In this document: in pieces, positions 1-27,507 of the stretch | Layout of the letters: each line of letters begins with the position of its first letter | How positions within the stretch are numbered: position 1 is the stretch's first letter | NCBI GenBank assembly: GCA_045637325.1 | Contig: JAZTZF010000140.1 | Location: forward strand, 1 to 27,507 | Reading direction: 5' to 3' | DNA length: 27,507 nt | Source: Eubacteriales bacterium | GTDB lineage: Bacteria; Bacillota; Clostridia; Oscillospirales; CAG-382 | Translations under genes and position numbers: made by a program | The notes under the pieces: model-generated | What the model was told of the DNA's origin: nothing | Seen by the model: only the letters and a program-made list of their open reading frames with translations | Databases searched by the model: none

Positions 1-97
1 AGACGGAAAGGCGATAAAGAGCGTTTCGGAACTGCCGTCGGGTACCGAATTTGAGCTGATGTTAAGTGACGGTACGACACGTGCGGTAGCAAAATAA
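1..97 (+). CDS. xseA: 3' end of probable exodeoxyribonuclease VII large subunit (partial, runs off the window start)
   Basis: The frame starting at base 2 reads DGKAIKSVSELPSGTEFELMLSDGTTRAVAK* with stop TAA at 95-97. This resembles the typical XseA C-terminus (G..I.SV..L..G.....L.DG...A.V). Only 31 aa are visible. Confidence 0.6.
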   Translation, partial: DGKAIKSVSELPSGTEFELMLSDGTTRAVAK

Positions 98-117
98 AGT
101 TAAGAAAGAGCATAAAA

Positions 118-1014
118 ATGGCATCTATAATCAGAGCTATGACAAAAGACGGCTCGGCAAGAGCCTTGGTTCTCGACGGACGCGATATCGTGGAGCGTGC
201 GAGACAGATACACAACACAACCCCAACCGCCACGGCGGCGTTGGGCAGAACGTTGATCGCAACCTCGCTTGCAGGATCTCTTCTCGGCGAGAAGCAGGAT
301 GTTCTTACTATCCGTTTCAAGGGTGACGGCGTGGGCGGTACGGTGGTTGCGACAAGCGATTGGTGCGGCAACGTACGCGGATTTATCCAGAATCCTGCGG
401 CAGATCTGCCCTTGCGCCCCGACGGAAAACTGGACGTAGGCTCCTGTATCGGCAAGGGTGAGCTTTATATACTGCGCGACGCAGGCGGAAGCGAGCCTTA
501 CGTGGGTATCTCGAAGATACAGACGGGCGAAGTAGGCGACGATATCGCATATTACTATGCAACAAGCGAGCAGATTCCCACTATTTGTGCGCTTGGTGTG
601 CTTGTGGACCGTGATTATACCGTAAAAGCGGCAGGCGGTGCGTTGGTTCAGCTTCTTCCTTTTGCCGACGATGCCGTTACCGATCAATTGGAGATCAACG
701 CGCAAAAGATGCGCTCGGTGACAGAGATACTTTCGAACGGAACCCCCAAGGACGTGCTTGACGTTCTTCTTGACGGGATAGAATACGATATTTTTGATGA
801 AATAGAATGCGAATATAAATGCGCCTGCAGCCGCGAAAAGACCGATAACGCTCTTATTTCGCTCGGAGAAAGAGAACTGACCGATATGATAGAAAACGGC
901 GAAACCGAGACGGTTATGACCTGCAGTTTTTGCGATGCGGTGTACAAATATTCAAAAAGCGATCTTAAACACCTGCTTTCGATCGTAAAGAAAAACAAGA
1001 ACAGCGAAGAGTGA
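118..1014 (+). CDS. hslO: Hsp33 family redox-regulated chaperone
   Basis: 298 aa. N-terminal H..TPTATAALGRTL and GKLDVG motifs; C-terminal zinc-switch CxC (CACS) and CxxC (CSFC). Confidence 0.95.
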   Translation: MASIIRAMTKDGSARALVLDGRDIVERARQIHNTTPTATAALGRTLIATSLAGSLLGEKQDVLTIRFKGDGVGGTVVATSDWCGNVRGFIQNPAADLPLRPDGKLDVGSCIGKGELYILRDAGGSEPYVGISKIQTGEVGDDIAYYYATSEQIPTICALGVLVDRDYTVKAAGGALVQLLPFADDAVTDQLEINAQKMRSVTEILSNGTPKDVLDVLLDGIEYDIFDEIECEYKCACSREKTDNALISLGERELTDMIENGETETVMTCSFCDAVYKYSKSDLKHLLSIVKKNKNSEE

Positions 1015-1015
1015 T

Positions 1016-1723
1016 ATGAAAACAGCACTTGTAACAGGCGGAGCGAGAGGGATAGGCGAGGCGATCTGCCGTGCACTCTCGCGCGAGGGATGGTATATCG
1101 TTATACATTGCGGAAAGAGTGTAGAGGAAGCAAAAAAACTTTGCGCAGAGCTAGGAAATGCCGAATATATCTCGGCGGACCTTTCATCTCCCGACGCGAT
1201 AGACAAAATAGCAGAAAAATGCCCTAACCCCGATGCACTCATAAACAATGCAGGCGTAGCAATGGTCGGTTTGTTCGACACGGCAAGCGATTCCGACGTG
1301 CGCCGCACGTACGAAATAAACCTGTTTGCGCCCATTAACCTTGCGCGCAGGCTTTTGCCGTCGATGATAAGCCGAAAAAGCGGTGTTATTATAAATATTT
1401 CATCGGTGTTCGGCGAGTCGGGCGGCAGCTGCGAGGTGGATTATTCGGCATCAAAGGCAGGTATAATAGGGTTTACAAAAGCACTTGCAAAAGAGGTCGG
1501 ACCTGCAGGAATCCGTGTCAACTGTATCTGCCCGGGTATAATAGATACCGATATGAACGAGGATCTTACGTTTGACGATATAGAATCGCTTTGCGAACAG
1601 ATTCCGCTCGGTCGTATGGGCGACGCCGACGAGGTTGCCGAATGTGTTTCCTTCCTCGTGTCGGATAGGGCAAAATATATTACAGGCTCGGTGTTCGATA
1701 TAAACGGCGGCTGGCAGGGATAA
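1016..1723 (+). CDS. Short-chain dehydrogenase/reductase, FabG/YmfI-like
   Basis: TGGARGIG Rossmann motif, NNAG, catalytic YxxxK (YSASK) preceded by SCEV, and PGIIDTDM. Starts 1 nt after the hslO stop. Confidence 0.85.
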   Translation: MKTALVTGGARGIGEAICRALSREGWYIVIHCGKSVEEAKKLCAELGNAEYISADLSSPDAIDKIAEKCPNPDALINNAGVAMVGLFDTASDSDVRRTYEINLFAPINLARRLLPSMISRKSGVIINISSVFGESGGSCEVDYSASKAGIIGFTKALAKEVGPAGIRVNCICPGIIDTDMNEDLTFDDIESLCEQIPLGRMGDADEVAECVSFLVSDRAKYITGSVFDINGGWQG

Positions 1724-1732
1724 GGAGTATTT

Positions 1733-2191
1733 ATGAACAGAATCTCAAAATTTTATAAGGTTTCGGAATCTCAGTTTGGGCGCGACGGTTACGACGATAT
1801 AAAGCTCCCTTGCCGTGCAACCTCGGGTTCGGCAGGTTACGATTTTTTTGCGCCCTATGATTTTACGCTCGGCGTAGGCGAGGAGATCGTTATAGATACC
1901 GGTATTCGTGCGCAGATAGCAGACGGCTGGGTGCTGGTTATTTTGCCGCGCTCGGGATCGGGTTTTAAATACGGTGTTCGCCTTGCAAATACCGCAGGGG
2001 TTATAGATTCCGATTATTTCAATGCAGATAACGAAGGTCATATCAAGATAAAACTTGTCGGCGGAAACAAGCCGTATGAAGTAAAAAAAGGCGATGCTTT
2101 CGCACAGGGTATCTTTCTCCCGTACGGAATCACAGAGGATGACGAGGTCACAAAAGAACGCCACGGCGGATTTGGATCTACGGGAAGATAG
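1733..2191 (+). CDS. dut: Trimeric dUTP diphosphatase
   Basis: All five dUTPase motifs are present: SAGYD, PRSG, GVIDSDY, AQG and RxGGFGSTG. RBS AAGGAG. Confidence 0.95.
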   Translation: MNRISKFYKVSESQFGRDGYDDIKLPCRATSGSAGYDFFAPYDFTLGVGEEIVIDTGIRAQIADGWVLVILPRSGSGFKYGVRLANTAGVIDSDYFNADNEGHIKIKLVGGNKPYEVKKGDAFAQGIFLPYGITEDDEVTKERHGGFGSTGR

Positions 2192-2284
2192 AACAGTATA
2201 TCATGACTTAAAAACCTACCGATTATTATCGCGTAAGACCACGCGGTGCGTCGGTGAACTTAAAAATAACTTTTATCGTGGGAG

Positions 2285-2596
2285 ATGAAAAAAATGATAA
2301 CAACAAAACAAAGGGCATATTTGCGCTCGCTTGCAAATACAATAGAGCCTACTACACAAATCGGCAAATTGGGTATCGGCGATACCGTGCTCAAAACCGT
2401 GTCGCTTGCGCTGGAGGCACATGAATTGATAAAATTAACCATACTCGAAACCTGCCCCGAAACACCAAAAGAAGCAATGGTTTCGCTTTGCGATGCATTA
2501 GGTTGCGAGCCGGTTCAGGTTATCGGCAGAAAGGTAGTAATTTACCGTCAGTCAAGCAAAGAGGAAAACCGCAAAATAGTGCTTCCGAGAAAGTAA
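2285..2596 (+). CDS. yhbY: YhbY/CRM-domain RNA-binding ribosome assembly protein
   Basis: 103 aa. KQRAYLRSLA, IGKLG, HELIK and GxxG-like VIGRKVVIYR motifs. Confidence 0.9.
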   Translation: MKKMITTKQRAYLRSLANTIEPTTQIGKLGIGDTVLKTVSLALEAHELIKLTILETCPETPKEAMVSLCDALGCEPVQVIGRKVVIYRQSSKEENRKIVLPRK

Positions 2597-2610
2597 ATCG
2601 AATAAAAAAC

Positions 2611-2649
2611 AAAACAAGTTTCCGAATTTAACGGAAACTTGTTTTTTGT
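2611..2649. terminator. Bidirectional intrinsic terminator between convergent yhbY and the sufB-like gene
   Basis: AAAACAAGTTTCCG (2611-2624) pairs with CGGAAACTTGTTTT (2632-2645), a 14-bp perfect stem with A/T tracts on both sides. Confidence 0.85.
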
Positions 2650-2664
2650 TGTTTATAAAGTTTT

Positions 2665-3585
2665 TTATTCGCCCAAAAAGCCTTCGAGTATCTTTTCTTC
2701 GGCTTCTTCTTCTGTAAGACCGAGAGTCATGAGTTTTATTAACTGGTCGCCTGCTATACGACCGATAGCTGCCTCGTGTACGAGATTTGCCTCGGTATGC
2801 TCTGCGGCAACCGCAGGAACCGAACTTATCGTGGCGTTGCCCATAAGAATAGAGTCACAGCGTATATGCCCGAAGCAAGCCGATTTGCCCGTAACACAGG
2901 GACGGAAGACCTGCTTGGAATCGTCCTGAGCTACCGAGCGCGAGATTATTCTGCCGTTGGCATTTTCGCCGTCGAGAATAAGATCCATATCCGACTCGGC
3001 ATACTGCTTGCCGTGGGTAAGCAGTTTTTCGTTTATAATCGCACTGCCGTCTTTTTTGACGACGATTTTCGTATTTCTTGCGGTGGAATCAATGCCTTTT
3101 ATCTGTGTCGTGTCCATCTGTATGGTAGAACCTTCGCCTACGTATACGATAGTTTCGGGGTTCATAATGCGCTCGCCGTTTCCGTCGCCGTCGCCGTAAT
3201 GGCGCTCGGCGTAGCGTACGATAGAGTTTTTGCCGATATAAAAGGTATGAACACCGTCGTGGCGTGATTCTCCGTCGCCGCAGTTGTGGATACCGCAGCC
3301 TGCCATTATCGTAATATCACAGTCGTCACCGATAAAGAAATCGTTATAAACCGTTTCGGAATATCCGCTGTCGGTAATAATTACGGGGATATGCACGGTT
3401 TCGCCCTTGGTTCCGCTTTTGATGTTTATATTAATTCCGGGTTTGTCGGATTTGTTTTCGATGCGAATGTTCTCGGTAGAAAATCTTCCTGCCGAATCGC
3501 CGTTTTTGCGGATGTTGTATGCGCCGTTGGGGATAGAATCCATAAGCGCGATTTCCTTAAGAAGCGTAAAATCAAGTTTATCCAT
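2665..3585 (-). CDS. SufB/SufD-family Fe-S cluster assembly scaffold protein (SmsB-like)
   Basis: Beta-helix-like repeats; C-terminal GHIRCDSILM and LVHEAAIG motifs; QLIKLMTLGLTEEEAE tail. Start placed at MDKLD (3585), 2 nt downstream of the sufC-like stop. Confidence 0.85.
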   Translation of the reverse strand: MDKLDFTLLKEIALMDSIPNGAYNIRKNGDSAGRFSTENIRIENKSDKPGININIKSGTKGETVHIPVIITDSGYSETVYNDFFIGDDCDITIMAGCGIHNCGDGESRHDGVHTFYIGKNSIVRYAERHYGDGDGNGERIMNPETIVYVGEGSTIQMDTTQIKGIDSTARNTKIVVKKDGSAIINEKLLTHGKQYAESDMDLILDGENANGRIISRSVAQDDSKQVFRPCVTGKSACFGHIRCDSILMGNATISSVPAVAAEHTEANLVHEAAIGRIAGDQLIKLMTLGLTEEEAEEKILEGFLGE

Positions 3586-3587
3586 TC

Positions 3588-4316
3588 CTACTCGCCCTTT
3601 CTCATGTATTCGCATCCCAGCCCTGTGCCCAAAAGCTTGGGGAAGACGTCGTCTTTGCTTCCGTAATCCGAAATTTCGCCGTTAGAAAGCACGCAGATCT
3701 CATCGGCAAGCGAAATTATGCGTTCCTGGTGCGAGATGACGATTATTGTCGCATTTGAGGTTTTGTGCAGCTCTCGGAACGTTTCTGTAAGCTTTGCAAA
3801 CGACCAAAGATCGATTCCTGCCTCGGGCTCGTCAAATATCATCAAACCGCTTTTTCTTGCAAGAATGCTTGCGATCTCTATTCTCTTAACCTCGCCGCCC
3901 GAAAGTGAAGTATCGACTTCGCGGTCCACATAATCGGCGGCACAAAGACCTACCTTGTTAAGATAGTTACAACATTCTATTCTTGAAAGTTCTTTTCCGC
4001 CCGATGCGATAGACAGCAGTGCCTTTACCGTCATTCCCGTAAACCTCGGCGGTTGCTGAAATCCGTAGCTTATACCTGCGCGTGCGCGCTCGGTGATAGA
4101 GGTATTTGTAACGTCAAGTCCGTTCCAGACAATACTGCCGCCCGTAGGCTGAACTATACCCGAAACCGCCTTTGCAAGCGTGGTTTTGCCGCCGCCGTTC
4201 GGGCCGGTAAGCACCAAAAAAGTGCCGTCTTTTACCGAAAGACTGATATTTTTAAGTATATCCGTGCGTTCCGCACCGTTTCCTGCGGAAAAACATAAAT
4301 TTTTTATTTCAAGCAT
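3588..4316 (-). CDS. SufC-like ABC ATPase (SmsC-like)
   Basis: Walker A GPNGGGKT, Q-loop FQQP, signature LSGGE, Walker B IFDEPE, H-loop SHQ. No transmembrane partner; adjacent to the SufB-like gene. Start at MLEIK (4316) with an AAGGAG RBS. Confidence 0.85.
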   Translation of the reverse strand: MLEIKNLCFSAGNGAERTDILKNISLSVKDGTFLVLTGPNGGGKTTLAKAVSGIVQPTGGSIVWNGLDVTNTSITERARAGISYGFQQPPRFTGMTVKALLSIASGGKELSRIECCNYLNKVGLCAADYVDREVDTSLSGGEVKRIEIASILARKSGLMIFDEPEAGIDLWSFAKLTETFRELHKTSNATIIVISHQERIISLADEICVLSNGEISDYGSKDDVFPKLLGTGLGCEYMRKGE

Positions 4317-4350
4317 TTTAGTACTCCTTGCGAAATAGAGCATTTTTTAT

Positions 4351-4379
4351 ATTATAACACACACCCGCAAAATGTTCAA
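4351..4379 (-). promoter_or_regulatory. sigmaA promoter for the sufC/sufB-like pair
   Basis: Minus strand reads TTGAAC-17 nt-TATAAT with an extended -10 TG. Confidence 0.7.
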
Positions 4380-4464
4380 GTGTCGATTAATAGGTTTATT
4401 TTGGGAACATCAAAATACAACAAAATCCGTAAAAATCCACGACATGCGTACGGGATATGTGAAC

Positions 4465-4514
4465 GTAGGGGCGATTCACGAATCGCCCGCGGGTCATTCG
4501 TGAATGACCCCTAC
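4465..4514. repeat. Inverted pair of GTAG-tagged REP-like palindromes (REP dyad)
   Basis: Plus strand GTAGGGGCGATTCACGAATCGCCC (4465-4488), a 2-nt spacer, then minus-strand GTAGGGGTCATTCACGAATGACCC (4491-4514). A third copy lies at 16728. Confidence 0.8.
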
Positions 4515-4557
4515 AAAATCACCTATACAATAAACATCGCGTCATCGAAGTTTACAG

Positions 4558-4678
4558 GATAAAAGATACGAAGCTTCGATGAGTGAAAAGAGAAGAGTGA
4601 AGAGTGAAAAGAAGCGGTTGCTTTTTGCCAAAGCAAAAAGCTTCATTTTCTCTTATCTTTTCTCTCTTATCTTTTATC
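4558..4678. repeat. Inverted purine/pyrimidine heptamer-repeat element with a central hairpin
   Basis: Left GATAAAA-GATACGA...GAGTGAA x3. Central GCTTTTTGC-CAAA-GCAAAAAGC. Right TCTTATC-TTTTCTC-TCTTATC-TTTTATC. The outer 14 nt are inverted repeats with 1 mismatch. Confidence 0.65.
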
Positions 4679-4697
4679 TGTTCATTCAATAAATCTT

Positions 4698-5738
4698 TTA
4701 TTGAATGAACATCGCATCTCCAAAGGAGAAGAACCGATACTTTGTATTTACAGCCTCTCTATACGCGTTCATTGTATTATCATACCCAGCAAAAGCGCAA
4801 ACCAACATAATAAGTGTGCTTTCGGGGAGATGGAAGTTGGTTATCATCGCATCGACACACCTAAATTTCACACCGGGGTAGAGGAAGATCGAGGTTTCGC
4901 CCTCGAAAGGCTGAACCAGACCGTTTTCGTCGGTCACGCTTTCCAAAGTTCGCACGCTTGTTGTACCCACGGCGATAACACGTCCGCCGCGTGCATGGAC
5001 TGCGTTTATCTTATCTGCCGCTTCTTGGGTCACGCGGATATATTCGGAATGCATTATATGATTTTCAAGATTATCCTCTTTGACGGGGCGGAACGTTCCA
5101 AGCCCTACGTGTAGCAGAACGCGAACGATCTCAACCCCTTTTTCCTCTGCTTTTTTCAGCAGTTCGGGGGTAAAGTGCAACCCTGCCGTAGGTGCCGCCG
5201 CGCTTCCGTCGGTTTTTGCGTATACCGTCTGGTACCGTGTTTTGTCGGCTAACTTCTCGGTAATATAAGGCGGCAGAGGCATCAAACCGATTCTGTCAAG
5301 TATCTCGGTGAAAATTCCGTCGTATTCGAACCTTATTACACGGATACCGCCCTCCAAAACATCAATAACCGTGCCCGAAAGCTCGTCGGAATAGGTTATT
5401 TTCTGACCGATTTTTGTTTTTTTGCCGGGGCGTGTAAGGCACTTCCAGCATTCGCCCTCTGCGTTCTCTGCGCGTGAGAGCAAAACCGTTTCTATTTCGC
5501 CCGATCTGCCCTCTGCTTTTCCGAAAAGGCGAGCGGCGATAACCTTTGTGTCGTTAATTACAAGACAGTCGCCCTCGTTTAGTCGGTCGATAATATCGCA
5601 AAAAGTCTTGTGCTCGGTTTCTCCTGTTGATTTATCAAGACACAGCAGGCGCGATTGGTCGCGCACGGGGCTAGGTGTCTGAGCAATAAGCTCTTCGGGT
5701 AGGTCGTAAAAATATGTTGAACGCTTCAAAAGATCCAT
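4698..5738 (-). CDS. queA: S-adenosylmethionine:tRNA ribosyltransferase-isomerase
   Basis: YDLPEELIAQ, NDTKVIAARL, PLPPYI, YQTVYA, AAAPTAGLHFT, LHVGLGTFRPV, GTTSVRTLE, TNFHLP and YRFFSFGDAM motifs. Start at MDLL (5738) with an AAGGA RBS. Confidence 0.97.
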   Translation of the reverse strand: MDLLKRSTYFYDLPEELIAQTPSPVRDQSRLLCLDKSTGETEHKTFCDIIDRLNEGDCLVINDTKVIAARLFGKAEGRSGEIETVLLSRAENAEGECWKCLTRPGKKTKIGQKITYSDELSGTVIDVLEGGIRVIRFEYDGIFTEILDRIGLMPLPPYITEKLADKTRYQTVYAKTDGSAAAPTAGLHFTPELLKKAEEKGVEIVRVLLHVGLGTFRPVKEDNLENHIMHSEYIRVTQEAADKINAVHARGGRVIAVGTTSVRTLESVTDENGLVQPFEGETSIFLYPGVKFRCVDAMITNFHLPESTLIMLVCAFAGYDNTMNAYREAVNTKYRFFSFGDAMFIQ

Positions 5739-5815
5739 GTTAACTTCCTTTAACATTGTCTTGCCCTCTGTTTTCGGAATATACTTATTTCGAGAGGACT
5801 TTTTAATACAAAAGG

Positions 5816-5844
5816 ATTATACTACATCGTTTAAAATAATTCAA
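5816..5844 (-). promoter_or_regulatory. sigmaA promoter for queA
   Basis: Minus strand reads TTGAAT-17 nt-TATAAT. Confidence 0.65.
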
Positions 5845-5866
5845 CAGAAGAAAAGGAAAATCTCAT

Positions 5867-6748
5867 ATGAAAAAGTCACTTGTTTTTCGCGGCGCGGCGA
5901 CCGCGCTCGCAACACCGTTTGATAACAACGGTATAGATTACCTTGCTTTTGCAAAAATGATAGACCATCAACTCACCAACGGAATAGACGCATTGGTCGT
6001 TTGCGGCACGACAGGTGAATCCTCCACCCTTACCGATGCCGAAAAGCGCGAGCTTATATGCTTTGCCGTGCGTCAGGTAAGGGGGCGTGTTCCAGTTATT
6101 GCCGGAACCGGAAGCAACGACACAAAACGCGCCTGCGTGATGTCGGAATATGCGGCAAACGCAGGTGTTGATGCCTTGCTGGTAGTAACGCCGTATTATA
6201 ATAAATGCACACAAAAAGGGTTGGCGTCGTATTATAACGATATCGCCTCTGCCTCGGGACTTCCGTTTATCGCATACAGCGTTCCTGCACGGACCGGCAT
6301 GAAGATAGAACCCGAAACCGCACAGCAGATTTCCGAAAACCCATTAGCGGCAGGACTAAAGGATGCAGGCGACAGTATTTCGGATACGGCACGCACAATA
6401 TCGCTCTGCGGAGATGCACTGCCGATATATTCGGGCAACGACGACCGCATACTGCCGGTACTTTCGCTCGGCGGAAAAGGGGTTATATCGGTAATGTCGA
6501 ATATCATACCGTCGAAGGTAAAGAAGCTCTGCACACTCTTTTTTGATGGCGAGATCGAAAAATCGGCACGTCTTCAAACCGAGCTTATACCGCTTTGCGA
6601 TGCCTTGCGGTGTGAGGTCAATCCTATCCCCATAAAAGCGGCGCTTGCCGAGATCGGCTTGTGCAAAAATATTCTCAGAGCACCTCTTACGGGCATCTCG
6701 CCCGAGAACGCCGAAAAACTGATGACGGTAATAAAGTCGTTGGATTAA
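5867..6748 (+). CDS. dapA: 4-hydroxy-tetrahydrodipicolinate synthase
   Basis: GTTGES, VTPYYNK, catalytic Tyr (YSVP.RTG), Schiff-base Lys (GLKDA), SGND and NPIPIKAAL motifs. Confidence 0.93.
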   Translation: MKKSLVFRGAATALATPFDNNGIDYLAFAKMIDHQLTNGIDALVVCGTTGESSTLTDAEKRELICFAVRQVRGRVPVIAGTGSNDTKRACVMSEYAANAGVDALLVVTPYYNKCTQKGLASYYNDIASASGLPFIAYSVPARTGMKIEPETAQQISENPLAAGLKDAGDSISDTARTISLCGDALPIYSGNDDRILPVLSLGGKGVISVMSNIIPSKVKKLCTLFFDGEIEKSARLQTELIPLCDALRCEVNPIPIKAALAEIGLCKNILRAPLTGISPENAEKLMTVIKSLD

Positions 6749-6793
6749 TAAAAACCTCGAAGTTTAGCATTGTGTTCTAAAGGACACAATGCA

Positions 6794-6969
6794 GCGATAT
6801 AAATCCCTAACGGGATTTTCGATATACGCCTTCGGCGTTCGATATGTGCTGCGCACGTGATATGCCCTGCGGGGCGTGAAGGGATTTATATCATATCGAA
6901 TTTACCTTTAGGTAAATATATCGATTTTTCCGGCAGGAAAAAATATCGCATTGCGGAGCAATATATCGC
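6794..6969. repeat. Inverted array of mini-hairpins punctuated by CGATAT/ATATCG (unclassified structured repeat element)
   Basis: CGATAT at 6795, 6820, 6840 and TGATAT at 6858; ATATCG at 6893, 6918, 6943, 6963. Seven perfect hairpins lie between the motifs. Terminal inverted repeat GCGATATA/TATATCGC (8 bp). Confidence 0.85.
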
Positions 6970-6976
6970 AAAAAAC

Positions 6977-7023
6977 AACTACCCGAAGAAGAGAAGCAAA
7001 AACTCTTTTTCGGGTAGTTTTGT
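6977..7023. terminator. Probable bidirectional terminator between dapA and the SPFH gene
   Basis: AACTACCCGAAGAAGAG pairs with CTCTTTTTCGGGTAGTT (17 bp, one G-T), flanked by A-rich and T-rich tracts. Confidence 0.7.
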
Positions 7024-7168
7024 CTTATTCGGTTACAAGCAGGGAATTTGTGTGCCAAATTCCGTTTCAATTAAAGATAAATGTCCTTAGCAACCCTACT
7101 CGTTTGTCTTCGGGGTTTTTATTGCTTTTTGATGAAGGTGCGTGGTCTTGGCACCTTGATGAAAGAAA

Positions 7169-8170
7169 TCAGATGTTAAAAATATCGGGAGTAGATTTCT
7201 TCTTTTTGGGCTTTATGGGTTCATCGTCACAGCAAGGGTCGGGTTTCTTCGGAGGATTGGGATCCTCGGGTGCGGGATACGTAACGTCGCCGAGACCCGA
7301 GGTCTCCGAGAACATAACGTTAGACTTTGTCATATCGACCGCATCGGTGGGTATGATAATCTTAGAAGCCTTGCCGTCGGACATTGCAACGAGCGCTTCG
7401 TATTTCTTGAGTTCAAGCACGGCAGAATCGACACCTGCTTCGCGCAATGCGACCAAACCGTCTGCTTCTGCCTTCTTTGCGAGATAAATAGCGCGAGATT
7501 CACCTTCGGCGCGAGCGATGCGCGCGTCTCGTTCACCTTCCGCGGCAAGGATCATTGCCTGCTTTTCGCCCTCAGCGCGAGTGATAGCCGCTGCCTTGTG
7601 TCCTTCTGCCTGAAGTAGGGTTTCACGACGGTCGCGTTCTGCCTTCATCTGCTTTTCCATCGCGTTTTGAATTCCTGCGGGAGGAATGATGATACGCAAT
7701 TCAACGCGGTGAACCTTCATGCCCCATTTGTCGGTAGCTTCGTCGAGAATCTCGGTCATTTTCGCGTTGATGGTATCACGCGAGGTAAGGGTGCCGTCGA
7801 GTTCGAGTTCGCCAACAAGGTTACGCAACGTGGTTGCCGCTAGGTTTGCAAGTGCAGAAATCGGATTTTCTGCGCCGTATGCGTAAAGCTTTGCGTCGTA
7901 AACGGCATAATAAATGACCGTGTCGATCTGCATGGTAACGTTATCTTTGGTGATAACAGGCTGAGGAGGCGAGTCAAGCACCTGTTCCTTGAGCGAGATC
8001 CTTTTCGCGATTTTTTCGAAGAGAGGAATCTTGATGTGGAAGCCTGCGGACCACGTGCCCTTGTATTTACCGAGCCATTCGATTACAAATTCGTGTGCCT
8101 GAGGAACAATTTTTATATTTGCGATAATTATTGCCAAAATGACAATTGCCAAAAAAACAAAAAAAGGCAT
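7169..8170 (-). CDS. SPFH/band 7 (stomatin/QmcA-like) membrane protein
   Basis: N-terminal TM helix, VITKDNV, LRNLVGELELD.TLTSRD.IN, AMEKQMKAERDRR and an EG/AE coiled-coil repeat. Start at MPFF (8170) with an AAGGAG RBS. Confidence 0.92.
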   Translation of the reverse strand: MPFFVFLAIVILAIIIANIKIVPQAHEFVIEWLGKYKGTWSAGFHIKIPLFEKIAKRISLKEQVLDSPPQPVITKDNVTMQIDTVIYYAVYDAKLYAYGAENPISALANLAATTLRNLVGELELDGTLTSRDTINAKMTEILDEATDKWGMKVHRVELRIIIPPAGIQNAMEKQMKAERDRRETLLQAEGHKAAAITRAEGEKQAMILAAEGERDARIARAEGESRAIYLAKKAEADGLVALREAGVDSAVLELKKYEALVAMSDGKASKIIIPTDAVDMTKSNVMFSETSGLGDVTYPAPEDPNPPKKPDPCCDDEPIKPKKKKSTPDIFNI

Positions 8171-8200
8171 AATAGTTCTCCTTTTCATTAATTTACAAAT

Positions 8201-8229
8201 ATTATAGTGCATATAGGTCTAAATGTCAA
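8201..8229 (-). promoter_or_regulatory. Perfect consensus sigmaA promoter for the SPFH gene
   Basis: Minus strand reads TTGACA (8224-8229)-17 nt-TATAAT (8201-8206). Confidence 0.85.
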
Positions 8230-8240
8230 CGATGTTTAAC

Positions 8241-8283
8241 AAAACAAAAACGCCGCTTTCTGGAAATTTTCCATCATGCGGCG
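8241..8283 (-). terminator. Intrinsic terminator ending the clpP-rnhA run
   Basis: Minus strand CGCCGC...TGGAAA/TTTCCA...GCGGCG followed by TTTTTGTTTT. Confidence 0.7.
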
Positions 8284-8475
8284 GAATTTTTTATTTAGCT
8301 GTGTCGGAATTTAAGACGTAGAACTTCTATTATTGCGATATCCGCTTTCGGTGCCCGAATGAGTCTGCCGAAAAGTGTACGGTTAGCCAACGGCGTGGCG
8401 ACGTTTATGCCTACGGAAAAAAGTCGGTCATTAGGCAAAAAGAGAACACCTCGTTAGCGTTGGGGGCAACCGTTA

Positions 8476-8919
8476 TTACGCTTGATTCAAACTTTCGGCA
8501 TAATTGCTGGCAAGCTCGTCGCATCGCTCGTTATAGGCGTGTCCGTCGTGTCCGCGTACCCAAATAAACTCTACTTCGTGCGTGTTAAGCAACACGTCAA
8601 GCTTCTTCCAAAGATCGTCGTTAAGAACCGCCGATTTGTCTGCCTTGCGCCAGCCTTTTTGTTTCCAGCTTGCAAGCCAACCCTTGTTAATGGCGTTTAC
8701 CAAATATTGCGAATCGCTGTAAAGCATAACCTTGCAGGGGCTTTTAAGTGCGCTCAGTCCCTCGATGGCGGCAGTGAGCTCCATGCGGTTGTTGGTTGTG
8801 TTATTTTCGCCGCCGCAAAGCTCTTTTTCTCTGCCCTCGTATTCGAGTATCGCGCCCCAGCCGCCTGCACCGGGGTTACCTTTGCATGCGCCGTCGGTAT
8901 ATATATTTACGGTTTTCAA
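8476..8919 (-). CDS. rnhA: Ribonuclease HI
   Basis: [43 protein letters not shown]. Its ATG overlaps the upstream stop (ATGA). Confidence 0.96.
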
Positions 8920-9845
8920 TCGTCAACACCCTTTATTTTTTGCATTCTTATGTCTTTGCCTACAAACTGCAACACCCTGAACTCGCCCAGCAACCTTGAC
9001 AGCAATCTTTCGCCGTAGGTTTTTCTTATGCCTGCAGGGGAGAGGTTGGATGATATGATCGTCTTTTTGCCGTTTACGATCCTTAGATCGATAAGACTCG
9101 TTATTGCCGAAACGCTGTATTGGGTAATGCACTCGGCACCGAGGTCATCGATAATAAGAAGATGGCAGTTTTCGTATTTTTTGCGCTCGGAAATATCCAT
9201 TCGGTTGAACCTGACGGCATCTACCGTATCAAAGATCTGCTGCGCCGATTCGTAAATTACGCTAAGCCCTTTTGAGGAAACTACATTGGCGATAGCTGCC
9301 GAAAGGTGCGTTTTTCCGAGCCCCGTACCGCCGAGGAACAAAAGTCCTGCCGAGGTATCGTTACGAAAACCGTCGGCATATTTTCTGCAACCGTTCAGTA
9401 TTGCTTCCATCTGCTTTCTCTCGGAACCCTCGGAATAAAAATCGAGCGAGAAATTGTCAAACGTCTTGCCGACAAGTCCGCCTGCAAGTGCGCTTTCTTG
9501 GTAATTTTCGCTTGCCATCATATTTTTTATGCATTGGCAGAGCTTCAATCCGCAATATCCGCCGTCGTTGCATTCGTTGCATTCAAACCGCGGAGTATCG
9601 TAATCGGGCTCGTATCCTGCCGCCTCGAGCAGACGAGCGCGCTCTGCGGTAAGTGCATCCGATTCGGCGCGCAAAACCTCTATGCTCTCACCGATTATAG
9701 ACCTCATGGGGATATCCTCAAGAAGAGCGTCTATCTGCTTTATCCTCGGCAACCTTGCATGAAGCTCGGCGCGTTTTATATCCGATTTGTTTATGGCGTC
9801 TATTCTTTTTTCGGTCTTTATCCTTAACGCATCATTTAACTTCAT
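8916..9845 (-). CDS. DnaC/DnaI-like AAA+ helicase loader with Zn-finger
   Basis: CxxC...CxC (CNEC...CQC), Walker A GGTGLGKT, Walker [16 protein letters not shown], and YGERLLSRL arginine finger. Confidence 0.85.
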
Positions 9846-10746
9846 TTTTTTCCTCTAACATGTCATCGAAACCCCTCGAAAGAGCCGCTTCGATAAATTC
9901 ATCACCCACAAAACTGCTTTCGGTTCCGTTGGTGCGCGATGCATCACCGTTATTAACATCTTCCACCGTCACAAATCCGCTCTCGTGCCAACGGCGCAGA
10001 ATTCCGTTCATATAAGTGGTAGAAAGCTTTCCCGTGGTGTCGATAGTCTTCTCATAGGCGAGCTGTACCGTTTCGAACGGGAACATCCAATCTCCGAACC
10101 AACAGTCGAACAGCTTTTTCTCCTTGGGAGTAAGCGCTCTTTCGCCCATGCCGCAAAGCCTGCGAAGCCTGCCGATATCGCTGTTTATCGCCTCTCTGCG
10201 CGCAAGATAGGATTCGAACTTGTCGTAAGTATCTATTCCGTCCTCATAAAGTCCGACGGCTTTTTTGAAAATATACTGCAAACTTCTTTTTTCGTTTGCA
10301 CAGCAATCTTCTATAATACCGCATATCACGGGTGCTGGCAGACGGACAAAATCATACAGATAAAAAAGCGAGCTGTAATCGTTTTTTGTAAGCTGTTTTT
10401 CTAAACAATCGCCGGCTACACGGCAGACCAACGAAAAATCGGAATTATTCTCGATAGCATCCGAAAGGGTATCGCTGTCGTAATTGCGGTATGCACTTGT
10501 ATCCGAGGCAACCTTTTTCTTTGCTTCGCCCTCCTCAAAGATACCTGCACCGCGCCAGAAAGCAACGGCGGACTCTACCTGCGCGACGGTAAGACCGATT
10601 TCGCGCGCGGCGTCGTTTACGCTTGTTTCGGGCTCGGAAAAATAATATATAAGCGTTTTCAGTTCTTCGGCAGAAGCCGACTTGATTCGCGCAAGTATTT
10701 CCTTAGGCAACAGTATAACATTGTCTTTGGGTGTTTTTATGGCCAT
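9832..10746 (-). CDS. DnaD-domain replication protein
   Basis: Two DnaD/DnaB_2-like segments (SLQYIFKKAVGLYEDGIDT; YMNGILRRWHESGFVTVEDV); directly upstream of the DnaC-like ATPase. Confidence 0.8.
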   Translation of the reverse strand: MAIKTPKDNVILLPKEILARIKSASAEELKTLIYYFSEPETSVNDAAREIGLTVAQVESAVAFWRGAGIFEEGEAKKKVASDTSAYRNYDSDTLSDAIENNSDFSLVCRVAGDCLEKQLTKNDYSSLFYLYDFVRLPAPVICGIIEDCCANEKRSLQYIFKKAVGLYEDGIDTYDKFESYLARREAINSDIGRLRRLCGMGERALTPKEKKLFDCWFGDWMFPFETVQLAYEKTIDTTGKLSTTYMNGILRRWHESGFVTVEDVNNGDASRTNGTESSFVGDEFIEAALSRGFDDMLEEKNEVK

Positions 10747-10770
10747 GTTTTTTGTTTCCGTTCTGCAAAA

Positions 10771-11220
10771 CTAACTTTTAATAATACTAATGTCGGGAGA
10801 TACAGAAAATGTCAAATGACTACGCTCTGCCAGATTCCCGACGATCTCTACCGAGTAGGCAATATCCAGCTTTCCGCCGTCCATAGAGAGGGAATTGTCA
10901 AGACTTTTTGTGCGGATACGCATCTGAACGGGGAAAAAACCGGTGTTGCAGATGCAGGTGTGTGACTTGCCGTCGGCAAATACCATGTGTGAGTTTATGG
11001 GGCCCACGCGGTTTACCGAAACCGTCTGATCTGCAAAGGTATCTATCGTGGTAGTGGTTTCGGTGTTGTCCTCGGTGTATTCTATCCTAAGACCTTCTTT
11101 TGTTTTCTTCATCGTTCCCGAAACGCAAAAATCGTCTATTTCGGGGCGTTCTTCTCCACGCCTGGTCAGGTCGGCACTCAGCCGCTCCACACGCACGCGG
11201 ATATCTATGGGAATTTTCAT
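10771..11220 (-). CDS. DUF1934 family protein
   Basis: 149 aa all-beta pattern (GTMK...IEYTE, V.RVG.INSHMVF..GK.H, LDIAYSVEI) resembling DUF1934. Confidence 0.65.
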   Translation of the reverse strand: MKIPIDIRVRVERLSADLTRRGEERPEIDDFCVSGTMKKTKEGLRIEYTEDNTETTTTIDTFADQTVSVNRVGPINSHMVFADGKSHTCICNTGFFPVQMRIRTKSLDNSLSMDGGKLDIAYSVEIVGNLAERSHLTFSVSPDISIIKS

Positions 11221-11233
11221 GAGTTGTCCTTTT

Positions 11234-12058
11234 TTAATATGTTTCTATATCTATATGCACGGCATCGGTTGCGATATTACTCTGCAAAAATCCATGTGCA
11301 TTCTGCGAGAACAATTCTGCACCGCCGCTTGTATAAAATTCTATTTTTCCGCCGTTTTCGTTAATAAGACGGTTGTCACTCAAAAGAGCTTTCAGATCAT
11401 AAGCCGCTTCTGCACCTGCACTTATCAGCTCGGTATTCGGCAGATATTTTTTGATAATGTCTGCCAAAAGCGGATAATGGGTGCAACCCAGTATTGCGGC
11501 ATCGGGCATCTTTTCGGCAACAGGCGAAAGATATTCGGCAACAATAGCGTTAGTTGCGGCATCCTCGGTGTCGGGATGCCAATTTTCCACCAACGGAACG
11601 AACATCGGGCATGCGCAGGGGATGATATCGGTTATGCCGTATTTCCGCAATGCGGCATCAAACGCATGGCTGTTTATCGTTGCGCTCGTGCCCAGAATTG
11701 CCACTCTGCCGCACCCTGCGTGTGCGATTTCAGAGGCTTTTTTTGCCGCCGCATCTATCACGCCGACAACAGGCACGCCTGCCGCCTCGGTTACCTCGTT
11801 TAGGCAGTTCGAGCTTACGGTTCCGCAGGCTACAAGTATGGCTTTTACCTTTTTCGAAAGCAGAAAACGCGTGTCCTGAAGCGCAAATTTGCGTATAACA
11901 TCGGGGGATTTTGTGCCGTAGGGTATGCGCGCGTTGTCGCCGAAATATATTATATCTTCGTTGGGCATAAGTCTTTTGAGTTCGCTTATGGCGGTAAGTC
12001 CGCCCAGACCCGAATCGAAAACGCCTATCGGGAGTGTATTTGCGGTATTAATACTCAT
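11234..12058 (-). CDS. murI: Glutamate racemase
   Basis: IGVFDSGLGG, YFGDNARIPYG, VACGTVS and LGCTHYP (both catalytic Cys). The start at 12058 overlaps the ddl stop (ATGA). Confidence 0.96.
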   Translation of the reverse strand: MSINTANTLPIGVFDSGLGGLTAISELKRLMPNEDIIYFGDNARIPYGTKSPDVIRKFALQDTRFLLSKKVKAILVACGTVSSNCLNEVTEAAGVPVVGVIDAAAKKASEIAHAGCGRVAILGTSATINSHAFDAALRKYGITDIIPCACPMFVPLVENWHPDTEDAATNAIVAEYLSPVAEKMPDAAILGCTHYPLLADIIKKYLPNTELISAGAEAAYDLKALLSDNRLINENGGKIEFYTSGGAELFSQNAHGFLQSNIATDAVHIDIETY

Positions 12059-13116
12059 TCCTCGCACCCCTCGGCAAGAAGCAACAGCTTTGTAATAAGT
12101 TCGCGGTAGCTAATCCCGATGTGAGCCATCATTTTCGGGTACATGCTTATCGGAGTAAAACCGGGGATGGTGTTTATTTCGTTAAGCATTGCGCCGTTTT
12201 CGGTAAGGAAAAAGTCCACGCGCGAAAGACCTCTGCAACCCAGTGCCTTATAAACCTTTACCGCAAGCTCGCGTATTATGTCGGATTCCTGTTCACTTAG
12301 CGGAGCAGGCACCATACACTGAGCACGGTCATCGATGTATTTTGTTTCGTAATCATAAAAATCGCTGTTTGCAACAATCTCTCCGCAGACAGACGCAAAC
12401 GGCTTGTCGTTTCCGCAGACCGCAACCTCTATCTCTCTGCCGACGGTGTTCGGCTCTATAAGCAGTTTTTTATCGTGCTCAAACGCCAAAACAATGCCCT
12501 GTCTGAGCTCATCAATATTCTTGGCTTTCGTAATGCCCACCGAGCTTCCTGCATTTGCGGGTTTTACAAAGACCGGATATCCGTATTTTGCCTCGCTTAC
12601 GGAAATAAGCTCGTCAATATCGGCGTTTTTGTATGCCGAAATAAAAGGAACGACAGGTATTTCTGCGGCAGCGCAAATGGTTTTTGTTGCCGCTTTATCC
12701 ATCGATACGGCAGAGGAATAGGTATCGCAACCCACATAGGGTATGCCTGCCAGCTCCAAAAGCCCCTGCATTGTGCCGTCTTCTCCGTTTTTGCCGTGAA
12801 GAACAGGGAATGCAATATCAATACGAATTATTTCAAAAGTACCGTCTGCGCCGTTTAGAGCGAGTATCCCGTGGTGCGCCTTGCAGGGCGATATCACCGC
12901 AGGAACAAGCAACGAACGCTTTTCTTTCCAAGTATAATCGCGTAGCTCGTCGGTACTGCCTTTGAAAATCCACCACTTGCCGTCTTTTGTTATGCCGACA
13001 AGCAGAGCATCAAAAAGCTCGCTGTCAAGATTGTCAGCAACATTCGCCGCCGAAACACAGCTTACCTCGTATTCCGAAGATTCGCCGCCGAATATAATTG
13101 CAACAGTCTTTTTCAT
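12055..13116 (-). CDS. ddl: D-alanine--D-alanine ligase
   Basis: FGGESSEYEVS, PVLHGKNGEDG, VKPANAGSSVG, FYDYETKY and NEINTIPGFT..SMYP. Start at MKKT (13116) with a GAGGTG RBS. Confidence 0.95.
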   Translation of the reverse strand: MKKTVAIIFGGESSEYEVSCVSAANVADNLDSELFDALLVGITKDGKWWIFKGSTDELRDYTWKEKRSLLVPAVISPCKAHHGILALNGADGTFEIIRIDIAFPVLHGKNGEDGTMQGLLELAGIPYVGCDTYSSAVSMDKAATKTICAAAEIPVVPFISAYKNADIDELISVSEAKYGYPVFVKPANAGSSVGITKAKNIDELRQGIVLAFEHDKKLLIEPNTVGREIEVAVCGNDKPFASVCGEIVANSDFYDYETKYIDDRAQCMVPAPLSEQESDIIRELAVKVYKALGCRGLSRVDFFLTENGAMLNEINTIPGFTPISMYPKMMAHIGISYRELITKLLLLAEGCEE

Positions 13117-13137
13117 CAAAAACACCTCATTTGAAAG

Positions 13138-14073
13138 TTATAAAAACATCACCGTATATACCGACCACATAAGCGGTATCGTAACGATGCAGAGCAAACT
13201 TGTTGACAAAACAATGTCTGCGGCGGTTTTGCTGTCGCCCCCGTGAGTTTCGGCAAGACTTTGGATCATCGTGGCGGCAGGACAGCAGCCGAGAATAAAT
13301 GCGGCAGACCGCACTTCCTCGCCAACCTCAATAAGCGAAAACAATCCGCCGAGTATTATCGGGAAAATAATCAATTTTGACAGCGCCGCTATGTAAATAC
13401 GATAATTTGTAAAAATACCGATAAGCTTTTTGGTGGCAAGCCGCATGCCGAGTATCGTCATACAGACAACCGTTGACATTCTTCCGAGCGTTTCGATATA
13501 TTCCGCGCCGAAGTCGGGTAATTTGACTCCGAACGCAAAAAGCGAAAACGCGATCAAAAACGATATGCTTGCAGGGTTTGCAAAAAGTGCTTTCACGCTT
13601 ATATATTTGCGATCGCCCGTCATCATCAACAACCCTATCGTCCATGCCAATATGTTCATGGACATCGAAAACGCCGACGCATATACCAGCACCTCGGGAT
13701 TGTCGGGGATAAGATGCTCAAGCAGAGGTATCCCCAAAAAACCCACATTTCCGCAAGCACCCGCTACGGCGCAGATCTTCTGCGCGACATCGGTTTTCAT
13801 TTTGTTGCGGAACAAAAAATAATACAGAAAAATAATAACTATTTGTCCAAGAAAGGTGATCCCGAAAAATATACCCATATTCTTAAGCAGAGTGTCGGTA
13901 CAGTCGGCAACACTCAGCGAATATATAGAAAGCGCGGGCTGGCAAACATATAGCAAAAACTTTGCAAATACCTTTATCGAATCCTCACCGAGCGCTCTCG
14001 CTTTCACAAGGATATACCCCGGAACGCCGTAGGCGATCATCATAAGGACTTTTAATGCAGTTATACCGAACAT
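13138..14073 (-). CDS. AEC (auxin efflux carrier/membrane transport) family transporter
   Basis: About 10 hydrophobic segments; GNVGFLGIPL, NPASI, CPAAT and STSLL motifs. Confidence 0.85.
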   Translation of the reverse strand: MFGITALKVLMMIAYGVPGYILVKARALGEDSIKVFAKFLLYVCQPALSIYSLSVADCTDTLLKNMGIFFGITFLGQIVIIFLYYFLFRNKMKTDVAQKICAVAGACGNVGFLGIPLLEHLIPDNPEVLVYASAFSMSMNILAWTIGLLMMTGDRKYISVKALFANPASISFLIAFSLFAFGVKLPDFGAEYIETLGRMSTVVCMTILGMRLATKKLIGIFTNYRIYIAALSKLIIFPIILGGLFSLIEVGEEVRSAAFILGCCPAATMIQSLAETHGGDSKTAADIVLSTSLLCIVTIPLMWSVYTVMFL

Positions 14074-14075
14074 TT

Positions 14076-14660
14076 TTATTTCTTAACCTTAACTATTTCG
14101 TCAATAACACCGTATGCAAGCGCATCCTCGGCAAACATCCAGTTGTCGCGCTCGGTATCGCTTGCGATCTGTTCTATCGGCTTGCCGATATTTTCGGCAA
14201 GAATACGGTTTATCCTGTCTTTTGTGCGTTTTGCAAAATTGGCGGCGATAATAACATCGGATGCCTGACCGCCTGCCGTGCCGATTACCTGATGAAGCAT
14301 AACCTCGCAGTTTTCCAACCCGTAACGCTTGCCTTTTGTTCCTGCCGCGAGCAAAAATGCGCCCATACTGCAAGCCGAGCCTACACATACGGTCGAAACA
14401 TCGCACTTTATCGAGCGGATGGTATCATAAATCGCAAACCCTGCCGACACGCTTCCGCCGGGGGAGTTTATATAAATGGTTATATCCTTATCGGGATCCT
14501 GCGCTTCCAAAAACAGAAGCTGTGCTACGATACTGCACGCAAGATCATCGTTTATCTCGTTAAAAAGAAGTATTATCCTATCCTTTAGCAGACGCGAAAA
14601 AAGGTCGTAACCATTGTGTCTGCCGCCTTCGTTTTCAAAAAAAGTGGGGTTGGCTATCAT
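14076..14660 (-). CDS. clpP: ATP-dependent Clp protease proteolytic subunit (divergent paralogue)
   Basis: DLFSRLLKDRII, YINSPGGSVSAG, and catalytic Ser (CSMG), His (MLHQ) and Asp (ERDNW). RBS GGAGG. Confidence 0.92.
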   Translation of the reverse strand: MIANPTFFENEGGRHNGYDLFSRLLKDRIILLFNEINDDLACSIVAQLLFLEAQDPDKDITIYINSPGGSVSAGFAIYDTIRSIKCDVSTVCVGSACSMGAFLLAAGTKGKRYGLENCEVMLHQVIGTAGGQASDVIIAANFAKRTKDRINRILAENIGKPIEQIASDTERDNWMFAEDALAYGVIDEIVKVKK

Positions 14661-14691
14661 GTTTTGCCTCCGTTATGGTCATAATCAACTA

Positions 14692-14720
14692 ATTTTATCA
14701 CATTTCCCCCCGCTTTTCAA
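14692..14720 (-). promoter_or_regulatory. sigmaA promoter for clpP and probably the downstream operon
   Basis: Minus strand reads TTGAAA-17 nt-TAAAAT with an extended -10 TG. Confidence 0.65.
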
Positions 14721-14783
14721 TAGCAATTTATGCCGTCATATGCAAAAGAAACACGCAATATGTAGTAAAAACAGCGATATGAT

Positions 14784-14812
14784 TTGACATTGGGCGGTTA
14801 AAGAGTTATAAT
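14784..14812 (+). promoter_or_regulatory. Perfect consensus sigmaA promoter for the U32 gene
   Basis: TTGACA (14784-14789)-17 nt-TATAAT (14807-14812), followed by RBS AAGGAGGTG. Confidence 0.85.
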
Positions 14813-14841
14813 TGACTTACTAAAGGAGGTGAACCTCGAAA

Positions 14842-16608
14842 ATGCAAAAAAAACCATTGCTCTTATCTCCCGCAGGGAGCAAAGAAGCACTCAAGGCGGC
14901 TGTAAACGCCGGTGCCGACGAGGTTTATCTCGGAGGAGCGGACTTTAATGCCCGTATAAATGCCGCGAATTTCGACAGAGCCGCGCTTGTTTATGCCGGC
15001 GAGCTTTGCAGACACACGAATGTGGGACTGCATATAACCCTCAACACTTTAATATATGACAAAGAGTTCAAATCGGTGCTCGAATATGTTTCGTTCCTTG
15101 CCGACAAGGTAAAACCCGATGCTCTGATAGTTCAGGATTTGGGGTTGGCTCTCACCATTCGGCGCGAATTTCCGCAGCTTGCACTGCATGCCAGCACCCA
15201 AATGCGTATACACTCCCATCTCGATGCCGAATACCTAAAATCGCTCGGTTTTACCCGTGCCGTGCTTGCGCGTGAATTGCCGAGGGAAGATATTGCTTCT
15301 TTTGTCAAAACAGGCTTGGAAACCGAGATTTTTATTCACGGCGCCATCTGTGTAAGCGAAAGCGGCGGATGTCTTATGAGCTCGGTTATCGGCAACCGAA
15401 GCGGCAACCGCGGCGAGTGCGCACAGCCCTGCCGTCTGCCGTATAAGGGCAACGAGCGTTATCCGCTGTCGCTAAAGGATATGTGTCTGGCATCACATAT
15501 AAGGGAAATTTCGGACATAGGCGTGACCGCGCTCAAAATAGAGGGCAGGATGAAAAGCCCCGAATATGTCGGCGCGGTAACATCCGTCTATCGCCGTCTT
15601 ATCGACGAGAACCGCAATGCGACGGGGGAAGAAATAAAATATCTCGCAAATGTATTTTCGAGAAGCGGATTCACCGACGGATATTTTGTATCGAAGATAA
15701 ACAAAAGCATGTTCGGTATCCGCCGCGAGGACGATAAACGAATAAGCGAAAAGACCGATATCCGTCCCATAAAGGCTCAACCGCGAGCCAAAAGAGAGGT
15801 TCAAAAAGTACCTTCTGAATGCATACTGCCCGAGAGGGATGAATCTGTAACGCTTCACCCGTCGAAACAAAAGGGGCTGGTGCTCCGTTTCGAGGGTGAT
15901 CTTCCGTCGGAGGGGTTCCTCAAAAAATATGCATCCTCCGCCGTGCGTATAGACGTGCCGCTTTGCTCATGCACCGACAAACGGTTTTCGGAATATACAG
16001 ATAAGGTGTCGGCAGTAATTCCGCGCTCGATCTTTAATAACGAGCTCGAAATTGTAAAAAAACAGATCGCCGCGGCAAAACGGATAGGCATAAAAAATGC
16101 AACTATATCCTCGTTCAACCACATAACGCTCTGCGAGGGGATGTATCTTCACGGCGATTATGCATTTAATGTTGTCAACCGAGAAACGCTTGCTCTGCTC
16201 GAGAATTACTCGTTTTCCTCGGTGATGCTCTCGCCCGAGACCGACGGCAAATTTGTCCGTTCAAGCAAATGCGCGCTTGAATATATCGGTTACGGCAGAA
16301 CACCGCTTATGTATACGCGCACCTGTATTATTTCTAACCTTGCAGGATGCAAAAATAAGGGGAAATGCTTTGGCACGCTTGTTGACCGCACGGGCGCAAA
16401 GTTCCCTGTTATAAGCGGACACAGCCATACGAACACAATATATAACTCTCTTGCAGGCTATCGTCTGGACCGAAAAAACGAGCTTAAAAAATCGGGTGTA
16501 GGTCTGCTCACCTTGCTGTTTACCGACGAACCCGAACCACGCATGGAAGAAATAATAAACCTTGCGCTGTCGGGCGAAAAACCGAAATTTGAATATACAA
16601 GAAGATAG
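14842..16608 (+). CDS. Peptidase U32 family Fe-S protein (RlhA/TrhP-type RNA hydroxylase-like)
   Basis: LLSPAG, GADEVYLG, LHASTQ, HGAICVSESGGC...NRGECAQPCR (four Cys) and KIEGRMKSPEYV. Confidence 0.88.
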   Translation: MQKKPLLLSPAGSKEALKAAVNAGADEVYLGGADFNARINAANFDRAALVYAGELCRHTNVGLHITLNTLIYDKEFKSVLEYVSFLADKVKPDALIVQDLGLALTIRREFPQLALHASTQMRIHSHLDAEYLKSLGFTRAVLARELPREDIASFVKTGLETEIFIHGAICVSESGGCLMSSVIGNRSGNRGECAQPCRLPYKGNERYPLSLKDMCLASHIREISDIGVTALKIEGRMKSPEYVGAVTSVYRRLIDENRNATGEEIKYLANVFSRSGFTDGYFVSKINKSMFGIRREDDKRISEKTDIRPIKAQPRAKREVQKVPSECILPERDESVTLHPSKQKGLVLRFEGDLPSEGFLKKYASSAVRIDVPLCSCTDKRFSEYTDKVSAVIPRSIFNNELEIVKKQIAAAKRIGIKNATISSFNHITLCEGMYLHGDYAFNVVNRETLALLENYSFSSVMLSPETDGKFVRSSKCALEYIGYGRTPLMYTRTCIISNLAGCKNKGKCFGTLVDRTGAKFPVISGHSHTNTIYNSLAGYRLDRKNELKKSGVGLLTLLFTDEPEPRMEEIINLALSGEKPKFEYTRR

Positions 16609-16621
16609 CAACACGATAACT

Positions 16622-16653
16622 CAAAAAAGGACACGATTGTGTGTCCTTTTTTT
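16622..16653. terminator. Bidirectional intrinsic terminator after the U32 gene
   Basis: AAAAAAGGACAC pairs with GTGTCCTTTTTT. Confidence 0.8.
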
Positions 16654-16727
16654 AGATTATTTCCATACCTATCATATAACACAAATCGGCAGAGAAAAGA
16701 ATATCTCTGCCGAATTTTGTCGTATCT

Positions 16728-16755
16728 GTAGGGGCGATTCACGAATCGCCCCTGC
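16728..16755 (+). repeat. Solo GTAG-tagged REP-like palindrome
   Basis: GTAGGGGCGATTCACGAATCGCCCCTGC; the first 24 nt are identical to 4465-4488. Confidence 0.8.
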
Positions 16756-16808
16756 AGCATTAAAAAACATCCTTATGAGAACACTCATAAACCCAATTCT
16801 TTTTCGTT

Positions 16809-17738
16809 TTATTTCGGCAGTATCAACTTTATGCGCTTCGGCAGAATTTCGATCGTTGGGTTTTTCATGGGGTATATATCGCCGTCGAGGTTAAGGTCTA
16901 TTATGTTTTCCGAAACGAATTGCATCGTTTTGCAGCGTTTGCTCGAAACTATGTCTTTGAACTCGTCGATATGTCTGCCGGCGCGGAATTTGCCCACAAG
17001 CGAAAACAGTTTTGCTTTGGAAACCGTGTTTATACTGATAACATCAAGCAAGCCGTCGCTTATATCGGAATAGGGAGAAGCTTTGAATCCTCCGCCGTAA
17101 TACCTGCCGTTTGCGGCAAGTGCGAAAAGATAAGGACCGTCGCTGTTTCCGAACGGCTCGCCGTCTGCATACAGCCAAAAATAGTTTTTGGTGTCGGTGA
17201 ATACGCATTTTACAAGCGAAATATTATATGCCATGCCTCCGCTCACAAGCGGAAGTTTTTTGTATTTTTCCTGCCCGTTAGCGACAGCGGCATCAAATCC
17301 TGCGGAGATGATATTAAGGCTCACGCGTTCGTTTTGCTCCTCGTCTTTTGCGAGAATCAAATCTGCGTCGATAATTTCTCCGTCAAGAAGTCCGCGCAGA
17401 CTTCTGAATTTCTCGGCAGGGATATCAAGACTTTTTATAAAATCGTTGCCCGAACCCACGGGAACAACGGCAACGGCGCAGTTATCGTTGCCCGAGCGGT
17501 ATATTCCGTTTGCAACCTCGGCAAGCGTACCGTCGCCGCCGCATGAGTATATACGGACAAAGTCGTCGGCGTTTTCTCTTAGATAACGCTCGACCTCGGC
17601 TTCGGCAGAGCCTTTGCAGCTTGTGACAAAAATGTCGTATGCATCGGATATGCCTAACTTTTCGATTATAATTCTCAGTTTTGCCGTTCTGTCTTTTGTG
17701 CCGGCGGCAGGGTTAAGTATAAAAAGATGTTTAGTCAT
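16809..17738 (-). CDS. Diacylglycerol/lipid kinase family protein (YegS/BmrU-like)
   Basis: ILNPAAG, GGDGTLAEVANG, VPVGSGNDF, ANGRYYGGG, DGLLDV and LNLDGD motifs. Confidence 0.9.
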   Translation of the reverse strand: MTKHLFILNPAAGTKDRTAKLRIIIEKLGISDAYDIFVTSCKGSAEAEVERYLRENADDFVRIYSCGGDGTLAEVANGIYRSGNDNCAVAVVPVGSGNDFIKSLDIPAEKFRSLRGLLDGEIIDADLILAKDEEQNERVSLNIISAGFDAAVANGQEKYKKLPLVSGGMAYNISLVKCVFTDTKNYFWLYADGEPFGNSDGPYLFALAANGRYYGGGFKASPYSDISDGLLDVISINTVSKAKLFSLVGKFRAGRHIDEFKDIVSSKRCKTMQFVSENIIDLNLDGDIYPMKNPTIEILPKRIKLILPK

Positions 17739-18897
17739 TATTCTTCTCTATCGTCGGTTTTTTTCCTGTATCTGCAGGTGAGGGGATAGGGTCGGAGAGC
17801 GAGATTATATCTTCTATCCCTTTTGCAAATAAGAATGATTTTTTTGTTTCGTTTGTGCAATCCAGCGCGCGTATCGGTTTTGTTACAATATCAATAACAG
17901 CTTTTTGCTTTGCTCGGCGCAGGATAGAACGCCCTGTTTCGTTTGCGGCAAGAACGCAGGTATAACTCGGCATTTGGTGTATCTGCTTGGCGGTTATCCC
18001 GAAAACAATAGCGTTTACGGCGCGCCTTATGCGTGCCGAGGTGTAGTTTTTGTCGGTGCATTCGGCAACGATAGCGTTAACCGAACTGCATTTTATCGAT
18101 GCCGCAAGTATCTTTTTTACAAGATCATCGGGCGCGGAATAAATATCTGTCGGATACAATCCGCTTTCGTTCATACGCCTTAGCGTTCCGATGAAAAATG
18201 AGTTTAATTTCGAATCATCGCGCGGAAAACTCTTGTTTATCTCGGGTTCAAAAACCTGTCGGCTCTGTTCGGGAATCAGATCAAGCATTTTTTCGCCGCT
18301 TTCGGCATTGCGTATCTCGGTAGAGGAGAAAAATCCTTTTTGCCGCTTGATGATAAACGGTGATAACGCTTTGCCGTTCATTGCCGAAAGATATTCAAGC
18401 GCAAGAATGTTGTTCGGTTTTTTTACCGCCAAAGAGGCGGTTTCGCCCAGCGCGCTCCCCACAAGCTCGGTCACTGCCTGCGGATACGACGCGTTTTTGT
18501 GTTCTTCGACAAAATTCCTCACTGCCTGTGCAAAATCGCTGTTTTTTGTCAAACGGTGTATGTCAAAAAGCAGTTCGGGAGAATCCTCGGCACCAAAAGC
18601 AAGCGCATCCGAACCAATCGCGTCGGCAATATGCACGCCTGCACGGGCAAAATCGCTTGCCGAGGAACAGCACCAGGGAATCGGCAGTTCCAGCACGAGA
18701 TCGGCACCGTTTTTCAGTGCCGCTTCGGCACGCAGATATTTGTTTGCGACTGCCGCCGAGCCCCGCTGAACGATATCGCCGCTCATGATGCAGGCAACAC
18801 CGTCAAATTCCGACTTCAGCGTTTCCATCTGGAACCTGTGCCCGAAATGGAAGGGATTGTATTCGCATATAACAGAAACAAAACGCTTTGTGTCCAT
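17731..18897 (-). CDS. tmcAL: tRNA(Met) cytidine acetate ligase (YlbM/TmcAL, HIGH nucleotidyltransferase)
   Basis: EYNPFHFGH, MSGDIVQRG, ALKNGADLVLELP, PNNILALEY, S(S)TEIR and YTSARIRR. The true start is MDTK at 18897; the ORF-track extension to 19026 crosses the promoter region. Confidence 0.85.
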   Translation of the reverse strand: MDTKRFVSVICEYNPFHFGHRFQMETLKSEFDGVACIMSGDIVQRGSAAVANKYLRAEAALKNGADLVLELPIPWCCSSASDFARAGVHIADAIGSDALAFGAEDSPELLFDIHRLTKNSDFAQAVRNFVEEHKNASYPQAVTELVGSALGETASLAVKKPNNILALEYLSAMNGKALSPFIIKRQKGFFSSTEIRNAESGEKMLDLIPEQSRQVFEPEINKSFPRDDSKLNSFFIGTLRRMNESGLYPTDIYSAPDDLVKKILAASIKCSSVNAIVAECTDKNYTSARIRRAVNAIVFGITAKQIHQMPSYTCVLAANETGRSILRRAKQKAVIDIVTKPIRALDCTNETKKSFLFAKGIEDIISLSDPIPSPADTGKKPTIEKNND

Positions 18898-18922
18898 TTG
18901 GTAAAAGTTCCTTGTAAAATAC

Positions 18923-18951
18923 TTGCAATTAGTTGATAAAGGTAGTATAAT
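18923..18951 (+). promoter_or_regulatory. sigmaA promoter for ackA-radC
   Basis: TTGCAA-17 nt-TATAAT. Confidence 0.7.
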
Positions 18952-18972
18952 GAAAAAAATATGAATTGTCAA
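18944..18972 (-). promoter_or_regulatory. sigmaA promoter for tmcAL and the DAG kinase gene
   Basis: Minus strand reads TTGACA (18967-18972)-17 nt-TATACT (18944-18949). Confidence 0.75.
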
Positions 18973-18985
18973 GTAAGGAGAAACT

Positions 18986-20179
18986 ATGTATATTCTTGTT
19001 GTTAACGCAGGCAGTTCCTCGCTCAAGTATCAGCTTTTTGATATGGATAAGCAGGAGGTTGCCGCAAAAGGTCTATGCGAGCGTATCGGCATCGACGGCA
19101 GACTTACCCACACTTCCACCGGCAAGGAGAAGATCCAGAAGGATATCCCCATGCCCACACACGCACAGGCTGTTGCCGCTTTGGTCGAGTCTTTGACCGA
19201 TAAAGAGCACGGCTGTATCGCAGATATGTCTGCAATCTCGGCAGTCGGTCACCGTATCGTGCACGGCGGTCCTTGGCTTATAAAGAGTGTCCGTGTTGAC
19301 GAAAATGTCATTGCCGACCTCGAAAAGTGCCGCGATCTCGCGCCGCTTCACACCGTACCTCACCTTTTGGGTATCCGCGGATGTATGGAGGTAATGCCTT
19401 CCACACCGCAGGTATTGGTTATCGATACTGCATTCCACCAGACAATGCCCCCCGAGGCATATACCTATCCTATCAAATACGAAGTTGCTCAGAAGCACAA
19501 TATCCGCCGTTACGGATTCCACGGTACCTCGCACCGTTATGTTTCGGGCAAGGCTATCGAATATCTCGGAAACCCCAACGCAAAGATCGTTACCTGCCAC
19601 CTCGGCAACGGTTCCTCGATAAGCGCGGTCGATGCAGGCAAGTGCATAGATACTTCTATGGGCTTCACCCCGCTTGAGGGTGTTATTATGGGCTCGCGTT
19701 GCGGCGCGATCGACCCTGCCGTTGTTCCGTTTGTTATGGAAAAAGAAAATATTCCTGTCAACGAAATGGGCGACTGGATGAACAAGCAGTGCGGATTCCT
19801 TGGCGTTTCGGGCGTTTCGAGCGACCTGCGCGAGATCACCGCGGCTATCGACAGCGGCAACGAGCGTGCGGCTCTTGCTTATAATATCCTTGCTTATCAG
19901 ATAAAGAAATATATCGGTTCCTATACCGCCGCAATGAACGGCCTTGACTGCGTAGTATTCACTGCAGGCGTAGGCGAAAACGATGCGCGTCTGCGCGCTC
20001 TCGCACTCGAGAACATGTCCTACTACGGCATCGAGCTTGATAAAGAAAAGAACAACACTCGCGGCGAGATCGAGATCAGCACTGCAAATTCCCGCGTAAA
20101 AGTACTCGTTATTCCTACTAACGAGGAGCTTGTTATCGCATCCGATACTATGCAGATAATTTCCGAATCCAACAAATGA
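18986..20179 (+). CDS. ackA: Acetate kinase
   Basis: NAGSSSLKYQL, GHRIVHGG, APLH, DTAFHQT, YGFHGTSH, HLGNGSS, TSMGFTPLEG, FTAGVGEN and IPTNEELVIA motifs. RBS AAGGAG. Confidence 0.97.
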   Translation: MYILVVNAGSSSLKYQLFDMDKQEVAAKGLCERIGIDGRLTHTSTGKEKIQKDIPMPTHAQAVAALVESLTDKEHGCIADMSAISAVGHRIVHGGPWLIKSVRVDENVIADLEKCRDLAPLHTVPHLLGIRGCMEVMPSTPQVLVIDTAFHQTMPPEAYTYPIKYEVAQKHNIRRYGFHGTSHRYVSGKAIEYLGNPNAKIVTCHLGNGSSISAVDAGKCIDTSMGFTPLEGVIMGSRCGAIDPAVVPFVMEKENIPVNEMGDWMNKQCGFLGVSGVSSDLREITAAIDSGNERAALAYNILAYQIKKYIGSYTAAMNGLDCVVFTAGVGENDARLRALALENMSYYGIELDKEKNNTRGEIEISTANSRVKVLVIPTNEELVIASDTMQIISESNK

Positions 20180-20856
20180 GTTCCGAAAAAGAACAAAATA
20201 TAACCCACGAAGGTCACCGCAAACGCTGTAAAACGCGCGTGTTGACCGATGGGTGCATGAAGATGTCGGATGTCGATCTGCTCGAAATGCTGCTGTTTTA
20301 TTCGGTGCCGCGCGTCGATACCCGTAAACAGGCGGAATCGCTGATAAACAAATTCGGGTCACTTCAGGGCGTGTTGAATGCCGACAAAGACGAGATTGCA
20401 AAACATGCAGGTCTGAAAGAAAACACCGAAATACTTTTTGCCTTACTGAGCGAAACGGTATCTCGCGTTGCGGTAAAAGAGGATAATTCCACTCTGCTCG
20501 AGGGAGATAATATCAAAAAATATCTTATCGAGCTTTATCGCGGCTCCGCTGCCGAGACCGTGTATGCGCTGTACTTCGGCGCAGACGGAAGTTTTCTCGG
20601 CAAACAGCTCGTTTTTAGGGGCGGTATCAGCTCGGCGCGGTTTGCACTGCGCACGGTTACCGAGGGCGTTATCCGCATAGGGGGCAAATCGGTGGTTTTG
20701 GCACACAATCACCCGAGCGGTATTCTCGTTCCGTCGGGCGATGACATTATTTCCACAAAACGCATTGCGGCACACCTCGCCGCAAACGATATAAATCTTA
20801 TCGAGCATTATATCGTTGGCAAAGACGACTGCGTGGGAATATTCAATCTGGAATAA
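20176..20856 (+). CDS. radC: RadC family JAB-domain protein
   Basis: HEGHRKR, LLEMLLFYSVPRVDT, FGSL..VL and the JAMM motif HNHPSG..PS.DD. ATGA overlap with the ackA stop. Confidence 0.9.
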   Translation: MSSEKEQNITHEGHRKRCKTRVLTDGCMKMSDVDLLEMLLFYSVPRVDTRKQAESLINKFGSLQGVLNADKDEIAKHAGLKENTEILFALLSETVSRVAVKEDNSTLLEGDNIKKYLIELYRGSAAETVYALYFGADGSFLGKQLVFRGGISSARFALRTVTEGVIRIGGKSVVLAHNHPSGILVPSGDDIISTKRIAAHLAANDINLIEHYIVGKDDCVGIFNLE

Positions 20857-20857
20857 T

Positions 20858-20899
20858 AAAAAATCAAGCTTCGTTTTTATTTTGAAGCTTGATTTTTTT
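20858..20899. terminator. Bidirectional intrinsic terminator
   Basis: AAAAAATCAAGCTTC (20858-20872) pairs with GAAGCTTGATTTTTT (20884-20898), a 15-bp perfect stem between convergent genes. Confidence 0.88.
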
Positions 20900-20951
20900 A
20901 TTTCAAAGGTTTGTTGTATTCGAGTGCGAAAGTATATGGGAATGACGGCGT

Positions 20952-22541
20952 TTAGGGGTTCGAATCCCCTGCACCGCAAGACAATACATATTCCTCGGCA
21001 GACCGTACGCCGTCGATAGCGGCAGAAATTATACCGCCTGCATACCCTGCGCCCTCACCCAGCGGATATATGCCTTTTATATTGCTTTGACGGTCGTCAA
21101 ACCGTTTTATGCGTATGGGCGAACTGGTACGGCTTTCGACTGCGGTTATGATCGCCTCTGCATCGTCAAACCCTTTTATTTTCTTTCCGAAATCACGCAA
21201 CGCCTCTCGGAATGATCGGTTTATCTCGCTCGAGAAAAGGCTTGAAACATCGCACATTTTCACGCCGCGCGGATAGGTGGGTTCGATGCTTGACTGCGAT
21301 TTGGGCTCGCCAAGATAATCGCCCAGCATCATGGCAGGTGCGGTAAAATCGCCTCCGCCGAGTAAAAATGCTTTTCTTTCCAGGCTTTCTCTGTAATCAT
21401 AGCCTGCAAAAATTCCGTCGTGCGGCAGGTCGGAGGGCAATATTTCGCAGAGAATTGCGCTGTTTGCATTCTTCTCGTCGCGTGCATGATAGCTCATTCC
21501 GTTTGTTACAAGCCGTTCCTGCTCGCTTGCCGCCGAAACAACATGGCCGCCGGGGCACATGCAAAAGCTATAGACGGTTCTGCCGGTAGTGCAATGCCTG
21601 AACAGCTTGTATTCTGCAGGCGGCAGAAAACGCAGATCTCCGTTTTCGCCGTACTGCGCGGTGTCAATGTTTTTTTGCAGATGCTCTATGCGGAACCCTA
21701 CCGAAAAGGGTTTTTGCTCGAGCTCCGCGCCGTGCTTATAAAGCATTTCGGCAATATCGCGCGCAGATTGTCCCGTGGCAAGAAAAAGCGTGTCGGTTTC
21801 TATAACACCGTCGCTTGTAACGACCGATTTTAACGCGCCGTCTTTAATAATTATATCGTCAAGACGGGATTCAAACCTGATCTCGCCGCCCAACGAGATT
21901 ATCTCACGGCGGATATTGGCTACCACCTCACGCAGAAGGTCGGTGCCGATGTGCGGTTTCGCCATATACAGCGTTTCCTTAGGCGCGCCTGCACGCACAA
22001 GCTCCCGAATAACAAACTGCCCGCGGAAGCTCTTGTCCTTTACGAGCGTGTTCAGCTTTCCGTCGGAAAATGCGCCTGCACCGCCCTCGCCGTATTGTAT
22101 ATTCGAATTTTCATCAAGCGCTCCGCCGCCGAAAAAGATATCTACATCCTTTTTGCGTTCTTCGCCCTTGCGGCCGCGTTCGAGCACTATCGGGCAAAAA
22201 CCCGACCGCGCAAGACACAGCGCGGCAAATATACCCGCAGGACCGAACCCTGCGACAACAGGGCGTGACACGGGCGGATTTTTGGTCGCGGGGAAGATAT
22301 ACTCGGATTCGGGTTGAACGATGTCACCGCCGCACCGTGCGGAGATTGCTTTTTCGTCGGCATGCTCTGCAAATATATCTACCGTATAAACGAATTTTGC
22401 TTTTCCGCGCCGAGCGTCGAGCGATTTTTTTCTTATCTCGTAACCAAACGAACCGACAGGCAACCCGATTATCTCCGACAGCCTTGTTTCGAGCGAAAGA
22501 GCGTCCTCGCGCGGAGAACGCTCAAGCGTTAATCTTATCAT
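20952..22541 (-). CDS. Uncharacterised NAD(P)/FAD-dependent oxidoreductase (COG2509-type)
   Basis: GFGPAG, FGEGG-like YGEGGAGAFSDGKL, KPHIGTD, SFCMCPGG.VV, VTNGMS, ESRTSSP and GEGAGYAGGI.SAA.DG. Confidence 0.88.
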   Translation of the reverse strand: MIRLTLERSPREDALSLETRLSEIIGLPVGSFGYEIRKKSLDARRGKAKFVYTVDIFAEHADEKAISARCGGDIVQPESEYIFPATKNPPVSRPVVAGFGPAGIFAALCLARSGFCPIVLERGRKGEERKKDVDIFFGGGALDENSNIQYGEGGAGAFSDGKLNTLVKDKSFRGQFVIRELVRAGAPKETLYMAKPHIGTDLLREVVANIRREIISLGGEIRFESRLDDIIIKDGALKSVVTSDGVIETDTLFLATGQSARDIAEMLYKHGAELEQKPFSVGFRIEHLQKNIDTAQYGENGDLRFLPPAEYKLFRHCTTGRTVYSFCMCPGGHVVSAASEQERLVTNGMSYHARDEKNANSAILCEILPSDLPHDGIFAGYDYRESLERKAFLLGGGDFTAPAMMLGDYLGEPKSQSSIEPTYPRGVKMCDVSSLFSSEINRSFREALRDFGKKIKGFDDAEAIITAVESRTSSPIRIKRFDDRQSNIKGIYPLGEGAGYAGGIISAAIDGVRSAEEYVLSCGAGDSNP

Positions 22542-22550
22542 AAAATAAAA

Positions 22551-23516
22551 TTATTTGAAGTTTTTGTCGAGCCAAGCCTTATAGTCGTTATAAAGCTTGA
22601 CCGAATCGGGATGGCCGCAATAAGCAATGGTGCCGGGCTTGTTGAACATACCCGGATACTGATAAATAAGTATTTCGTCAACATAAGGCGAAATGCTCTT
22701 TATCTGACGCTCGATACGCCCCATGTCTGCGGCATACAGCGCGCTGCGGTAAACCTCACCCTCGAACTCGAACACTTCCATATCTGCCCAAAGTGCGCTT
22801 CTGCCTGCCTTGTCGTGCGCCTTACGGAGCGCGGCATAATATGCCTCGGTTTCTTCGGGGAGCGACTTGCGAACACCGATTTCGTCCTGATATGCGATAA
22901 TGTCGCAATCAAGGGTTTCGAGCTGAGAAATAAACTTGTCGTCGGTTATCAGCTTGTTGGTGCCGTAGGGTGCGATAAGCACCTGCAATTTCGGGTCGAT
23001 AGTTCTGGCGAATGCGGTGTATTCGTTAACATACTTTATAAATTCTTCGGTATAATAAGGAACGATTCCCAACTCGTCGGGGAGATACCAACCGTAGAAC
23101 GCCTTGCTCTTGCCGTAAAGTGCATAAAGCTCGGTCATGGCTTGGAAAGCGCGTTTTTGAACCTCGGGGCTGGTCATGTTGTTCAATGTCTGGGTCCAGA
23201 TGCCGTAAAAACCGCAGGACATAAAAATCTTCATGTCGTTACGCTCTGCGGCACGCATTATTGCACCTATAGGATCTTTTGCGCCCATGTTCGCAAAAGG
23301 ATAAATGTCGGTCTTAAAATAACTCTCGGTAAATTCGGGATAGGCAATCGAGGACGCCATCAGTACGACATACTTCATTCCGAGCGAAGCGATTTCGTCT
23401 ATCTTTGCCTGCCATTGTTCGTCGGAGAACCAACGGCAGATAGGGTTCCAATATTTACCCTCGGCTCTGTTGTGGTGATGGAACTCAAACCAGGTTCCTG
23501 TAATCTTTTTAAGCAT
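22551..23516 (-). CDS. DUF4434-type putative glycoside hydrolase (TIM barrel), no signal peptide
   Basis: ITGTWFEF, GWYLPDE, AYQDEIG, LWADMEVF and YQYPG motifs. Start at MLKK (23516) with an AAGGA RBS. Confidence 0.7.
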   Translation of the reverse strand: MLKKITGTWFEFHHHNRAEGKYWNPICRWFSDEQWQAKIDEIASLGMKYVVLMASSIAYPEFTESYFKTDIYPFANMGAKDPIGAIMRAAERNDMKIFMSCGFYGIWTQTLNNMTSPEVQKRAFQAMTELYALYGKSKAFYGWYLPDELGIVPYYTEEFIKYVNEYTAFARTIDPKLQVLIAPYGTNKLITDDKFISQLETLDCDIIAYQDEIGVRKSLPEETEAYYAALRKAHDKAGRSALWADMEVFEFEGEVYRSALYAADMGRIERQIKSISPYVDEILIYQYPGMFNKPGTIAYCGHPDSVKLYNDYKAWLDKNFK

Positions 23517-23582
23517 GTTTTGTTTTCCTTTCCGCATTGCTGTGGTTTATGTTTTGAGGATACCATTTTATCAAACGCTTTT

Positions 23583-23634
23583 CAATAGTTTTCGCAAAAA
23601 AACTATTGCGATAATGGCGAGAACAATATATAAT
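23583..23634 (+). promoter_or_regulatory. sigmaA promoter of the SGNH-dockerin gene with an overlapping 10-bp inverted repeat (candidate operator)
   Basis: TTGCGA (23606-23611)-17 nt-TATAAT (23629-23634). CAATAGTTTT-N6-AAAACTATTG at 23583-23608 overlaps the -35. Confidence 0.6.
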
Positions 23635-23658
23635 ATAACAAAAAGGGAGGCGTTGTGT

Positions 23659-24513
23659 ATGAAAAGAATTTTATGTTGTCTTATATCAATGGTAATACTT
23701 GCGGCTTTCTTACCTGTGGGAAGTATGGCGCTGAGCAAAGACAGCACCGAGTTGGTGGTTGTTGCGTTCGGTGACAGTATAACCGCTGCAGATAACTGGC
23801 AAAAACATTTGGAATCGCAGTTCGGGATCGATATTATAAATGCAGGTGTAGGCGGCGACTCCACAAAAAGCGCAAAATCCCGTTTTAAGACCGATGTTTT
23901 AAATAAGTTCCCGGATGTTGTATTTATCAGCTTCGGCACAAACGACAGCGCCATCGATATGGCAAAGTCGGTTACCGTGGCAGAGTATAAAGAGAATTTA
24001 ACATACTATATAGAAGAGTGCAAAAAGGTCTGTGCAAAGGTAATTATCAATATTCCGCCCCCTGTTGTTGACGAGTTATATTTGACCCGTCACCAGTCGG
24101 CACCGTTTGAACCCTACGGCGGTCCCAACGGGTTGGTTGCAATATATGCGGAGGCGGCACGCGAGGTTGCGCGCGAGCAGGATGTTTACTATACCGACCT
24201 GAATCAGGTGTTTTCTTCGACCGACGATTATACAAAGTATTTCCCCGACGGTGTTCATCCGAGCGATACGGGCTACAAAATGTATGCCGACGCGGTTGCG
24301 CCCATATACGAAAAACTGTTTCTCGGCGACGTGGATTTCGACGGAAGTGTTGATGTGCTGGACTATATCCTTATCAAGCGCGCCTGTCTGAAAACCGTTA
24401 CGCTTGACAGCGAAGAAAGCAAACGCGCCGACATTAACAAAGACGGAATAGTAGACGCGCAGGACTACATTTTTGTAAAGCGTATTTGTTTGGGCAACTA
24501 TAAGATAGTATAA
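23659..24513 (+). CDS. Secreted SGNH/GDSL hydrolase with a C-terminal type I dockerin
   Basis: Signal peptide MKRILCCLISMVILAAFLPVGSMA. SGNH blocks FGDS, GVGG, FGTND and DGVHP. Duplicated Ca-binding dockerin repeats GDVDFDGSVDVLDYILIKR and ADINKDGIVDAQDYIFVKR. Start 23659 with a GGGAGG RBS. Confidence 0.9.
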   Translation: MKRILCCLISMVILAAFLPVGSMALSKDSTELVVVAFGDSITAADNWQKHLESQFGIDIINAGVGGDSTKSAKSRFKTDVLNKFPDVVFISFGTNDSAIDMAKSVTVAEYKENLTYYIEECKKVCAKVIINIPPPVVDELYLTRHQSAPFEPYGGPNGLVAIYAEAAREVAREQDVYYTDLNQVFSSTDDYTKYFPDGVHPSDTGYKMYADAVAPIYEKLFLGDVDFDGSVDVLDYILIKRACLKTVTLDSEESKRADINKDGIVDAQDYIFVKRICLGNYKIV

Positions 24514-24518
24514 ATTTA

Positions 24519-24563
24519 TAAAAAGACTTTGCTTCTAAAGTGTCTCGAGGCAAAGTCTTTTAT
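24519..24563. terminator. Bidirectional intrinsic terminator
   Basis: AAAAGACTTTGC (24521-24532) pairs with GCAAAGTCTTTT (24550-24561) between convergent genes. Confidence 0.8.
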
Positions 24564-24568
24564 TGTTT

Positions 24569-25228
24569 TTATATTATATTTTGAAACGATAAAATAAACA
24601 GAATGCAGGTGACGATAATCAAAGCCGCAACGATCAACATGCCGAAAGAGCTTTTTTTCTTTTCGGTGCTCTCGGTCTGCGCTACATAACCTGCCTTCCT
24701 TAGCGATGCGACAACGGGACGGTAAAGGAGAAAGGTGAAAGCGGCGTTCAGACCTGCTTTTAGAAGGTTAAAAGGCAGAAAAGCAGGGATGAGAAGCTTT
24801 ATTATCTCCTCGCGCGGAGCATCCATGTATAATGGTGCAATAAGATAATTCCAAAGCATCATAACCGCAACCATTAAAGCACTGCCGACAAGCAACCCGA
24901 TCACCGCTCCTGCAAGGGTGCGGTTTTTCTTGTAAATAATCGAAGCGGTGCAGGCAAACGAGCAACTTGAGATTATATTCATCACCAAGCCGATAAAGGC
25001 GGTTTCGCTGACCGTCAGCATTTCTATAACCGAAACGATCACCGATACCGCAAACGACATCATCGGGCCCCATATCAAACCGCCCAAAGCAATTATTACA
25101 TCTTTCGGATCGTATTTCAAAAACAGCACGACCGGCACTCGCCCGACAACCATAACGATATACGCCAAAGCGCACAGCATGGCTGCCATAGTGATTTTTT
25201 TGATATCTAGTTTTTTGCTTGCGGACAT
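24569..25228 (-). CDS. ribU: ECF transporter S component, probable riboflavin uptake (RibU-like)
   Basis: Hydrophobic protein with FLKYDPKDV, GP..G-like GPMMS, IGLVMN and PFNLLKA motifs. Directly downstream of an FMN riboswitch. Start at MSAS (25228) with a GGAGG RBS. Confidence 0.85.
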   Translation of the reverse strand: MSASKKLDIKKITMAAMLCALAYIVMVVGRVPVVLFLKYDPKDVIIALGGLIWGPMMSFAVSVIVSVIEMLTVSETAFIGLVMNIISSCSFACTASIIYKKNRTLAGAVIGLLVGSALMVAVMMLWNYLIAPLYMDAPREEIIKLLIPAFLPFNLLKAGLNAAFTFLLYRPVVASLRKAGYVAQTESTEKKKSSFGMLIVAALIIVTCILFILSFQNII

Positions 25229-25235
25229 AAAAACA

Positions 25236-25259
25236 GCCTCCCAAACTAACTTCGGAGGC
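25236..25259 (-). promoter_or_regulatory. Riboswitch expression platform: hairpin that sequesters the Shine-Dalgarno and is followed by a U-tract
   Basis: Minus strand GCCTCC-12 nt-GGAGGC-TGTTTTT-ATG; the 3' arm is the RBS. Confidence 0.65.
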
Positions 25260-25300
25260 ATAAAAAATCATACAGCGATGCTATAAACAGCAAAAACCGC

Positions 25301-25411
25301 ATCTTCTTCCATCCAGACTTTACTGTTGGTCTCGGAATCGCACCGAATCATGTGCCAAAAGCACTCGCGGACTGTACCGCCAATCGGGAATTTCACCCTG
25401 CCCCGAAGATT
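25301..25411 (-). ncRNA. FMN riboswitch (RFN element)
   Basis: Minus strand ATCTTCGGGGCAGGGTGAAATTCCCGATTGGCGGTACAGTCCGCGA...TGATTCGGTGCGATTCCGAGACCAACAGTAAAGTCTGGATGGAAGAAGAT matches the RFN consensus P1-P6. Confidence 0.95.
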
Positions 25412-25431
25412 TATCTTTAATTGTCTTATAT

Positions 25432-25460
25432 ATTATATGCTTTTGATTTTGCGGTGTCAA
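25432..25460 (-). promoter_or_regulatory. Perfect consensus sigmaA promoter for the FMN riboswitch-ribU transcript
   Basis: Minus strand reads TTGACA (25455-25460)-17 nt-TATAAT (25432-25437). Confidence 0.85.
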
Positions 25461-25463
25461 TAG

Positions 25464-25492
25464 TTGATTTTATAAAAAAAGTGTGTTATACT
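25464..25492 (+). promoter_or_regulatory. sigmaA promoter for trkA-trkH
   Basis: TTGATT-17 nt-TATACT with an extended -10 TG; back-to-back with the ribU promoter. Confidence 0.65.
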
Positions 25493-25543
25493 GTGCGTTA
25501 ATATAATATTTTGCTTTCCAAAAGTAGGTTTGGAGTTGTTTGT

Positions 25544-26905
25544 ATGAAAATTATTATTGTCGGGTGCGGAAAAATAGGCACCTCGATACTGGAAAATCTT
25601 GTCGGAGAGGGGAACGACGTTGTCGCTATAGACGCATCTCCCTCGGTTATTGACGAAATAGGTAACATATATGATGTTATGTGTGTTTGCGGAAACGGTG
25701 CCGACACCGAAACGCTTGAGGAAGCCGGTGTTTCCAAGGCCGATTTGTTTGTCGCCGTTACAAATTCCGACGAGCTTAATATGCTTGCCTGCTTTGTTGC
25801 CGAAAAAATGGGTGCAAAGCACACCATCGCGCGCATAAGAAAGCCCGAATACAACGACAAAAGCCTTGATTTTATGAGCAAGCAACTAAACCTCACCGTT
25901 TCTGTAAATCCCGAATGGATGGCGGCAAAGGAGTTGTTTAACATACTCAAATTGCCGGCGGCGGTAAATATAGAGAGCTTTTCGGGCGGGAATCTCGAAA
26001 TGGTCGGTATACGCCTAAAGCAGAATTCCATACTCGACGGATTGAGTCTTATCGAGCTTAGGCGCAAGTACAAGGCGCAGTATCTTGTTTGCGCGGTTCA
26101 GCGCGGAGACGAGGTATATATTCCCGACGGTAATTTTGTACTCAAAAGCGGGGATAAAATCGGTATAGCCGCATCGAGCTCCGAGATACAAAAGCTTCTC
26201 AAAATGCTTTCGCTCGTGCAAAAATCGGCAAGAAGTGTAATGATACTCGGCGCAAGCCGTATATCCTATTACCTTGCAAAACGGCTTATAAACAGCGGTA
26301 ACAAGGTTATTGTTATTGACAAGGACGAGCGCGTTTGCAAGGCATTTGCAGACGAGCTTCCCGATGCCGTGGTTATATGCGGCGACGGCGCCGAGCAGGA
26401 ACTGCTGCTCGAGGAAGGATTGGGTTCGACCGATGCTTTCGTTGCGCTGACGGGTATGGACGAGCTTAATATTCTTATTTCGATTTTCGCCGCTTCGCAG
26501 AACGTGCCGAAGGTCATTTCCAAGGTTAACCGTACAGAGCTTGCATCCATGGCGGACAAGCTGGGCCTTGACTGTATAATATCTCCTAAAAATATCGTTT
26601 CAAACGTGCTTGCGCGTTATGCAAGAGCTATCAAAAACTCACAGGGCGCAAACGGTATAGAAACACTTTATAAACTCATGGACGGCAGTGTCGAGGCACT
26701 TGAGTTTAACGTAAGTAAGGATTTTAAGGGATTGGGCAAACCGCTTAAGGAGCTTTCGCTCAAGCCGAATATCCTTATTGCAGGCATAATTCGCGGCAGA
26801 AAGGCGCTTATCCCGGGCGGTGACGACGAGATTTTTGCCGGGGACAGGGTAGTGGCAATAGTGTCGGGGCAGCAACTTCTTGACCTTGACGATATTCTAA
26901 GGTAA
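25544..26905 (+). CDS. trkA: Trk system potassium uptake regulatory subunit
   Basis: Two RCK_N domains (MKIIIVGCGKIG; VMILGASRIS) and two RCK_C domains; DELNML, HTIAR and IPGGDD. Start at MKII (25544). Confidence 0.95.
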   Translation: MKIIIVGCGKIGTSILENLVGEGNDVVAIDASPSVIDEIGNIYDVMCVCGNGADTETLEEAGVSKADLFVAVTNSDELNMLACFVAEKMGAKHTIARIRKPEYNDKSLDFMSKQLNLTVSVNPEWMAAKELFNILKLPAAVNIESFSGGNLEMVGIRLKQNSILDGLSLIELRRKYKAQYLVCAVQRGDEVYIPDGNFVLKSGDKIGIAASSSEIQKLLKMLSLVQKSARSVMILGASRISYYLAKRLINSGNKVIVIDKDERVCKAFADELPDAVVICGDGAEQELLLEEGLGSTDAFVALTGMDELNILISIFAASQNVPKVISKVNRTELASMADKLGLDCIISPKNIVSNVLARYARAIKNSQGANGIETLYKLMDGSVEALEFNVSKDFKGLGKPLKELSLKPNILIAGIIRGRKALIPGGDDEIFAGDRVVAIVSGQQLLDLDDILR

Positions 26906-26922
26906 AAAGGCGGTCGTAACAA

Positions 26923-27507
26923 ATGAACCGAAAAATGGTATTTTACATGTTCGGCCGTATCGGGCAGACAATCGGCGCATTGCTGTTGTTGCCTGCGGTA
27001 GTCGCGGTTATCTACGGCGAATACCGTCAGTTATGGTCGTTCATTGCCGTTGCCGCAGGTGCGTTGGTGCTGGGAAGCGTTATTTCTTGGATATCCAGAA
27101 CGGCAAACAAGGTTATATATGCAAAAGAAGGTTTTGCGATAGTTTCGCTGGCGTGGATATGTATGTCGACAGTAGGTGCGTTGCCGTTTGTTCTGAGCGG
27201 CGACATACCGCCGTATGTCGATGCGCTGTTTGAAACGGTAAGCGGATTCACGACAACCGGTGCATCAATATTGCGTGACGTAGAGGCAATGAGCTACAGC
27301 ATGCTGTTTTGGCGCAGTTTTACCCACTGGGTAGGCGGCATGGGCGTGCTTGTGTTTGTCATGGCAATAGTATCAAGCATGCCCGACCGTTCTATACACA
27401 TCATGCGTGCCGAAATGCCGGGGCCTGTCGTGGGCAAACTCGTTCCGCGCGGACGCGATACTGCAAAGATACTTTACCTTATATATATAGTAATGACTCT
27501 CGTTCAG
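26923..27507 (+). CDS. trkH: Trk system potassium uptake membrane subunit (partial, runs off the window end)
   Basis: Not in the ORF track; read manually from ATG 26923. Contains KEGFAIVSLAW, GALPF, DALFETVSGFTTTGASIL, LFWRSFTHWVGGMGVLVF and AEMPGP..GKLVP. Open to the end of the window. Confidence 0.95.
   Translation, partial: MNRKMVFYMFGRIGQTIGALLLLPAVVAVIYGEYRQLWSFIAVAAGALVLGSVISWISRTANKVIYAKEGFAIVSLAWICMSTVGALPFVLSGDIPPYVDALFETVSGFTTTGASILRDVEAMSYSMLFWRSFTHWVGGMGVLVFVMAIVSSMPDRSIHIMRAEMPGPVVGKLVPRGRDTAKILYLIYIVMTLVQ

What the first reader, a model, noticed from the sequence alone, without database searches (positions are those of the whole stretch)
6794..6969. Two-armed mini-hairpin ladder with a repeated ATATCG foot motif and strand-oriented GNA loops: candidate undescribed ssDNA element
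Seen, left arm: CGATAT (6795), AAATCCC-TAAC-GGGATTT, CGATAT (6820), ACGCC-TTC-GGCGT, CGATAT (6840), GTGC-TGC-GCAC, TGATAT (6858), GCCC-TGC-GGGGC. Seen, right arm: ATATCG (6893), ATTTACC-TTTA-GGTAAAT, ATATCG (6918), TTTTTCC-GGCA-GGAAAAA, ATATCG (6943), ATTGC-GGA-GCAAT, ATATCG (6963). The stems all differ in sequence but are perfect, and the motif spacing is 25/20/18 and 25/25/20 nt. The ends form an 8-bp inverted repeat (GCGATATA/TATATCGC). Six of seven loops are C-GNA-G or C-GNNA-G when read on the strand where the motif reads ATATCG: GTTA, GAA, GCA, GCA on the minus strand and GGCA, GGA on the plus strand. Left and right motifs can pair into a ladder of stacked four-way junctions. A 12-bp alternative stem (6796-6807 with 6881-6892) competes with the first hairpin. 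Established: d(GNA) triloops closed by C-G are unusually stable in DNA, and 'hairpin plus short foot motif' is how HUH/Y1 transposases and some ssDNA-recognising proteins read their targets. Inference: a structure-encoded, sequence-variable ssDNA element, such as a non-autonomous mobile unit, a REP-like array of a new type, or a protein loading site. An RNA role is less favoured because each arm is optimal on a different strand. I do not recognise it as a named family.
Basis: partly seen in the sequence, partly recalled or inferred. Interest (0 to 1): 0.8.

Follow-up and report, generated by a model that had tools for sequence, protein, structure and literature searches.

The report
Gene-less Gut-1-type hairpin-array repeat
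The odd ladder of mini-hairpins behind dapA is real. It is a gene-less copy of a repeat scattered through gut Clostridia, a variant of the catalogued but unexplained 'Gut-1' motif, and in sister species the same array sits directly in front of a small Avd-like protein gene that probably reads its repeated six-base word.

Summary
The element is not an unnamed family. Its left arm scores 42.6 bits (E 3e-7) against Rfam Gut-1 (RF01706, threshold 50). The published Gut-1 seed already contains GUGAUAU-linker members, and this same MAG holds above-threshold Gut-1 copies with the same two-armed layout.

The 176 nt are the core of a 347-bp dispersed repeat (window 6762-7108). It consists of an outer hairpin, a 4+4 word/hairpin array, a terminator-like hairpin and a tail. 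There are at least 5-6 copies here and many in congeners. Stems are kept by compensatory changes (18 of 51 pairs).

In six congeners a CGATAT array lies 15-41 nt (15-25 in five) before the start codon of a PF05635 (Avd-like, four-helix-bundle) gene. The 117 such proteins of the genus form clades, each with its own word. The window copy has no gene. It lies 14 nt behind dapA and ahead of its own terminator-like hairpin.

No HUH/Y1 or reverse-transcriptase gene was found.

Best reading: the words are docking sites for the cognate Avd-like oligomer, and the hairpins are sequence-free spacers.

This scan has found the family before on other DNA.

The parts
6762..7108 (+). Whole repeated unit (347 bp): outer hairpin, two-armed array, terminator-like hairpin, tail
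   Evidence: blastn against the window's own genome: C112 98% over 347 bp. Partial copies lie at the contig ends of C4, C109, C52, C36 and C195, and a diverged copy is on C23. Congeners G019, G063 and G051 carry it at 78-90%.
6767..6792 (+). Outer 12-bp hairpin at the 5' edge of the unit
   Evidence: Inverted repeat I6, 92% complementary. 4 of its 12 pairs change on both sides in homologues (helix 1). Similar outer hairpins occur in other word classes.
6795..6875 (+). 5' arm: words at 6795, 6820, 6840 (CGATAT) and 6858 (TGATAT), alternating with hairpins H1 6801-6818, H2 6826-6838, H3 6846-6856 and H4 6864-6875; loops TAAC, TTC, TGC, TGCG
   Evidence: Sequence. Rfam Gut-1 hit 6792-6868, 42.6 bits, E 3e-7. 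Compensatory changes in H2-H4.
6880..6892 (+). Centre segment, exact complement of word 1 plus the 5' half of H1 (6796-6808). It gives a 13-bp stem that competes with H1 and would enclose the rest of the 5' arm.
   Evidence: I4, 100% complementary. Forcing this stem costs only about 6 kcal/mol against the ladder fold, RNA -78.7 against -84.9. An equivalent complement of at least 9 bp is present in 35 of 71 gene-linked arrays, with different sequences.
6893..6968 (+). 3' arm: words ATATCG at 6893, 6918, 6943 and 6963, alternating with hairpins H5 6900-6917, H6 6925-6942 and H7 6950-6962; loops TTTA, GGCA, GGA
   Evidence: Sequence. Weak Gut-1 hit on the minus strand, 20.7 bits. Compensatory changes in H5 and H6.
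6970..7026 (+). Long imperfect hairpin with an A-run before it and a T-run after it; intrinsic-terminator-like, possibly working in both directions
   Evidence: I3, 24-nt arms, 83% complementary. It is part of the repeat unit.
7027..7108 (+). Tail of the unit, with a small hairpin at 7043-7063
   Evidence: Conserved in sister copies. The terminator-plus-tail module (query positions 210-345) also follows arrays of another word class (GTGATAT) in at least 8 congeners. The terminator scan hits 7043-7063.
5867..6748 (+). dapA (dihydrodipicolinate synthase), the flanking gene; its stop codon lies 14 nt before the unit
   Evidence: Pfam PF00701, E 1.5e-85.
7169..8212 (-). SPFH/Band 7 gene, the convergent flanking gene
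   Evidence: Pfam PF01145, E 2.7e-35.

Best explanation
Window 6762-7108 is a gene-less ('orphan') copy of a dispersed, structure-encoded repeat of uncultured gut Clostridia. The repeat belongs to the Gut-1 motif family (Rfam RF01706). Its core is a two-armed array. A 6-7-nt word (YGATAT, and its complement in the other arm) alternates with mini-hairpins whose stems are free to vary but stay paired.

Shown:
- It is multi-copy.
- Its stems covary.
- In sister species, homologous CGATAT arrays form the 5' module of a small cassette. The array ends 15-41 nt (15-25 in five of six) before the start codon of an Avd-like four-helix-bundle gene (PF05635).
- Each clade of these proteins carries its own word.

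Inferred mechanism:
- The words are the docking sites of the cognate Avd-like homo-oligomer.
- The hairpins are sequence-free spacers. Once folded, they bring successive words side by side.
- The complementary second arm can zip the words into a ladder of 6-7-bp rungs that hides them. Alternatively, the 13-bp centre stem can form and leave the 3'-arm words single-stranded.
- The window copy has lost, or never had, the gene. It sits behind dapA, ahead of its own terminator-like hairpin. It is therefore either an extra docking or decoy site for a cognate protein encoded elsewhere (not in this 82%-complete assembly) or a selfish remnant.
- Whether the folded form that matters is RNA or DNA is not settled.
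For: Family:
- Gut-1 hit at 42.6 bits, E 3e-7.
- 20 Gut-1 hits in the window's own genome, 2 over threshold, lying in plus-then-minus pairs.
- Hits in 22 of 24 congeners and in several other families of the order.
- The published seed holds GUGAUAU members, with the AUAUCAC arm visible in their flanks.

Repeat:
- At least 5-6 copies at 86-98% identity in different contexts.
- 18 of 51 stem pairs change on both sides. 94.7% of cells are paired, against 29-46% when the partner columns are slid. 0 of 500 shuffles reach this.

Partner gene:
- The genome has five PF05635 matches. Three have a hairpin array directly upstream (behind a tRNA gene and its terminator). One has a long imperfect inverted repeat of a TTCTCT word without side hairpins. 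One is cut by a contig end.
- Six CGATAT-class arrays in congeners precede such genes, with no room for a promoter.
- About 72 of 119 genes of the genus have a detectable two-armed array upstream.
- On a tree of 117 proteins, every word class forms a clade. The CGATAT clade has SH-aLRT support of 95.
- The word is identical in all of about 8 positions of an array, whereas the stems differ. Base pairing between the arms alone would not require that.
- All four evaluable high-copy genomes for the CGATAT word (G051, G013, G019, G063) hold a clade gene. The same holds for GTGAAGT.
- The protein family is homologous to Avd of diversity-generating retroelements (PMC10053308). The nearest solved structure is 2RLD, five chains, E 5.5e-24.
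- DNA targets of such retroelements carry hairpins with variable GC stems and conserved GRNA loops. Their authors consider contact with Avd possible (PMC3240598).
Against: - Agreement between protein clade and word is what linkage alone would give, since gene and array are inherited together. No binding has been shown.
- This genome has its largest orphan family (CGATAT) without a cognate gene in the assembly. The best match is only 52-54% identical.
- G047, 99% complete, has one or two CGATAT arrays and no clade gene.
- About 14 true CGATAT arrays from a GTDB-wide scan had no PF05635 gene within 8 kb.
- Arrays also precede unrelated genes: GNAT, a cytidine-deaminase-like gene, and a secreted protein.
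- In most word classes a consensus promoter lies between the array and the gene, and a terminator lies before the array. There the array is probably not part of the mRNA, whereas in the CGATAT class it must be. One mechanism has to fit both situations.
Confidence: 0.5

Rival explanations
1. A stand-alone structured RNA module with no dedicated protein. The array plus its terminator-like hairpin acts as a 3'-UTR cap, as REP elements do in E. coli. It would stop read-through between convergent genes and shield the upstream mRNA from 3' exonucleases. The Avd-like gene would be just the commonest cargo next to it.
For: - The window copy lies between the dapA stop codon and a terminator-like hairpin that belongs to the unit.
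- Most orphan copies lie in spacers between convergent genes, with the array 8-31 nt after a stop codon.
- Stems covary.
- Mismatches lean to G.T on the sense strand, 9 against 2.
- Contigs of RNA libraries from three studies hold relatives of the array.
- Rfam files Gut-1 as an sRNA.
Against: - It does not explain why all of about 8 words in an array are identical, nor why they change in concert between classes.
- Wobble pairs make up under 1% of 1060 pairs, which is unusual for a selected RNA.
- The loops are triloops of C-GNA-G / C-TNC-G type, mirrored between the arms, rather than the stable RNA tetraloops.
- In most gene-linked classes the array lies between a terminator and a promoter, where little transcription is expected.
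Confidence: 0.2
2. A folded-DNA element. The array acts as single-stranded or cruciform DNA. Both strands fold into equivalent ladders with stable C-GNA-G mini-hairpins. It would serve as the recognition or recombination site that lets the unit and its cassettes spread, through an enzyme not yet identified.
For: - Loop polarity is mirrored between the arms across 186 hairpins, and the closing pair is C-G in 157 of them.
- Pairing is almost purely Watson-Crick, as expected if both strands must fold.
- Word spacing varies (18-25 nt), which rules out helical phasing on straight duplex DNA.
- Copies are recent and lie in unrelated contexts.
- The cassette is present behind rlmD in G069 and G059 but absent there in this genome.
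- Gene-linked arrays mostly lie outside the predicted transcripts.
- Parallel in print: the DNA hairpin/cruciform of retroelement targets (PMC3240598).
Against: - No HUH/Y1 transposase and no reverse transcriptase are in the assembly. Only two Xer-like tyrosine recombinases were found.
- No target-site duplication, target motif or clean terminal inverted repeats were found at 11 left ends.
- Stems of 4-7 bp are too short to extrude singly from duplex DNA (general knowledge).
- The unit carries directional features (outer hairpin, terminator-like hairpin, tail) that look like a transcription unit.
Confidence: 0.15
3. A selfish or neutral repeat with no function for host or protein. Uniform words arise from the way the array grows (slippage or duplication between words, and gene conversion among copies), and hairpins persist because palindromes are copied as units.
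For: - Orphans greatly outnumber gene-linked copies.
- The unit is a mosaic of modules that occur separately.
- Many copies sit at contig ends, as recent repeats do.
Against: - Compensatory changes in stems, together with invariant words across species that are only 70-80% identical in dapA, indicate selection on structure and on the word.
- The architecture is kept across word classes and across several families of the order.
Confidence: 0.1

Closest known systems
Gut-1 RNA motif (Rfam RF01706; Weinberg et al. 2010, PMC2864571)
   Same: - A row of short hairpins with covarying, unrelated stems, joined by one conserved linker word (consensus UGAAAU; some seed members have GUGAUAU).
- Found in gut metagenome Clostridia.
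- Triloops of CUUCG type.
- The window's left arm aligns end to end with the 77-position model.
- Seed members sit behind a tRNA gene and its terminator, as in this genome.
   Different: - The word here is YGAUAU and the score is 42.6 bits, under the threshold of 50.
- The Rfam model covers one arm only. The second inverted arm, the centre stem, the outer hairpin, the terminator/tail module, the multi-copy orphan state and the neighbouring PF05635 gene are not described in the paper.
- The paper gives no function.
REP/REPIN elements with their RAYT transposase (from memory: Bertels and Rainey 2011; Nunvar 2010)
   Same: - Short structured repeats, often as inverted doublets, scattered mostly behind genes.
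- Many gene-less copies and few copies next to a family-specific protein gene.
- Protein clade matches repeat variant.
   Different: - REP stems are conserved in sequence and carry a GTAG foot. Here only the 6-7-nt word is conserved, and each unit holds 7 different hairpins.
- The partner is a small four-helix bundle with no known catalytic activity, not an HUH/Y1 nuclease. None is in the genome.
Avd and the target hairpin/cruciform of diversity-generating retroelements (Guo et al. 2011, PMC3240598; PMC10053308)
   Same: - The partner protein family (PF05635) is homologous to Avd.
- Retroelement targets need a DNA hairpin whose GC-rich stem may vary in sequence, while its G..A loop is strand-specific and essential. 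The loops here follow the same grammar.
   Different: - No reverse transcriptase, template repeat or variable repeat is present here.
- Retroelement targets have one 7-10-bp hairpin with a 4-nt GRNA loop, not arrays of 4-7-bp hairpins with triloops and a repeated word.
- Binding of Avd to that hairpin has not been shown either.
Intervening sequences of 23S rRNA that carry an S23p/PF05635 ORF (from memory: Leptospira, Coxiella)
   Same: A small PF05635 gene travels with a long, inverted-repeat, highly structured nucleic-acid element that behaves like an insertion.
   Different: Those elements lie inside rRNA helices and are cut out by RNase III. Here the arrays lie behind tRNA genes, rlmD or ordinary genes, and precede the gene rather than enclose it.
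RNAs that present a short repeated word to a ring-shaped or multimeric protein (TRAP with its GAG repeats, CsrB/RsmZ with CsrA; from memory)
   Same: Many copies of one short word at regular intervals, suited to a homo-oligomer. Gene-less copies could act as sponges.
   Different: - Here the spacers are hairpins.
- A second arm carries the complement of the word.
- The word differs between paralogous systems in a single genome.
- The nucleic acid may be DNA.
Integron attC sites
   Same: Recombination sites defined by folded single-strand structure rather than sequence, attached to promoter-less small gene cassettes. Here CGATAT arrays precede promoter-less small genes, including a deaminase-like one.
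   Different: No integron integrase context was seen. attC is a single imperfect hairpin with R and L boxes lying 3' of the cassette gene, not an array of mini-hairpins 5' of it. Membership was not tested.

Membership tests
Gut-1 RNA motif (RF01706) | Three or more short hairpins with unrelated stems, joined by one conserved linker word of the (U/G)GA(A/U)AU type | tested here: met
   The cmscan alignment covers model positions 1-77 with all three stems formed. The linkers read CGAUAU in place of UGAAAU.
Gut-1 RNA motif (RF01706) | Score at or above Rfam's gathering threshold (50 bits) | tested here: not met
   The left arm scores 42.6 bits (E 3e-7) and the right arm 20.7 bits. No Gut-1 hit appears in the gathering-threshold scan of the window.
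Gut-1 RNA motif (RF01706) | Continuity with accepted members: same architecture, same genomes, same context | tested here: met
   The window's own genome has two hits over threshold (64.1 and 52.2 bits), forming the same plus/minus arm pair. The published seed holds GUGAUAU-word members behind a tRNA gene and terminator, with the inverted arm in the flank. A GTGATAT-class orphan shares the outer hairpin, centre stem and tail with the CGATAT unit.
Gut-1 RNA motif (RF01706) | It is an RNA, that is, transcribed as a discrete non-coding RNA | tested here: inconclusive
   No RNA run of this organism was listed. Contigs from RNA libraries of three studies hold relatives of the array, but DNA carry-over cannot be excluded. 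Most gene-linked arrays lie between a terminator and a promoter.
Gut-1 array plus Avd-like (PF05635) cassette (unpublished; seen repeatedly in this scan) | A PF05635 gene directly downstream of the array | tested here: not met
   In the window the 3' arm runs into a terminator-like hairpin, and the next gene is a convergent SPFH gene. It is met for homologous CGATAT arrays in G069, G059, G019, G063, G064 and G054, and for three other arrays of this genome.
Gut-1 array plus Avd-like (PF05635) cassette (unpublished; seen repeatedly in this scan) | A clade-matched (cognate) PF05635 gene somewhere in the same genome | tested here: not met
   The best tblastn match of six CGATAT-clade proteins in the assembly is 52-54% identical, to the GTGAAAT-class gene. 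The assembly is 82% complete, and contig C23 ends inside a CGATAT array, so absence is not shown.
REP/REPIN with RAYT | A Y1 (HUH) transposase gene of the RAYT/IS200 type in the genome | tested here: not met
   PF01797 finds nothing in the assembly, while the control genomes ring.
REP/REPIN with RAYT | A repeat unit with a conserved palindrome sequence and a GTAG foot | tested here: not met
   Stems differ within one unit and between species. Only the word is invariant.
Diversity-generating retroelement | A reverse transcriptase gene with template and variable repeats | tested here: not met
   PF00078 finds nothing in the assembly. Template and variable repeats were not searched for.
Integron attC | An integron integrase, and a single imperfect hairpin with R/L boxes 3' of the cassettes | not tested
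   Only a general tyrosine-recombinase search was run: two Xer-like genes, neither near an array.

The most novel reading that the evidence does not exclude
Gut-1 is not an RNA gene but a DNA-structure element. The two-armed array folds on both strands into equivalent ladders of C-GNA-G mini-hairpins. Its repeated word is read by a dedicated ring of an Avd-like four-helix-bundle protein. Gene-linked masters and their many gene-less copies would then form a self-propagating pair of the REPIN/RAYT kind, but without a nuclease. This would also give a first function to the non-retroelement members of the Avd/23S-IVS protein family.
Probability: 0.2. Interest if true: 0.85.

Novelty: new variant of a known kind. 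Interest (0 to 1): 0.55.

Why it matters
Gut-1 has sat in Rfam since 2010 as an orphan motif, with one sentence of description. PF05635 proteins outside retroelements and rRNA intervening sequences have no known role. If the two belong together, both gain a testable partner.

The loop grammar, shared with the DNA hairpins of retroelement targets, would suggest what Avd-type proteins recognise in general.

For annotation, the practical point is that Rfam's one-arm model misses variants with other words, such as this one. These arrays also break assemblies of gut Clostridia MAGs: many copies lie at contig ends.

This window adds the orphan state to the picture. It shows a high-copy word class without a cognate gene in the assembly, joined to a separately mobile terminator/tail module.

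Tried and rejected
- HUH/Y1 transposase (PF01797) and reverse transcriptase (PF00078): none in the assembly. Only two Xer-like recombinases were found.
- Empty site: dapA and the SPFH gene are neighbours in only one other genome of those searched (G017), and that spacer holds an array of another word class. Elsewhere dapA is followed by a plain terminator and other genes, and the nearest dapA is only 79% identical. No clean empty site could be defined.
- Target-site duplication, target motif or terminal inverted repeats: none convincing at 11 left ends. The right end is diffuse.
- Orientation of orphans relative to the upstream gene: 16 of 19 look co-directional. This is automatic in spacers between convergent genes. 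In spacers between tandem genes it is 2 against 3, so no bias is shown.
- Expression: no RNA holder was listed for the organism itself. The laid RNA-library contigs come from relatives, cover mainly 6790-6900, and cannot show strand, ends or level.
- GTDB-wide pattern scan: many hits outside Clostridia are chance matches without palindromic spacers. About 14 true arrays, all in gut or rumen Clostridia MAGs, had no PF05635 gene nearby.
- The other Rfam hits (mir-186, SQ2397 and so on) are noise on the terminator-like hairpin.
- My first hairpin-chain scanner, without the word requirement, gave 468 mostly spurious chains.
- Not run: structure prediction and complex prediction. Neither could test nucleic-acid binding.

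Full report
**What is there.**
- Left arm: four YGATAT words at 6795, 6820, 6840 and 6858, alternating with four mini-hairpins.
- Right arm: four ATATCG words at 6893, 6918, 6943 and 6963, alternating with three hairpins.
- There is an 8-bp terminal inverted repeat, and a 13-bp (not 12-bp) perfect complement between 6796-6808 and 6880-6892.
- Either strand folds far better than shuffles, z about -6.5.
- The word cluster is about twenty times denser than even the window's own elevated background.

**It has a name.** A scan of Rfam aligns 6792-6868 end to end with Gut-1 (RF01706) at 42.6 bits, E 3e-7, below the curated 50 bits. The right arm hits the same model on the minus strand at 20.7 bits. 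The Gut-1 consensus is (UGAAAU + hairpin) x 3, so the window differs mainly in the word.

The window's own genome is a 1.45-Mb MAG of 236 contigs, 82% complete. It gives 20 Gut-1 hits, two above threshold, and they come as plus-then-minus pairs. Twenty-two of 24 congeners and several other families of the order have hits, up to 43 per genome.

Weinberg et al. (PMC2864571) say only that the motif occurs in human-gut metagenomes and is probably a non-coding RNA. Their seed alignment already holds GUGAUAU-word members behind a tRNA gene and terminator, with the inverted AUAUCAC arm visible in the unmodelled flank. The window element is therefore a variant of a catalogued family with no known function, not an unnamed one.

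**Extent and copies.** blastn against the genome shows that the repeated unit is 6762-7108 (347 bp). It comprises an outer 12-bp hairpin, the array, a long terminator-like hairpin (6970-7026) and an 80-nt tail.
- A 98% copy lies on C112.
- Partial copies lie at the ends of C4, C109, C52, C36 and C195.
- Diverged arrays lie on C23, C50 and C189.
- Full-length copies at 85-90% occur several times in G019, G063 and G051.

The unit is a mosaic. The terminator/tail module (query positions 210-345) also follows arrays of a different word class (GTGATAT) in at least eight congeners. Those arrays share the outer hairpin and the centre stem.

In an alignment of 14 copies the words are invariant. Eighteen of 51 stem pairs change on both sides, and 94.7% of cells are paired against 29-46% for slid controls.

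**The neighbour gene.** I took this lead from earlier notes of this scan and then tested it. The genome has five PF05635 (23S-IVS/Avd-like) matches.
- Three sit directly behind hairpin arrays with the words GTGAAGT, GTGAAAT and ATATCATC.
- One follows a long imperfect inverted repeat of a TTCTCT word without side hairpins.
- One is cut by a contig end.
- Where the contig allows, the order is tRNA gene, terminator, array, promoter, gene.

None carries the CGATAT word. The best match of CGATAT-clade proteins in the assembly is 52-54% identical. In congeners, however, arrays homologous to the window's lie before PF05635 genes: 15-25 nt before the start codon in G069, G059, G019, G063 and G064, and 41 nt in G054. 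Two of them lie right on the end of rlmD. In this genome rlmD has no array behind it.

I collected 119 PF05635 genes from 61 genomes of the genus. About 72 have a detectable two-armed array upstream. On a tree of 117 proteins, each word class forms a clade, and the CGATAT clade has SH-aLRT support of 95.

This agreement is what linkage would give, so it does not prove binding. What linkage does not explain is that all of about eight words of an array stay identical while the stems between them diverge, and that they switch in concert between classes.

High-copy CGATAT genomes that can be evaluated (G051, G013, G019, G063) all hold a clade gene. This genome, G058 and G048 (64-82% complete) do not in their assemblies. 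G047 (99% complete) has one or two arrays and no clade gene. The GTGAAGT class behaves similarly.

**RNA or DNA.** In 72 non-redundant gene-linked arrays (186 hairpins):
- The 5' arm carries TTC, TGC and TNNC loops, and the 3' arm carries GAA, GCA and GNNA loops.
- The closing pair is C-G in 157.
- Only 18 mismatches occur in 1060 pairs, 9 of them G.T and 2 A.C on the sense strand.

The near absence of wobble pairs fits a need for both strands to fold.

One class (ATATCATC; C196, C67, C69) has the opposite arm order. Its GNA loops follow the orientation of the word.

The variable word spacing (18-25 nt) makes sense only if the hairpins fold.

In most classes a near-consensus promoter (TTGAAA, 17 nt, extended -10) lies between the last word and the gene, and a terminator lies before the array. 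There the array is probably not in the mRNA. The CGATAT class has no such promoter and must be read through from the upstream gene.

The window copy lies between the dapA stop codon and the unit's own terminator-like hairpin, so it should be transcribed with dapA. Contigs of RNA libraries from three studies hold relatives of the array, which is a weak hint only. I cannot decide between RNA and DNA.

**The competing stem.** Word 1 plus the 5' half of H1 is repeated as its exact complement at the centre. Forcing that stem costs about 6 kcal/mol relative to the ladder fold and frees the 3'-arm words. An equivalent complement of at least 9 bp, with quite different sequences, is present in 35 of 71 arrays, against a control mean of 5.0. 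Two alternative folds therefore seem to be part of the design.

**Mechanism proposed.** The words are docking sites for the cognate Avd-like oligomer. The nearest solved relative, 2RLD, has five chains in the entry (E 5.5e-24). Homology of PF05635 to Avd is stated in PMC10053308.
- The hairpins are spacers that bring the words together once folded.
- The second arm hides or exposes the words.
- The parallel with the DNA hairpin/cruciform of retroelement targets (variable GC stem, essential strand-specific G..A loop, possible contact with Avd; PMC3240598) is suggestive but untested.

I found no paper linking PF05635 to Gut-1.

**Rivals.**
- A protein-independent 3'-UTR or terminator module of REP type.
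- A folded-DNA recombination or mobility site, for which I found no enzyme, no target duplication and no target motif.
- A selfish repeat.

**Verdict.** The element is a new variant of a known, unexplained family, and this particular copy is an orphan. The same family and its Avd-like neighbour have been reported by this scan before on other DNA. What this window adds:
- the orphan state, joined to a separately mobile terminator/tail module;
- a high-copy word class without a cognate gene in the assembly;
- family-wide counts of the loop polarity and of wobble pairs;
- the position of promoters relative to the arrays.

Noticed in passing
own genome contig C189:430-560 (not in the window): A CGATAT 3' arm, with its left arm mostly missing, runs straight into a ribosome-binding site and a 130-aa cytidine/blasticidin-type deaminase-like gene in place of an Avd-like gene. 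Arrays plus a promoter also precede a GNAT gene (C78) and a signal-peptide protein (L026, G011:C48).
   Followed up: partly
L195 (G017:C98), spacer between dapA and the SPFH gene: G017 is the only other genome of those searched where dapA and the SPFH gene are neighbours. It has, at the same place, an array of a different word class (GTGATAT/ATATCAC) followed by a terminator. Whether this is one old insertion whose words changed in concert or two separate insertions is open.
   Followed up: no
own genome C196:1931-2090, C67:6483-6640, C69:51-112: These arrays have the opposite arm order: ATATCAT words and GNA loops in the 5' arm, ATGATAT words and TNC loops in the 3' arm. Inverting the whole array cannot produce this topology. 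A sister protein clade uses the same word in the usual order.
   Followed up: partly
own genome C224:3812-3990 and relatives (TTCTCT class): Here the Avd-like genes are preceded by a long imperfect inverted repeat of a TTCTCT/AGAGAA word with no side hairpins.
   Followed up: no
L029 (G009:C2) and L144 (G018:C57): In some GTGAAAT-class loci an extra copy of the word lies after the promoter, 16-23 nt before the start codon and next to the ribosome-binding site.
   Followed up: no
window 6970-7108; also L052 and L053: The terminator part of the tail module also occurs alone, behind a gene whose product ends ...TEIATKAR, in two congeners. The modules seem to shuffle independently.
   Followed up: no
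whole window: YGATAT occurs 78 times in 27.5 kb, against 34 +/- 6 expected from shuffles. This is an excess beyond the ten copies in the array.
   Followed up: no
window 25297-25414 (-): FMN riboswitch, 107.5 bits.
   Followed up: no
own genome C232:3040-3260: A further word class (TGAAT/ATTCA) has a 13-bp outer hairpin resembling that of C50 and no Avd-like gene in the assembly. Congeners have TGAATTG-class genes behind rlmD-like gene ends.
   Followed up: no
window 8916-9845 (-): A 309-aa IstB/DnaC-like ATPase gene. No link to the arrays was seen.
   Followed up: no
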